A stretch of DNA of 64,000 nt from Nitrosopumilus sp. (GTDB taxonomy: Archaea; Thermoproteota; Nitrososphaeria; Nitrososphaerales; Nitrosopumilaceae), in NCBI GenBank assembly GCA_965214775.1, contig OZ243974.1, positions 1,760,001-1,824,000 on the forward strand, read 5' to 3'. The position numbers and the translations under genes are program-made. The notes under the pieces were generated by a model that searched no databases, was not told the origin of the DNA, and worked only from the letters and a program-made list of their open reading frames with translations. How positions within the stretch are numbered: the stretch's first letter is position 1; every line of letters starts with the position of its first letter. Positions 1 through 64,000 of the stretch are shown piece by piece.

Positions 1-4
1 AAAG

Positions 5-901
5 ATGGACAGAAAGAGGCTGCTTTCTGCCAAAAAAGACCGCAAGCGTGACATCGGTGCAGGACGCCCGACTGCCCTGAACCTAAAGGAGAGTCTTCTG
101 CTGTCCCTGTTCTACTACAGGACGTACGTCACGCAGGACGTGGCATCTGCCATGTTCGGCATTGGACAGGCATCAGTCTCGCGCACAATTGACAGGATTG
201 CGCCGGTTCTCAAGCAGTGCCTGTCGATCCCCGAAAAGATCTATTCGGGCACCAAGAGAATATCCTCAGTAGAGGAGCTAATGGACGTACTTCCAGAACT
301 TGTCTGCCTGACAGATGCCTCAGAGCAAAAGATATGCAGGCCCAAGAGAAAGGACATGGAGAGATCGCACTATTCAGGCAAGGCAGGCACGCACACAGTC
401 AAGGTCCAGTATACCACCAACATTCACGGACTCATAGTGCACAAGACGCCCCACTCTCCGGGACGCGTAAATGACATCACAATGTACCAGATGAGGCATC
501 CCACGTTCCGGTACGACCAAAGAAAGGAGAAAGAGAAAGAGAAAAAGTGTCCCGGCGGCGGCGGGGATGGTGATGCGCCGCAACAACAACAAAAGAGCAC
601 AAAGCTGCGTCACTACATGGACCGCGGATACCAGGGAGCACAGTCAGTGGATGCAGGCACGGACGTCATACTCCCAATCAAGAAAAAACCGGGCGGCAAG
701 CTCACTGATGCGGAAAAAGAGTACAATATCACGCACTCAAAGATACGCGTGTACGTGGAGAACACCATACGCAGGGTCAAAACATACAGAATAATGGGCG
801 ACCGGTACCGAAACCCACTCAAAAAGTACGACCTTGCCAACAGTATCGTGTGCGGACTGGTCAACGATAGGGCGTTGGCCAGAATCGCTGCTGCGGCCTG
901 A
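5..901 (+). CDS. IS5-family (DDE_Tnp_4/ISL2-like) transposase
   Basis: HTH (TQDVASAMFGIGQASVSR), DASEQ, YSGK, DRGYQG and RVYVENTI motifs; right IR CTAATTTCGGATCACCTCT ends at 960. Confidence 0.9.
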   Translation: MDRKRLLSAKKDRKRDIGAGRPTALNLKESLLLSLFYYRTYVTQDVASAMFGIGQASVSRTIDRIAPVLKQCLSIPEKIYSGTKRISSVEELMDVLPELVCLTDASEQKICRPKRKDMERSHYSGKAGTHTVKVQYTTNIHGLIVHKTPHSPGRVNDITMYQMRHPTFRYDQRKEKEKEKKCPGGGGDGDAPQQQQKSTKLRHYMDRGYQGAQSVDAGTDVILPIKKKPGGKLTDAEKEYNITHSKIRVYVENTIRRVKTYRIMGDRYRNPLKKYDLANSIVCGLVNDRALARIAAAA

Positions 902-960
902 GTGGCGGCAGCAGAACGGCTGCGGACGGGGCACTCGATTTCTAATTTCGGATCACCTCT

Positions 961-1387
961 CTGGTGGGATCTGGTGGGGTATGATGTCCCAAACCCACAA
1001 ATCGAGGATCTCGTAGGTACGGCAATGCAGAGCGGCGCTCCAGATACTACTGATGCCATCGCAGACGGCACGGTACGCGCCGCATCCGTGGTGCTGACGC
1101 TGCTGTGGGACTGGGCTGTGCCCGTCGGCCCCGTGTTTGCCATGATATACTGCATGTTCAGGTGGACTACCAAGTACAACCTTGAGAACTTTGGATGCAG
1201 GTCAAAGAGGGAATGGAAGCGCAGGGATCCTGCGCAGAGAAACGTTGAGGAAGAGGTGGCCGATGCAGGCCGGAGGGTGGCGGCGGGCTTTGGGAATCTC
1301 GGCAAAAGGGCTGTGGAGAGGGTGCCGTCCGGGAAGATGAGGGGCTACGGCGCGTCTGCGGCAGACAAGGCGACATGGCTCTCATAG
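961..1387 (+). pseudogene. membrane protein, 5' end probably cut by the IS5 element
   Basis: ORF 902-1387 starts inside the IS end; one hydrophobic segment. Confidence 0.4.
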
Positions 1388-1390
1388 AAG

Positions 1391-1519
1391 ATGCGAGAAC
1401 CAAACCACGACAGGGCAATAAGGGTGATCGAGAAATATCACGACCTGATGTTGCGTGGAATAATCTCAAGATCCGACTTTGAAATGAAAAAGGACGCGCT
1501 GCTGGGCCTCGAAAAGTAG
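1391..1519 (+). CDS. SHOCT-like short protein
   Basis: Own translation MREPNHDRAIRVIEKYHDLMLRGIISRSDFEMKKDALLGLEK; in frame with the upstream ORF across one TAG. Confidence 0.6.
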   Translation: MREPNHDRAIRVIEKYHDLMLRGIISRSDFEMKKDALLGLEK

Positions 1520-1965
1520 CCGGCCACGATCCTAAAAACTGTCATTTGACAAGCATCATCCTTATTGATATTGCATCCTGTTTCAGGATGCCTGCATTTG
1601 AAACAGTCTTCCTAGAAGTAATCCCGAAAACGACCTTGGATTTGAAATAAATCAAGTTATGGTGCATGGTATATGGCCGTCGACGGTTTATGCAAAACAG
1701 AGTACTAAAATATGGAATATGGTACAGAATGCTGAATGGTCAGACTGGATCTTACGCACCCTGGCACGGGCAGTCCAGGCAATCATCCCCGTCAATGTGA
1801 CATTGACGATGCAGTGGGAGCAGCAGACGGAGGAGGAAGAGTCAGATTTGGCGGCGGCAGCTTTACAATTGAAGAAAAGAATCCACGCATGATAATACTG
1901 CCAATGGACGACGTCCGGAGACTTGGCGAAGCGCTGTCTGAGGTGCACGCGCAGAAGGACAAGGC

Positions 1966-2358
1966 ATGGCGGCAATAGACAGGCTTGCGACACTCTGGAG
2001 TGCGGCCATAGTGGCAGTAGCAGTAGGCGTTACGCTTGCAATGTCATCTGCCGGGCCCGAGCCGGCCGGCACGGTTACGGATCCCCCTGCGCCGTCTGCT
2101 CTGTGTGAATCTCACGGATATGAATGGAATGATGAGTATGATTATTGTGATATGCGGGGCCCTCATGTGGTTGCTAAAATATGCCGTGATCGTGGCATAG
2201 ATCAACAAGATTGTGGTGACTATATCATTGAACTTGATAGGCATGGTGATTTATGCCGTGAGTGGGGAGGTAATCCAAGTTCCTGTGATCCAGAAGCTGG
2301 GTGGAATGCGGACCGTTCGTTCCGGGAAGATATATGCAGGGTAGTTTGCGGGTTTTAG
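1966..2358 (+). CDS. secreted Cys-rich hypothetical protein
   Basis: N-terminal hydrophobic helix and 8 Cys; abuts the next gene. Confidence 0.55.
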   Translation: MAAIDRLATLWSAAIVAVAVGVTLAMSSAGPEPAGTVTDPPAPSALCESHGYEWNDEYDYCDMRGPHVVAKICRDRGIDQQDCGDYIIELDRHGDLCREWGGNPSSCDPEAGWNADRSFREDICRVVCGF

Positions 2359-2360
2359 AC

Positions 2361-5300
2361 ATGCTCAAAATTGCGCCTCTCCTTGCATTGATTGTGTTTC
2401 TGCCCGCCGTGGCGGCGGCCTCAACGCATTCCGATGAGTCTCAAACCGACGATCTGGCCGACGCACACGACAAAATCACGCGATATATGCAAGCGCAAAG
2501 CGACGCAATCATAACTCATTCATCACAGCAACGACAGCAGCCCGACATAGCAGACGAACTGCCGGTATTCATGTCGTTTGTAAACCAGACATCCAACGAG
2601 TTGGTGGTCGGCCTAGATCTAAATGCCACCGGGACGGCAGAGCAATACCTGGAAAGGATACGGCAAATTACAAACGGTTCTGCCGTTCCGGTACGACTCG
2701 TCTCAGGCCACTTTGTCGAGGAGTCATGCGATGCAGTCAATGACAGGTGCGATCCACTGATCGGGGGGATAGAGATCAGCACCTTTGGCGGTATTGGGGT
2801 GCTTACACTTCCTGTAATTAACAACAACAACGAACGCGGTTTTGTAATGTCGGGCCATGTTGCAGGCCCTGCACAATCCGACAGGAAGATATGGCAGCCA
2901 AAGGAAACGAATCCTATACGTATTGAAGTGGGTGTTGTGGCAACAAATCCATTAAACCCTCGCAGTAGCGACTCTGCGTTTGTCCGTACGCTTGACAGCA
3001 TTGCGTTGGAGCAAAAGATCTTTAACCCCGACGGCGATCCGTATGACGTGGTAGGGACAAAGATTTCTGAGGTTCATGACATTGTGTACATGGCAGGGAT
3101 AATAAACAAGACCATTGGAAGTAAAAACTACACGACCACTTCCGGCGGGGTGCTTTCAACCGGGGTCACGATAGACAGTCCAATGTACGGGACGCTTACC
3201 GACCAAAACACGGCTGGATACATGTCAGCAAGCGGTGACAACGGGGCCCCCGTCTACTCCCTCGATTCCGGAAACGGCGTGCTGCTTCACGGCATCCATG
3301 TGGGAAAGTCATGTTTCTCTGACTTTCCGCCGACGATCAATTCAGCATACTGCAAATACCTCTTTCCCGTATACTCGCCCTGGGAGCATGTCCGGTCCGA
3401 GCTGAACCTGAAGCCTGTCACGGGAAGCCTGGAGGCACCTACGTCCCTCTCCGAGCCCTTTGACGACCTTGACGTGTGGACCGAGGAGGGCGAAACCGGC
3501 TGGAGTACGGGATCTCCCGACGAGGGAGGTCACCCGCCGGGCCACCCTGCGGCGACCAACACGGTGGCCGAGGCAGACGACTGCGACTCTGAATGCAGGC
3601 TGGTCCTCTCCTACGGGTTGGATCTTACGGGATACGACTCGGCTGCCATGACACTTTACAGGTATGTAGATGACGACCTTGATGGCGGGGAGTACCTGAG
3701 GGTGGACGTCTCAGAGGACGGCGGGGCAAGCTGGATCAACGCGTATGACTGGCAGGGGAACCGGGACGATGATGATACGTGGACCAAGCACACGCTGGAT
3801 CTGGCAGACCATCTGGACTCGGACAACTTCAAGATCAGACTGGCAGCAAGGGCCTCCTCGTCATCGGAGTATGTGATGGTCGATACCATAATCATAGAAG
3901 GCCAGCAGAAGGCCGTCCCGGCGCACCTGGCATTTGAAAACAACCTGTCTGACTCTGGCACCGGGGGACACGACGGCACCGTGCGCTCGGGCTCGGTATC
4001 ATACGGGGCCGGCGCCGTAGGGCAGGCCGTGACACTGAACAACGACCACCTGACACTTGCAGGCGAGTCCAACTTTGATTACGATACGGACGACGCATTC
4101 AGCATCGCCTTTTGGATAAAGAAACAGTCGGTGCCCACGGCAACCGAGTCGCTGGTATCAAAGTCCGAACGCTTTTGGAGGCAGGGAATAGACGTGTGGA
4201 TGAACCACAACGCCGGCGGCAAGGCCTCCTTCCGGCTGTCTGACGGCTCCGCATACATCAGTAGTTCCCAGATGTACTTTTGAAGGCACGATAATTACGT
4301 AATTTGCCGAGATTTTTTGACCATTACGATCTTAGATCAGAAGGTGTGTCAAACATCATCATGATGATACCAACACAAAACGATGTGTTTGCACACCAGT
4401 ATGACATAGCATCACGACAGTTTAAAACATTGCGACGGCGGTTCCACAAGCTCGAAATGGCAGTCTCAAAGAGTCACAACGCGGTGTACGGCCATGCCGA
4501 CGTACTGCGCGTGCTAAGCCTCATGTCTGATAGGAAGATGTTTTTCAGGTCTGCCGTGACGCATCTTCGCAGGAAGGCCTCAAAATACCGCAGGCAGCAG
4601 CAGCATGACGGCGGGACTGCTACTACTACTACTACTGCTGCTGCTACCTTCTCCAAGAAGGGCGGCGCATACAGCTCCCGTACGCCCCACCCGGAGTGGA
4701 TCTTAAAGACCATCCGGAGCGTCAGCCCGGATCGGATGCAAAGGTGGTGCAACTCCATGCTACAGCACACGGTAAGAAACGGCCGCAGGTCCGGCATGTT
4801 ACACAACACGGACGTAGTGGCAGTGGATGTCACCGACGTCGAATACTATGGCAAGGGCCTAAAGGACGTCGCCAGAAAGTCAAAGCCCAAGAACGGCACG
4901 TCTACTTTTCTCTCGCACATTACCGTGCACGGAGTAGGATCAGATGACGGCTCAGACCTCGTGCTTTCCTCGCTGCAGCTTCCAAAAGATGCAAAACTGG
5001 CCGATTTCGTGCCTAAAATGATCCGCAAAGCGTCCAGATCAGGGACGAAGATCAGGATGTTCCTGTATGACCGGGGATTCTTTAATGTCAACTGCATGGT
5101 GGCTGCAGGCAAAAGCCAGGGCTTCTACGTCATGCCTGCCGCCAAGAACAAGAGGATAAAGGCGGCAATAGAGGAGCACCACCATAAAAAGCGCGACGCG
5201 ATATCTGACTATACCATGACTAACAAGGAGGGCAAAAACGTCACGTTCAGGCTGGTCATTGTAAAAAAGGAGGAGGAAGACGAAAATGAAAATGAAAATG

Positions 5301-6073
5301 AAAACAATGACACAGCAAAAGAGGAATGCACAGAAAAAAAGAAGGAAAAGAAAAAAGAAACGGCAGACGAATACCTGGTCTTTGCCACCAACATGCCTGC
5401 CAAAAGCGTAGAGGACGTCATAGCTCAGATACCAGAAGAGTACCGCATGCGGTGGGGAATCGAGACCGGGTTCAGGGTGATCAAGGGAGTAATGGGCAAG
5501 ACATGCAGTAATTCGCCGGTCGTCAGGATGTTGTTATTCTACATGCCCCTCATACTGTACAATCTCTGGAGGACTGCCATATTCATTGATGTGGAATCCA
5601 AGTGGGACGGATTTGCGGGAGGCAAGGATTTTACCATGATGTTGTTTGCCGCGTGCATTACAGATGCAGCTGACTCGTTTGTAAACGATCGCGGAAAGTA
5701 GTAGTAGTAGCGGCGGCAGTGGTGCCGTGTCAGGAGGCAGTCTGCAAAAGTACACCTAGGAACTACTGACATGGAGGTGCGCACGCCCGGCCCCGTGACG
5801 GACGGCGCGTGGCACCATGTGGCGTTCGTTTATGACGGCAGCGGAACCCGAGACGGCATGTCTGCATATGTGGACGGACGGCCCGTCACCGAAATCGCCG
5901 AAGGCGCCGCATCTCTGTCCGGCTCGCTGCTCAACGACCACCCGGTCGGGATAGGCGCCAGCAGCACCGGCAGGGACAAGGCGTCCGGTACCTCCCTTGA
6001 CGAGCTGCACGTCCGGCCCGGACAGATGACGGCATCGGAGGTTGCGGCACTGTACGCGCGAGGTTCTGCCTAG
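2361..6073 (+). pseudogene. secreted S1 (trypsin-like) peptidase homologue with C-terminal LamG/ConA domain, split by an ISH3 element
   Basis: Signal peptide, SGHV, SDSAFV, SGDNGAP; LamG motifs FSIAFWIK and WHHVAFVYDG; removing 4259-5768 and one ACAT restores the frame (GSAY-MEVR). Confidence 0.85.
4259..5768 (+). mobile_element. ISH3/IS4-like element, transposase 4304-5701
   Basis: 24-bp IRs CAGTAGTTCC(C/T)AG(A/G)TGTACTTTTG; TSD ACAT; DRGFF and YRMRWGIETGFR motifs. Confidence 0.92.
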
Positions 6074-6076
6074 CAG

Positions 6077-6213
6077 AGAGATGATCTGAAATTAGAAACC
6101 ATGAAAATTTTTCGAATAATTTCACAGATAATCTGTATTTTGTTGGTGTTTTGAGCTGATTTATGCAGATTCGTTCACAGATAATCAGAGTTTGCTAATT
6201 TCGAATCAACTCT
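6077..6213. mobile_element. MITE family A (ends match the IS5 element at 5-960)
   Basis: IRs AGAGATGATCTGAAATTAG / CTAATTTCGAATCAACTCT; C(A/T)G flanks; inverted copy at 36701-36833. Confidence 0.8.
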
Positions 6214-7045
6214 CTGTCGCAAAAGACGGCAACCTTACCAAACTTGGCGCGCAACGCCTCCAGACATTCCATAAACTGCACCGACGTAAAGGATCCCGTA
6301 AACGTCCTGAACAGCCTTCTGCCGTCTTCTGCGATGCTTCCAAGCACGGCCACCTTTGTGTGGTCTCCAGAGTACGATGCCACGCTTCTGGTGCCTATCG
6401 GACCCCACACGTATCTGTCATATATGCCCTGCACGAAGAACGCCTCATCAGATGACACCAGTGTAAAACCGTCGTTTTTCAGGCACGGAATCCGCACGTC
6501 TTCAAGGTATCGCTGCCACGAGTATGCCGAGCTTGGGGTGGCATGGTTGACATGTATGTTTTGCACCTTGCGGCGCGACAGGCCGTGCTGGCGCATCATT
6601 CTCCGGACATGTTCTATACGGTATTGTATCCCGGTGGCAGTCCTTATGTCATTGTGCATCGTCATGACATCGGTATTTTTGCATGCGGTGGACAGGCCCA
6701 TTATGGCTGCAATACTTTTCCTGTCCACCCTTGGTCTGCATCCGGAACGGGGAAGATCCAGGAGGCAGTCCATGCCGTCCTCCGAAAACCTCGCCAGCCA
6801 GTTGCGCACGGAATTCTCACTGCACTGGATCACCCTTCTTGCAGTCTCGGGCACGCCCATGTCGTCTTCTAGCACAAACATCAGCGCCATGATCTTCTTG
6901 TAGACTTTGGCATCCTTTTCTTTGCGCATGGCCTCTTACAGGCTTCTGTCTGTTTCTTTTGCCATGCCCACTGCGCCAGTTACGTGATCATTATACTCTT
7001 CGAATGATCCTGTTTTGGCTCAAAAACTTATGCTCGTTACTATAT
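6214..7045 (-). pseudogene. IS630-family transposase, 3'-truncated
   Basis: HTH (VRNWLARF, LPRSG) and SSDEAFF; ends at VFCDR; paralogue of 10591-11417. Confidence 0.85.
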
Positions 7046-8011
7046 ACCCCCGCTATATTTCATGCCGTATCTGACTTTGCAGTCCCTTTCTTCGATTTGA
7101 TTCATCATGACCTGCAGCCTGACTTCATACCGGGATGTCCCGCACTGCAGGCAGCCTCCAGGTGCCCCGTCCAGATTTAAAAATTTCATTTCAAAATTCC
7201 AATTTCATTTCAAATTTCAATTCATCATACAATTTGATTCAGAGGCCCCCGCATTTCTAACTTTTATTGAAGATTCCAATTTCAATTTTCATATCTGTCG
7301 ATTCCGGGCAGGAAATTTGACGTTTCAGGCCTGCCTAATCCTGTCTTGTTTTGACTTCATGCCAGCTTAGTCTTGATATCAGACTGTGACTTTGTCCTGC
7401 TGCCTTTCCGTACCTGGATGCTTTTTCCGGAGGTTTTGAGTTTTTTGCCAGACGGTGCATGCGCCTTCAAAAGTTATAGTCCTGGATTTTTCAGAACATA
7501 ATTTCTGACTGGAGGCGCAGCGCCCCGTCTTTTTTCAATTTTGATTTGATTTGACTTGAAATTTTAATTTTAATTTCATTCCGCTGCAGGGCGCAGGCCC
7601 GCTCTGAATTTTGTTTTGAATTGGAATTGGAATTTTATGGAATTGGAATTTGCCTGGAATTTGTATGGGTGGAGGCATGGCAGCGGTGCGTCCTGTGTGT
7701 TTCTGGCCCGGTGACGCATGGTGGCATGATTTCTGATTTTACGGGTTTTGAATTTTATGGGGCGGGTTTGGGTGATGTGTGCATGGCGCGGTTTGTAGAC
7801 TCTGTCGGAGAAAGGGGGGGTTGGCGCCGCTGGAAGGGGCGTTCGGCATCCCGGTTGCCTGAGTCATGGCTTTGTGCCTTCCGGAATGAAGTGTGAATGG
7901 CATGATGATGGACGCGCCAGCAGGAGACACCATCCGGGGCCACATGTGACAGAATAGCCCCGGGGGTTGGCCAGTCACACTTAAACGGCCGTTTTCAACT
8001 ACAATCCGATA

Positions 8012-9061
8012 ATGAGTGGTGAAAAATACAGATTTATGATGGCAAATATCGCCTGGAATAATTCGGGTTGGCGCAAGATTGAGGGCCCCGATCCAAAGGC
8101 GACTCAAAAGTATCCTCAAGAACACCCAGCACATGAATCGCTGAACTTTGACTTTGGCAAAAAAGGAGTAGATGACGAAAAACATGTGTTTGGTTACGTG
8201 GAATGGACCAACACTCCAGTGAATCTAGAGAGGCCTGGATTCATCTTCTTTTTTACAAAAAATACCAAGAGCAAAGAAAACAAGATTGTTGGTGTTTACG
8301 GCGGTGCCGAAATCCTAAAGGATGCAAAGACAGTACCATGGGAGAAATTTGAAAATAGTCAGCTGGTTTCAAACATACGGGCCGAAAAAGCAAAATCTGT
8401 GCTGTTTGAGCCATATTTGGATGCAGACCGATACAAGGATAATACAGGCACAAGGCTGGTAGGCCAGGTCGGTTTTGGATATATTAAAACAAAAGAGATC
8501 GCCGAGGAAATAATAGCAGATTCAATTCGGGAGAGTCAAAGATCAGATTCAGGTAAAAGGAATCTTGGTAAACTGTTCAATATTTTTGAGGAGGTAACCG
8601 GCAAAAAGTGCGTCTGGATTCCAGCGGAAAAAGACAATGATCAAAAAGAGCAGAAAGAGCTTGAAGCCCGTAACCTGTCACAAAAACAAGCGTATGAGGA
8701 AGTAAAAAAACTGGAAAAGAGTAATTCGGAAATGGTTGAGTACAATGGCAAAAGATACAAAAGATACAATGCAATCATTGCCAGTTTGAAAGAATTACGC
8801 AATTACCAGTGTCAGATATGCCATATCAGAATCAAGAAAAAAGATGGCGGCCACTACATAGAGGAGGCGCACATCACCCCAAAGAGTGACGGAGGGAGCG
8901 ATGAAATCTCCAACATCATGATCCTGTGCCCTAACCACCACAAGGAATTTGACTATGGAAGGGTTGAGAATATGGATCGTTCAGACAAACAGGTGCGGTT
9001 CAAAATGAACGGAAAGGAATACGAGGTTGATCTTGAGATAGATCACAAAAATTTGAAATGA
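8012..9061 (+). CDS. HNH endonuclease (restriction-like) with distinct N-terminal domain
   Basis: CQIC...EEAHITPKSDGG...NIMILCPNHHKEFD. Confidence 0.85.
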   Translation: MSGEKYRFMMANIAWNNSGWRKIEGPDPKATQKYPQEHPAHESLNFDFGKKGVDDEKHVFGYVEWTNTPVNLERPGFIFFFTKNTKSKENKIVGVYGGAEILKDAKTVPWEKFENSQLVSNIRAEKAKSVLFEPYLDADRYKDNTGTRLVGQVGFGYIKTKEIAEEIIADSIRESQRSDSGKRNLGKLFNIFEEVTGKKCVWIPAEKDNDQKEQKELEARNLSQKQAYEEVKKLEKSNSEMVEYNGKRYKRYNAIIASLKELRNYQCQICHIRIKKKDGGHYIEEAHITPKSDGGSDEISNIMILCPNHHKEFDYGRVENMDRSDKQVRFKMNGKEYEVDLEIDHKNLK

Positions 9062-9175
9062 CATTGCACATGCGTCAAAATCTACAGCAGCATCCGTAGA
9101 ATCATCGCCAGACCCAAAATGCGATAATCCGGCATCCAAGAAAAATCTAAATATTCGGCCGTATCATAACGGGTT

Positions 9176-9388
9176 ATGAGGATGCCAAGTATGAAATACA
9201 TAGACAATATGAGCAGTGATGACAGGAAAAAATACGCAGGTCACTGGATCGTGGTAATAGACGACAAGGTTGTACATCATGCCAAAAGGGGAAAGGACAT
9301 ACGTGAAATGGTGGCCATGCATGACGATCGAGGAGACATGCCGGTGGTACAATACATACCAGAGGGCAATCCCCCGTTTCTACTGTAA
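9176..9388 (+). CDS. DUF5678-like protein
   Basis: KYAGHWIVVIDDKVV motif; typical partner of retropepsin-like proteases. Confidence 0.7.
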   Translation: MRMPSMKYIDNMSSDDRKKYAGHWIVVIDDKVVHHAKRGKDIREMVAMHDDRGDMPVVQYIPEGNPPFLL

Positions 9389-9394
9389 GGTGTC

Positions 9395-9819
9395 ATGACC
9401 GTATTCAAATATCTTCCTAGGCCAATGGGCGGCGCCATGGCCTTTGCCCCGATGTTGGATGTGATGTTGCATCATGAAAGGAGCATACGTGAAAGGGCAT
9501 ACGTGGATTCAGGTGCAGTACCACCTATGTGCCAAGGCTGACAGCAGAACGTACAGGGCTGCTAGATGACAGCCCAGGCATGAGGGTCGACGCCGTCGGC
9601 GTATCTGGCACCATTGATGCAAGTGAACACAGCATCAGGTCGATCGCAATCATGCGTAACGGTAAGGTCTTTGACAGATTCGACGATTCAAGGATACTGG
9701 TGCCGTCTGACTATGACGCTGGTCCCAACTTTGTGATAATGGGCAGGGATCTTCTGTTCTCCAGGTATGATGTTACCTTTTCAGAAAGGCGAAGGAAACT
9801 TACACTGGAAAAATCGTGA
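9395..9819 (+). pseudogene. retropepsin-like aspartyl protease, frameshifted
   Basis: ATG 9395 frame gives AYVDSGA; frame change near 9518 continues to IMGRDLL. Confidence 0.75.
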
Positions 9820-10125
9820 GGCGCGTCTGGAAGGGTTCGGTCGATGGGTGATGTGCGGCAGCTGTGCTTTGTGCTTTCCCCTGCATGGGACTGACCTGCT
9901 CGGCGGGACATGGGTTCTTCACGATCAAAGAAGCTGTATTGGACAAGAGAAACATCAGTTCTTGGGTGTGGGCAGCACGGTAATACTTCCAGTATCCATC
10001 GCGTCTCCTATGGTCTGTCATCAGAGCCGCGCCCGTTCTGATCAACGGTGGAGAATCTAGAAAATTATAGCAACAGTCACAAGTAATTGAGGGCCTTGAC
10101 CGGCGATCTGTAATGCACTTGTACA

Positions 10126-10215
10126 GGGGTTGTTTCCTAATTCGGCAATTTAGTCTAATTTTCTAGAGTCTACACTATATTGATCAGAACGGGCGTGGTT
10201 CTCTAATGACGGAAC
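10126..10215 (+). mobile_element. left-end remnant of the GGGGTTGT-IR IS5 element
   Basis: Similar to 52537-52620; cut by an IS481 end. Confidence 0.65.
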
Positions 10216-10590
10216 TGTATTATATGAAAATTATGTCGCACCATCACCAATGTCCTCCTCCATCCATCTTGGGTTGCTTTTCCTGATCGCTTCTGTGGCC
10301 TCCCTGTCGGAGAATGCCCGCAGCGGCGTCTCGTAGTTGTCGATGTCAAGCGACCAGTGCAGCCTGTCCTCGTTATAGTAGTCGATGTATGCAGACAGAC
10401 TCTTGTGGTTCCATATCTCCTCCTCGATGCTCCTGTGGAATCTCTCCAGTTTGCCATTGGTCTGCGGGTGATACGGCCTGGAGTTTATCAGCCCGATTTC
10501 GCAGTTGAGCAGCTCCTCCTCAAAGGCAGTGGGCCTCCATCCGCTCTTGGGCGGACTCTTCTTCTTCTTCGGATCCGAGCGCGCCCCGCC
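10216..10590 (-). pseudogene. IS481 transposase 3' fragment with terminal IR
   Basis: HPQTNGKLERFH, YNEDRLHWSL; TGT terminus at 10216. Confidence 0.85.
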
Positions 10591-11417
10591 TGTCGCAAAA
10601 GACGGCAGCCCTGCCGAACTTGGCGCGCAGCGCCTCCAGACATTCCATGAACTGCACCGACGTAAAGGATCCTGCAAGCGTCCTGAACAGCCTTCTGCCG
10701 TCCTCTGCGATGCTTCCAAACACGGCCACCTTTGTGTGGTCCCCCGAATACGATGCCACGCTTCTGGTGCCGACCGGACCCCATACGTGCCTGTCGTATG
10801 CGCCCTGCACAAAGAACGACTCGTCAGAGGATACCGGCGTAAAACCGTCGTCTTTCAGGCACGGAATCCGCACGTTTTCAAGATACCACTGCCACGAGTA
10901 TACCGAGCTCGGGGCGGCATGGCTGGCATGTATATTTTGCACCTTGCGGCGCGACAGGCCGTGCCGGCGCATCAGCCTTCGGACATGTTCCATGCCGTAT
11001 TCTGTCCCGGTGGCATCCCTTATGTCGTCGCGTACCGTCATGACGTCGGTACTTTTGCATGCAGTAGACAGATCCATTATGGCGGCAATACTTTCTCTGT
11101 CCGCCCTTGGCCTGCGTCCGGAACGGGGAAGATCCCGGAGACAGTCCATGCCGTCCTCCGAAAACCTCGCCAGCCAGTTGCGCACGGAATTCTCGCTGCA
11201 CCGGACCCTTCTTGCAGTCTCGGGCACGCCCACGTCGTCCTCTAGCACAAACATCAGCGCCATGATCTTCTTGTAGACTTTGACATCCTTTTCCTTGCGC
11301 ATGGCCTCTGACAGGCTTCTGTCTGTTTCTTTTGCCATACCTCTGCGCCGGTTAGGCGATCCATATACTTTTCGAATGATCCCGTTTTGGCTCAAAGACT
11401 TCTGATCATTGCTATAG
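10591..11417 (-). pseudogene. IS630-family transposase, 3'-truncated
   Basis: ORF 10520-11395; SSDESFF; fused to the IS481 fragment. Confidence 0.85.
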
Positions 11418-11688
11418 GGACGGCCTCTCCGGCGGGGGAGCCTTCGATCTTTTGTCTGCCTTCCTTCATTGCCTCATCAAAGGCCCGCTCATACCGGTCA
11501 ACGTCTGTGAAGTCCTTTTTTGACAGGCTCTTTCCACCGGGTGTCAGCACGACTTTGCCACCAAGGTCGTGGAACCGTATGTGCTCGCCTGGTCTCAAAC
11601 CCAGGCTTTGTACCATCACGGACGGAACGACCACAAAAAATGAAGAGTTGTCCTTGATGCGGAGCCTTCGCTCATGTATCTTTTCCAC
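11392..11688 (-). CDS. AbrB/MazE-like DNA-binding protein (3' end runs into the IS630 end)
   Basis: SFFVVVPSVMVQSLGLRPGEHIRF motif. Confidence 0.75.
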   Translation of the reverse strand: MEKIHERRLRIKDNSSFFVVVPSVMVQSLGLRPGEHIRFHDLGGKVVLTPGGKSLSKKDFTDVDRYERAFDEAMKEGRQKIEGSPAGEAVPIAMIRSL

Positions 11689-11704
11689 GCCGTCAGCAAA
11701 TGTT

Positions 11705-11825
11705 CAGTCTTCCCAGAAGTAACCCAGAAAACGGCTCCGGATTTGAAGCAAACCAAGTTATGACGCCTGCAGATTCACTTGCCGGTATCTGGACAGTCAT
11801 GAATCGCGTACTTCTGGGAAGACTG
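11705..11825. mobile_element. MITE family B (ISH3-derived)
   Basis: IR CAGTCTTCCCAGAAGTA; near-identical copy at 61460-61580; same ends as the IS at 23274-24574. Confidence 0.9.
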
Positions 11826-11895
11826 AGGATACAGATAAGATTTCATATAGCGTCTATAAAGCCCAAAGTAGTCCTTTTTAACCACCCTCTTCAAA

Positions 11896-12190
11896 TTAGT
11901 GCGACCTAACTTTCGTATAATAGATAAAAAAAATCAATAAACCAACAATTGCCCAAGGCCCAACGCGAAAAAAACCAGATGCCAGAAGTTTGTGCGCTGA
12001 GTTGACTGATTCTATTTTACACGCAGTCATTTTTCCAGTGTCGTCTTCAAACCAACATTCATCAGGATTGCCTGTATAGACAGGTTCAGACATAGAATAT
12101 CTGTATTCATACCTAACCATACTAATTGAAATTAGAATAGCTATTGACAATAAAATTACAATGAAAAATTTTGACTTTTTATTCAAAGAA
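11896..12190 (-). CDS. small two-TM hypothetical protein
   Basis: ORF 11896-12213 with 2 hydrophobic helices; 5' end overlaps a MITE. Confidence 0.5.
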
Positions 12191-12193
12191 AAG

Positions 12194-12282
12194 TACAACG
12201 TAAAGTTCTCCATGAAATCAGACGTGAACGGGAAATTTGGATGGATGTCTTGCGCCTAGAAAGTTGAGGGCCTGATGTTGTA
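12194..12282. mobile_element. MITE family C (TA-flanked, IS630-like ends)
   Basis: TACAAC...GTTGTA ends; homologous copy at 28097-28184; same end near 51325-51339. Confidence 0.7.
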
Positions 12283-12300
12283 CAAAGAAAAAAGAGGGGG

Positions 12301-13089
12301 TTAGTATACATTATAATGCCAACCGGCAACATATGTATTCCACCACCAAGTGGGGGTCGTGTAACTACCAAGATCAGGGTTTGGCTCATTGGTATGGACA
12401 AGCGTGTGCCAGTTAGACATAGTTGGATGTTGCTGATCAGGGGAATAGATGAAGTGCTGATCCCTGAACTCTCCATCGTCACAAGTTGCATAACCAGTAT
12501 AGTTTTTCTTGCCATAGTCTAATCCAACATTATCCCAGTCTGCATAAGGCCATTGCACTGAATAATATCCCATAGATTCCAAAGCATTTTGAATACTTTG
12601 TTTCGTATGGTGGTTATTTAGGCCAAAAGTGGCAGGATAGTGTGGATGTGCTGATTCGCCAAAAGTTATTCCACAGGCAGTAAGCGAGAAATAGCTACCT
12701 GAATATCTTGTGGCTGTGTTTACTTCAAATAGATGCCTGAATTTACCATTTTCCATGCTGCTTATATGCTCCCTGATTTCTGTTTCAGAGGGATTCTCAT
12801 TCAATGTTAAATCCATCAATTCATTTTGTAGATTTGCAAATTCTTCTACCATAATTATCTGATTTTGATTTAACCCATCTTCAATCATAGATGGTACATC
12901 AAGAATCATATGTTGAGTTTCGTTTTCATATGTGATATTATGCTGTGCAATTGCAAACGTTCTATCAATGAAATTTCTATCATAGTATGTATTTTTTGCT
13001 TGTGCTTCATCCATCATGCCAAATGGCAGGATCATTGCAGTAATCAAAGAAGCAAACAGGATTGTTTTCATCGTTTTTGTAGTCATTGA
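12301..13089 (-). CDS. secreted hypothetical protein
   Basis: Signal MTTKTMKTILFASLITAMILPF, typical of Nitrosopumilus-type secreted proteins. Confidence 0.7.
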   Translation of the reverse strand, partial: SMTTKTMKTILFASLITAMILPFGMMDEAQAKNTYYDRNFIDRTFAIAQHNITYENETQHMILDVPSMIEDGLNQNQIIMVEEFANLQNELMDLTLNENPSETEIREHISSMENGKFRHLFEVNTATRYSGSYFSLTACGITFGESAHPHYPATFGLNNHHTKQSIQNALESMGYYSVQWPYADWDNVGLDYGKKNYTGYATCDDGEFRDQHFIYSPDQQHPTMSNWHTLVHTNEPNPDLGSYTTPTWWWNTYVAGWHYNVY

Positions 13090-13191
13090 CACATGGAGAC
13101 CACGATGCCATATAACCAACACGGTTCATTTGTGTTCATTTGTGTTCACTTGTAATACAAAATAAATAGCCTTGATCCCAAAAAATGTAGA

Positions 13192-13770
13192 TTGGCACCA
13201 AAACCGTATTCCAGAAAGGACAGCGGCGGCAACACGAAAAACTTTTCCCTGCGTGTTCCAGACGACGTGATGGCAGCCTTGGAGTCAGATGCCGCCCATC
13301 GGGGTATCTCTGTCAACTCCATGCTGAACAGTATCCTCAGGAGATACGCAAGATTTGACCGGCATGTGCAAAAACTCGGCATGATTACCGTTCCCAAGGA
13401 GACAATTCCGGCTCTTTTTTCCGATGGCGACGAAGGACGGATCCACACCTTGGTCGACGGCGTTTTCCCGATCTTCCGTCAGGCAGTGGTGTTCATCAAG
13501 GGCGGGTACGATCTCAAGCGCTGCATCGAAACGCTGGAGGAGTACATGCAGACGACGGGCATGGCCTCCAAGCACACAGTCGAGGGGCCAGTCCACTGCT
13601 TTACCATACAGCACGGCATGGGATCTGCCTGGTCGGTGTTCGTAAGGGTCATGCTGGGACGGCTGTTTGCAGAATTCATGCCTGACAAAAATGTGGATTA
13701 TGACGTGCATGAGAGCACGGTATCGGTTAGAATTTCATTGGGTGCAGACTGGGACGAACACGATTACTAG
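13192..13770 (+). CDS. ribbon-helix-helix (Arc-like) regulator
   Basis: NFSLRVPDDVMAALESDAAHRGISVNSML. Confidence 0.8.
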   Translation: MAPKPYSRKDSGGNTKNFSLRVPDDVMAALESDAAHRGISVNSMLNSILRRYARFDRHVQKLGMITVPKETIPALFSDGDEGRIHTLVDGVFPIFRQAVVFIKGGYDLKRCIETLEEYMQTTGMASKHTVEGPVHCFTIQHGMGSAWSVFVRVMLGRLFAEFMPDKNVDYDVHESTVSVRISLGADWDEHDY

Positions 13771-13799
13771 CGAATTTCTCCGGTTACAAATCAATCATT

Positions 13800-13877
13800 A
13801 GACCTTATGCGTGATCGGCACAGATTAAAAAAACCAAGCAGCTTTTGCGTCATTTTTGGCAAATACGCACAAGGTCT
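13800..13877. mobile_element. MITE family D (AGAC(C/T)TTATGCG IRs)
   Basis: IRs with TSD ATT; copies at 19128-19205, 38818-38897 and 61322-61438; parent IS at 57058-60080. Confidence 0.85.
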
Positions 13878-14254
13878 ATTGTCCTTTTGGTTTTGATTAT
13901 CTACCCTCGTATCTGAATGAAAAATCATTTCAAGTTAAATTTTCTGGCTTGAGGCTATGGAAAAATAATCCTACAGAATCGCCTTGGCCCCGAGTAATCC
14001 TGTCATATTTTTTGATGATATTTTTGGATTCTATCTAGAGTGGCTTTTGAGATTTCAAGTTTTCATTATTTTTTCTGCCTGCCGGTGCCTTTACTACCAT
14101 GCCTTCCACGTGATGTCTTCCGGAGGAGGCAGGACTCTTGTCGCGTATTGGTAGAATGCAATCCAAAACAATTTTAAGCCGACGCATCCGATGATACACT
14201 GAACAACTTGATGAGGCCCGAATTTGGCGGGGTTTCGTCGTTTGAGAGCCGTGG

Positions 14255-14852
14255 AACCTGCAAACGTCCGTGCCGCCGTGACACACCGGGAGGAATCGTC
14301 CAAAAACGTGACTAATTTGAGCCCTCTCAGGCGTGGATCCTTCATTTCGTGCCAGTCCACGTGCCACATTGCGTTGGAGTACTTGCGCTCATAGCGCAGC
14401 CATTTCTTTTGGCCCGACTTGGTATCTGATGCGGCAACGAGTCCCTGCTCCTTCATTATCCGATATACGCTGTTGTAGCTTATAATGTGACCTGCATCCT
14501 GCAGGCGCATGGCAGTGCGCATCACGCCCACGTGCTCTATACAGTGCATGTCCAAGACTGCCTGCACCTGGCCTGCCGCGGGCTGCGGTGCGGCCTTTCT
14601 TCCAGCCTTTTGTTGCACATGCATCTTTCCGGTCCGGCGGTACCTGGCGTAAATCCTCCTCACGTGCCGTGGCGTCACCTTCATGTCACGGGCCAGCGAC
14701 GTGGCGCTCTTTCCGGCATTACGTCCCTTGACGATATACCTGATCTCTTTGTCCGACATCTTTCTTGTCATGTCTTTATCTGATCGGTACAGCCTGAAAT
14801 AGTCAGCGATCGTACGCCTTATCTTAGGCGGACCTAATTTCTGTATAAGACA
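14255..14852 (-). pseudogene. IS481 transposase 5' fragment
   Basis: RYERKYSNAMWHVDWH, DDSSR; terminal IR ends at 14852. Confidence 0.85.
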
Positions 14853-15046
14853 GTTACACTACCGGCCCACAAGGTTTAAAATGCAACGCATTCTATTAAG
14901 ATTAGTTTCTGAGACTATGCTAGTTACACTAGCCTTTTTTTTAATTAAAAATAAGCTAACTGTCAACTAATTTTCTGATTTTGAGATCAACGCGATCCTT
15001 AGCTAAGTGTATATACAAGTATATACTACCATATACTACCATAGTT

Positions 15047-15763
15047 ATGGTGATAGTCCACGAACCGATCAAGGTGGCAGAGCATCTTGACAAATACAGT
15101 GAATCGCGAGGCATGTCACACTCTGCGGCATTCTATGAATGGGTAACATTTGGGGATCACCTGATGCGCGAGCTGCAGGAAACCAAAAAGTACATCATAA
15201 GAAACCTGAGCTCCAATGGCCGCTTTGAGTTCAAGACGGCAGAGGATCAAAAACGCTATACGTACCTAGCTAACGTGGATCTGATCCTAAGCATGAACAA
15301 GCAGGATCCGCACGATACGCCGCCAGATCCGGGTGAAGTGGGCAGACTAACGCCGGATTTAAAGGGCAGGTTCAAGCGCCAGTGCATGAAGGTCAAAACA
15401 GACACCTGGAAGTACTGGATGGCCTGCGCCAAAAAGGAGGGTCTGTCTACCCGTGACTGGGTAATAAGAAGAATCTGGGTCTCCATGGCGGTATTGCATA
15501 CTACTGACGAGCTGCGCCGCACGATCAGCAATGCAATACTCAATCAGACGATCCAAAAGGACATGGAAACATACACCGGTTTACAAGAGTTCGTAGACGC
15601 TGTTGACACGATAGCCTCCCGAGTGTGGGTTCCTGCCTTTGACAAATTCCAAAAGGCACAAGCCAGTTTTTTAAAAAATTTGAATAAAGATGGTCCGTTG
15701 GCTGAGATTCCAAACCGAGCCAACCGGAACCGTCCAAAGCAACTGCCAAAACCAAGAGGTTAA
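15047..15763 (+). CDS. hypothetical protein with RHH-like segments
   Basis: Long ORF; KVKTDTWKYWMACAKKEGLSTRDWV resembles RHH; start uncertain. Confidence 0.6.
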   Translation: MVIVHEPIKVAEHLDKYSESRGMSHSAAFYEWVTFGDHLMRELQETKKYIIRNLSSNGRFEFKTAEDQKRYTYLANVDLILSMNKQDPHDTPPDPGEVGRLTPDLKGRFKRQCMKVKTDTWKYWMACAKKEGLSTRDWVIRRIWVSMAVLHTTDELRRTISNAILNQTIQKDMETYTGLQEFVDAVDTIASRVWVPAFDKFQKAQASFLKNLNKDGPLAEIPNRANRNRPKQLPKPRG

Positions 15764-16013
15764 GGAGGTTACTAATGTCTATTATACGCCAGATTAATTC
15801 AAGGTTTCTTCGTTGGTGGCTAGGCGATGATCACATTTGTGATCTCACAGGTGAGAAACTCGGCTCTACACGTGGTGCAGAGACCAAAAACGGGGGGATG
15901 ACGATTTACAGTATCAATAACCTACGTCTACTGTCAGGGCTGCAATAAGACATTTGCGGTCAGCTGCCGCCTGCCTTGTGGCGATCTGTTGCTAGACCGG
16001 CACAAGCGCCGGG

Positions 16014-16123
16014 GCTGCAAAGTCAACCTATACCAGGAGGTCTTTCCAGAACACATGTCGTGGGCCTGCCCAGACATCCGGCCACAGCTGCAAAGTCAAC
16101 CTATACCAGGAGGTCTTTCCAGA
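16014..16123. repeat. perfect 37-bp direct repeat flanking a 36-bp unique insert
   Basis: GCTGCAAAGTCAACCTATACCAGGAGGTCTTTCCAGA at 16014-16050 and 16087-16123. Confidence 0.95.
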
Positions 16124-16422
16124 TGTCAAGTGAGCCGATCAGGAAAATCGCGATGGTGCGCTGCAACACCTGCGATGGTGACTATGCCAAAGACGAATGG
16201 TCCGAGGCCTACTCCAGCTGTAAAAACAAGGGGCATGATCTGCACCCCTACACGCGGAGGGTAAGGAGAGATGGGGGCTCGCAGTACTGCCAGACGTGCG
16301 GCACTTGGATCAATCTCGCTGATCCGTTTGATACCAAAAAGCACGACGGGCACGGTCTTGGGGTTCGTCCTTGCCCGCTACGATTCTCTAGCGGCAGAGA
16401 GCATTATTTTTTCCATATGTGA
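16123..16422 (+). CDS. small Zn-finger protein
   Basis: GGAGGT RBS, then MSSEPIRK; CNTC...C...H and CQTC...H..H. Confidence 0.6.
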   Translation: MSSEPIRKIAMVRCNTCDGDYAKDEWSEAYSSCKNKGHDLHPYTRRVRRDGGSQYCQTCGTWINLADPFDTKKHDGHGLGVRPCPLRFSSGREHYFFHM

Positions 16423-16851
16423 TGGTCCTCGTCGTAGAATGCTGCCATGCTGCCAAGGCCGTCTTCGGCGAACCTCATGTCAGTCGCCGTACTTGGCGGT
16501 GTTCCTTCCACTCTGCAGCCCTTCTCTTGATGACCCGTTTTACGGGTTCTACTGCACGGGGTTCCAATTCGCTTATCTTGATGATCCCACGATCATGGTA
16601 TATTGCAAGTTTTTCTGCGGCAGCGTATTCCGGTCGCCCTCCTTTCTTACCCATCCTGTGCCCGGACTTGCTAAACCTTCCGTAAACCTTCCGTAACGGC
16701 CCGGGCTCTGGAAGGCATTCCTGATTTTAGGTACGGATTATGCTCGATCGGGGTTTTCCGGGAATGCAAAATCCACACCTGAACTTCTAGCCCGAGCTGT
16801 TATCTGCGGCGGACATAATTTTCATATAATACAGGGCTGCATCCACTGTAC

Positions 16852-16969
16852 GTAACAGGTTAACCCCTGCCTAGGCAGCAATCAGGCGCGAATCTGCCTG
16901 CAGTTGTGATTTTCATGCCTATCCTGCAAGGGACGCAACTCCAACTCTAGGCAGGGGCTAACCTGTTAC
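16852..16969. mobile_element. MITE family E (IS66-type GTAA ends)
   Basis: 23-bp IR GTAACAGGTTA(A/G)CCCCTGCCTAG; 8-bp TSD CACTGTAC. Confidence 0.9.
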
Positions 16970-16978
16970 CACTGTACA

Positions 16979-18571
16979 GTGACATCACTTACGTTCTACG
17001 GAGGAATAAATGAGATCGGCGGCACCAAGATACTCGTCGAGGACAAGGGGACCCGGGTGTTCCTTGACTTTGGGATGCAGATGGGCAAGGTAAACGAATA
17101 CTTTGCAGAGTTTGCCAACCCCAGAAAGCTTGCAGGCATGGGGGATATGTTCGAGTTCAACCTGCTGCCAGACATCAAGGGGTAAGAGTTTACCCCTCAG
17201 GCTGTACTGCTGGCCGGAGCCTTCATGGTCACGCCTGCCACGTCGTATCTTGGGGGGTAAACTCTTACCATCAAGGGGATATACCGCAGGGACTATTCAA
17301 GGCACATGGGATACGGGGACCACAATCAGGAGACGTCGATAGACGGGGTCCTGTTGTCCCATGCCCACGTGGATCACTGCGCCTACATACACTACCTGAG
17401 ACCGGAGATCCCCGTGTACTGCTCGGACGCAAGCAAGCTGATAATGCAGTGCTTCCAGGACACGGGAGGGGGCGAGGAGTACATCACGTACAAGGAGGAC
17501 TTCAGGACGTACAAGAACCGCAATGGCGGGATAAGCAGAGCAAAGTCAGACAAGCATAGGGAGGAGGTCCCGAGAAACATCAAGACAATCGGCCCCTCAA
17601 GGCAGCTGAATCTGGACTCGATCTCAGTAGAGTCCATCCCGATCGATCACTCGCTGCCGGGCGTCTACGGGTTCATAATACACACGTCCGAAGGCAGTAT
17701 CGGATATACGGCAGACATCAGGTTCCACGGGAGGCATCGAGAATACAGCCGGAAATTCGTGGCCAGGTGTGGTGCCGAGGATTTGGACTATCTATTGTGT
17801 GAAGGTACTAGGATAGACAAGAGTGACAGCAACACCGAGTCTGACGTAGAGAAGAGCGTGACTGACGTGATCAACCGGACCGAGGAGATGGTCGTCTGCA
17901 CGTATCCTACGAGGGATCTGGACAGGATGCTGTCGTTCTACAATGCCGCCAAGGCAACGGGGCGCGACCTGGTGATAGACACAAAGCAGGCCTACCTGCT
18001 AAAGCTGTTCCAGACCTCAGACAAATGGAGGGGCGAGTATCCGTCACCGACGGATCCCAACATCAAGGTGTTCATGTCCAGAAAATCATGGGGACTGCTG
18101 GACAAGGACAGGAAAGTCTGGCCGGCAAACCAGATCCAGGCAGACTACAGGGGATGGGAGCGAGAGTTCTTGGACTATCCAAACTATGTGGATTACAGGG
18201 ACGTCAGAAAGGATCAGAAAAAATTCATCTTTTACTGCTCGGACTTTCAGCTGCAGAACTTGATTGACGTGAGGCCAGAGGAGGGATCCGGATATGTCCG
18301 GTCGTCCACGGAGCCGTTCAACGACGAGATGAAGCTGGACCAGGATCGTGTCAAGCGCTGGCTGGTTCACTTTGGACTGCTCTCCGGAGACAAAAAGTGG
18401 ACGACCGCCCACGTCTCGGGGCACGGCACCCTCGACCAGATCAAGCGCGTCATCGACGGCTCCTCGCCGGATAAGCTGATCCCGATACACACAGAGAAAG
18501 CCGACGAGTTCCACAAATTGCACGGCAATGTCAGACGGGTCAGCCTCGGCAAGAGACTCGAGATCGTTTGA
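16979..18571 (+). pseudogene. MBL/beta-CASP (RNase J-like) nuclease interrupted by a MITE
   Basis: GGINEIGG, DFG, SHAHVDH, DHS, ADIRFHG, HVSGH and PIHTE motifs; both parts in the same frame. Confidence 0.88.
17182..17268. mobile_element. MITE family F (IS66-derived)
   Basis: IR GTAAGAGTTTACCCC; 9-bp TSD CATCAAGGG; relatives at about 18594-18680, 22041-22130, 28670-28760, 43695-43785 and 62844-62933. Confidence 0.92.
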
Positions 18572-18725
18572 GCAGAGGATTGGACAGTACGATTTGAGAG
18601 TTTACCGCTTGAGCAGCACTGCCGATCAGGGCCTTTATGATCATGCCCCCACGCCGCATCCCCGGGGTGGCAGACACTTACGGATCATCATGTCCAACTA
18701 CTAAATATGACAGACGTGTACTGTC

Positions 18726-18932
18726 ATGCATGGTGGCACTCCTCGTTTCGAAAAACGACATGAAGTCACCTGCAAATTCATGGGTCATGTCGTCCCGTCA
18801 GAGGACATCAAGAGGCTAAAACCCAGGGATGAGGAGATCGTGTCCGGTACGTGCAAGCGCTGCAACTTCGAGATCACGATACGCAGGGATCCAGAGGATG
18901 ATGACCATTACCTAGTATCAGACGTAGTGTAG
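18726..18932 (+). CDS. small Zn-ribbon hypothetical protein
   Basis: CKFMGH...CKRC. Confidence 0.45.
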   Translation: MHGGTPRFEKRHEVTCKFMGHVVPSEDIKRLKPRDEEIVSGTCKRCNFEITIRRDPEDDDHYLVSDVV

Positions 18933-18991
18933 CATACTTGACGACACCAACATCTCGGGGCGGGAGACACGAGCAGGAACAGAGGAATTTC

Positions 18992-19080
18992 TAGTGTGAA
19001 ACAAAAGTTCGTGAAGATCAAGACGTTACGGAGTGCTTCAGAACCCAGTCCAAATTTTCATGAACTTCTGTTTTTCACTA
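18992..19080. mobile_element. putative MITE (family H)
   Basis: Imperfect 24-bp IR TAGTGTGAAACAAAAGTTCGTGAA / TTCATGAACTTCTGTTTTTCACTA. Confidence 0.55.
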
Positions 19081-19127
19081 TGGGATCTACAGGTTTTTCA
19101 TCCACACTGTGGCAGCCTCACAATTAT

Positions 19128-19205
19128 AGACCTTATGCGTATTTGCCAAAAAGGACATGAAAGCTGCCTGATTTTTCTGATTTGCACCGATTACGCATAA
19201 GGTCT
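19128..19205. mobile_element. MITE family D
   Basis: AGACCTTATGCGTA...TACGCATAAGGTCT. Confidence 0.85.
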
Positions 19206-19351
19206 ACTAAACATGTTACATGCCTACAAGGCAGGCAACCCGAAATGGACGGGGGAGGACGCCGGCAATGCTGCGGCATAATTTCACTACACACGATTGG
19301 TTTTAAGGGATTGGATACTTTTTAATGAACCAAACAGTTTGAAACACCATC

Positions 19352-20095
19352 ATGATTCTCATCAAGCTGGGCGGTTCGGTTATTACCAACAAAGAAAAGG
19401 CTCTGTCTCCCAGAAGAAAGGCCATTGAGAACATGGTCAAAAATCTCAAAAAAGTTGACGAGCCAATGACTGTTGTTCACGGGGGGGGATCATACGGCCA
19501 TTACTGGTCAGTAAAATATGACATGCATACAAAAGAGAGAAAATACGATCTCAGAGGAGTGTCAATTGTCAAAAACTCGATGATAGAATTAAACAAAATA
19601 ATTTTGGATTCAATGATCAAGAACAGGCTGTCGCCCTACTGCCTGCCGCCAACTGACTTTATGTCAGCAAACAAACCAATTGTAAAAAAGGTCAAGGAGA
19701 TAGAAAAGATTGCAAAATCAGGCATGATCCCAGTCACTTTTGGCGATGTCTTGTGGTACGGCCAGAACAAAACATACGTTTTGTCAGGTGACAGAATCAT
19801 GACGCACATTGCAAAAATTCTGAAACCAAGACTGACAATATTTGCGCTAAATGAGGACGGGTTATACTCTGATCTCAAATCAAAAAAACTGGTTGAAGAA
19901 TTGCAGGCAGAAAGGCCCGTTATTTCTGAAAACAAGATGGACGTTACAGGCGGAATGACAAGAAAGGTCGAAGAGGCTACAAAGATTGCAAAAATGGGGC
20001 TGGAGGTATTTTTTGTAAACGGAAACAAGCCTCAACGAATTACAAAAGCGGTTAAAAAGAAGAGGTTCGAAGGGACACTGTTTAGAGGAAGATAA
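19352..20095 (+). CDS. ipk: isopentenyl phosphate kinase
   Basis: MILIKLGGSVIT, VHGGGSYGH, DVTGGM; in an isoprenoid cluster. Confidence 0.92.
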   Translation: MILIKLGGSVITNKEKALSPRRKAIENMVKNLKKVDEPMTVVHGGGSYGHYWSVKYDMHTKERKYDLRGVSIVKNSMIELNKIILDSMIKNRLSPYCLPPTDFMSANKPIVKKVKEIEKIAKSGMIPVTFGDVLWYGQNKTYVLSGDRIMTHIAKILKPRLTIFALNEDGLYSDLKSKKLVEELQAERPVISENKMDVTGGMTRKVEEATKIAKMGLEVFFVNGNKPQRITKAVKKKRFEGTLFRGR

Positions 20096-20096
20096 A

Positions 20097-20750
20097 ATGA
20101 CAGAGGAATTCGTGATTTTAGTAGATGGAAATGACAATCCAATCGGAAGAGAGGAAAAAGTAAGATGTCATCTGCCCAATGGCAAGCTTCATCGGGCATT
20201 TACTGTATTATTGCTTGACAGTGACGGGAGATTGGTCTTGACGAAAAGGGCCAAGGAAAAGATGCTGTGGCCAGGCAAGTGGGATGGAACTTTTGCAAGC
20301 CATCCCAGGGAAGGGGAGACATATGTCTCATCTGCAGAAAGAAGAATGCCCGAGGAACTAGGAACGGGCGGAAAGCTGGATTATTTGCACAAGTTCGAAT
20401 ACCATGTTCCCTACAAGGACATAGGTTCAGAAAACGAGGTGTGTGCAACGCTGATTGGAATTGCCAGAGAGCCCGGAAAATTACTGAATATTGAAGGGGA
20501 GGTCGATGAGATCAAATTAATTTCTGCAAGAGACCTGCTTTCAGAAATCAATGAGAATCCAGAGATTTATTGCCCGTGGATGCTAATAGCACTCGAATTT
20601 TTGGAAAGATCAGACGGACTCACGCTCAAAAAATACGAAGATGTGCTATCTGCATCGTGGACAAGCAGTGAAATGCATGATGGACTGCAAAGGGCAATTA
20701 GCGTGCATTTGCCTGGCGACAAATGGAGGTTCATAAATGAAAAAAACTAG
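20097..20750 (+). CDS. idi: isopentenyl-diphosphate delta-isomerase (type 1, NUDIX)
   Basis: LHRAF, ASHP, EELG, ENE, CPW motifs. Confidence 0.92.
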   Translation: MTEEFVILVDGNDNPIGREEKVRCHLPNGKLHRAFTVLLLDSDGRLVLTKRAKEKMLWPGKWDGTFASHPREGETYVSSAERRMPEELGTGGKLDYLHKFEYHVPYKDIGSENEVCATLIGIAREPGKLLNIEGEVDEIKLISARDLLSEINENPEIYCPWMLIALEFLERSDGLTLKKYEDVLSASWTSSEMHDGLQRAISVHLPGDKWRFINEKN

Positions 20751-21717
20751 ACAGATGGAAAAAAACGCAAGAACCGTAAACAGGCACCTGTTTTCGAAAT
20801 TAAAAGGCAATCCAAAGAAACTCTATGACGCTGCAGGACACCTGATTGTTCACGGGGGGAAAAGACTGAGGCCGTTTATGGTAATCAGAAGCTGCCAAAT
20901 CCTTAACGGAAAGACGTCTGATGCGATGCCTGCTGCAAGCGCAGTTGAAATGGTTCACAACTTTACGCTGGTTCATGACGACATAATGGACAATGACGAG
21001 ATGAGGCACGGGGTTCCCACAGTTCATAAAAAATTCGGGATACCGATTGCAATTTTGGCAGGAGACGTATTGTTTTCCAAGGCGTACCAGGTGATAGCTG
21101 ACTCGAAATTGTCGCCGGCTGCCACATCCCGCCTAGTTTCAAGTCTGGCTAAAGCGTGCATAGACGTTTGTGAAGGCCAGCTGCTAGACATGAAAATGGC
21201 CGAAGAGAGAAAGATCCCATCCCAGGCAGACTATATCACAATGATTACCAAGAAGACTGCGGCATTGTTTGATGTGTCATGTGCAATGGGTGCAATTTGC
21301 GCAACAGACAAGACAAAAGACATTTCAAACTTGTCATCGTTTGGAAGAAACCTGGGAATCGCTTTTCAGATCACAGATGACCTGATTGGCGTCATAGGGG
21401 ATCCGAAAATAACCAAAAAACCCGTAGGAAATGATCTCAGGGAAGGAAAAAAATCACTGCCAATCCTGATGGCGCTCAGAGCAGCCAAGGGGAATGATAG
21501 AAAAATCATCCTAAAAGCTTTTGGAAATTCAAGGGCTTCAAGAAGAGATTTGGACGGGGCAGTAGAGGCCATCTGCTCCCTGGGAATCGAGGAGGGCGTA
21601 CGAAAACAGGCTCTAAATTATGCATCAAAGGCAGAAAAATCACTATCAGGGTACTCGGGCGCGGCAAAAAACGACTTGATTGCATTGCTGGATTTTGTAG
21701 TCAAAAGAAGCGTGTAG
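20737..21717 (+). CDS. geranylgeranyl diphosphate synthase
   Basis: GGKRLRP, HDDIMD and QITDDLIG motifs. Confidence 0.93.
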   Translation: MKKTRQMEKNARTVNRHLFSKLKGNPKKLYDAAGHLIVHGGKRLRPFMVIRSCQILNGKTSDAMPAASAVEMVHNFTLVHDDIMDNDEMRHGVPTVHKKFGIPIAILAGDVLFSKAYQVIADSKLSPAATSRLVSSLAKACIDVCEGQLLDMKMAEERKIPSQADYITMITKKTAALFDVSCAMGAICATDKTKDISNLSSFGRNLGIAFQITDDLIGVIGDPKITKKPVGNDLREGKKSLPILMALRAAKGNDRKIILKAFGNSRASRRDLDGAVEAICSLGIEEGVRKQALNYASKAEKSLSGYSGAAKNDLIALLDFVVKRSV

Positions 21718-21939
21718 AAAGACAACATTCGTCATTATTGCAGCTAGTCGTGATGGTGGTGATGGCACCGCCATTACAATGGTTCCTGTGACATTGGAAT
21801 TCAATGGTTATCCAAGTTTGTTCCACTCAACAATCCGTTTGTCCCAAATGCATGCAGTCTCAAGCGCAATCCAGACATTTTTGATGAATCTAGCTGTAAC
21901 TGCAGCTTGACTGATGCCACAAATGTTTGGCGGTGGTGG

Positions 21940-22040
21940 TGGTGATGATGATGATGACGGCATGGTGGTGGGTGATGATGATGACGGCATGGTGGTGGGT
22001 GATGATGATGACGGCATGGTGGTGGGTGATAATAACGGCA
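21940..22040. repeat. 27-bp tandem repeat
   Basis: GATGATGATGACGGCATGGTGGTGGGT, about 3.5 copies. Confidence 0.9.
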
Positions 22041-22130
22041 CTACGAGTTTACCCCTTAGGCGTCACTGGTGTCTGGAGCCTTCATGATCACGCCTGCCAC
22101 ACCGTATCTCAGGTGAGGGGTAAACTCGTA
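22041..22130. mobile_element. MITE family F
   Basis: TACGAGTTTACCCC...GGGGTAAACTCGTA. Confidence 0.85.
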
Positions 22131-22165
22131 TCTATGTGTCGGGTTTATAAGAATTCCACGCGCAA

Positions 22166-22286
22166 CAGTCTTCACAGATGTAACTGACTCATGGCAGTGC
22201 AGACGACTGCAGGCGGATCTGCAGACATCATAATCTGAATTGTGTCAAATGTGGGACCGTTTTTCTGGGAGCTTCTAGGAAGACTG
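22166..22286. mobile_element. MITE family B variant
   Basis: CAGTCTT...AAGACTG; inverted homologue of 63429-63548. Confidence 0.8.
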
Positions 22287-22392
22287 CTCTGGGGGAGAGG
22301 CAAACTTTTACCACCCGCAGTCCCATTATCACCGTCTGCACATCAGATTCCTGCCGCCCACGTGCGGAGTAAACGTATTCTTGAACGTCCTT

Positions 22393-22734
22393 TCACCAGA
22401 TGAATCTTGGAGGAAGGCATCGTGTGGGAATGGCAAACCGTTGGAGAGGGCACTCGGTCAGACCACCCGTGTTCTTTCTCACACTGTGCGGCAGATTCGG
22501 AGATCCTCCACATGAACTTTTGACATACGATATCAGTCCCTGCCGTAGGTCGACTTGTGATCGCACACTTAAAAACTCAATCGTGTCACTGTTCCAGTCA
22601 ACATTGTATATTATTCTGTATTTGTTTCCTACATCATCAGCCAAGTGAAATGTAAATGAGAATTGCTGTTTTGTCCTGATATTGAAGCATCGTGCCTCCT
22701 GCCCGGATTCTGTTTTTACCCGACTTTCTGGCAC
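22393..22734 (-). pseudogene. possible RelE/ParE-like toxin remnant
   Basis: GNKYRIIYNVDWNSDTIEFLSV segment only. Confidence 0.35.
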
Positions 22735-22804
22735 ATTTCACTTGGCTGGGATTTCAAGTACAGTGTGACGATGTCAGAAAAGATGGCCCGGTCACAGAAA
22801 AAGA

Positions 22805-23017
22805 TTATAAGAGTTTTACAAAGTCATCTTCTGAGATTCCAGCTTGAACAAGAATGCTGCGCAGTGTTGGCATTGCAATTGGAGAGTGTCTTGGAACGGA
22901 GATTATTTTTCCGCCTTTTTTCAAAATCAAGTGACTTCCTCTCTGCCTTGTCACCCCAAAGCCGAACCTGTTCAAAACTCTTATGACCTTGCGCCAATCA
23001 TGATTGTACAGGTTCAT
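22805..23017 (-). CDS. hicA: HicA-family toxin
   Basis: GFGVTRQRGSH...VPRH...TLRSILVQAGI. Confidence 0.9.
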   Translation of the reverse strand: MNLYNHDWRKVIRVLNRFGFGVTRQRGSHLILKKGGKIISVPRHSPIAMPTLRSILVQAGISEDDFVKLL

Positions 23018-23020
23018 TGC

Positions 23021-23230
23021 CTAGTCTCGAACTATTTCGATGGTAATCGTTCCTGATTTGGAGGATCTTTTAATCTCTTCCAAAACCAATTCGACAGCTT
23101 CTTTCATGTTGGCCTTTAGTTCATCCAAGGTCTTTCCTTCGCTAATTGCCCCTGGAAGTTCCAGACACTGCCCGGTAAACCCCTCAGAATGCTCTGTGAC
23201 TTTGATGTTGTAGACCTGAACCGTCTCCAT
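23021..23230 (-). CDS. hicB: HicB-family antitoxin
   Basis: LELPGAISEGKTLDELKANMKEA. Confidence 0.9.
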   Translation of the reverse strand: METVQVYNIKVTEHSEGFTGQCLELPGAISEGKTLDELKANMKEAVELVLEEIKRSSKSGTITIEIVRD

Positions 23231-23273
23231 GTTCTTCTCTATCCATTTGAATAATTAAGGGTTTGTCGTTTTG

Positions 23274-24574
23274 CAGTCTTCCCAGAAGTAACTCAGGGAG
23301 GCACCGGTGGAGGTGGTTGGGGCAGCATCCTATAGTCCGATATGCCGCGCTTGATCACGTCATTGAGGCACTGCTGGGTGATCAGTGGATCCTCGGTGAT
23401 GATCCCCGTCATGATCCTCATCATCGCGTTTGCCATGACCCACGCGTTGAAGACTGCAACCGAGTACACAAAGTACAGCATCCTTGCATCGGGGCTCTTG
23501 CTGTGGGTCCTGACCCTTGCGTTCTCTATCATCCTGTATCCAGTCTCGATCCCCCACCTGCTACTGTACTCGTCCGGATCTATTCCGGACACGTTGGTCG
23601 CAAATCCGATGAGCCGCTCGTGCGCCGGCAGCTTTTCCACATCGGTCTTGCCTGATCTCTTCTTCCTTCTCTTTGTGATGACCATCATGTACCGTGTGGA
23701 TTCGGTGGTGCCGGATATGACCGATTTGACCTCCCTTCTTCTTTTTTTCACGTCGTCATTCTCGTTGAGGGTGGCAACGACTGTATCCGTGTTCTTGCAC
23801 GGTATGATACATCTGACATCGGCCATATCCAGCTCGGAGATGACTGCGGCCGAAAAGAACTCGCGATCCAGCATCACGACTCCGAGCTCGGCCCCCGCGC
23901 GGCGTGCAGAATCGATGATTTTACGCACGAAATCGGCCGTATCCTCAAGGGCCGGCATGTGCAGTGCTCCCAGCACAAGGCGGCAGTGCTTTACGATGCA
24001 CTGTATGGTGATGTAACGCTCAAAGACTATCGTCCCGCTCTTCTTCTTGGAGCGTACAAGCTCACTACCGTACTTTTTGTCATAGCGCGGTATCAGGTGC
24101 ATGTCTATTGCCGCATCCGTCTTTTGGCCATTTGTGATCATCCCCATATCCCTCAGCTGGTTCAGCTGCCGGCCCACGGTTTCTGCAAGGCAGCCTTGGA
24201 TCTGGCCGGGCTTGGATCTTATGGCGACACTGCGGATCCACTCGTCGGTGGGATTGCGGGGCATTCCGGGTACTACCGGCACGTCACGTGCAGACATCGT
24301 GCAGCCTGCCACCTGCCCGTTGGACACGGCCGCGCGCGTCAGGCACCTGATAAAGTTGTCTGCAACATAGATGGCGTTGTGCTTGTCTGATGTCTTGATG
24401 CACGGGGCCATGCCGTCGCTGACGGTCTTTAGGATATCTTGATATATGCGCGGGTTGTTAAGGGCATCACGTCTCAGTTGGTTCTTTTGGTAAGGCATGA
24501 GTACCTTCTGGGACTGCCCTAATTGATCTGTTTCGGTCAAAATTGGCTATTTTGGGTTACTTCTGGGAAGACTG
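23274..24574 (-). mobile_element. ISH3-family element, transposase 23293-24540
   Basis: IR CAGTCTTCCCAGAAGTAAC; DREFF and YSSRWGIETGYR; no matching TSD. Confidence 0.92.
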
Positions 24575-24635
24575 AACAAACTAGTTACTATAAAAAAGCC
24601 CGAATCACCATCGACTACAGGAGATCATAGTTATC

Positions 24636-26348
24636 ATGGACGACAAAATAAAAGAGGAGATCCGAAAAATGGCGCTGCAAAATGCGTTTGAGCACGGCAG
24701 CCAAACCCAAGACAAGATAATTTTAGGAAAAATTTTAGGCACAAAGCCGGAATTTAGGACAAAAGTAAAAGAAGTCTCCAAAATAGTTTCAGAAGTCGTT
24801 GCCTCAGTAAATCAGCTATCAGTCAGAGAGCAGCAAGACGAGATTGAAAGGGAATTTCCAGAGCTGCTAAGGCCAAGAGAAAAGGTTCAAGAGAAAGAGG
24901 GGTTGCCCGAGCTTCCAGAGGCAAAACAAGGCAAAGTAGTTACGAGGTTTCCGCCAGAGCCAAACGGCTATCCGCATATAGGACATGCAAAGGCGGCAAT
25001 CATAAACTCCCAATATGCAAAAATGTACGGAGGAAAATTTATCCTGAGAATGGATGATACAAACCCGGAAGCAGAAAGAATGGAATATCACGCGGCCATC
25101 AAGGTTGGGTTGGAGTGGCTTGGAATAAAGTTTGATCAGATAAAGAGCACGTCTGATGACATGGAGGTGTTCTATGAGAAAGGGCTGGAATTGATAAACC
25201 TGGGAAAGGCGTACGTCTGTACCTGTAAAAGGGACGACATTGGAAAAAATCGAAGGGAAAGAAAAGCATGCAGATGCAGTTTTGAAGACATTGAAAAAAA
25301 TAATAAAAACTGGGACAAGATGAATGAAAAGTTCAAGCCGGGGGAGGCCATTGTAAGGTTCAGGGGAGACATGAAGGCAGACAATGCCGTGATGAGGGAT
25401 CCCGTCCTGTTTAGAATCATAGACGGAAAGCACTATACAGTCGGAGACAGGTACAGAGTTTGGCCCAGCTACGATATGGCAGTTGCCATAGAAGACAGCA
25501 TTGACGGAGTGACTCACGCGTTTCGTTCAAAAGAGTTTGAGTTGAGAAAGGAGCTGACTGATGCAATCCTGGATGCCTTGGAAATGAGAAAGCCATACCA
25601 GGGCTTTTTTTCAAGGTTAGAGTTCAAGGGAATGCCGATTTCAAAGAGAGTCATCAAGCCGCTGATTGAACAGGGCAAGGTATCCTGGTATGATGATCCA
25701 AGGCTTCCAACATTAGAGGCGTTGCGCAGAAGGGGAATAAGGCCCGAGGCCATCAGAATATTCATCATGTCATTGGGACTGACAAAGGCAAACACTCTTG
25801 CCCCGTTTGACGCGTTAGAGGCATTCAACAGGAGGCTTGTTGATGCGTCAAGCAAGAGACTGTTCATGGTAACCCGTGCAAAGAAACTGACTGTGAATAA
25901 TTTGCCGCCAACTGCAGTTGAGATTCCAAACCACCCTGTAAATGACATGGGCAAAAGAAGAATCGAGATAGATTCAGGCTTTTACATTGCAGGGGAAGAC
26001 GCCGAGACAATCAAGGAAGGAATGCAGATCAGGCTTTTAGGACTAGGGGACGTTTTAGTGACAAGAGCAGCCGGCTCTGAACTCGAGGGGGATTTTCTCG
26101 TGGATGGCAGTGCAGCAGATGTTCCAAAAATTCAATGGGTGCCGCAAAAAAACGCCCATGAGATAAAGATGATCATTCCAAAAACGCTGTTTGAAGGAGA
26201 GAAATTCAACGAAGACAGCCTAGAAGAATTGCACGCATATACTGAGCCTCACTACCTACAATTAAAAGAAGGGGAAGAGATTCAATTTGTCAGATTTGGA
26301 TATTGCAGAAAAGATTCGCAGAATCAGGCCATTTTTACACACAAGTGA
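24636..26348 (+). CDS. gltX: glutamate--tRNA ligase
   Basis: RFPPEPNGYPHIGH, ISKR. Confidence 0.97.
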   Translation: MDDKIKEEIRKMALQNAFEHGSQTQDKIILGKILGTKPEFRTKVKEVSKIVSEVVASVNQLSVREQQDEIEREFPELLRPREKVQEKEGLPELPEAKQGKVVTRFPPEPNGYPHIGHAKAAIINSQYAKMYGGKFILRMDDTNPEAERMEYHAAIKVGLEWLGIKFDQIKSTSDDMEVFYEKGLELINLGKAYVCTCKRDDIGKNRRERKACRCSFEDIEKNNKNWDKMNEKFKPGEAIVRFRGDMKADNAVMRDPVLFRIIDGKHYTVGDRYRVWPSYDMAVAIEDSIDGVTHAFRSKEFELRKELTDAILDALEMRKPYQGFFSRLEFKGMPISKRVIKPLIEQGKVSWYDDPRLPTLEALRRRGIRPEAIRIFIMSLGLTKANTLAPFDALEAFNRRLVDASSKRLFMVTRAKKLTVNNLPPTAVEIPNHPVNDMGKRRIEIDSGFYIAGEDAETIKEGMQIRLLGLGDVLVTRAAGSELEGDFLVDGSAADVPKIQWVPQKNAHEIKMIIPKTLFEGEKFNEDSLEELHAYTEPHYLQLKEGEEIQFVRFGYCRKDSQNQAIFTHK

Positions 26349-26354
26349 CCAGTC

Positions 26355-27290
26355 ATGAGAATTGCACGATTATTGTTGCTATCATCATCATCAACATCGT
26401 CATCAACGTCATCGTCATCAACATCGTCATCAACATCACCATACAAGTCTAATGAGACATACGGATTTGTAAACGGGGACAAGGTTGCAACAAAAGATGA
26501 AATCGCATACCTTACAGGCGTGCCAATTCCTCAAAATGTAAAAGATTTTTTGTTTGACGGATGGTACGAAGAGATCAAAGGCAGGCTTGACGAGCTGCCA
26601 TATGAAGAAGATCTTTCAAAATTCAAGATTTTGCCGCCAATTCCCAATCCAAACAAGATAATTTGCCTGGCATACAATTACGTTGATCACGCCAAGGAAC
26701 AGGGGCTAAAGGCCCCCAAAGATCCTGCATTGGTAATAAAACCCAGAACTGCGCTAAACAGCACACACTCAGAAATCATATGTCCGGATTTTGTCACCCA
26801 GTTGGATTACGAGGTGGAACTGGCCCTGATTATTGGAAAAAACTGCAAGGACGTTTCAGTAAAAGAGGCACCAGACAAAATTTTCGGATACATGGTATTC
26901 AACGATGTTTCTGCAAGGGACATACAGTTCAAAGACAAGCAGTTTACAAGGGGGAAAAGCTTTGACTCTTTTGCGCCGTGCGGGCCATGGATTACAACGG
27001 CCGATGAAATCAGAGATCCCCAAAATCTAAGACTGACAACGAAAATCAACGGCGAGATCAGGCAGGACTCGTCAACTAGCAACATGTTTATCAAAATCCC
27101 GGAAATAATCTCCAAAATTTCCAAAGTAATGACCCTTGAGAAGGGGGACATCATCTCTACGGGGACACCGGCAGGAGTGATGCTCAACAAACCCAATGCG
27201 GTATTTCTAAAGGACGGAGACAAGGTGGAAATGGAGATAGAGAGTCTGGGCAAACTTTACAACACCGTCAGATTTACAAGATCAGGCTAG
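26355..27290 (+). CDS. fumarylacetoacetate hydrolase family protein
   Basis: DYEVEL, NDVSARD, GKSFD, GTPAGV; poly-Ser insert near the N-terminus. Confidence 0.93.
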   Translation: MRIARLLLLSSSSTSSSTSSSSTSSSTSPYKSNETYGFVNGDKVATKDEIAYLTGVPIPQNVKDFLFDGWYEEIKGRLDELPYEEDLSKFKILPPIPNPNKIICLAYNYVDHAKEQGLKAPKDPALVIKPRTALNSTHSEIICPDFVTQLDYEVELALIIGKNCKDVSVKEAPDKIFGYMVFNDVSARDIQFKDKQFTRGKSFDSFAPCGPWITTADEIRDPQNLRLTTKINGEIRQDSSTSNMFIKIPEIISKISKVMTLEKGDIISTGTPAGVMLNKPNAVFLKDGDKVEMEIESLGKLYNTVRFTRSG

Positions 27291-27605
27291 GCAAGGAATT
27301 TTTTTTGACAAATGAAAAGTTAGTCGGCGCTCTAATCCTTCATGGTCTGGCAACTCTTCATTTGTCAGAACTTGAATTCTTTCAAGCCTAGCATCCACGC
27401 CAAAATTTTGCATGTATGACAAAATGTCAGAGGTGGGTTCCAGGCTGTTAGAAAACAATGTCGCAGTTAAAGCATTGTCAAAATGTTCAGATTCTGTCAG
27501 AGCAGATAATATGCTGGTAACCATATGTGTCTCAAAAACAAAATTCAGATGGTACCAAGATAAAAGGCAATGCAAACAGACAGATTAGCGCAAAAAAAAG
27601 GATAT

Positions 27606-27795
27606 GTGTGAAATCAAAGGCGGAGCAGCAGTATGTCGGCCTGGACGTGCACAAGGAGTCCATCCAGGTCGCGGTGATGGACAAGGACGGCAAGGTCCTG
27701 GGGAATACAAAAATAAGCAACAGGAACAGCGAGATAAGAGAGATGTTTGCAAAGATTCCGGATAACACCAGGTGCGTCATGGAGTCCTCGTATGC
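27606..27795 (+). pseudogene. IS110 transposase N-terminal fragment
   Basis: YVGLDVHKESIQVAVMD...VMESS. Confidence 0.8.
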
Positions 27796-28096
27796 TAAAG
27801 AAATAGATGGCCTTCAGTCAGTGCATAGTGGACATGCGTGTGAAATGAACGTCATCATCATTATTATTATTGTCATTACAGTTAGAACTTTAATCTGCGT
27901 TGATGTAGTTGAGGGAGATCCTCGTTTAGTAACTGCAGAACGGTTCTGACAAATGGATGAAGAATGGTACTGAGGGAGATCCTCGTATAGATAAGTGTCC
28001 GACCTTCATTTTGTGATTGTCAGGAAGAGACCCCCAGCCAAAGCCATACTTCACAACACCGTTACGCGTGGAATCCTTATAAGCACGACACATAGA

Positions 28097-28241
28097 TACA
28101 ACATCAGGCCCTCCGTAAAATCAGGCGTGAACAGGAAATTTGGATGAATGTTTTACGCCTAGAAAGTTGAGGATCCGGTGTTGTGCTCGATTTATAATTT
28201 AGAACGAATTCAAGTGAAAAATCGAGTTATGCAACAAACTA
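28097..28241. mobile_element. MITE family C followed by a half copy of MITE family I
   Basis: Homology to 12194-12282 and to 52718-52770 (GTTATGCAACAAACTA). Confidence 0.7.
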
Positions 28242-28565
28242 CGTATGGGGGCAACGTTATAGACCACCAGGGGTGGGATGAGGGTTCAGTACGCGTAATC
28301 AGGCATGACTATGTCGGGTTTCTGACGGAGTTTATGGACGCCATGGGCTTTGAGGGCTGGGGCTTTTACTGTCTATACGAATGCAGGCACCAATTTGGCC
28401 ATGATCGCTTTGAGTACACGCTGATCAATGGGGCGACATCCGATGAGAAGCATGACAGAGTAGGAAACGCTGAAACATACGGGCCTACCATGGATCTCAT
28501 CAAGGCATATCTTGGGCATATACATGGCGACCGGCCGTGTCAGTTCAGAATATAGCGATGAACAC

Positions 28566-29301
28566 ATGGAAACCAAATCAAAACTAGCGGACATGTACCA
28601 CACCGCAGAGGAGATCATCAACAATTATCCAAAATACAAGGAACATTTCTTGGAGTGGCTGGAATACTTGTACGAGTTTATCCCTTAGGCGTCACTGCTG
28701 TCTGGAACCTTCATGATCACGCCTGACCCGCCGTATCTCAGGTGAGGGATAAACTCCTACGGAATACTTCCCTAGTCCGTTAAAGACCACATACAACGGC
28801 ACGGGCAACATATACTTCAAATTCGGCTCCGGTTCTACCGTAATGCGGTTTAACGGGTGGTCTGACTATGCCGTACCGGATCCCATCCTGAACAGGATCG
28901 AGGCCATAAAGAGGGCGCTGGAGTTTGCCCGTACCGACGAATTCATGCTGGACAGGTGCGTCATCGACGTGCCGGACAGATCCGAGGAGGACAAACCGCG
29001 GTACGTCTGTCTCAAGCAGGTGGCATCTACCCCGTTCTGGAAGGTGGACGGGATATCGTGCAGCAGCGGCCACGGCGTGCTGATATACGTGGATGCACTG
29101 GACGGGAGGACCGTCTGGTTTAAGGGTGATGGCGAAAGTGCCTCCGGCAAGAAATACAGGCAATCACTACTTGACGATCAAGGCGTCTGGTTTTTGGAGG
29201 GAGATGACATCGTGTTTGCCAAGGACTGGCCGATGGTACATAGACGAGACTCACTGGCTTTTGGAGGACCAGATAAGGAGATAGGAATCATGACCAACTA
29301 A
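28566..29301 (+). pseudogene. hypothetical protein split by MITE F (28670-28760)
   Basis: 9-bp TSD GGAATACTT; removal joins METKSKLAD...WLEYF to ORF 28843-29301. Confidence 0.75.
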
Positions 29302-29304
29302 CCC

Positions 29305-29394
29305 GTAGTGCGTACAGTTGAAAATGGAATATTTTTTTGGCGAAATAGGCACGATGTGTCAAAATCATATTCCATTTTTTGATGTTGGTACTAC
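29305..29394. mobile_element. MITE family G
   Basis: GTAGTGCG...GTACTAC ends; homologous copy at 38937-39026. Confidence 0.75.
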
Positions 29395-30295
29395 AGGCAG
29401 CACGACAAACGACCATGCGTTTACGGTGAGGACATCCACCACGGGAGAGCGCGACATGGTCGACTCGGTGCTTGACGAGCTGCGCGTGTACGGCGCCGAG
29501 CTGTCGGCCCGGCAGGTGCGGCTGCTGCATGCAGCGGGCCTCGGCTAGCTTGTGCGATCACGGCGGACTGAATCCTCGCAGGAGTCTACCATTGGAGAAT
29601 TACCTGTGCGGGTCTTCGCGACCATGCTCCCCACGCCATATCTTCGAAATATCTATGTACGAAAAGTCATTCATTCCCTATCCTAGCATGTAAAGTCGAC
29701 AGCAGGACAGATGCGGATGTGGCGCTTGGTTTCTAATTCCAGATCATCTCTCAGGAATCAACACATATTGGATGTGATAATTCTAAATCAATAGTTTTGT
29801 CAAATTGTACTTTAACGCCAGGGACTGCCTTTGGCAACAGCAGATAAAATTTCCATGTTTCAATGATGGAATATCCTAATGATTCGGCTAGGTTCAATGA
29901 GGCAACACTAGATGTGCCAATTAACACAAGCGATGTCACAATTTTGTTTTCCAAACCAATTTTTTCAGAGAAAAGGGTTAGTTCAGACGTAATTTTTTGT
30001 CGTCCATGGTTTGGCGAAACTCTGATTCCCTCTCCGAAGTTGATTTCCGGATTTTAAAGCATAACAAATGCCAACGGGCCATTACTTTTCAAAAACTAGA
30101 AGGGTACCTTCTTCTTTTATTCAATGATCCCAGACAGATTCAATATAATCCCCCCCATGAGAACGTGGTTTGGCAGAATTTCAGGACCGTATCCTTGTCA
30201 TAGCGTGTGGCCCTTCTAATCATTTGAATTCAGCACCAGCACCAGCACCATCATCATACAAAAAAATATTAAGAAACACGGGATAAAAACATCAA

Positions 30296-30604
30296 ATGGG
30301 AAGAATTATCGCAGGCAAAACCTCAGATATCCCTCCAGGAAAGATGATCAAAGTGTCAATTGACGGAAGAGACATCCTAGTGGCAAATGTTGACGGAAGA
30401 TATTGCGCTACTGACGACACATGCACGCATTCAGGAGCAAGCCTCTCTGAAGGCAAATTAGACGGGTGTACCATCACGTGTGGCTGGCACAGTGCAGAAT
30501 TTGACTGCAAGACAGGCAAATTGACAAAATTTCCAGCAAAAATCAGGGATTTGACCTCGTACAATGTTTTGGTGGAATCTGACAGCGTGTTTGTAGAGAT
30601 GTAA
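30296..30604 (+). CDS. Rieske-type ferredoxin
   Basis: CTH...CGWH. Confidence 0.92.
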   Translation: MGRIIAGKTSDIPPGKMIKVSIDGRDILVANVDGRYCATDDTCTHSGASLSEGKLDGCTITCGWHSAEFDCKTGKLTKFPAKIRDLTSYNVLVESDSVFVEM

Positions 30605-30631
30605 CTATATACCTCTAATTTTTAACAAAAG

Positions 30632-30910
30632 GTGGAAAAAATGGCAGACAATGCTCAAAACAAAGAATCAATGAAGGAGGCAATCGAGACGCTAAATCAA
30701 GTTGCCTCAAACAATTCCACCCCAAAGACCATCAAAAAGTCAATTACGGATTTGATTACAGGCCTGAACAGCGAGGAATACTCGTTGTCAGTAAGGGCTG
30801 CAAACACAATTAGTCTGTTAGACGACGTAACGCAAGACCCAAACATGCCGTCTTATGTCAGAACGCAGTTGTGGCAGGCAGTTTCAAAACTAGAAAGCAT
30901 AAGAGAATAA
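30632..30910 (+). CDS. UPF0147 family protein
   Basis: DPNMPSYVRTQLWQAVSKLE. Confidence 0.88.
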   Translation: MEKMADNAQNKESMKEAIETLNQVASNNSTPKTIKKSITDLITGLNSEEYSLSVRAANTISLLDDVTQDPNMPSYVRTQLWQAVSKLESIRE

Positions 30911-30935
30911 ATTCCGTATTGTCGTAGAGCCAGCG

Positions 30936-31697
30936 TTGAGGATAGAAGAATACCTGGAAACATTGCCTGAGAATCTGCTAAGCGGCGAGGACGTACAGCT
31001 GCCCAAAAAATCACTTCAGGAAATCTTTAGGTTCGTGGAACTGGGGGAAAACGACGTTTTTTATCATCTTGGATGCGGTGATGGAACGGGAGTTCGGATT
31101 GCCAAACAGGAGTTTAATGCAAAAAAAGCGGTGGGAATAGACAGCAACCGGGAAAAAATCGAGGATGCAAGAGACAACATCAAAGAGAAAAACGTTGATG
31201 CCGAATTTAGGTGTCAAGACATTCAAGATGCTGATTTGAGCGGTGCGTCGGTAATCCTGTTCTGGTTTGCAGATGATGAGATAATCAGCAAAATGCTTGA
31301 GAAATTTGAAAGTCTGGATGACGGAACCAGGATAATTACCATATGGGGTCCGCTTCCCGGCTGCCTGCCTGAAAAGGCAAACTTTCCATACATCCTAAAC
31401 AAAACCCCGTTTGCCAAGGCAAAGACAATGCAGGAGCAGCTTTTGGCTGTTTTCGGAGTCAAATGCGTGGATTTTGTCACTGCCTGGGAATTTGCAGAAA
31501 GATACACAAAATCCATAGGAAGTCCGGAGATCAAAAACGACCGGTTTTTGACAATTATTCAGACACTGGTAATCTGGATAAATGCAAAAAAATCAGGAGT
31601 TGCATGCGGAGACGGCATACCGGAGTCAATTCAGACGTACATCAACATCATGAAGGCGCATTTTGATATAGACTTTGAGCATCTGCTAAAAGATTGA
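30936..31697 (+). CDS. SAM-dependent methyltransferase
   Basis: FYHLGCGDG, GID. Confidence 0.85.
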   Translation: MRIEEYLETLPENLLSGEDVQLPKKSLQEIFRFVELGENDVFYHLGCGDGTGVRIAKQEFNAKKAVGIDSNREKIEDARDNIKEKNVDAEFRCQDIQDADLSGASVILFWFADDEIISKMLEKFESLDDGTRIITIWGPLPGCLPEKANFPYILNKTPFAKAKTMQEQLLAVFGVKCVDFVTAWEFAERYTKSIGSPEIKNDRFLTIIQTLVIWINAKKSGVACGDGIPESIQTYINIMKAHFDIDFEHLLKD

Positions 31698-31742
31698 TTT
31701 GGTTTGTGCAATCCTTTTATCTTGTTTTGATGATACAAAGTC

Positions 31743-32090
31743 ATGGATGAAAGGATAAACATCAACGTATCTGCCGTAGATTATGACAAGACAAGCAAGG
31801 CACTGACTCATCAGCTGGCACTGCTAGAAGAGATGGCCCACAGCCAGGAAGATTTTGTGATGACGGATTCGGAATTTGCCTTTGGATGGCATTTTTTCGT
31901 GCTTGGCGTAAACAGATCACTGGTTTTGAAGCTGGCCGAAATGATGGGGCCGGATTTTGAAAAACTAAAGGGGAGGGGCCCGGAGAAGAAATTCCTCACA
32001 TGGCTGACAAAAAATGTCGAAGGCAAGTCTCCCAGGTTCAAACTGGCAATCAAAGAAGAGATGGAGTCCAGCAAATACGGTATTTTTTAA
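31743..32090 (+). CDS. conserved hypothetical protein
   Basis: Clean ORF with host-like composition in a core cluster. Confidence 0.7.
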   Translation: MDERININVSAVDYDKTSKALTHQLALLEEMAHSQEDFVMTDSEFAFGWHFFVLGVNRSLVLKLAEMMGPDFEKLKGRGPEKKFLTWLTKNVEGKSPRFKLAIKEEMESSKYGIF

Positions 32091-32101
32091 AAAATCAGAG
32101 G

Positions 32102-32173
32102 GGCCCTCGAGGGGAATCGAACTCCTGTCCGAGGATCCACAATCCTCTATACTAACCACTGTACTACGAAGGC
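32102..32173 (-). tRNA. tRNA-His(GTG)
   Basis: GCCTTCG/CGAGGGC acceptor stem, GAGGA-TTGTGGA-TCCTC anticodon arm, TTCGA T-loop, C discriminator. Confidence 0.95.
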
Positions 32174-32743
32174 CACAATAAAGAAAAATTCCGTATCCAG
32201 TAATAACCTTTGAGTTCAAACGGGAATCCAGTCTTCAGATGCATGCACATATGACCCATGGCGCCGCCGTGCAAAAAGACGGCGGCAACAGCACGTTGCG
32301 GGTAACTGATCGGGTTATGGAAGCTGTTTCTTATTTTAGGCACAGATTCCATTTTGATCGGCATTCATTGGTGAGAAAATTCATGCCTGAACTTCCAGGG
32401 ATTAACCTGCTACGAATTTTTTTCTGTTTGAAAAAACACTACATAAAATGCAGATATGCCAGGTTTCGATTCAAGGAAAAAGAAACGATGCCTCAATCAC
32501 AGCTAAATGAAAAGTACTGAAAAATCGAATAAGAGCAAAATCTGGGCAAGAGGCACGATGCCTCAACATAATGACAAAACAATAAACATCATTTACATTG
32601 CAGTTAGCTGAGACAGCAGCAAAGCCAAAGCTGCTCACGGCTCTGCAAAATCAACTAAAAGAACAAGAGAGGCAAGATAGGCAAAAGAACAGACAAAGAA
32701 AGATACAAGGCATCTACAAGGCCAAGTCAGAAAACCCCACAAA

Positions 32744-32974
32744 TCACAGAGAGCCTTCTGCCTGTCTTCTCATAAAATTTGACTCTGCACGTTTTAACTT
32801 GGATGATTCAGAAACGTCTTCGGCCATATCGTAAAGATCATGCAATTGCATGCCAGCAGATAATTCATCCTCGTTTTCATCGTCAATATCATGCTCCAGA
32901 TTAGCTAGAATCTCGACGCTTTCCTGTAAAATATCAAGACATTTTTTGACTGCCTCAGGCAAATCGTCTCCCAT
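32744..32974 (-). CDS. acidic hypothetical protein
   Basis: ORF downstream of the LLM gene. Confidence 0.55.
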   Translation of the reverse strand: MGDDLPEAVKKCLDILQESVEILANLEHDIDDENEDELSAGMQLHDLYDMAEDVSESSKLKRAESNFMRRQAEGSL

Positions 32975-33030
32975 ACTAGTAGAAAACGGGGATACGGTAA
33001 ATGGTTTTCTGTATGTTGTACGACAAGACG

Positions 33031-34131
33031 TTATTGTCTTGCCTTCTCACGCAGTGCAGGCATTACGTGGCTTGCAAATTTGTCAATTGAGCCAAAGTAG
33101 TTCTTGCCCCAGAATCTGATGACAAAGTGGTTTACTCCGGCGTCCATGAATCTTTCAAACGTCGGAATGACATCATCAGGAGTGCCAACTGCAGTAGAAG
33201 AACGCGCAACTGCCTCAGGAATCTTTGTTGCAGCCTCTCTCATCTTTACAATCCATTCCTGGTTTGACATTGAATATTCTGTAAAGTACTTTACAAAGTC
33301 AAAGCCCTCGATCTCTTTTAGATTGTGAACCCTCAGGATCTCAGGTTTGAACAGACTGACTTTGACTGCCTCTTTCATTCTTGCCCATGATTCCTCTGCA
33401 TCCTCTGAAAAGTATACATCAATGTCAAGTGCGTATTGGAAGCTGTCTCTTTCCTCTTGAGGCCTGTTGTTTTCATCCATTGATCTTCTAATTTGTGCTG
33501 CGTGATCTTCAAAGAGTTGGGGGGTATAACCTATTGGCAACCAGCCATCACCCAGTTTTCCAGTTAGTGCAAGAGTTCGCTTGCCGCCGGAGGCCATGTA
33601 GGTTGGCGGTCTTGGCTTTCTAATCGGAGGTGCCTGCAAGCATGCGCCTTCAAGCCTGTAATATTTTCCCTCATAATTTACAGTGTTATCAGGAGTAGAC
33701 GTGTAGAGGGTATGAATGGTTTCAATTTGTTCCTCCCATTTTGAAACTGGTTTTTCAAAAGGAATGCAAAATTCTTTAAGATTTTGAGCTTCGCCGGCAC
33801 CGATTCCCAGAATTGCCCTGCCTTTTGAAACTCTATCAAGCGTAATTGCTGCCAGTGCAATGTTTGACGGATGCCTTCTAATTGCATCAGTAACACAAGT
33901 TCCAAGTTCCACATTGTTTGTAACTGCTGCAATTGCCGACAACATCACCCAGGGATCCAACACAATGGCATTCTTCCATTGCGGGACATTTGTGTGATCC
34001 ATATAGAAGATGGAGTCATAACCGGTTTTATCGGCAAGCATGCATGCCGTTAAAATCTGGTCTTCAGTGTATCCGGCCCTTGCCACGTTGAGGCCGTTTT
34101 GAATGCCAAACTTTAATTTTTTACCAGTCAA
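33031..34131 (-). CDS. LLM-class (F420/flavin-dependent) oxidoreductase
   Basis: DH...DPW...ELGTCV...SKGRAILGIGAG, GDGW. Confidence 0.92.
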   Translation of the reverse strand: MTGKKLKFGIQNGLNVARAGYTEDQILTACMLADKTGYDSIFYMDHTNVPQWKNAIVLDPWVMLSAIAAVTNNVELGTCVTDAIRRHPSNIALAAITLDRVSKGRAILGIGAGEAQNLKEFCIPFEKPVSKWEEQIETIHTLYTSTPDNTVNYEGKYYRLEGACLQAPPIRKPRPPTYMASGGKRTLALTGKLGDGWLPIGYTPQLFEDHAAQIRRSMDENNRPQEERDSFQYALDIDVYFSEDAEESWARMKEAVKVSLFKPEILRVHNLKEIEGFDFVKYFTEYSMSNQEWIVKMREAATKIPEAVARSSTAVGTPDDVIPTFERFMDAGVNHFVIRFWGKNYFGSIDKFASHVMPALREKARQ

Positions 34132-34229
34132 CTATAGGTACGTCGGATTATTCGCATAAATAAGTTTAGTCAGGCCCTGCCAGTTTTTCAGGTTTTGAAC
34201 AAAATAGGGAAAGGGAAAAAATTGGGCTC

Positions 34230-35174
34230 TTACAAATTACCTGTCTTGATATCTTCCAGACATTTTACAACGTCTTCTTTTGATATGGGAATCGGGTTTG
34301 GATCCAAGTGCCCCTTGTCAGTCATGACAACATCAGCAGCTTCAGATACGTCCGCTTTGAGATCCAGCCTGTCAAAGCCGAGTTTGTCCACAGCTTCTTT
34401 GAACCTGTCATAGAAGATTGATCTGTTATGCTTGTGAGCAACTGTAGTACAGGAAGACAAGGAATAGCCGTGCGGCACGCCCTCATTTGAGAAAACATAG
34501 GACAAGGCATGTCCAAGCGTTGTAGAGCAATTTCCAAATCCCATGCCAGACAACATTGAGCCGTAAGGATAGTTTTCCGGTTTGTCATTTATGATTGCGT
34601 CATAAAGAATCTCAAATGCCTGCTTGCACAGGGTCCGTGTCAGGTCATTGCCAAGCTTACTGTCATAACCTTCGGTTGCCTGGGCACATGCATCACAAAC
34701 AGAATTTTTTACAACTTGTTCCGGAGTTCCGTCCATAAAGTAGGAATCAACTACGGCCATGTCAGCCAAAAATCTGTCTTCGCGTAACAGTTTCTTTTTA
34801 CCATCAAATTTTAGAACACAGTATGTTGTCATTTCAGCTCCGGTTCCAAAGGTTGTCGGAATTAAGATTTTTTCTTTGTTCATCTCTGGTGCGGCATACT
34901 TTACTACATCCATAGAACTTCCACCGCCCAGTCCAATCAGAACAGAGGGATCCTTGTCTTTGAACTGTGAGATTACGGCGTTGACATCATCGATTGACGG
35001 TTCAGGTTTTACTTGATCATACAGCATGTAATCCCGGATGCCCATTCTGGCAATCCATTTGTCAGAAAGTTCAGGAGGGACTGTTGTGACGATTAGGGCA
35101 TTCTTTGGATATTCTGTTTTGCCAAGTGCGTCTTCTCCAAAGTTGATGACTTTTGGAATGCGTACTGTATGCAT
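34230..35174 (-). CDS. iron-containing alcohol dehydrogenase, likely malonic semialdehyde reductase (3HP/4HB cycle)
   Basis: GGGSSMDVVK, PTTFGTGAE, GHALS...PHG; from memory it closely resembles N. maritimus Nmar_1110. Confidence 0.85.
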   Translation of the reverse strand: MHTVRIPKVINFGEDALGKTEYPKNALIVTTVPPELSDKWIARMGIRDYMLYDQVKPEPSIDDVNAVISQFKDKDPSVLIGLGGGSSMDVVKYAAPEMNKEKILIPTTFGTGAEMTTYCVLKFDGKKKLLREDRFLADMAVVDSYFMDGTPEQVVKNSVCDACAQATEGYDSKLGNDLTRTLCKQAFEILYDAIINDKPENYPYGSMLSGMGFGNCSTTLGHALSYVFSNEGVPHGYSLSSCTTVAHKHNRSIFYDRFKEAVDKLGFDRLDLKADVSEAADVVMTDKGHLDPNPIPISKEDVVKCLEDIKTGNL

Positions 35175-35575
35175 AAATCAGGGGTATCATTGATTATTAT
35201 TATATCATGCGTCTTTAACAAAGAAGTGATTCATAATCAGAAACTGTGCGAATGCCCGGATTTTTCATACATTTGCCAAATAATTTTACGGATAATTTGC
35301 CATTTGTGGTCATTTTAGCCGATTTAATGCCAGGCTTGTTTATGCATGATTCAAAAGCCGCCAATTCCGAATCCCTCTCAGGCCTAAGTCAAGGCGGCAA
35401 AGACAAACAGTCGACTAGAGCACATGCTGCGATCAGAAAATCCGACCCCAAATCGGTGAGCAGGACACCAATGAGTGACGGGCACGGTTTCCATACAACG
35501 TGTTTAGACAGTGTTTCATATGGAAATCAGTTCCCCTAACATCAATAGACCTTATGTGTAACCGACCCGCCTGAT

Positions 35576-36616
35576 TGTTTCATATGAAAATTAGTTCCGC
35601 CCCTCATTAGTATCCTTCTCCATCCATTTGGGGTCGCTTTTCCTGATCGCTTCTGTGGCCTCCCGGCTCCGGAACGCCATTCTGGGAGTCTCTGCACGCT
35701 TGATGTCAAGCGACCAGTGCGTCCTGTGCTCGTTGTAGAACTCGATGAACTCGTCTACCTTCTCAAAGTGCGTCAGCTCCTTCTCAAGCGTTCTGAACCA
35801 CCTCTCCAACTTGCCGTTGGTCTGGGGGTGATGCGGACGCGAGTTGAGCAGGACGATGCTGTGCTCTAGCAGCTCGTTCTCAAACAGCGTGGGCGTCCAG
35901 CTGCCCCTTGGGGTACCGCGCCTGGCTGACGTAAAGCAGCTGCCGTTGTCTGAGAGTATCTGGGCTGGCGTCCCGAACTCTTTGATGGCCTTGCGCAGCA
36001 CCAGGACTGCGTTCTCCGAGGTCGCGCGCTCAAAGACGCCAAATCCGGTTATGCACCGCGAGGAATCGTCAAGATATGCCACCAGATTGAGTTTTTCTAG
36101 GCGTGAATCCTTCATTTCGTGCCAGTCCACGTGCCACATTGCATTGGAGTACTTGCGCTCATAGCGCAGCCACTTGAGCTGTCTGGGTCTGGCAGGCGAG
36201 CCGTCCGTTATTCCCTCGGCCTTCATGATCCTGTATACTGCATGGTAGCTTATCTGCCTGCCTGCGGCCCTCATGCGCAATGCCAGCCTCTCCACACCCG
36301 ACGGCATCCGCGCATATGCGTCAAGGACCGCCTCCACATCCACGGGATCCGTGTCCATGCAGGGCCTTCCTGCCCCGCTCCGTGGCAGGACTGTGCCGGA
36401 GCTGCGGAATCTGGCCCATATCTTCCTGACATACCTGTCGCTGATGCCCAGCTCCCGGGCTATCTGCTTTGCAGGCACGCCCTTTTTCCTCTGCTTTTCT
36501 ATGTACCGGAGCGACTTTTCCTCCAATTTTTTCCTCACGTTTTTTGATCGGTACAGCCTAAAATAATCCTTCAAAGTACGCCTGATCTTAGGCGGAACTA
36601 ATTTTCGTATGATAGA
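35576..36616 (-). mobile_element. IS481 element with intact transposase 35591-36574
   Basis: 26-bp IRs; DDE motifs (VDWH, SDNG, KLER); 15-bp TSD ACCGACCCGCCTGAT; inserted in a family-D left end. Confidence 0.93.
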
Positions 36617-36700
36617 ACCGACCCGCCTGATCTAAAAACATAATACAGCAGATCATGATTTGCATGCCTACAACCGGGATTGTCGCCTGATTTGCCTCAG

Positions 36701-36833
36701 GGAGTCGATTCGAAATTAGCAAATTTTGATTATGTGTGGATGAATTTGCACAGGACATCTCAAAACACCAAAAGCACAAACTATCTGTGAAATCACTTGA
36801 AAAATTCATGCGGTTTCTAATCTCGGATCGTCT
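36701..36833. mobile_element. MITE family A
   Basis: Inverted homologue of 6077-6213. Confidence 0.75.
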
Positions 36834-36995
36834 CTGCAGGCATTCTCTGCAAGAAAGGCCACAGATGAATCAGTGAAAGCTGCCCGAAACGGATGGAGTG
36901 AAAGCCAGACACCAATTACTAACGGACAAATTCCACACAACACACAAACATTATTTTCATATAACATAATTATGTCTTGCATGTAAACTAGTCAT

Positions 36996-38270
36996 ATGAT
37001 CATCCAAAACTTTGAAGATCTGGCATCAAATGACAAGAAGAAGGACTGCTTGGAGATTTTAGAGGCAGGGTTGCAGGCAGCAAATCCAAAAAACATTCTC
37101 TCAAAATTTGTTACTCCAACAGAGATCAAAATCGGAAGAAAATCAATAAAATTCTCAGATTATTCTAGCGTGTACTCGGTGGCCTTTGGCAAGGCAGGAG
37201 ACACAATGACCCAGGCTCTAAATGCCATAGTTCCAGTCAAAAATGGAATAATAGTTATTCCAAGGGGTTCAAAATCTGTTGCCAAATGGAAAAAATTCCA
37301 AATTTTCAATCCAAGGCACCCAAAACCTGATCAGACCAGCGTAAGGGCTGCAAAAAAAGTCACAAAGTTTGTTCAAAACAGAAAAGGTGACGAACTAGTT
37401 GTCTTTCTTGTTTCAGGCGGGGCATCATCGCTATTGGCATTGCCTGATCAAATTACTCTGAATGATAAAATTTACGTAACTGATTTGATGTTAAAATCAG
37501 GCTCGACAATTCAAGAATTCAATTGTATTAGAAAGCATCTGTCAAAAATCAAAGGTGGAAAACTGGTTAAAAACATGAAATGTTCTGGCGTAGGCTTGAT
37601 AATGTCTGACGTCGAGGGGGATGACATGTCGTCTATTGCGTCTGGAACGACCTACATGGATGATACAACATACAACGATGCATTAGGAATCATAGACAAA
37701 TACAAACTAGAAAGAAAGATGCCGCCCAAGGTGATGCAGGTGTTGCAAAAAGGCGCAACAGAAATAGAGAAAGTTCCCAAAAAACCAAAAATCGACAACA
37801 TGGTAATTGCAAACAACCAATCATGCTTGACCCGGATGAAAAAGGCAGCAGTAAAAAAGGGATACAAGGTATCAACAATGCAGGTTTTTGGGGACGTCAA
37901 AAACGTAACGACAGAAATTTTAAAGAACGTTCCAACAAAACAAAAACAGTGTCTAATTTTCGGAGGCGAACCAACAGTCAGGGTTCTTGGCAAAGGAACA
38001 GGAGGAAGAAATCAGGAACTAGTGTTGCGGTTGCTAAAGAACACTCAAAAAGAAAAGAAGATGGTAATTGCATCCATGGGGACTGATGGTATAGATGGGA
38101 ATTCTGTTTTTGCAGGGGCAATTACTGAAAATATGAAAGTGGATTTGCCAACCGTGAAAGAATTTTTAAAAAATAGTGATTCAGCAAGGTTCTTTCAAAA
38201 ACAAAAAGCAAACATCATCACAAATTTTACACATACAAATTTGATGGATATTGGAGTAATTCTAAGATAA
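36996..38270 (+). CDS. glycerate kinase (DUF4147/MOFRL)
   Basis: SGGASSL, GGE, GGRNQE, GTDGIDG, TNLMD. Confidence 0.92.
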   Translation: MIIQNFEDLASNDKKKDCLEILEAGLQAANPKNILSKFVTPTEIKIGRKSIKFSDYSSVYSVAFGKAGDTMTQALNAIVPVKNGIIVIPRGSKSVAKWKKFQIFNPRHPKPDQTSVRAAKKVTKFVQNRKGDELVVFLVSGGASSLLALPDQITLNDKIYVTDLMLKSGSTIQEFNCIRKHLSKIKGGKLVKNMKCSGVGLIMSDVEGDDMSSIASGTTYMDDTTYNDALGIIDKYKLERKMPPKVMQVLQKGATEIEKVPKKPKIDNMVIANNQSCLTRMKKAAVKKGYKVSTMQVFGDVKNVTTEILKNVPTKQKQCLIFGGEPTVRVLGKGTGGRNQELVLRLLKNTQKEKKMVIASMGTDGIDGNSVFAGAITENMKVDLPTVKEFLKNSDSARFFQKQKANIITNFTHTNLMDIGVILR

Positions 38271-38399
38271 AACCAGACATTGTAAACTTTGTTTAGAACA
38301 AAACTTTGTTTTACAACATCAGACACAAGCCAAATATGCACAGTCATTTTATCGTTAATGTCAAGTGTGAGATTACGTACCCAGGCCAGCTTTATGGTC

Positions 38400-38785
38400 T
38401 CGCTTACTATGGATTTGGCTTCTTGCCACTGCCAGATTGCACGTCATAGACCACGATCATCTTCATCATCCAGAGTTTCTCCCTTCCTTATCTGGCCGCT
38501 TATCTTGCAGAAGACGACGGTGTACGGAGGACACGCTCTGCGGCGTTGCTTGTGGGATGATGTTGTGTGATCTAGAAACGCAAACAGGTGCGGTAGCGGG
38601 CTTGTCAGTCTGCACAGGCAAGCCCAAGACGTGGTCGTCCATTCTTTCCCGGTATCCAAACAGTATGCAGTGCAATTAGGATTCATACTTTCTGCACAAC
38701 GGCAATAGTAGCAGCAGCGGCAGTAGTAGTAGCAGCTGCTGCAGCTGTTGCTTGCCACGCCCTTCTCTTCAAGCATCCTGTTCAT
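38400..38785 (-). pseudogene. degenerate IS5 (IS903-like) transposase remnant
   Basis: Fragments such as PPYTVVFCKI resemble SPCYTTIFRRI of 58671-59957. Confidence 0.4.
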
Positions 38786-38817
38786 TGCCTTTAGTTATTT
38801 TCTAACGCGTCTATTGT

Positions 38818-38897
38818 AGACTTTATGCATAATCGACCTAAATGAGATGAATTTGTTTGCAACAATCCTGGTTTTGAACCGATTACGCATAAAGTCT
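38818..38897. mobile_element. MITE family D
   Basis: IRs with TSD TGT. Confidence 0.85.
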
Positions 38898-38936
38898 TGT
38901 GTGCAATTGATACAATTGTGGCAACATCCATGTTAT

Positions 38937-39026
38937 GTAGTGCGCACAGTTGAAATCTGGATATTTTTTATCAAAATAGGCACGATGTGCCAAAATTACG
39001 GTCCGTTTTTTTGATGTGCGCACTGG
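38937..39026. mobile_element. MITE family G
   Basis: Homologous to 29305-29394. Confidence 0.7.
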
Positions 39027-39120
39027 AAGTTTAGACACGAATTTTGCCACCAAAAAGGGCCGATCAGACGGAATTTGTGCCTAAAATCAGGAGCAGGTTT
39101 CAGAGCCCGAGATTTACCAT

Positions 39121-40404
39121 TCAGGGCGCCATGATGATATCGCCCAAGGAAGAGTCATAATGTCCTGCAACTTGCCAAGAGCCATTATCATCAACTGTCC
39201 ACAACTCATAGTCACTCTTGTCTAAATCCCCATACTGATTTAAAATAATATTACCAATAGAGCCAACATGAGACTTTGCAATATCAGGCAAAACACTCTT
39301 TATGATATTGGCATCAGTTGTTTGAGCATCGTCAATAGACAAGCCAAGAACCCACAAAGAATCATAAGCTGAATAGGCATAGTTAGAAGGAGAAGAACCA
39401 GACACAGAAACTATATGGTCATGGACATGCTGGTATATTTCATTTTTTGAAGCTGAAAACTGTGTAGATAGAAAATTGACATTTTGAATAAAAGAGGAAG
39501 ATATGGCGTCTTCAGTTATCGCATCATCATTTGAAGAAGCATCAGAACCCAGCCACAAAACATTATGCAGAACGTCATAAGAGTTTGCAGAATTTAATAA
39601 ATGCACAGCCTCAGAAAAGCTAATCATGACAATGCTAATATCAGAAAGTTCGTATCCTTCATCCAAATACCTAGTAACAGTGTCAGATAGCAGATTAGCT
39701 TCAGTTGAGAACACGGTAATTTCAGGGGAGTACCTTATGCCTTCGTCGACAACGCCGCCCAGATCTTCAAAAGAAAGTCTTGTCGATTCGTAAAGTCCAT
39801 CACCCCACACATCAGCTCTGTAAATAGGAATTGCAACTTTGATGTCATTGTGGACTAGCAATTCAGCTAAAACTACTCCCTGCTTTGTATCATCAGGTAC
39901 CAGACGAAAGATATTATCATCAATGGCGAGTTTGGGCGAAGTCGAAGACGGGCTAATCATCAGCATGTCATTAGAGTCTGCGTAAGACTTTATATTACGA
40001 AGTTCCGCGCTTGTCTGGGTTCCTAAAATCAATTTGATGCCTTTAGAGTTCAGGGATTGAATCTTCTCTAGTGCAATTATGGGGTCTGTCTGCGTGTCTT
40101 CAACTGCCAGGCTCATACGCCAATCGGCATCTTTTTCCTGCAGATAATCATTAAAGTCATCTAGTGCAAGATTTACGGCAATATTGGAATCTTCTCCATG
40201 GCTTGACAGATCCCCGGTAGCTGGAAGCAACACGCCAACTTCTACAACATCATACACTGTTGGTTCTAGCGGTGTAGTGGATATGTCAGAGTCAGGATTC
40301 TCACCAGAGTCAGGATTCTCGCCAGAAAATGATAACAGAAATGATGCGCCGGCACCAACAATTATCACCCCCACGGCAATCAGAATCAAGGTTGTTTTAT
40401 TCAA
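39121..40404 (-). CDS. ABC transporter substrate-binding protein (LivK/branched-chain amino acid type)
   Basis: N-terminal TM; VGVLLPATGDLS, EDTQTDP, SPSSTSP, AYD. Confidence 0.9.
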   Translation of the reverse strand: MNKTTLILIAVGVIIVGAGASFLLSFSGENPDSGENPDSDISTTPLEPTVYDVVEVGVLLPATGDLSSHGEDSNIAVNLALDDFNDYLQEKDADWRMSLAVEDTQTDPIIALEKIQSLNSKGIKLILGTQTSAELRNIKSYADSNDMLMISPSSTSPKLAIDDNIFRLVPDDTKQGVVLAELLVHNDIKVAIPIYRADVWGDGLYESTRLSFEDLGGVVDEGIRYSPEITVFSTEANLLSDTVTRYLDEGYELSDISIVMISFSEAVHLLNSANSYDVLHNVLWLGSDASSNDDAITEDAISSSFIQNVNFLSTQFSASKNEIYQHVHDHIVSVSGSSPSNYAYSAYDSLWVLGLSIDDAQTTDANIIKSVLPDIAKSHVGSIGNIILNQYGDLDKSDYELWTVDDNGSWQVAGHYDSSLGDIIMAP

Positions 40405-40454
40405 CGAACGCCAGTATTTTTTGTGGTTATATATTATTTTACCACTACGACAGG

Positions 40455-42011
40455 GTAAGAGTTTACCCCTCAGGCGACGTTTCCAGTCAGGGTCTTGGCG
40501 ACCATCTCACTCACGTTACACCCCTGGGCGCGCCAGTTCATCGTACACGTCATCAGTACGGTAAACATCTCCATGCCCTCCATGGTACGGAGTCCCTGGA
40601 ATATCTTGCGCGCAATTACGGACGGCCTCAGCATGCGCTCGGCCAGGTTGTTGGTGGGCTCCATGCCCGGATACAGCACGAACGTGTACAGGTATTCTGA
40701 GGCATTCTCAAGCTTTGTGGCAAATTTTTTGCAACCTGCCTCCCTGAATGCTACGGCCAGCGCGCGTGTCTCGACTACCAGCATGTCGTGTTGTTGCTGC
40801 CTGACGCCGTTCTTCTTCTCCTCCGGTGGTGGTGGCCCCAGCCCCTTGGCAAAAAGAAATTTTTTCTTGAGGGCATCATACAGCTCGTGGGCCTGCCGGG
40901 AAGTCTTGCTGGCGTCCTTGGCCTCCCGGAGTATGTGTGCCCAGCACCACTGCCTGATCTTGAATACGACATATACGCCGTACCCATCAACTGTAACTGG
41001 TTTATCATAATACGGAAAGTTCGTATCCACTACGACCCTGGCCCTGCTGGGTGCGGCCAGCGTGTGGACGCCGGTCGTGGAGCCGTCCTTGTTCTTGCCC
41101 ACTATTACCCATATGCGGGCCGTCCTGCCGTTGTATGGCATGGCAGTCTCGTCAATGTGCAGATAATCAGAATCCTTGATGGCCTGTTTGATGCCCTTTA
41201 CGCTGGGCTTTATTGCCTTGGTGCAGGCCCTCAGGCACTGCAGCACGCCTGCCTCTGAGACGTCCATGTCCAGGATCTCAGAGCACATTGTGACCGTGGC
41301 CTGTATGGAGGCAGGTGCCATGTGCATTGAGGTTATCATCCCCGTAATGTTTGGTCCAAACTCGGTTTCAGGCACGTTCCAGTCCCTGTCATCCTCGATA
41401 CACACGTGGCCGCAGTCGGCGCATTCGCGTTTGTATGCGGTGTGCTGCTGTGTCGTGACCGGTTTGGGCTTCTTGGGGATCTCAGTCACGGTCTTTGAGA
41501 ACAACTTTTCGGGTTTCTTCATGTTGGTGCTGTTGCACTTGTCGCACTTTTTGGGGCAGTGCTTTACAAACTCAGTCGGCTTTCTCTTGTGTGATACTCC
41601 CTTGTGTCCCGGTTTGCGGCCCGGCTTTGCCTTTGCAGATGCCGGTACGTTGCCTGATGCCTTTGCAGCAGCAGTCTTTTTTTTTTCTGCCTGGTCGGAA
41701 TCGAGTTCTGCGAGGAGGGGGTGTGCGGGTTCTCGTAATATTTGATGTGCTACCTGAGCTGCTGGTTTTCTGCCGTCAACAGCACGACCTGTGTTGCAAG
41801 CTCGGCCTTCTCTGTGGCATCTTTGACTACTACCTGCTGCAGATCGGCGATGGTTTTCTCATTCTTTCGGCACTCGGCTATGAGACGTGCAATCTCGTCG
41901 CGCAGTATCTTGACCTCCGAGCCTGATGACATGCATTTTCCTAGGTACTACTATCTTATAGATCGGGTGGTCAGGAAGAATTCACCAAATAGGTAAGGGG
42001 TAAACTCTTAC
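40455..42011 (-). mobile_element. IS66-family element (copy 1; internal TAG and A10 frameshift)
   Basis: GTAAGAGTTTACCCCT IRs; DET, VDGY, CWAH and TNNLAER motifs. Confidence 0.92.
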
Positions 42012-42200
42012 GTTCCACGTTGCCTCGCAGACTGTCTGGATCTTGCGTAGTGCATGTTCCCCTTTGATCTGCCCGGCAGACTTTCTTGCTGCATCGGCCG
42101 TGTTGGAAAACTCTATCTGTCCCAGAATCTTTGCGGAATGGTTCTTGATGGCTGCTGTACGCGTCTTTTTATGAACGCCTATTCCCATGCTGATCATTGT
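42012..42200 (-). pseudogene. IS110 transposase N-terminal fragment cut by IS66
   Basis: MGIGVHKKT...VCEAT. Confidence 0.65.
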
Positions 42201-42498
42201 ATCGCCTCCTTTTTGATCAAAGTGTGTGTGCCCAACTGAACAGAAAACTTCCACCCACCCCTAGCATTTCGTTGTCCCCTCCCACTCTCAACCAGTCTCT
42301 TACATGCCCTCATATATGGCAGAAGTACTTGTTCCTGGGCCCAGCATGGATAATATGGCGTCCGCTATGGATAAGATTTGATATAACGTCTCGTACAGCA
42401 AGTGATCGAAAAAGCTAAAAAGAGGCAAATCCACCTAGACTTGATGAAAGATTTTAGCTGTTGCTGGAAATTTTTCACTATTGGAGGCTTACAATAAA

Positions 42499-42961
42499 AT
42501 TGAAAGCATCCAAAGTGATTAAGACAAAGAGCATATACAAACCAAAGGAGTATGGTGATGGTCTAAGAGTCCTAATAACGAGGTACTACCCCAGAGGCGT
42601 CAAAAAAACCCATTTTGATAGATGGATGAGGGATCTTGCGCCTAGCCAAGAACTGTTACGCAGATACAAAAACGAACAAATCCATTGGGAGGATTTTATA
42701 CCATCATTCAAACTTGAATTGCAAGAAAATCAAAACAGTATCAATTTAATAAAATCATTGAAGGCCAAATCAAACTATTCCCACGTAACCTTGCTGTGCT
42801 ATGAACCGGAAGGCACACCATGTCACAGGCACCTGCTAAAAGAGATCATTAAGAATCCGAACCTTCTAAATGTTGATTTTGTGCCGGAATATGCTGATTA
42901 TCATAAAGGAGGAGCGATGAAGAAACATGTTGCCCACAAGGAAGCTTGTATCGTATCCTGA
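42499..42961 (+). CDS. DUF488-family protein
   Basis: DGLRVLITRYYPRGVKK, LAPS, TLLCYE...CHR; start uncertain. Confidence 0.88.
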
Positions 42962-43609
42962 TTCGCCAATGTGGAGGTTTTTCCACACTTGCTCAATTTT
43001 GTCGGGATTTTTTCTAATCCATTCGTAAACTCCCCACTCCAAAATCTGCTGATCATGAGGATTTTTTGATTTGCAGCCAGAGCATCGATAGGTCATTCTT
43101 GGTTGTACATCATAGTTGTGAATCGTTAGAAATGGCTCCTGAGAAAAGAGTGTAGTTTGTACATTGCGTTCGTGTTTTTTTCTTTTTTCAAAACGCTGTT
43201 GGAATTCACGAGGTTTTATGAATCCTAGACTTGATCTCTCATCGTTTAGATCTTGTATACACTCAACGCCGTATTTTTTGTGCATGTCATTTAACAATGC
43301 TATCCATTTTGATCTTGATAATGTTTCATGATCAGTTATTTTGAATCGTAGTTTATCCCATTCTGATTTTGACCCCTGTATTTTCCAACTTTCATTTCTA
43401 GTATCCTGTGGATTTCTCTCCAATGGGACTTCCACCACGTGCCATCTTTTCATAGGGGTGTCCGGTTGTACTGGGTAAACCCTTATCAAGCCATATTTTG
43501 GCGAATAGCCCGCAGTACAAACAGTTTTCCTGTTATCACTTATTTCGTCAGGTGCTGCACTGCCTAACACAATGAGATCATCGATTTTTATTTTCTCTAC
43601 ATCAGACAT
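42866..43609 (-). CDS. DUF488-associated hypothetical protein (OB-like)
   Basis: TVCTAG...LIRVYPV, DTRNESW, SLGFIKP and LVGN pattern. Confidence 0.7.
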   Translation of the reverse strand: MSDVEKIKIDDLIVLGSAAPDEISDNRKTVCTAGYSPKYGLIRVYPVQPDTPMKRWHVVEVPLERNPQDTRNESWKIQGSKSEWDKLRFKITDHETLSRSKWIALLNDMHKKYGVECIQDLNDERSSLGFIKPREFQQRFEKRKKHERNVQTTLFSQEPFLTIHNYDVQPRMTYRCSGCKSKNPHDQQILEWGVYEWIRKNPDKIEQVWKNLHIGESGYDTSFLVGNMFLHRSSFMIISIFRHKINI

Positions 43610-43694
43610 GCTGTCTACTCACCAATTCCTTGTCTTTCGTAGCAACGCCTGCCGTAATAGGTTTTGTTGTTGATCCATAGAGTTGATTCAAAAT

Positions 43695-43785
43695 GTACGA
43701 GTTTACCCCTTAGGCGACACTACTGACTGGAGTCTTTATGATCACGCCTGCCACGCCGTATGTCAGGTGAGGGGTAAACTCGTAC
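43695..43785. mobile_element. MITE family F
   Basis: 9-bp TSD ATTCAAAAT. Confidence 0.92.
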
Positions 43786-43899
43786 ATTCAAAATTAACAA
43801 ATTTTGATCAAATGGGCACATGCCAGATCGATCCAAATGTCAGTAAAACGCACATAAATTATGAAATTGTTTGCTAGATTGTCAAGAAACTCCGTACAT

Positions 43900-44158
43900 T
43901 CATCCCACGTTCCGGTACGACCAAAGAAAGGAGAAAGAGAAAGAGAGAAAATGTCCCGGCGGCAGCGGGGATGGTGATGCACCGCAGCAACAACAAAAGA
44001 GCACAAAGCTGCGGCACTACATGGACCGTGGATACCAGGGAGCACAGTCAGTGGATGCAGGCACGGACATCATACTCCCAATCAAGAAAAAACCGGGCGG
44101 CAAGCTCACCGATGTGCAAAAAGAGTACAACATCACGCACTCAAAGATACGTGTGTAC
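43900..44158 (+). pseudogene. internal fragment of the IS5 transposase at 5-901
   Basis: Near-identical to about 497-755. Confidence 0.9.
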
Positions 44159-44217
44159 AACCTTTTTTGAAAAAAGACTGTTTAAATTAAGGTATTGTCA
44201 AGGTTGATTGAACAAAA

Positions 44218-44439
44218 ATGAGTACCGAAAATGAGCTTATACTCAAAGAGATCAGGGAACTAAGGGAGCAGGTCAGCCTGAACTGTAACAAGTTGGATGT
44301 GGTGACTGAAAAAATGTCTGAGTTGGATAAAAAAGTGTCCGATAATGGTAAAGATATAGAGTGTTTTTACAGATCTTTTAGTCGTGAAATAGGTAGAATA
44401 CAGACAAAGATGGGAATAACTCCATTTAAGCCAGAATAG
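44218..44439 (+). CDS. small coiled-coil hypothetical protein
   Basis: Heptad-like ORF after TTTAAA. Confidence 0.5.
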   Translation: MSTENELILKEIRELREQVSLNCNKLDVVTEKMSELDKKVSDNGKDIECFYRSFSREIGRIQTKMGITPFKPE

Positions 44440-44463
44440 TACTGATTTACAAGTAAACCGTTT

Positions 44464-46015
44464 GTAAGAGTTTACCCCTCAGGCGACGTTTCCAGTCAGG
44501 GTCTTGGTGACCATCTCACTCACGTTATACCCCTGGGCGCGCCAGTTCATCGTGCATGTCATCAGTACGGTGAACATCTCCATGCCCTCCATGGTACGGA
44601 GTCCCTGGAATATCTTGCGCGCAATTACGGACGGCCTCAGCATGCGCTCGGCTAGGTTGTTGGTGGGCTCCATGCCCGGATACAGCACGAACGTGTACAG
44701 GTATTCTGAGGCATTCTCAAGCTTTGTGGCAAATTTTTTGCAACCTGCCTCCCTGAATGCTACGGCCAGCGCGCGTGTCTCGACTACCAGCATGTCGTGT
44801 TGTTGCTGCCTGACGCCGTTCTTCTTCTCCTCCGGTGGTGGTGGTGGCCCCAGCCCCTTGGCAAAAAGAAATTTTTTCTTGAGGGCCGTATACAGCTCGT
44901 GGGCCTGCCGGGAAGTCTTGCCGGCGTCCTTGGCCTCCCGGAGTATGTGTGCCCAGCACCACTGCCTGATCTTGAATACGACATATACGCCGTACCCATC
45001 AACTGTAACTGGTTTATCATAATATGGAAAGTTCGTATCCACTACGACCCTGGCCCTGCTGGGTGCGGCCAGCGTGTGGACGCCGGTCGTGGAGCCGTCC
45101 TTGTTCTTGCCCACTATTACCCATATGCGGGCCGTCCTGCCGTTGTATGGCATGGCAGTCTCGTCAATGTGCAGATAATCAGAATCCTTGATGGCCTGTT
45201 TGATGCCCTCTACGCTGGGCTTTATTGCCTTGGTGCAGGCCCTCAGGCACTGCAACACGCCTGCCTCTGAGACATCCATGTCCAGGATTTCTGAGCACAT
45301 TGTGGCCGTGGCCTGTATGGAGGCAGGTGCCATGTGCATTGAGGTTATCATTCCCGTAATGTTTGGTCCAAACTCGGTTCCCTGCACGTTCCAGTCCCTG
45401 TCGTCCTCGATTGACACGTGGCCGCAGTCGGCGCATTCGCGCTTGTATGCGGTGTGCTCTGTCGTGACCGGTTTGGGCTTCTTGGGGATCTCAGTCACGG
45501 TCTTTGAGAACAACTTTTCGGGCTTTTTCATGTTGGTGCTGTTGCACTTGTCGCACTTTTTGGGGCAGTGCTTTACAAACTCGGTCGGCTTTCTCTTGTG
45601 TGATACTCCCCTGTGTCCCGGTTTGCGGCCCGGTTTTGCCTTTGCAGATGCCGGTACGTTGCCTGATGCCTTTGCAGCAGCAGTCTTTTTCTTCCTGGTA
45701 GGAATCGAGTTCTGCGAGGAGGGGGTGTGCGGGTTCTCGTAATATTTGATGTGCTACCTGAGCTGCTGGTTTTCTGCCGTCAACAGCACGACCTGTGTTG
45801 CAAGCTCGGCCTTCTCTGTGGCATCTTTGACTACTACCTGCTGCAGATCGGCGATGGTTTTCTCATTCTTTCGGCACTCGGCTATGAGACGTGCAATCTC
45901 GTCGCGCAGTATCTTGACCTCCGAGCCTGATGACATGCATTTTCCTAGGTACTACTATCTTATAGATCGGGTGGTCAGGAAGAATTCACCAAATAGGTAA
46001 GGGGTAAACTCTTAC
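44464..46015 (-). mobile_element. IS66-family element (copy 2; single in-frame TAG)
   Basis: Same IRs as copy 1; ORFs 45754-45936 and 44479-45531 share one frame. Confidence 0.92.
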
Positions 46016-46039
46016 AAAGTCTATTGTGCGGACAGGGTA

Positions 46040-46905
46040 GCTCCGGATATGACCGACCCGGCCTCCTTTCTTTTTCCCTTTCTGTCATCGTGCTAGCTGA
46101 TGGTGGCAACGACTACATCCGTGTTCTTGCACGGTATGATACATCTGACACCGGCCGCATCCAGCTCGGAGATGGCTGCTGCCGAGAAGAACTCGCGGCC
46201 CGGCATAACGACTCCGAGATCGGCGCCTGTGCGGCGTGCAGAATGGATGATCTTGCGCACGAAACGTGCCGTATCCTCAAGGGCCGGCATCTGCAGTACG
46301 CCCAGCACGAGGCAGCAGTGCTCCGCAATGCACTGTATGGTGATGTAACGCTCAAAGACATGCGTTCCGCCCTTCTTCCTGGAGCGGACAAGTTCCCCGC
46401 CGTACTTTTTGTCGTAGCGCGGTATCAGGTGCATGTCTATTGCCGCATCCAGCTTCTGACCCCTTGTGATCATCCCAGTTTCCCTCAGCTGATCCAGCTG
46501 CCGGCCCACGGTTTCTGCAAGGCAGTCTTGGATCTGGCCGGGCTCGGATCTTATGGCGACGCTGCGGATCCACTCGTCGATGGGATTGCGGGCATTCCAG
46601 GAGCCGCTGGCGCGTCACGTACAGACATCGTGCAGCCTGCCACCTGCCCGTTGGACACGGCCGCGCGCGTCAGGCACCTGATAAAGTTGTCTGCAACATA
46701 GATGGCGTTGTGCTTGTCTGATGTCTTGATGCACGGGGCCATGCCGTCGCTGACGGTCTTTAGGATATCTTGATATATGCGCGGGTTGTTAAGCACGTCA
46801 CGTCTCAGTTGGTTCTTTTGGTAAGGCATGAGTACCTTCTGGGACTGCCCTAATTGATCTGTTTCGGTCAAAATGTACCATTTTGGGTTACTTCTGGGAA
46901 GACTG
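46040..46905 (-). pseudogene. truncated, frameshifted ISH3 element
   Basis: Homologous to about 23720-24574; IR ends at 46905. Confidence 0.88.
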
Positions 46906-46948
46906 TTCTTGTAAAAACTGCTTTATAGAGCATTGTCAAAGAGCCATT

Positions 46949-47413
46949 ATGCCGTTGAATGTGGGCGATGTTGCTCCGGGATTTGAGCTTCCGGATACTG
47001 AGTTAAAACTGCGGACTCTGGAAGAATTCAAGGGCAAAAAAACCGTCCTTTCGTTCATAGTTGCAGCAAGTTCCCCGGTATGCGAGGCAGAACTGTGCAC
47101 GTTTAGGGACTCTTGGCAAGAGATCGCAGACTTGGGCGCAAACATTGTCGCCATCAGCAACGACGGGCCTTTTGCAAACAAGGCATTTGCAGAAAAACAC
47201 GGCTTCAATTTTCCGTTGCTTGGAGACTATAACAGCAAGACCATTCAGGACTATGACATTTTGATGAAAGACTTGCTTCACATCAAAGACTACAACGCTG
47301 CAAAACGTTCCGTGTTCATAATTAACGAAGACGGAAAGATCGGATACAAGTGGGTATCCGAAGATCCGTTAAAAGAGCCAAACTATGAAGAGATCAAAGG
47401 CTTCCTCAGGTAG
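46949..47413 (+). CDS. peroxiredoxin (AhpC/TSA)
   Basis: VGDVAPGFEL, SPVCEAELC, AKRSVFII. Confidence 0.9.
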   Translation: MPLNVGDVAPGFELPDTELKLRTLEEFKGKKTVLSFIVAASSPVCEAELCTFRDSWQEIADLGANIVAISNDGPFANKAFAEKHGFNFPLLGDYNSKTIQDYDILMKDLLHIKDYNAAKRSVFIINEDGKIGYKWVSEDPLKEPNYEEIKGFLR

Positions 47414-47428
47414 AAAAAAAATTCCTTT

Positions 47429-47947
47429 TTATTCCAAATTCGCAATTACGTCGCCTTTTGCGACAGTTGCACCCTCTTTGATTTTGAGATTTTTGACATC
47501 GCCGTCTTTGTGAGCCTTGACTGCAACCTGCATCTTCATCGATTCCAGAGTGCAAACGACATCGCCCCTCTTGATTGAATCGCCCTCAACTACTGCAATC
47601 GATACAACCTTGCCAGGGATCTGGCTTTTGAGTGCGGTTTGGGCACCTCCTGGGCCTCCCTCCCCTCCTCCGGAGTTTTTGAAAACAACTTTGTCAAAGT
47701 GGGTGTTCATGTTTAGAGTAAGCGGAACGTTGTCAACTACTAGACTCATCTCGTTTGTCGCAGTTTCAAGATATCTTGCCTTGTGATACCGTTTGTCCAA
47801 AACAAACTCAATTCCTTTGGCGTCCATGCTAAGAATTCTTAGTTGGCATTCCTTGTCGTTAATCTTTATGACATAGTCATTGCTGCCCAGGTTTTTGAGG
47901 ATCTTTCCGTCAAATGGTTTTTCAATGCCAGATATCTTATAATCCAT
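47429..47947 (-). CDS. accB: biotin carboxyl carrier protein
   Basis: ESMKM biotinylation motif. Confidence 0.92.
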   Translation of the reverse strand: MDYKISGIEKPFDGKILKNLGSNDYVIKINDKECQLRILSMDAKGIEFVLDKRYHKARYLETATNEMSLVVDNVPLTLNMNTHFDKVVFKNSGGGEGGPGGAQTALKSQIPGKVVSIAVVEGDSIKRGDVVCTLESMKMQVAVKAHKDGDVKNLKIKEGATVAKGDVIANLE

Positions 47948-47956
47948 TAATCATCA

Positions 47957-49453
47957 TCAATCCAGCTTGCTCTTCCAGGCAACGGCACTACTGCTGCCAT
48001 TTTCGCCGTTTTGAACCCGGCTCTTAAAGTATTCAGAATGAATGATTGCTGCAGCCAAAGCAGCCTCGGCCTTGCCCTCTTTTTCCTTCTCAAGGTCTTC
48101 AGACAGCCTGTCAATCATGTTATAACGCTTCAAAAAGTCAGTTGACAGTTCGCCATTTTTGTATTCCTCAGAGTTCAGAATCGTCTTGTATAGTGGAATT
48201 GACGTCTCAACGCCTTGGACATACATGTCATTTAATGCCGTGAGCATTCTTGTCCGAGATTCCTCAAATGTAGGCCCCCAGGTACAGAGTTTTGCCATCA
48301 GCGAATCGTAAAACGGGGATACGGTACAGCCCGGATAAAGATAGGTGTCGCATCTGACGTTCGGTCCTGCAGGAATTGTCACGTCGGCAACAGGGCCGGT
48401 GGATGGCGCAAAGTCCAAAAAGGTGTCTTCTGCATTGATTCTGCATTCGATGGCATAGCCATTCATCCTTAGATCTTTTTGTTTGAAGGGAAGCGGCTCG
48501 CCATTTGCAATATCGATCTGCAGTTTGACAAAATCCAGTCCCGAGACCATCTCGCTGATCGGATGCTCCACTTGGAGTCTTGCGTTAATCTCAATAAAGT
48601 AAAACTGGCCAGAGTCGGCTCTCAGGAATTCGGCGGTTCCAAGGTTTGTGTAATTTACAGCTTCGGCTGCCCTGACAACCAGTTTGCCAATCTCCTCCCT
48701 TTTTGCCTCGTCAACTACGGGAGACGGGGTTTGCTCGATCAGCTTCTGGTTTCTTCTTTGAATGGAGCACTCCCTTTCAAAGAGGTGTACTGCGTTGCCA
48801 TGGTGGTCTCTGCACATCTGGTATTCAATGTGCCTTGTCTTTTCCAGGAACTTTTCAACAATGATTGCGGATTTTCCTACGGCAGAGATTGATTCAGACG
48901 TTACAGTCTCAAAGCCTTCTCGCAGTTCCTGATCGTTGGTCACCAGTCTGATTCCCCTGCCGCCGCCGCCGTAGACGGATTTGAGGAGGACGGGATAGCC
49001 AATATCATTTGCAATCTTTTCTGCATCCTCTGCAGTACCCACCAGTCCCGGACTTCCCGGAACGGTCGGAACATCTGCCTTTAGCATCGCAGCCTTGCAT
49101 TCCATCTTGTCCCCGCACAGATTCATAGAGTCAGCAGAGGGGCCAATAAAGTTGATCCCGTTTCTCTCGCACAGCCTTGCAAAGTCATCGTTTTCTGAAA
49201 GAAAGCCATAGCCCGGATGAACGGCATCTGCGCCAGATGACAGCATCACTTCAAGAATTTTTTCCTGGTTGAGGTAGGATTTTGCAGGGGCAGCCTCGCC
49301 AATATGATAGGATTCGCCTGCCTTCTTTACATGCAGCGAGTTATAGTCCTCATCAGAATATACTGCAACGGTCTTGATTCCTAACGCGTTGCATGTCCGG
49401 ATGACTCGAAGTGCAATTTCCCCCCTGTTGGCAATCAGTACCTTCTCAATCAT
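47957..49453 (-). CDS. accC: acetyl/propionyl-CoA carboxylase, biotin carboxylase subunit
   Basis: ANRGEIA, HPGYGFLSEN, RLQVEH. Confidence 0.96.
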   Translation of the reverse strand: MIEKVLIANRGEIALRVIRTCNALGIKTVAVYSDEDYNSLHVKKAGESYHIGEAAPAKSYLNQEKILEVMLSSGADAVHPGYGFLSENDDFARLCERNGINFIGPSADSMNLCGDKMECKAAMLKADVPTVPGSPGLVGTAEDAEKIANDIGYPVLLKSVYGGGGRGIRLVTNDQELREGFETVTSESISAVGKSAIIVEKFLEKTRHIEYQMCRDHHGNAVHLFERECSIQRRNQKLIEQTPSPVVDEAKREEIGKLVVRAAEAVNYTNLGTAEFLRADSGQFYFIEINARLQVEHPISEMVSGLDFVKLQIDIANGEPLPFKQKDLRMNGYAIECRINAEDTFLDFAPSTGPVADVTIPAGPNVRCDTYLYPGCTVSPFYDSLMAKLCTWGPTFEESRTRMLTALNDMYVQGVETSIPLYKTILNSEEYKNGELSTDFLKRYNMIDRLSEDLEKEKEGKAEAALAAAIIHSEYFKSRVQNGENGSSSAVAWKSKLD

Positions 49454-49459
49454 GGTCAG

Positions 49460-51007
49460 TCACAAATTGATGTTTCCGTGCTTTCTTGGGAGCTGTTTTT
49501 CTCTCTTGTTTGCAAGCATCCTTAGCGCCTTGATCAGCATCGGCCTGGTTTCTGCAGGATTGATGACATTATCAACTGTTCCGTGAGATGCTGCAACATA
49601 CGGATTTTCAAACTTTTCGGTAAATTCGTCCATCAGCTGCTTCTTAAGGGCCTCAGGATCATCAGCAGATGCAATCTCCTTACGATTCATGATTTTTACA
49701 GCTGCCTCGCCACCTAGTACCGCACAGCGTGCAGTTGGCCAAGCATAGTTGATGTCGGTTCTGAGGTTCTTGCTTCCCATAGCGATGTAGGCACCGCCAT
49801 ATGCCTTTCCAATTACAAGCGTTATCTTTGGAACAGTCGCCTCACAGTATGCATACAGCAGTTTGCTGCCATGTCTGATGATTCCATTATGCTCCTGGTT
49901 GGAGCCTGGCATGTAGCCTGGCGTGTCTACCAGCGTAACAATAGGAATGTTAAAGGAGTCGCAAAATCTGATGAAACGCGCTGCCTTGTTAGACGAGTCA
50001 ATATCAAGTGCGCCTGCAAGGTGCATCGGATTGTTTGCAACGATTCCGACTGCCTGTCCATCCATTCTTCCATAACCTACAACAATATTTGGCGCAAACA
50101 ACTCGTGCACCTCAAAGAATTCGTGGTTGTCAACAATCGAGTCGATTACCTCCTTCATGTCATAAGGCTGCAGCGGGTTTTCCGGAATGATGCCAATCAG
50201 GCTGCTGTCCAGCCTGTCCGGATCATCGCCGGTTGCGGTTTTTGGCGGCTCTTGAGAGTTGTTTTGCGGTATAAACGAGATCAGTTTTTTAATTTGATCC
50301 ATGCATTCGTATTCATTTTGTGCAACAAGATGCGCAACTCCGCTTTTTGAACCGTGGGCCATCGCACCGCCAAGGTCCTCAAATGAAATCTCTTCTCCCA
50401 AGACAGTCTTTACAACATCAGGGCCTGTTACAAACATGGTACCGGCCTTTTGGACCATTACAACAAAGTCCGTCATGGCCGGCGAATAGACAGAACCGCC
50501 TGCAGAGGGGCCAATGCTGGCCGTGATTTGCGGAACGACGCCTGACGCTAGCTGGTTATGATAAAAAATGTCTGCAAACCCGTCAAGGCTCATAATTCCC
50601 TCTTGAATTCTTGCGCCACCAGAGTCCATAATTCCCACAATCGGACAGCCGGTTCTAACTGCATGATCCATCAGTTTGGTAATTTTTTTGGCGCCCATCT
50701 TGCTGAGTGTTCCACCAAGTACAGTAAAATCATAGGCAAACACGAAAATCTGTCTTCCGTTCACCGCTCCGTAACCGCCAACCACCCCATCTGTAAAGAA
50801 TTTCTTTTTTTGCATGCCGTATTCGTAATAGTGGTGCGTAACCAGCGGATCTATTTCGGTAAACGTTCCCTCGTCCAGCAAAAGACCGATTCGCTCTCTG
50901 GCAGTTAGCTTGCCCTTATCATGCTGGGCCTTGATTCTGTCCTGGCCGCCGCCTTGAAGGGCAGCGTCATATTTCTCAGAGTAGTCCTCAAGTTTCTCAG
51001 AATGCAT
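49460..51007 (-). CDS. pccB: acetyl/propionyl-CoA carboxylase, carboxyltransferase subunit
   Basis: GGARIQEG, GKAYGGAY, KHGNINL. Confidence 0.96.
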   Translation of the reverse strand: MHSEKLEDYSEKYDAALQGGGQDRIKAQHDKGKLTARERIGLLLDEGTFTEIDPLVTHHYYEYGMQKKKFFTDGVVGGYGAVNGRQIFVFAYDFTVLGGTLSKMGAKKITKLMDHAVRTGCPIVGIMDSGGARIQEGIMSLDGFADIFYHNQLASGVVPQITASIGPSAGGSVYSPAMTDFVVMVQKAGTMFVTGPDVVKTVLGEEISFEDLGGAMAHGSKSGVAHLVAQNEYECMDQIKKLISFIPQNNSQEPPKTATGDDPDRLDSSLIGIIPENPLQPYDMKEVIDSIVDNHEFFEVHELFAPNIVVGYGRMDGQAVGIVANNPMHLAGALDIDSSNKAARFIRFCDSFNIPIVTLVDTPGYMPGSNQEHNGIIRHGSKLLYAYCEATVPKITLVIGKAYGGAYIAMGSKNLRTDINYAWPTARCAVLGGEAAVKIMNRKEIASADDPEALKKQLMDEFTEKFENPYVAASHGTVDNVINPAETRPMLIKALRMLANKREKQLPRKHGNINL

Positions 51008-51055
51008 GCCCGTAATCATGGGTTTTGCTTTCCTATATTAATTTAGTTTGCATGA

Positions 51056-51430
51056 CAGTCTTCCCAAAAGTACGTGATTCATGACTGTGCAAGATGGCGG
51101 CGGGCGAATCTGCAGCATCATAATTTGATTTGTTTCAAATCCAAGGCCGTTTCCTGGGTTACTTCTAGGAAGAAGGAAGTGCCGTCTGCCAGCCATCACC
51201 TGCTGCCTGCACGACGCCAGTCTTTCATGTACAAAAAATGTAATGGTGATGCAGCGGATCTGTCACAGTAGATGCGGAAGGATCAAAAAGTTCTGGGCAA
51301 AAAGTTTCCTAGGCGGTTTAAAGAGGATCCGATGTTGTACCCGAAGATCAGGTGTCATTGAGGAGTTCTGGCACCAAGCAAAGCGGGATGTCCTTGTCTC
51401 CGAGTACTATGCAACATTCGAGGAGATGTG
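51056..51430. mobile_element. degenerate MITE B, a MITE C end and an IS630 C-terminal fragment
   Basis: CAGTCTTCCC end; IEEFWHQAKRDVLVSEYYATFEEM. Confidence 0.6.
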
Positions 51431-51605
51431 ATACGCGCTGTCCGAGTACCTGGGAACTGCCAGCTTCAACCATGATGTTATGGCGTTTCTTGGGGCAAAC
51501 CCGAATGGATTAAAAACTTCCAAGCGTCGCCATAGTATAGCAAAGTATCCAGTGTTTTTTCTTATTTTTAATGTTTATATCATAATACGCTGGATATTAT
51601 GTATA

Positions 51606-52466
51606 ATGGTATCAGTATTCAAACGTAAAAAAGGTAAAAAAACATACTATGTTTTGATACACAACGCGGGAAAACATCAACATGAAAAATATCTGGGCAA
51701 AGAGATTCCCGAACACATCAAGGAAATCAAAAAGGCATTTCTCTTAGAAATAATGTGCAAAGAGTGGAAAGAAAAAATTGAAAAAATAAAAAAGACATAC
51801 CAGAAACAATCAAAGAAAACAATTGCAGAGCATTTGAAAGAATTTTCACTAGGATTCACTCATGATTCGCAGAAAATAGAAGGCTCCACGCTAACAAAAA
51901 AAGAAACTTTTAACTTGTTAAGATTCTCATTGACTCCAAGTCAAAAACCTGAAGAAGACATGGTAGAGGCTCAAAAACACCACAAAGTTTTTCTCAAAAT
52001 AATAAAGAGCCACCCAACATTATCAGAAAAAACTATCCTTGTATGGCATAAAGAAATGTTTAAAAAAACAAAACCAGAGTTTGCAGGAAAGCTAAGAACT
52101 AATGCAGTATATGTAACAAACAGTGAGTCAACATTCCCACATTGGAAATTTGTGCCGCAATTTGTAAAGCAGTTTTTCAAAGAATATAAAGAGCTGAAAA
52201 AAGAAACAGAGCCAATTGAGTTAGCTGGATTGCTACATTTCAGATTTGTGAGCATACACCCTTTTGGAGATGGCAACGGTAGAATTTCAAGAATGATAAT
52301 GAACTACGTATTGACTGAAAACAATTGCCCACCATTAAACATCAAGTACACAGATAGAGAACAGTACTACAAAGCATTAGAAAAAGGCCAAGTGGGTGAA
52401 GATGAAATGATTTTCCTGAAATGGTTCATGAGATATTACATCAGAACAAACAAGAAATATCAATAA
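51606..52466 (+). CDS. Fic family protein
   Basis: HPFGDGNGRISR; SQKIEG inhibitory-like motif. Confidence 0.92.
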   Translation: MVSVFKRKKGKKTYYVLIHNAGKHQHEKYLGKEIPEHIKEIKKAFLLEIMCKEWKEKIEKIKKTYQKQSKKTIAEHLKEFSLGFTHDSQKIEGSTLTKKETFNLLRFSLTPSQKPEEDMVEAQKHHKVFLKIIKSHPTLSEKTILVWHKEMFKKTKPEFAGKLRTNAVYVTNSESTFPHWKFVPQFVKQFFKEYKELKKETEPIELAGLLHFRFVSIHPFGDGNGRISRMIMNYVLTENNCPPLNIKYTDREQYYKALEKGQVGEDEMIFLKWFMRYYIRTNKKYQ

Positions 52467-52536
52467 AATTACTTTGCTGAAGGTAAAAAACGAGCCCTGA
52501 TTTTTTTAAAATTACATTGTTTTTCAGCCCTCTATG

Positions 52537-53816
52537 GGGGTTGTAGCCTAATTAGATAATTTGGCCTAATTTTCTTAATCCCTGCACATATTGATCAGTC
52601 AGATGTGGGTTTTCTAATAAAGAAACACAAAAGACACGAGGAGTATTTCAAGTACTGCCATGCTGCCCACACCCAAGAAGATGGGTTTCTCCTATCCAAT
52701 ATAGTTTCTTTGATCAATAGTTTGTTGCATAACTCGATTTTTTACTTGAATTCGTCCTAAATGATAAATCTGGATAAAAATCATAGTTGATTTTGGATCT
52801 ATTTATGATCGAGATCAGGAATTTTTTGACGAAAAAGGAAGTTATGCAACAAACTATTGATCAAGGAGAACCCGTGTCCTGTCCAGCAGGCCAATTCGGG
52901 GCCAGGACGTCCCACGATCCACAACAGGGACAAATTTGCCTGCCTGTGCATCTTGATGGTATGCTGGAACAAGCCATACCGCGACATGCAGAACCTTGCA
53001 GGGAGCCTGAAGCTGCCCTGGGACGAGCCCATACCGGATCACAATACCCTCGGCAGGTTCATGCAAAAGATTCCCCACAAGTGACTGGAGGAGATTGTGG
53101 CAGAGACTGCGCAAAGGTGCCTTGCCGGGTATGACCCCTCGACGCTCATGCTTGCAGCCGACAGCACCGGCGCCGTTACAGACAGAAACGACAAGGCCGA
53201 AAAGAGAAAGGATCTGGTGCCCAAGACCGGCAAAAAGGCCGAAATTACGCACGAATCGGGCGCAAAAAAGGCCGAAAGGATCAGAAAGGCCAAGCCCTAC
53301 AAAAAGTACATCAAATGGCACGTGGCAGCAGTCACGGGCCTGCAGGTCATACTGGCCTGCCGCATCACATCAGACAAGATGGCAGACACCACCATCCTAG
53401 AAGATCTCCTCAAGGGGATCAAGAGGATCGGCATCGGGTTCTCCGGCAGCATCTTCAATGCAGACAAGGGATATGACTCAGAGAAGAACGTAAGGCTCAT
53501 CATGGAATACGGAATGAAACCCAACATCAAGCAGAGGTCAAACGCAGTCAACGCCAAAACAAAGTACAGGAAAAAGGCAGCCGAGATGTTTGACGCCGAG
53601 GCCTACAAGAAGCGCTCGCTGATCGAGGGCATCTTCGGCGCAGAGGAGACAGAAGGCCACAGGCTGATGTGCAGGTTCAGAAAAGCAAACACCCGCAGGA
53701 GGTTCGGTCTGTGTAAGGCCATAGGATGGAACCTTGAGGTGTTAAACAGGATGGAGTGTGCCGCAAGGATTGGTGTGCCGGTGGAGGCAGCCTGAGGTGA
53801 ATTAGGTGACAACCCC
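52537..53816 (+). mobile_element. IS5-family element; transposase (GTG 52605 to 53795) disrupted by a MITE and TGA at 53082
   Basis: IR GGGGTTGT(AG/CA)CCTAATT; ADSTG, ADKGYD, YKKRSLIE. Confidence 0.88.
52718..52856. mobile_element. MITE family I
   Basis: IR TAGTTTGTTGCATAACT; 8-bp TSD TTGATCAA; same ends as the IS at 58605-60063. Confidence 0.92.
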
Positions 53817-53827
53817 GGTTTGTGGTG

Positions 53828-54379
53828 CTAGATGCCTATGCGTAAGCTGTCTGTGATGTAGATCAGATTGGTTCCATCCACCGTGTAGACTGCGGTTATC
53901 GTATACACAGCACCAGCCGCCACTCCGGAATGTCCACCCAGAACACCGCTGAATTGAGATGATGAGTTCTCAGCTACCGTGATCCCTCCTGCCGTATTTA
54001 GGCTTTCAACATCACCCTCCAATGGATGGTCGACGTTGCTGCCATCATCATAAGTTCTAGCAATTCCATCAAAGGTGGTCGGTGTAAAGTTATCATTGGG
54101 ATCAAGAGGATCAGCATACAGTATCTCATTTCCAACAAGTCCATCCAAGGTAACCACCAACACACGAATATCTTGACTGCCCGTGTTTTTTACCGTGGCC
54201 TCGGCTACCAATTGAGTCGGAAGACCCTGCGTGGCAGTGCCCTCTATGAACACGGTCTCTGCCGCGCCCTCTCCTGCAAGGTCGCCCAGCACTCCTCCTG
54301 CGATTAGTGCACCGGCACCTCCGGCGATGACGACAACAACCCCGATCCATACGACGTTTTCTTTCGTTACCTGTACCAT
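53828..54379 (-). CDS. membrane-anchored beta-rich (pilin-like?) protein
   Basis: MVQVTKE, hydrophobic helix, VKNTG motif. Confidence 0.55.
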   Translation of the reverse strand: MVQVTKENVVWIGVVVVIAGGAGALIAGGVLGDLAGEGAAETVFIEGTATQGLPTQLVAEATVKNTGSQDIRVLVVTLDGLVGNEILYADPLDPNDNFTPTTFDGIARTYDDGSNVDHPLEGDVESLNTAGGITVAENSSSQFSGVLGGHSGVAAGAVYTITAVYTVDGTNLIYITDSLRIGI

Positions 54380-54510
54380 TGAACCTGCAAATTCGTTTTG
54401 CATATAAACACGCAAATTGACTGCATGTGTCGGATTGTATTGCAATGTGAAACGGAATTGAGACCACGGATCATTGCGCGGTTAAATTGTTGGATGTATC
54501 GTGATGGTGA

Positions 54511-54708
54511 ATGTGTGATAATCGCTTAAGAAATGCATGGAGAGTGGTGGTTGCTGGAGTTGCAGTCCTGTCTCTAGGCGCCATTTCATTCTTGTTTTTT
54601 GGCGAAGGGCTGACATTAGAAAAACTTGGTACGGTTGGTATAGTATATGGCGTAGTTCTTCTTAACATCGGCATAGCAGTAATGGTTTCAAAATCCCCCA
54701 ATCGCTAA
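54511..54708 (+). CDS. small two-TM protein
   Basis: Paralogue at about 56305-56541. Confidence 0.55.
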   Translation: MCDNRLRNAWRVVVAGVAVLSLGAISFLFFGEGLTLEKLGTVGIVYGVVLLNIGIAVMVSKSPNR

Positions 54709-54805
54709 AACCGTGGTGACCCGGCCACACGTGGCCACGCTTCCTGAATGCCGCCTGTTCGCCCGGCCGCATTCATGAGCCGCAGGCAGGATCCAACAAA
54801 CCCCG

Positions 54806-55396
54806 CTATGATCCTTCCAGGTCTTCAATTGCCTTGATCATCTCCTCGATTGGTGGATTCTGGCCCAGTTGTATACATCTAAGGTCGTTCTCCTCACACC
54901 CTACCGCGTTTTCCCTGTCTTCTGTGACCAGAATCATTCCGTGCTTCTCGGCGTATTTCAGGACAGAAAAGTCGGATCTGAGAGGGAGCCCCTTGAAGCG
55001 TAACTTTCTCACGCTCTGCACCTCATATCCCCGCTCTGCCAGCCTCGAATCATACCCGTCGTACATCTCGTCTACCAAGATTGCCGTCTTTGACGTTCTG
55101 GCCGGCCCTTGCCTTACCTTTATTTTGAAACCGGCTATAGTTGCCACGACCGTAGTGAATACAATGATGGCTGTGCCGATTGTGACCTGACCCCATCCCC
55201 ACTCCCTGATGGCTTCAGAAAGGTTCTGCGCGTTGCCGGTATCCGTCGTCCCTGTATGGCCGATTCCCAGCCCTGCACTGAACAGTTCCAGAGAAAACCC
55301 GTTGGCAGTCATGACCGCCCCAAACGCAACCAAGGCAGTCGCTATCACCTGCAGGATGACGAGATGCTTCTGGAACCGTTGCTCTGCTTCATTCAT
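54806..55396 (-). CDS. two-TM protein fused to a DUF5615/Mut7-C PIN-like domain
   Basis: ILVDEM...SDFSVLKYA...ILVTED. Confidence 0.75.
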   Translation of the reverse strand: MNEAEQRFQKHLVILQVIATALVAFGAVMTANGFSLELFSAGLGIGHTGTTDTGNAQNLSEAIREWGWGQVTIGTAIIVFTTVVATIAGFKIKVRQGPARTSKTAILVDEMYDGYDSRLAERGYEVQSVRKLRFKGLPLRSDFSVLKYAEKHGMILVTEDRENAVGCEENDLRCIQLGQNPPIEEMIKAIEDLEGS

Positions 55397-55444
55397 GGCC
55401 TAACCACGTACCCATGTCTATTTTAACGTGGTTTGGCAGGCGGC

Positions 55445-55552
55445 CTTCCCAGAAGCTTCAGTTTCCCCGGTTTTTACAGCTTGGTCCTCAGGGCGGGCTG
55501 GTTCTAGGCTCAAAACTTCCCAGAAGCTTCAGTTTCCCCGGTTTTTACAGCT
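55445..55552. repeat. perfect 37-bp direct repeat flanking a 34-bp unique insert
   Basis: CTTCCCAGAAGCTTCAGTTTCCCCGGTTTTTACAGCT at 55445-55481 and 55516-55552. Confidence 0.95.
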
Positions 55553-55801
55553 GCGACACCACTTGGCGTTGCCGTATTTTTCCCTGATTTGGCTTTCCCT
55601 GTCATGCCTGCAATGATAGTAAGCAGAGTTTGCCGACTCCGGTTTTAACAGATTCATAAATTCTGTGTTAAGGTGTCCGCATCTGCGATGATGTATTTTG
55701 CTTCTTGATATCGGTTTTCTGACTATCAGCACGATATCCATAGGCGAGATCTCGTCAAACTGCTGCCTGCCTGTGATTTCATTCAATCCCATCCACCCCA
55801 T
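55529..55801 (-). CDS. small Zn-binding hypothetical protein
   Basis: IHHRRC...WCRSC. Confidence 0.6.
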   Translation of the reverse strand: MGWMGLNEITGRQQFDEISPMDIVLIVRKPISRSKIHHRRCGHLNTEFMNLLKPESANSAYYHCRHDRESQIREKYGNAKWCRSCKNRGN

Positions 55802-56047
55802 GCCTTCTGAGGCTGCCCGACCCTGTCTGCAGGAATAGCACCAATCATCTTCACCATGCCAATTTCATGTTGGCATAAAAACACGTGTCTGGCATGATCA
55901 TGCGCAGGCCGAATGCCGGGATTTTTATAATACCGCCTCCAATATATCGTGAGTTCGCTCCTTGCGTCCTTGGTTTCGATCAGGATTGCAGGCCCCGCCG
56001 GGCATTATGCATGTGCCCGTTTTGCGAAGGCGGGGAGCTTTTTCCTT

Positions 56048-56121
56048 GGGGGTGTAGTTTAGACTGGATAGAATGCCAGATTCGCAACTGGAGATTGAGG
56101 GTTCGAATCCCTCCATCCCCT
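56048..56121 (+). tRNA. tRNA-like gene or pseudo-tRNA with irregular anticodon arm (CGC-like)
   Basis: GGGGGTG/CATCCCC acceptor, D arm, GAGGG-TTCGAAT-CCCTC T arm; anticodon arm CCAG-ATTCGCAA-CTGG. Confidence 0.7.
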
Positions 56122-56304
56122 TGACTACCGAGAGGGGACATGATTACAAGGTCACCTAGAAGAGTTTCTTTCGTTACCTGTACCATTGATTCCGCAAAAC
56201 CGTTTTGCGTGTAAACACGCAAAAGTGTGGCGCGCAAGTGATTGTACCCAAATGGAATCATGGATCATGACGCGGTTAAATGGTTGGATGAATCCGGATG
56301 TTGA

Positions 56305-56541
56305 ATGTCTCGTAAGCACTCAAAATCCGCCTAGGGATTAATGATTGTTGGATTTGCAGGCCTGTCTATTGGCATCGTTTTGTTCTTGGACTTGTTTGAG
56401 CTGGGCAAAGAAAACATCGGTACGGTCTTAATGACGTCCGGAGGAGTCATCATCGGAATAGGTTCCGGGGCGTTGATTGCCTCAAGATCATCCAACCGGC
56501 AGAATCCGCCTGCCCGGCCGCGCAGAGTCACCCGTCTTTGA
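56305..56541 (+). CDS. small two-TM protein
   Basis: Paralogue of 54511-54708; start uncertain. Confidence 0.5.
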
Positions 56542-56657
56542 CCTGTCATGCAGAAATCCACATGTGACTGCGATTTTCACGTCCAGACAGTGGTGAACGC
56601 TGCCTGATCCGCACCGGCCATCCCGTGCTTAAATGTCACGGCACATCGACACTGTAC

Positions 56658-56921
56658 ATGTCTCCCAGAAACCTCGTCACAATGATCAGCGCCGCCGGCG
56701 GCAAGGCGTGCGGCAGCTGGAGGCCATCCGTTGACAGGCTCCACTCCCCCCTGACGGTGCCGGCACTCGTAATCATGAGCCTGTACGTTGCGCTCCTCTC
56801 GTCCCTCGGCCTGATCGGGGATCCGGACTCGGAGCGGTACCTGATGGCCGCAAGCTACGGGATGATTCTTCTTGCAATCTGCATCGCGTGGTCGTGCGTC
56901 CTCAAACCGTCGCATGATTGA
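56658..56921 (+). CDS. small membrane protein
   Basis: Two hydrophobic helices. Confidence 0.4.
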   Translation: MSPRNLVTMISAAGGKACGSWRPSVDRLHSPLTVPALVIMSLYVALLSSLGLIGDPDSERYLMAASYGMILLAICIAWSCVLKPSHD

Positions 56922-58604
56922 ATCCGGCGGCCCAGGGCCGTGCGATGCACGCTCCCTCTATCCCGCACCACTTTTCTGAACACACAAATACTTGAACGGA
57001 TTCAGTTTGATGGTTGACTGACTGGGGCCTGGGGGTGTTCACCATGATATCCATAATAGACTTTATGCGTAATCGGCCCATCTGATCTAAAAATACGACA
57101 CAATAGATCATTATTTGCACACCAACAACCCTAAAGATCTGTATGATTCCCTAACTGTATGGGCTCAAATGACAAGACTCTCCAAGCATTTCAAGCGTTA
57201 CAAGCGCAACACGAGATGCTAGTCGAGCAACACGAGATGCTAGTCGAGCAACACGAGCAGGTATCCAAGCAAAACAAACAGATGTCCAAGCAAAACGAGC
57301 GTATGAGGAAGCAGCTTGCGTTTGAGGACTCGTTGTGGCAGTCCGAAGAAAACAAGACAAAAAGAGTCGTGCGCGGCGGGACGCCTCTGCGGATGCACGC
57401 AATCGAGGTTGCAGACGGCATAATCGGCGATCCGGTGCGCCTTCGCAACGTCACGGGATGCACAAAGGAGTCATTTGAGATCATACTGGAGCGCTTTACG
57501 GAAGAAGTCATGGACGACGAGGACAGACCCCTGTTCTGGGAGGACGACGTAAGAGGCGGCGATGCCGGAAACCGGTGCAAGCTGTACATCAGGCACGCGC
57601 TGCTTGCAGTACTCATGAGCATAAGGACCAAGGCAACGCAGCATCATCTGGCCGCAACGTTTGACGTCGACCAGTCCACAATGTCCAGGTACCTCCGGTA
57701 CGGTGCCGTGTTACTGCGCCAGATCCTGCCTGCCTCCGAAAAGCTAACAAGCATCATCTGCAAGACCCCGGCAGGCAAGCTGGAGGAGGTGCTGATCCCA
57801 AAAAAGACGCTCCTGATTGACGGCACCCTGACTCCGGTAGACAGGCCCGGGGACAGGACCGCAAGAAAGACCAGATACTCGGGAAGAAAAAAGCGGCACA
57901 TGTTCAACACGATAATTACCTCGAACCTGGACGGCCTCATACTGCACTGCGGCAAGACTGTGGACGGAAGCGTCAACGACAAGGGCGTGATGAACGCAGG
58001 GGGCGGCCCGGACTTTGGAAGGCACACCGGATCAATGAGGAATGCAAAAAACGCAGACGATCCGGAAGAGGCGTTTGTGATTTACAGCGACCTGGGATTT
58101 GAGGGCATTCAAAAGATGCTTCCGGGCGCCATACACAGGCAGCCCCCAAAGAAGCCCAGGGACGGGGATCTTACTGCAACACAAAAGAGGCGCCGCAAGC
58201 AGATAAGCAGGGTTCGCGTCAGGGTGGAGCACCACATAGGGCGGCTCAAAAGATATGGCATTCTTACCATGCCGTTTGGCGGAACTGCCAAGGATCTCAA
58301 TTATTTCATGCAGATAATCACGGGTCTTGAGAACCTCAAGACGATGTTGAAAAGGAAAAAATACTATGGCCAGCTGCTGCAGCAGCTGCATCTGCTGCCA
58401 GACACATGACATACGGCGGTACGGACCGCCATTCTTTCTGACTTGTCAAAGGGGCACATTGCCGTGCTGCATGGTTGCGCACGTTCTTTTGGCGCAACTG
58501 GCTTTTACGTGCGTCATGACACGAGATGCATGCGGTAATTTGATCCGATCAGCGCATTTGCGTTTGGAAAAGCCTACGGAATTTTTAATCACGGTCGATT
58601 ACGC

Positions 58605-60063
58605 TAGTTTGTTGCATAACTCCGACTAGAGCCAAGTCAGTCCGCCCGGATCACTACTGGCACCAGGTTCCTACACGGCAGCCACCGCCTCTGCTATCCA
58701 CTTGTTGTACAGCCATATCCTCAGCTTTACTTCCTGCACTATATTGGACCACTTGAGGGCCATTACGCATTCGCCGAACATACGCTTTATGGCCGATATC
58801 ACGATCTCGACGATCCATCTGCTGCCAAAGCCGACCGTGCTCTTCCAGTACCGCAGGTTCTCCTGTCTTTCCTCCTTTGAGAGATCACCCACAGGCACCT
58901 CGGGGCCGCCCCCGAGCTGCCATCGCACCAGCCGGCCCCACTTGTCGCCGGTGCCCTTGCCCTTTGCATTGCAACTTGTCAAAAGCCGTATGAGTGGTTT
59001 TATGCCGCGTTTGTGGCACTCGGCTACGTTTTTCCTTGAGCCGTATGCGCCGTCTGCAAGCAGGATCTTTCCCGGTATATCTGGATTCGCGCCGGTGCCG
59101 AGTACAGCCAGCGGCGATGTCCCGTCTGCAAGCATGTTGGGGATCTTGACTGTATCCGCGCTGTCGGTGCGGCTCTGCTCCTCTTCCTTCTTGATGTTCT
59201 TGACTGTATCCGCGCTGTCGGTGCGGCTCTGCTCCTCTTCCTTCTTGATGTTCTTGACTGTATCCGCGCTGTCGGTGCGGCTCTGCTCCTCTTCCTTCTT
59301 GATGTTCTTGACTGTATCCGCGCTGTCGGTGCGGCTCTGCTCCTCTTCCTTCTTGATGTTCTTGACTGCATCCGCGCTGTCGGTGCGGCTCTGCTCCTCT
59401 TCCTCCTCTTCCTTCTTGATGTTCTTGACTGCATCCTCAAGCAGTGCCGGCAGTTCCGTGCTGTCGCCGATTGCATCACTTGTGACAGATACTGCCAGCA
59501 CCTGCTTGGTGTCTGCATCGACCATCAGGTGCATCTTGACAAATCCGCGCCTTACCTTCCATTTCTTGCATATCCACTCGCCCCGGTTGTGCTGCTTGAG
59601 GCCAGTGGCATCGGCTATCATGACCAGGTTGCGGGACTTGTCGCGCACCGTGATTATGTTCTCTGCAATGTCGACGTCAAGCTTCTGTATCCTTCTGAAT
59701 ATCGTGGTGTAACACGGCGAGTCCGCACCCTTTAGCATCTCCCCGAGCATACCTGACAGCTGCCTGTACTTTAGCATGAATGCGGTCCTGAGGGCGGCTG
59801 CGGCCATTATCATGCCTTCTGCATACAGGAACGGGGCGCCCTCCTTGTGGCGGTTGGCAGCCTTGAGATCCTTCTCCCAGTCCGGGTTGTACTTGACGAC
59901 CAGGCCTGCCCCTCTCTCTACGTACTTTGCATTATCCGTGCGTGTCAATGTATACAATACGAGGCATCCTCATGATCCATTACTTTTTCGGTCAGAATTA
60001 GTTGATCATTCCGGTGATTTTCAGTAAAGTTTCAAATTTTAGGCAGGGTTATGCAACAAACTA
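58605..60063 (-). mobile_element. IS5-family (IS903-like) element, transposase 58671-59957
   Basis: IR TAGTTTGTTGCATAAC; 8-bp TSD GATTACGC; ADATGLK, KMHL, ADGAY, RWIVE. Confidence 0.93.
59145..59435 (-). repeat. 54-bp (18-aa) tandem repeat, about 5 copies, inside the transposase
   Basis: VKNIKKEEEQSRTDSADT units. Confidence 0.95.
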
Positions 60064-60080
60064 GATTACGCATAAAGTCT

Positions 60081-60750
60081 ATTAGTGGTGTCCCAAAAGG
60101 GAATAGAGGCAGTCGAGGACTACCTGTTGGGAAGATACCACATGTACAAGGGAGTGTATTACCACAAAACCATCCGCTGCATGGAAAATATGCTGATCAA
60201 TACATTCAAGCGCGCGTCTGCCCTGAGCAAAGAACGCAACAAGATAGCAGACATTACGAAGCCGGTCACACCCGACATGATGCTTCCTCTGGACGATCAT
60301 ACGTGCAATTGGGCTATACGCGATTGGAGCAAGTCATCAGATAAGATCCTAAGTGATCTGTCCAAGCGCCTGATCGATAGGAAGCTGTTGAAGACGCATC
60401 AGATTACCAAAGACGAAGTGATCAAGACGTCGTTGAACAAATGGTCAGAGATTGAAAAGGCGTTCAAAAAGAGAAAGCTCAATTTTGAGTATTATTTTAT
60501 ACAAGATGCCAAGAAAGAATCCGGTTACGATCCGTACGCTGCCACAAATCCCGATGATGAGCAGACTGCGATAAGCCACATCATGATCAATACAAAACTA
60601 GGAGAGCTAAAAGAGATATCAGAGGTATCATCCATAGTCAAGGCAATAAGCCGAGAAGACCGCAGTTCAGTCAGGATCTTTTATCCGGAAGAACTTTCAC
60701 ATGAGATGGACAAAATGCTTACCGGTAGCTTAAATACCGGCAATGGGTAA
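60081..60750 (+). pseudogene. HD-domain phosphohydrolase (YwfO/SAMHD1-like), C-terminal part only
   Basis: RYHMYKGVYYHKTIR and LDD...DLSKRLIDRKL; no HD motif; starts at the IS end. Confidence 0.8.
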
Positions 60751-60752
60751 CG

Positions 60753-61292
60753 GTGGATGGCAACATGGCAATAATTGATGACGTGGGACTGTTATGCCTG
60801 ATGATTGATGGCAATGCCAACAAAGAGATCATAGGAAGAACCAGACTGCAGAAGATAGGATACTTTTGCAGGTATCTGGACTGGAACATCAGGGATTACA
60901 GGCTACACTATTATGGGCCGTTCTCCCTTGCGCTTGCAGACACGGTGGAGACTGCAGAGTCGATCAAATTGATCAGTCAGAGCGCAGACACGCCGCATAG
61001 ATTAAGGCTGACGGGCAAGGGAGAAGACCTGGTACGTAAATTTGAAGACAACGTATGTGATCCCACAAAGGTGAAAAAGACGCGAGATCTTGTAAAGCTC
61101 CTGTCGGGATGGGAGATCAAGGAGCTTGAGCTTGCCGCAACCATTGACTTTGTGGGCAGAAACGAGAGGGATCTTGCAAAGGCCAAGCTGTTGGACAAGG
61201 TGGGCATGATAAAGAAGAACTTTTCTCCCAAACAAATCCAGGATGCATACAAAAAATGGAAAGAGATCATGGCATCCATAGGCAATGCATGA
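60753..61292 (+). CDS. YwgA/SocA-like protein
   Basis: GRTRLQKIGYF...YYGPFS...LELAAT. Confidence 0.75.
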   Translation: MDGNMAIIDDVGLLCLMIDGNANKEIIGRTRLQKIGYFCRYLDWNIRDYRLHYYGPFSLALADTVETAESIKLISQSADTPHRLRLTGKGEDLVRKFEDNVCDPTKVKKTRDLVKLLSGWEIKELELAATIDFVGRNERDLAKAKLLDKVGMIKKNFSPKQIQDAYKKWKEIMASIGNA

Positions 61293-61321
61293 TCACACAA
61301 AACGTGCATACAGATTCCTAT

Positions 61322-61438
61322 AGACTTTATGCGTAATCGGTTCAGATCCAGGGTTGTTACGAACAAATTCGTCTCATTCAGGTCGATTACGCATAAAGTC
61401 TAATAATCCAAGATCTACACGGATTACGCATAAAGTCT
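61322..61438. mobile_element. MITE family D with duplicated right end
   Basis: Right IR ends at 61401 and again at 61438; TSD TAT matches the outer end. Confidence 0.8.
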
Positions 61439-61459
61439 TATGTTTACCGACTCGCTATT

Positions 61460-61580
61460 CAGTCTTCCCAGAAGTAACCCGGAAAACGGCTCCGGACTTG
61501 AGGCAAACCAAGTTATGACGCCTGCAGATTCACTTGCCGGCATCTGGACAGTCATGAATCGCGTACTTCTGGGAAGACTG
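61460..61580. mobile_element. MITE family B
   Basis: Near-identical to 11705-11825. Confidence 0.9.
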
Positions 61581-61606
61581 CTTTGCACACTGGTGATTTT
61601 TTTCGA

Positions 61607-62179
61607 TTATTCTTTTGAAGAACTTTCATCCTTTGATACCTCTCCGGCAGCAGGAGTCTCTCCTTTTTGTTCTGGCTGTGTTTTCTCTAACATTTCAGGG
61701 ATTTTTGATTCTGGTGAAAAATGGATGTTGTCTTCCTCGGCAACAGTCACCGTGTATGATGGAATGTCTACCTTTCTTTCTCCAACCATGATGTGGCCGT
61801 GTACTACTGCCTGTCTGGCTTGATAAGGTGTTTTGAACCCTAATTTTTTAGTAACAACGGTTTGCAGTCTTCTTGCAAGCAAATCATTGACGTTAAGGTT
61901 CAACACGTCATCCAAAGTCGCATCGCTGCTTACCAGTCCAATTCTTGCAAGCGATTTCATCAGAATGGGTTCTTTTTCAGCTCTTACTTCTTGTCTTAGC
62001 GCAAGCAATGATCTTGCCTGATGCCTGACCCGTGATAATTCTGTGTGAGCCTTCCATAATTCTCTTTTAGTTCTTAATCCAAAAGTACCCAGTGTTTTTA
62101 GCTCCTCCATTTTTAATTCATAATTAAGAGGCCTCTTTGGCTTTCTCCAAACTCTACGTGGATATTTTGGATCTCCCAT
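61607..62179 (-). CDS. rps4: 30S ribosomal protein S4 (uS4)
   Basis: MGDPK, RRLQT, ARQAVVHGHI. Confidence 0.97.
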   Translation of the reverse strand: MGDPKYPRRVWRKPKRPLNYELKMEELKTLGTFGLRTKRELWKAHTELSRVRHQARSLLALRQEVRAEKEPILMKSLARIGLVSSDATLDDVLNLNVNDLLARRLQTVVTKKLGFKTPYQARQAVVHGHIMVGERKVDIPSYTVTVAEEDNIHFSPESKIPEMLEKTQPEQKGETPAAGEVSKDESSSKE

Positions 62180-62188
62180 TCAGAACAC

Positions 62189-62791
62189 CTACTCTTTTTT
62201 CTCCGTTGGAGATTCTTCCTTCTTCTTTTTCTCTTCTTCTCCTGCTGCTGCTGATGTAGGCGCATCGCCTGAAGGGGACGCCGCCGCCGATGCTGCTGTT
62301 GTAGAGGCTGCCGGAGCTGCTGCCTTCTTTGCCGGAGCTGCCATTCCGCCTTTAGCTACGCCAACTGCCCCTCCTTTTCTTCCGGAAGTTCTGGTTCTTT
62401 GCCCTCTAACTTTTAATCCGCTTAGATGGCGATAACCTCTCCAACTGGCGACAACCCTTTCCCTTTCAATATCGTTTCTTAATGTAAATGGAATGTCTGA
62501 TGTAAGCAGATGCAAATCTTTCCCTGTCTCGATATCTTTTTGTCTGTTGAGAAACCATGTTGGGAAATTTGATGATTTAGGGTTTGTGATCAGTTTCTCA
62601 ATTCCTTGAACATCGGCATCTGACAGGTTTCCGATGTTTGAATTTGAATTGATCTTCAAAGTGTCCAAAATTGCAGTGGCAAAATTGTATCCAATGCCCT
62701 TTATTTGGGACAGTCCTACGATGGTCTTCTTCTCTCCGGGGATATCGTTTCCCACGATTCTGACAATGTGTCTGTATTCTTGGCTACTCAA
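62189..62791 (-). CDS. rps13: 30S ribosomal protein S13 (uS13)
   Basis: WRGYRH...VRGQRTRT; long Ala-rich tail. Confidence 0.97.
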
Positions 62792-62843
62792 GTATTCCCA
62801 AATTCTAAGAATCCCCGATAAAAACCATGCTAGGCCCCCAGCG

Positions 62844-62933
62844 GTACGAGTTTACCCCTTGGACATCCTGGTGTCTGGAGCCTTTATGATCACGCCTGTC
62901 ATGCCATATCTCCGGTGAGGGGCAAACTCACAC
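62844..62933. mobile_element. MITE family F
   Basis: GTACGAGTTTACCCC...GGGGCAAACTCACAC. Confidence 0.8.
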
Positions 62934-63053
62934 CATCCATTGAATTACAAAGTGGGATTTGTCATAAACGCAACGGATAATTCTAGGCCTTATTTTGCAG
63001 AGGGGCAAACAAGTGAAGGCGCAGTAACACAATTCACATCTGGACTTCCGAGC

Positions 63054-63183
63054 GGGGTTGTCGCCTAATTCCACCTGCCGGACTCAATCCGCACGTCTTT
63101 CTGAATCTCCGCCATTTTTGCACGCCTAGTCCGGATAACATCGTATGATTTTCAGAAATTCTGACGAATTAGGCGGCAACCCC
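63054..63183. mobile_element. MITE family J (ends of the IS at 52537-53816)
   Basis: IR GGGGTTG(T/C)CGCCTAATTC; 9-bp TSD CTTCCGAGC. Confidence 0.9.
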
Positions 63184-63232
63184 CTTCCGAGCATGACCTG
63201 CCACCCAAAATGACTAATTTTTTTTGCATAAA

Positions 63233-63385
63233 TTATCTAAAGTCTTCATCCTCTGTCCAATCATTTCCCTGAACATTCCATTGATTGCATTGACAGCATT
63301 TTTTGATGCCCCTTTGCGGATCAATATCTATGCAGTAGCAGTGTGCGCCTTTTCCTGACGGATCATTTAGACACATTTTTTGCAT
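63233..63385 (-). CDS. 50-aa Cys-rich hypothetical protein
   Basis: Own translation MQKMCLNDPSGKGAHCYC...KKCCQC. Confidence 0.4.
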   Translation of the reverse strand: MQKMCLNDPSGKGAHCYCIDIDPQRGIKKCCQCNQWNVQGNDWTEDEDFR

Positions 63386-63428
63386 TATTCTGAATTCTCC
63401 TTTTCCTAATTATAGCCATCTCTTCTTT

Positions 63429-63548
63429 CAGTCTTTCCAAAAGTTCCCAGAAAAACGGCCCACATTTGACACAATTCAGATTATGATGCCTGCAGATCCG
63501 CATGCAGCCGTCTGCACTGCCATGAGTCAGTTACATCTGTAAAGACTG
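63429..63548. mobile_element. MITE family B variant
   Basis: CAGTCTTT IR; 5-bp TSD TCTTT. Confidence 0.85.
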
Positions 63549-63593
63549 TCTTTTCAAAAAGTTTTAAATTTACAGACTTTTAAACTGAAGAAA

Positions 63594-63908
63594 ATGTCTG
63601 ATTGTTTTGATCGAGAGAAGGTTATAGAGTGCATGTTTGATCCCACAACAGCGTCAATTCTTGCGGCTTTGGAAGACGGGGAAAAGGAATGCTCATTTTT
63701 AGCACAACAGGAATCCATTTCCGAATCTAAAGTATTGGAGCTGCTCTCATACCTGATAGAACATGGATTCCTCATTCACAGTAATACAAAAGATGGCAAA
63801 TGCAAGATATCGGCAAATTCTGAAAAACTTACATCGATAGTCGAAGACAGTGAGAATTTTGACGGTACAATCAGCGGTCTTGAAAAAATGGACAGTTATC
63901 TGAATTGA
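63594..63908 (+). CDS. winged-HTH protein
   Basis: DPTTASILAALEDG...LSYLIEHGF. Confidence 0.75.
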   Translation: MSDCFDREKVIECMFDPTTASILAALEDGEKECSFLAQQESISESKVLELLSYLIEHGFLIHSNTKDGKCKISANSEKLTSIVEDSENFDGTISGLEKMDSYLN

Positions 63909-64000
63909 CCTTTTTTTCTCTTTTTGATTCCGTAAATCCATGAAATGACTAGTCCTACCATTCCTGCAATTAGGGTGTATGATGACAGAAATCCGAGGGA

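Follow-up and report, generated by a model that had tools for sequence, protein, structure and literature searches.

The question raised by this locus is what process could have placed two identical 37-mers of ordinary gene sequence around an unrelated 36-nt insert in the genome of a Nitrosopumilus species. The locus, called unit 1 below, was found in a stretch of 64,000 nt (the window), which covers bases 1,760,001–1,824,000 of a single contig of 2,833,656 nt with a GC content of 47.1%. Archaeal AmoA and archaeal ribosomal proteins were present in the genome and McrA was absent, which identified the organism as an ammonia-oxidizing archaeon. The genome is larger than those of the 120 congeners listed (2.83 Mb against 0.7–2.6 Mb) and abounds in insertion sequences and other repeats. 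When 300-nt windows were drawn at random, about 27% had one or more further copies (120 nt or longer, at 80% identity or more). The features discussed are collected in Table 1.

Table 1. Positions of the two ectopic units, the adjoining reading frames and the native CRISPR arrays (units and frames in window coordinates, arrays in genome coordinates)
Feature	Position	Strand	Remark or basis
Unit 1, first target copy, 37 nt	16014..16050	.	Begins with G; true stagger 36 or 37 nt
Unit 1, spacer-like insert, 36 nt	16051..16086	.	GC 64%
Unit 1, second target copy	16087..16123	.	GGAGGT and the A of the next ORF's ATG
Upstream Zn-finger frame, …YVYCQGCNKTF…GCKVNLYQEVFP	15989..16264	+	Translation of sequence
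99-aa Cys-rich, Zn-ribbon-like ORF P0001	16123..16422	+	No Pfam family matched
Unit 2, first target copy, 37 nt	55445..55481	.	Repeat search
Unit 2, insert, 34 nt	55482..55515	.	
Unit 2, second target copy	55516..55552	.	C-terminus and stop of minus-strand ORF 55529-55801
CRISPR array 1	2,420,114-2,425,007		68 repeats of 37 nt; spacers mostly 34-36 nt
CRISPR array 2	1,977,219-1,978,062		12 repeats of 36 nt, last degenerate; spacers 36-39 nt

A repeat search of the window showed that the two copies of unit 1 are 100% identical and start 73 nt apart. The first-pass annotation had described identical 37-mers around 36 unique bp, and had read the duplicated DNA as Zn-finger coding sequence followed by a GGAGGT ribosome-binding site and the A of the next ATG; every part of this description was confirmed. 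The repeat translates as GCKVNLYQEVFP in the YVYCQGCNKTF frame. Read over a single target copy, this frame ends naturally as …FPDVK and a stop codon, and the read-through tail of the present frame is due to the insertion of unit 1. The GGAGGT motif lies 9 nt ahead of the ATG that opens the 99-aa ORF, and the A of this ATG is the final base of the second copy. Because ribosome-binding site and start both fall within the second copy, the ORF keeps them. The upstream frame was thus changed in its last residues only, and the start of the downstream ORF is intact. The longest exact match between the insert and the 5 kb on each side was 9 nt, and shuffled inserts gave a mean of 9.2 nt. The insert is not a product of local slippage.

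The surroundings of unit 1 contain a ribbon-helix-helix protein, a truncated HTH transposase-like ORF and small Zn-ribbon ORFs. At window positions 15880–15905, a 57-aa ORF (start 15775) and the Zn-finger frame that runs into unit 1 lie in different frames. The shift is near a G run (aaaaacgggggga), and the two may be one frameshifted gene or two overlapping small genes. The tandem repeats of the window, at 59137–59460 (54 nt, 5–6 copies), 21946–22033 (27 nt, 3 copies), 26382–26447 (12–15 nt) and 57206–57247 (21 nt, 2 copies), are probably coding repeats and have no relation to the unit 1 finding.

The window-wide repeat search returned a second unit of the same build at 55445–55552, with exact repeats and a 37/34/37 division. 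The 90-aa minus-strand ORF at this position retains its C-terminus and stop codon despite the insertion. Both units are positioned at gene ends.

At each period from 30 to 300, the whole genome was then scanned for exact repeats of 28 nt or more that occur as isolated pairs and are not of low complexity. Pairs at periods 70, 71, 72, 73, 74 and 76 numbered 3, 5, 11, 14, 11 and 2 (46 in total), well beyond what chance would give. All other periods gave 0–2 pairs, except for protein-repeat periods (31 pairs at 156, 7 at 231, and 4 each at 165 and 183). In the same scan, no isolated exact repeat of at least 28 nt was found at periods 77–85. The many repeats of period 156 at 57,000–67,000, 360,000–363,000, 1,156,000–1,172,000 and 2,825,000–2,830,000 make up the dominant part of the non-CRISPR repeat signal, and presumably represent 52-aa protein repeats of very large surface proteins.

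A mismatch-tolerant scan of the genome gave 56 candidates, and 47 units were kept after nine had been dropped. A stricter exact scan gave 44 single-copy units. Three units from later scans are absent from the set of 47 and bring the total to about 50. The first-pass annotation had proposed a genome-wide search for spaced direct repeats, and this search proved productive, with about 50 further cases at periods 70–76. The nine candidates dropped from the counts are internal to multi-copy elements or protein repeats: 113943, 228016, 794568 and 1521943 (25-nt repeat, period 75); 903893 and 2276086 (period 79–82); 2133549; 801305; and 1690978. Units 2288313 and 934396 are doubtful in that their insert matches run on into repeat-family sequence. 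An element of about eight copies (903,893; 2,276,086; 249,976 and five more) has an internal direct repeat of 33–39 nt with a period of 79–82 and an insert of 43–46 nt; a diverged paralog at about 2,503,840 is without the repeat. This repeat may be an old ectopic unit that was multiplied by transposition, and its geometry is outside the main class.

In most pairs the two copies have not yet diverged; about a dozen pairs have 1–3 mismatches. The insertion events are therefore mostly recent. The units are not clustered (11 close gaps against 11.5 expected) and are not enriched in repeated DNA (14 of 44 against a baseline of 27%). Four or five of them lie inside 16 kb at 1,266,242–1,281,865 (1266242, 1266906, 1267835, 1275414 and 1281865); this group notwithstanding, clustering over the genome is not above chance.

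The lengths of the parts were investigated. Exact repeat lengths of 36, 37, 38, 39 and 40 nt were observed 14, 8, 4, 2 and 0 times, and a fixed stagger of 36 nt with chance extension predicts 15.8, 7.9, 3.0, 1.0 and 0.3. Insert lengths, taken as the period minus 36, are 34–40 nt. The inserts are all different and have no common end bases, and there is no conserved element between the copies; a transposable element with a target-site duplication was rejected on these grounds. The target-site duplications of casposons and insertion sequences are much shorter than those found here.

The genome has two native CRISPR arrays. The leader of array 1 is at its low end, AT-rich and TATA-bearing, and the cas operon is at the opposite end. 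The operon (cas8?-cas7-cas5-cas3-?-cas1-cas2-cas4) looks intact and is type I-B-like; its cas7 is Csh2, and two of its ORFs are without a family. Searches at relaxed thresholds found no more than a single cas1, cas2 and cas4 in the genome; their reading frames are open and free of internal stops. The first-pass annotation had asked whether cas1 is present, and a single cas1-cas2-cas4 set of type I-B was the answer. The far end of array 1 (2,424,440–2,424,900) has irregular, old units, whose spacers measure 57, 29, 30 and 50 nt; one irregular unit there has a degenerate repeat fragment, and several end in …gaggt.

No cas genes were found near array 2. Its neighbors are an IS66 transposase, a VirD4/TraD-like ATPase, an UpsF-like membrane protein and an actin-like protein. 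Because of the IS66, VirD4/TraD-like and actin-like neighbors, array 2 is probably on an integrated conjugative element. Its repeat, with up to 3 mismatches, is absent from 120 congeners. A 20-mer of the repeat had no match in viral contigs, and wider collections gave one chance match in an unrelated bacterial MAG.

Native spacers are 33–39 nt over both arrays and native repeats are 37 and 36 nt. The mean period was 72.8 for the ectopic units, 72.0 for array 1 (p = 0.001 for the difference) and 73.5 for array 2 (p = 0.14). Repeat and insert of the ectopic units are both CRISPR-sized and fit array 2 slightly better than array 1. A comparison with the genome's own repeats, as first suggested from the sequence of unit 1, thus gave lengths that match the 36- and 37-nt arrays and a 5' G that agrees with the ends of the array 1 repeat, which begins with GT on both strands.

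The origin of the inserts was investigated by searching the genome. Among the loose candidates, 28 of 56 inserts matched the genome elsewhere (E ≤ 1e-3), against none of the 67 spacers of array 1; none of the 11 spacers of array 2 matched at E ≤ 1e-2. After repeat-family artefacts and short partial matches had been removed, a near-full-length source at a distant chromosomal locus was found for 16 of 47 units, and for none of the 78 native spacers. Sources with full identity included 38/38 (unit 345230), 36/36 (1372070), 37/37 (1900928) and 38/38 nt (2725140). Twelve sources are single-locus and lie in ordinary genes; the source genes include a purF-like amidotransferase, an F420-dependent oxidoreductase, a plastocyanin-like protein and a binding protein. 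Three of the twelve are no more than 62 kb from array 1, and array 2 has none closer than 100 kb, a comparison that was made post hoc. The sources near array 1 fit the array-centered hotspots of P. furiosus (PMC5737086). Counter-selection against autoimmunity would account for the difference between a third of ectopic inserts and no native spacers being self-derived, if the ectopic units give no crRNA, and they would not be expected to be expressed as crRNA.

No consistent PAM was seen in the flanks of the 16 sources; about 5 of 16 have TT at −3 and −2 in a reading by eye. The shared PAM that the first-pass annotation had hoped for was therefore not found. No native protospacers were found in the genome for array 1 spacers. 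The source of the inserts, a further point of the same annotation, was traced for the 16 self-derived units and not for units 1 and 2, which had no match in the genome (E ≤ 1e-3). The exact 23-mer cores of the two inserts were not found in viral contigs; exact matching misses diverged sources, and such negatives carry little weight. The 23-mer core of the unit 1 insert was likewise not found in metagenome contigs, and blastn against plasmids gave no match.

Uninterrupted forms of the target sites were also sought. One repeat copy and the insert were removed in silico, and the resulting sequence was aligned end to end with paralogs. Many targets have paralogs because about 27% of the genome is multi-copy. 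For eleven units this gave clean empty paralogs, in which one target copy stands without an insert and the alignment has no more than 3 gaps and an identity of 83% or higher. The best of these, for example for 10462, 301682 and 2249808, have 95–98% identity and no gaps.

Public sequencing runs were examined for unit 1. The filled form was present in runs X3 and X6 of one study, as a 96-nt contig (16021–16116) at flank depth, and in run X2 of a second study, as a contig over 16066–16237. Run X1 has a contig in which 16013 is followed directly by 16087. The 73 nt in between are skipped, both sides share 37 nt, and nothing else differs over 382 nt; the depth is 4×. Since the 31-nt words used to build the contigs are shorter than the 37-nt repeat, the empty path has no k-mer of its own, and the X1 contig could be an assembly-graph shortcut caused by a break in the insert at 4×. 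It is nevertheless quite probably a real empty allele of unit 1. Orthologous sites of units 1 and 2 were found in none of 40 relatives, each species being represented by one genome and 24 of them belonging to the same genus; the searches returned short unrelated matches of 25–61 nt only. The neighboring 260-aa protein had no relative in metagenome contigs. Of the empty sites that the first-pass annotation had proposed to look for, those of eleven units were thus found in paralogs and that of unit 1 probably, with the k-mer caveat, in the X1 contig; the relatives gave none.

These data also bear on whether the units could be an artefact of assembly or sequencing, or a tandem duplication of local DNA that has since diverged. 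Assemblers can be confused by short exact repeats. The filled form, however, was found in contigs of two separate studies, with flank-level depth in X3 and X6. The insert of unit 1 has nothing in common with its surroundings, and for a third of the inserts elsewhere an exact counterpart exists at a distant locus. An artefact or diverged local duplication is thus extremely improbable. Neither slippage nor misassembly was found, and none of the 40 relatives carries the unit as normal coding sequence, three outcomes that the first-pass annotation had itself considered.

The choice of target sites was investigated by comparison with random windows. A 5' G or a 3' C was present in 23 of 29 targets, whereas 41% of random windows have one (p = 3e-5). 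G was the first base in 18 of 34 targets and T the second base in 16 of 34. No likeness to the array 1 repeat was found (p = 0.48), and likeness to the array 2 repeat showed a trivial shift (12.9 against 12.1 matches, p = 0.014). Over both native repeats, targets had a mean of 12.8–12.9 matches in 36–37 positions and random windows 12.1–12.4.

Of the 47 targets, 18 lay in open frames of at least 150 codons, whereas 75% of random 36-nt windows did so (p = 9e-8). In long frames, six units of period 72 lengthen the frame by 24 codons and leave it open, for example from 591 to 615, from 543 to 567 and from 810 to 834 codons. A period of 72 was counted by hand in 7 of 18 units in long frames and in 4 of 29 others, which is only suggestive of an in-frame enrichment among units in long frames. 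Selection would have purged most genic insertions, so that those that remain are intergenic, at gene ends, in frame or in mobile elements.

The second reading of unit 1 in the first-pass annotation had been a mini-array borne by a mobile element, considered here as a functional mini-CRISPR array or a decoy. The transposase-like, ribbon-helix-helix and Zn-ribbon ORFs around unit 1 would suit this reading, and the genome does have a cas-less array in a conjugative-element-like region. The repeat of unit 1, however, is locus-specific, ordinary coding and ribosome-binding sequence in two copies only. Each of the roughly 50 units has its own repeat, no closer to either native repeat than the means given above, and the native processing enzyme should not recognize such repeats. 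No unit has gone beyond one insert, and the units are dispersed over the chromosome without clustering. A functional mini-array is therefore very improbable. The other reading of the annotation, a scar of ectopic spacer integration, gained support from the further cases, the array-like lengths, the cas set and the empty sites.

Two congeners were used as a control. The same scan was applied to 800 kb of each and to two 400-kb samples of this genome. The cas1-positive congener G021 had no units at periods 66–80 in 800 kb. The cas1-less congener G002 had only pairs in a 75/150-nt protein-repeat region and one lone 30-nt pair of period 72. The two samples of this genome had 8 and 9 units. The units are thus a property of this genome and not of the genus as sampled, and the presence of cas1 alone is not sufficient, because the cas1-positive congener is without units.

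Five ectopic units departed from the usual division. Their apparent repeats are 43–46 nt and their inserts 26–32 nt, with normal periods of 70–76 (44 + 26, 43 + 30, 46 + 28, 44 + 32 and 44 + 28). The probability of a chance extension of 6 nt or more is 0.0014 per unit, and long repeats that keep the usual period are not what a simple fixed stagger would predict. Three of the long-repeat units have 3, 5 and 3 nt of microhomology between source and target flank at one junction, within the extension; most resolved junctions have 0–1 nt. The newest unit of array 1 (2,420,080–2,420,190) has a related form: the last 9 nt of the leader (aagtccata) are identical to the last 9 nt of spacer 1, so that this unit looks like 46 + 25 = 71. 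Because the newest native unit shows the same pattern, the constant sum is tied to the CRISPR machinery. Its cause could be a ruler that measures spacer and repeat together, later patch conversion between copies, or microhomology-assisted capture.

The constant sum also speaks for a CRISPR-independent process that always adds about 72–74 nt. Template switching through microhomology during replication or repair, for example, would combine a short copy of distant DNA with a compensating re-copy of the target. In the six cases above, the sum is steadier than its parts, and the microhomology at one junction in three units would be expected. The empty interval at periods 77–85 agrees with such a process, as does the absence of a clear PAM in a genome that has cas4. 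The inserts also have a slightly more stable fold than random 36-mers do (−3.1 against −2.2 kcal/mol, p = 0.007). By contrast, duplication length is sharply peaked at 36 nt with a chance tail, and a free split of the sum would spread it broadly. Both parts match the repeat and spacer sizes of the genome's own CRISPR arrays, and one of the six constant-sum cases is itself the newest unit of a native array. Most resolved junctions are nearly free of microhomology, and the 5' G preference agrees with Cas1 biochemistry. Neither of the two congeners, one of them cas1-less, has units, which argues against a habit of the lineage in those sampled. A CRISPR-independent process of this kind is therefore an unlikely origin of the units.

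From the combined evidence we infer that the units were very probably made by a Cas1–Cas2 integrase, through natural off-target integration on an unusual scale. Cas1–Cas2 loaded with a fragment of about 36 nt would attack ordinary chromosomal DNA and not the leader-proximal repeat. Two phosphodiesters about 36 nt apart on opposite strands would be attacked, and gap filling would duplicate the intervening 36–37 nt to give target, insert and target. The same reaction would have occurred about 50 times in this genome, and recently. Fragments would be captured regardless of self, and a third of them would be those traceable to ordinary chromosomal genes. Units without a native repeat would give no crRNA and cause no autoimmunity, and so would persist.

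Which Cas1–Cas2 acted is a separate question. The resident type I-B module beside array 1 is the somewhat better candidate. It includes the only integrase encoded in the genome, and its array is a hotspot of sources. On the other hand, the modal duplication is 36 nt, yet the sole cas1 lies beside an array of 37-nt repeats, and the period of the ectopic units differs from that of array 1. A lost module, or one borne by a mobile element, that built the cas-less 36-nt array 2 is a possible but less likely agent.

The off-target reaction as such is already known, and what is new here is an unusually rich natural instance. As related in citing papers (PMC7054753, PMC9456107), Nivala, Shipman and Church (Nat Microbiol 2018) found off-target Cas1–Cas2 integration that formed 'neo-CRISPR' units in E. 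coli type I-E with over-produced Cas1–Cas2. A 2018 preprint that cites this work (bioRxiv 10.1101/148544) calls the natural evidence for it 'circumstantial … in two other species'. The units described here share with those of E. coli a repeat-length target duplication, a spacer-length insert, a non-CRISPR site and a cell with Cas1–Cas2. Unlike the over-expression system, as these sources present it, this archaeal type I-B genome holds about 50 fixed natural events, for which self sources were traced and empty sites and signs of selection were found; no unit has grown into an array. Full-text literature searches returned no description of a natural genome with many off-target integration events.

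P. furiosus Cas1–Cas2 is reported to integrate in vitro at non-CRISPR plasmid sites, with paired attacks on opposite strands a repeat length apart; at the attacked nucleotide, G is strongly preferred and C comes next (PMC6698737). The preferred off-target sites share several positions with the repeat. The repeat-length spacing and the G start or C end of most targets here are similar. In contrast to those in vitro sites, the targets here resemble native repeats at the end base only and lie in a chromosome in vivo. In P. furiosus, the host chromosome is reported to supply most new spacers, CRISPR arrays are hotspots of this uptake, and self spacers are kept out of arrays by counter-selection (PMC5737086). 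The self-derived share of the ectopic inserts, its absence from native spacers and the sources near array 1 are like this self-uptake. The self spacers described there are transient in arrays and seen by deep sequencing, whereas those here are fixed, ectopic and without a clear PAM.

Ectopic spacer acquisition in Streptococcus thermophilus, as outlined in PMC7999890, takes place within arrays at internal native repeats. It is similar in that insertion is away from the leader-proximal repeat, and different in that the 'repeat' here is non-CRISPR DNA. Casposons and insertion sequences also duplicate their target by a staggered cut and fill-in (PMC5137440, PMC4046053). Their duplications flank a conserved element, unlike the inserts of about 36 nt found here, which are all different.

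Off-target integration has been known from over-expression and test-tube work, and its natural importance can be studied here in one genome. Ectopic units, which would be unable to cause autoimmunity, may retain self spacers that are purged from arrays, and would thus give a view of adaptation before selection. Their depletion from coding DNA would be a measure of the cost of an active integrase. The units also bear on the birth of new arrays, since a second spacer was acquired by none of the roughly 50. The geometry of the integrase yields testable rules, namely the 36-nt stagger, the 5' G preference and the constant sum. The possible presence/absence difference between public samples suggests that the process could be followed in culture. 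As a tentative further reading, this chromosome may record a natural burst of promiscuous adaptation, with the scars as a neutral sample of uptake and with an integrase 'sum ruler' of about 73 nt. If there was such a burst, the integrase would be an insertional mutagen, and a third or more of the DNA it captures would be self, with no evident PAM. If the sum ruler, which was previously undescribed, is real, short prespacers (25–33 nt) would lead to long duplications (40–46 nt).

Follow-up and report, generated by a model that had tools for sequence, protein, structure and literature searches.

Off-target spacer integration has been described for the type I-E Cas1-Cas2 of Escherichia coli, where it produced 'neo-CRISPR' loci (Nivala, Shipman and Church 2018, Nat Microbiol; cited in 10.1101/148544, PMC7054753, PMC6698737 and PMC9456107). 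According to the passages of these reports that deal with it, the E. coli events needed overproduced Cas1-Cas2 and were rare in the population, and for natural off-target integration one of the four texts (10.1101/148544, PMC7054753, PMC6698737 or PMC9456107) speaks, in the passage concerned, of 'circumstantial evidence ... in two other species'. In vitro, Cas1-Cas2 of Pyrococcus furiosus integrates into plasmid substrates at non-CRISPR sites that resemble the repeat and the leader-repeat junction, as stated in PMC6698737. The ectopic acquisition of Streptococcus thermophilus, as outlined in PMC7999890, takes place away from the leader-proximal repeat and uses genuine repeats inside the array. 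Standalone or ectopic repeats such as CreTA (PMC9458426 and 10.1101/2023.03.03.530964) are repeat-like elements outside arrays; in sequence they resemble a genuine repeat, and Cas effectors bind them. In the literature searched, supplements aside, we found no account of off-target events by the dozen in a natural genome.

We analyzed a stretch of 64,000 nucleotides (the window; C1:1760001-1824000) from a one-contig genome of 2,833,656 bp. A copy-insert-copy unit at window positions 55445-55552 is very probably the footprint of natural off-target, that is non-canonical, spacer integration by the CRISPR adaptation machinery of this genome. The unit has in common with the E. coli neo-CRISPR loci, as far as the excerpted accounts describe them, a spacer-sized insert, a duplication as long as a repeat, a chromosomal location away from all arrays and a site choice influenced by sequence. 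Unlike in E. coli, the events have become fixed in the genome of an archaeon in nature, follow a ruler of 36-37 bp, occur alongside a type I-B operon with Cas4 and recur in sister species. As in P. furiosus, the end motif of the units resembles repeat termini and the leader-repeat junction, whereas the sites here are chromosomal, inherited and filtered by selection. Integration in S. thermophilus likewise bypasses the leader-proximal repeat, but the target duplicated here is ordinary genomic DNA, and the duplicated 37-mer lacks the likeness to a real repeat that characterizes CreTA-type elements, although both stand outside arrays.

The unit consists of an exact 37-nt target-site copy (55445..55481), a spacer-sized insert of 34 nt (55482..55515) and the second copy (55516..55552), none of them assigned to a strand, and thus agrees in every position with the 37-bp duplication around 34 bp that an earlier note had read from the sequence. 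The copies start 71 nt apart (37+34). With up to 3 mismatches allowed, the 37-mer occurs at only these 2 sites in the window, and the chance expectation of such a match was 0.00 in 100 dinucleotide-preserving shuffles. Copy 2 takes in the final 7 codons (SCKNRGN) and the stop codon of the ORF at 55529..55801 (minus strand, 90 aa, no family in a Pfam search) together with the 13 nt that follow, which bears out the overlap with the gene end proposed before. The reading frame is therefore unchanged, the insert sits just past the stop and the coding sequence is unaltered by the insertion. A tRNA gene (Rfam RF00005, 52 bits) lies at window 56048-56121 on the plus strand, about 250 nt from this ORF.

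A second unit, 39 kb away, had likewise been noted, and its duplication has indeed the same length: copy 1 (16014..16050, exact 37 nt, beginning GCTGCAAA), a 36-nt insert (16051..16086) and copy 2 (16087..16123, 37 nt), again unstranded. Neither insert has a second copy in the genome. The 36-nt insert had no exact match in viral_contigs, and a 30-nt core of the insert at 55482-55515 had none in viral_contigs, genome_contigs or metagenome_contigs, a search by exact matching that misses diverged protospacers. At 16195-16235 and 55529-55560, both window units are adjoined by small Cys-rich ORFs with the common peptide SCKN(K/R)G, the Cys-Lys codons of which supply the target motif GCTGYAAA.

The two window units belong to a genome-wide family. 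A scan for all exact direct repeats within 300 nt returned the two CRISPR arrays of the genome and, sharply clustered in size, isolated units in which 35-39 nt are duplicated around an insert of 33-39 nt. Once mismatches were allowed, the cluster comprised 37 isolated units (duplication 34-39 nt, insert 32-39 nt, period 70-76 nt with a mode of 73), including one doubtful member at C1:934396, which has a period of 76 and an insert like a MITE interior. The copies are identical in 32 units and differ by one mismatch in the other 5. Duplication lengths are sharply peaked at 36-37 nt and not broadly spread (34 nt, 1 unit; 35, 5; 36, 15; 37, 9; 38, 4; 39, 3), as the suggestion of ruler-based integration outside arrays had implied, and the modal unit combines a 36-nt duplication with an insert of 36-38 nt at a period of 73-74. 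The size classes on either side are almost empty: among periods that are not multiples of three, chosen as not being coding repeats, 5, 13 and 8 units were counted at 71, 73 and 74, as compared to 0-2 at 64, 65, 67, 68, 70, 76 and 77. Overall, the genome carries about one unit per 77 kb, and the nearest two are 664 nt apart. Three units fall within 1.7 kb (C1:1266242-1267946), in or beside a 562-aa ORF without Pfam family, and this cluster may be an integration hotspot.

For 14 of the 37 units, which lie in multicopy sequence, a one-copy, insert-free version of the site could be aligned across the junction to other genomic copies, for example over 337 of 337 nt ungapped at 95% or over 336 nt at 98.5%. 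These empty paralogous sites identify the units as insertions with target duplication. An enrichment of units in repeats was considered and rejected, as multicopy sequence surrounds 14/37 units vs 445/1500 random windows; the genome itself is very repeat-rich, 445 of 1500 random 336-nt windows having a paralogous copy, 336 of these at >=85% identity. Among relatives, an empty counterpart of the 55445 site was sought in vain, with 0 of 30 matching window 55000-56000 at the DNA level, and in run X7, from a related strain, no contig covers 55418-55667. When the target sites were rebuilt, 15 of 37 fell within ORF interiors vs 383 of 600 random positions (p = 0.008), a depletion expected of a biological process under purifying selection and not of an artefact.

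The inserts point to spacer-like capture of DNA from elsewhere. Full-length matches to another chromosomal place, with 0-2 mismatches, were found for 10 of the 37 inserts, and two more matched over 31-35 nt; in the self-matching inserts homology ends exactly at the insert borders, and several of the sources are IS copies. The protospacer check advised in the earlier note thus yielded sources for a part of the family and none for the 55445 insert, and its PAM counterpart remained negative: the 11 self-protospacers that were oriented share no consistent PAM, TTN lying upstream of about 5 as judged by eye. That the inserts might be remnants of one IS is refuted, since every insert is different and some reproduce other loci, including IS copies, exactly and at spacer size. 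An insertion sequence or MITE with target-site duplication was rejected on the same diversity of inserts, together with the 34-nt insert at 55482-55515, for which no inverted repeat was reported. One unit's insert and its source (C1:2776510-2776547 and 2615428-2615464) have in common an 11-nt stretch equal to the end of a repeat of the larger array, which could be chance or a repeat relic. Independently of the units, the window holds five copies of an 89-nt MITE-like family with terminal inverted repeats of about ACGAGTTTACCCC ... GGGGTAAACTCGT (17183-17271, 22042-22130, 28671-28759, 43696-43784 and 62844-62932), a 54-nt tandem repeat at 59144-59404 (4.8 copies, 99% matches, with similar arrays elsewhere in the genome) and two adjoining 21-nt tandem repeats at 57206-57300, at the 5' end of the DDE transposase ORF 57159-58409.

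The 55445 unit is also present in sequencing reads. In read-built unitigs from run X1 (study P1) and run X5 (study P2), a 94-nt unitig (55452-55545) bridges copy, insert and copy, and the 37-mer forms a separate unitig at about twice the flanking depth. For X1, depths were 81 and 89.9 in the flanks, 68.1 in the insert piece and 160 in the 37-mer; for X5, the corresponding values were 11.1 and 10.4, 10.4 and 21.5. In a graph with k = 31, a separate 37-mer unitig of about twofold depth is the outcome of a true copy-insert-copy structure. Being present in the reads, the structure was not made by the assembler, and we regard it as extremely improbable that a sequencing or assembly artefact has simulated a copy-insert-copy absent from the cells. 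The perfect identity of the copies in 32 of the 37 units would suit such an artefact, and X1 and/or X5, as the best-matching runs, may be the source of this very assembly. It is opposed by the bridging unitigs from two studies with their doubled 37-mer depth, by the avoidance of ORF interiors, by inserts that are exact copies of other loci and by similar units in three related genomes (G014, G066 and G051). The lower insert depth in X1 (68 vs 81-90) could mean that some cells lack the insert, but this is only a hint.

Two canonical CRISPR arrays are present in this genome, the ribosomal proteins of which are archaeal and in which mcrA was not found. Array A1 (C1:2420114-2425007) has 68 repeats of 37 nt with spacers of 29-57 nt, mostly 34-36, and periods mostly of 71-73; array A2 (C1:1977219-1978062) has 12 repeats of 36 nt with spacers of 36-39 nt. 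The single Cas1 match in the genome (336 aa) is located in a type I-B operon beside A1, cas7-cas5-cas3-cas6b-cas1-cas2-cas4, in which all frames are open, whereas no cas genes lie within about 7 kb of the orphan A2. A2 is followed by IS66, IS5 and IS110 transposase genes. The duplication and insert sizes of the units lie inside the ranges of these arrays, and their modal geometry matches that of A2 and not that of the cas-adjacent A1. The 55445 unit, with its period of 71, is among the few that match A1 exactly, its combination of 37+34 being shown by 16 of A1's 67 spacers, which are 34 nt long. A casposase, raised before as an alternative integrase, is not indicated because the only Cas1 lies in the cas operon, and a casposon was rejected on this ground and on the insert size of 34 nt.

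The unit is not itself a CRISPR array, as its 37-mer occurs only twice in the window and encloses one insert only. It might still have arisen by off-target integration and now serve as a one-spacer mini-CRISPR, as a source of regulatory RNA or as the seed of a new array. Read-through from the ORF upstream would transcribe copy, spacer and copy, and in E. coli, arrays are reported to have arisen spontaneously out of off-target events, as cited in 10.1101/148544 and PMC6698737. Nevertheless, we consider such a present-day role very improbable. The 37-mer is unlike either canonical repeat, and even at a tolerance of 7 mismatches neither repeat is found in the genome outside the two arrays, which leaves no known handle for Cas6b. 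A second insert or a third copy is seen in none of the 37 units. The proposal of dispersed single-spacer acquisition is supported by this family of one-insert units, whereas its companion, an early stage of array formation, has no support. Moreover, matches to the genome outside the arrays were found for 0 of the 78 array spacers, as compared to 10 of the 37 inserts (Fisher p = 5e-6). This contrast is in keeping with self-derived spacers surviving only at places that yield no crRNA, and their tolerance in units but not in arrays argues that the units do not guide interference. Because its duplicated 37-mer bears no relation to the genuine CRISPR repeats, the unit most likely persists as an inert scar from which no crRNA is processed.

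To characterize site choice, we examined the 74 ends of the 37 units. G is enriched at +1 (31 vs 17 expected, p = 5e-4) and GT at +1/+2 (16 vs 3.9 expected, p = 1e-6); further enriched positions are Y at +2, G at +4 and A at +6 to +8, and the flanks show G at -3, G or C at -2 and few A at -1. Three canonical repeat termini follow a common pattern (GTCGTAAT, GTTTCAAT and GCTTCAAT). A terminus score, G-Y-N-N-N-A-A-T, was derived from these canonical termini alone, with a threshold of >=3 at one end, and was reached by 26 of 37 units vs 30.7% of 100,000 random sites (p = 8e-7). The A1 leader ends ...GGCT before GTCGTAAT, and the symmetrised logo of the units mirrors these last leader and first repeat bases. 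An EM motif search scored 80.6 vs 44.7 +/- 4.6 in random controls, which had fewer restarts than the observed run. Comparing the sites to the first 10 nt of the repeats gave a weak signal for A1 (mean 5.24 vs 4.75) and none for A2; the shorter terminus motif is more telling than a 10-nt repeat likeness.

Both window units fit this genome-wide motif with the shared ends GCTGCAAA and GCTGTAAA (GCTGYAAA), as the earlier note had surmised, and the Cys-Lys coding of these bases is incidental. The unit at 16014 matches 6 of 6 positions of the derived motif. At 55445, where copy 2 read on the minus strand begins A-GCTGTAAA, the fit to the canonical-terminus motif is 4 of 5 after a 1-nt inward shift and 1-2 of 5 unshifted. 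This shift suggests that the true duplication may be 36 nt and the insert 35 nt.

We then asked how the units are distributed among relatives, comparing the first 396.2 kb of six same-genus genomes by one criterion, a sample that is small and consists of genomes kin to one another. Three cas1-bearing relatives, G066, G014 and G051, have 5, 6 and 2 isolated units in this segment, as compared to 0, 1 and 0 in G002, G018 and G010, which have no PF01867 match; seven equal parts of the present genome gave 3-6 units each under the same criterion. With relatives this few and related, the co-occurrence of units and cas1 is an association and not a test. G018, with its one unit, still has a small CRISPR array of five repeats with a 36-nt repeat (C1:252741-253030 of that genome), so that an adaptation module was probably present in it at one time. 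In G066, the sole cas1 is split by an exact 38-nt duplication with a 34-nt insert (G066:C1, about 1888134-1888243). Once the insert and one copy are excised, a frame of 337 aa reappears, which shares 52% identity with the Cas1 of the present genome over 326 residues. The integrase gene of this relative thus appears to have been struck by the same type of event.

These data also bear on whether a different process with a stagger of about 36 bp, either another integrase or a repair pathway capturing filler DNA at staggered breaks, has produced the units, their match to CRISPR geometry being a coincidence. Such a process could account for a modal geometry that differs from the only cas-adjacent array, for the lack of a clear PAM and for the one unit in 396 kb of the cas1-less G018. 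It would not predict that duplication and insert sizes stay within the ranges of the genome's own arrays, that unit ends mimic canonical repeat termini or that units track cas1 in the 6 sampled relatives, with G018 still having its small array. We therefore judge it very improbable and retain off-target spacer integration as the explanation.

The known Cas1-Cas2 reaction suggests how a unit would form. The integrase would carry a prespacer of about 34-35 nt and attack the two strands 36-37 bp apart at a mimic of a repeat terminus (G-Y-N-G-N-A-A-A/T), in an orientation that is so far presumed. Gap filling would then duplicate the 36-37 bp between the joints, giving copy, insert and copy. The type I-B Cas1-Cas2 with Cas4 is the likely integrase, as it is the only candidate present in the genome. 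Its array, A1, does not have the modal geometry of the units, and in G014 an A2-like repeat adjoins Cas2 and a Cas4-Cas1 fusion, a type of fusion of which the present genome shows no remnant. Given this mismatch and the missing fusion, we leave the maker of most units between two possibilities: either the I-B integrase behaves differently off target, for instance by using untrimmed prespacers, or a second module has recently been lost. Untrimmed prespacers would also account for the missing PAM.

Taken together, we think it on balance probable that off-target integration in this lineage is a pervasive and probably continuing mutational process, with one event fixed in roughly every 70-200 kb across four species that bear cas1, which scars genes, captures pieces of host IS elements and has knocked out cas1 in one sister species, and for which prespacers left untrimmed by Cas4 or a recently lost second integrase may be responsible. 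The mechanism is of a known kind; what deserves attention is how abundant the events are in nature and that one of them struck cas1 in a relative. For annotation, the units carry the warning that isolated 'two-repeat CRISPRs' of this type are scars and not arrays. They also offer a test bed for the birth of arrays by the off-target route, none having arisen here. The 37 clean events, together with the units of the sister species, supply a natural specificity logo for an archaeal integrase and a direct measure of the insertional cost of an adaptation module, the self-inactivation of cas1 included. If this reading is true, these genomes would document, under natural conditions, both the specificity of the integrase and the cost that CRISPR adaptation inflicts on the cell itself.
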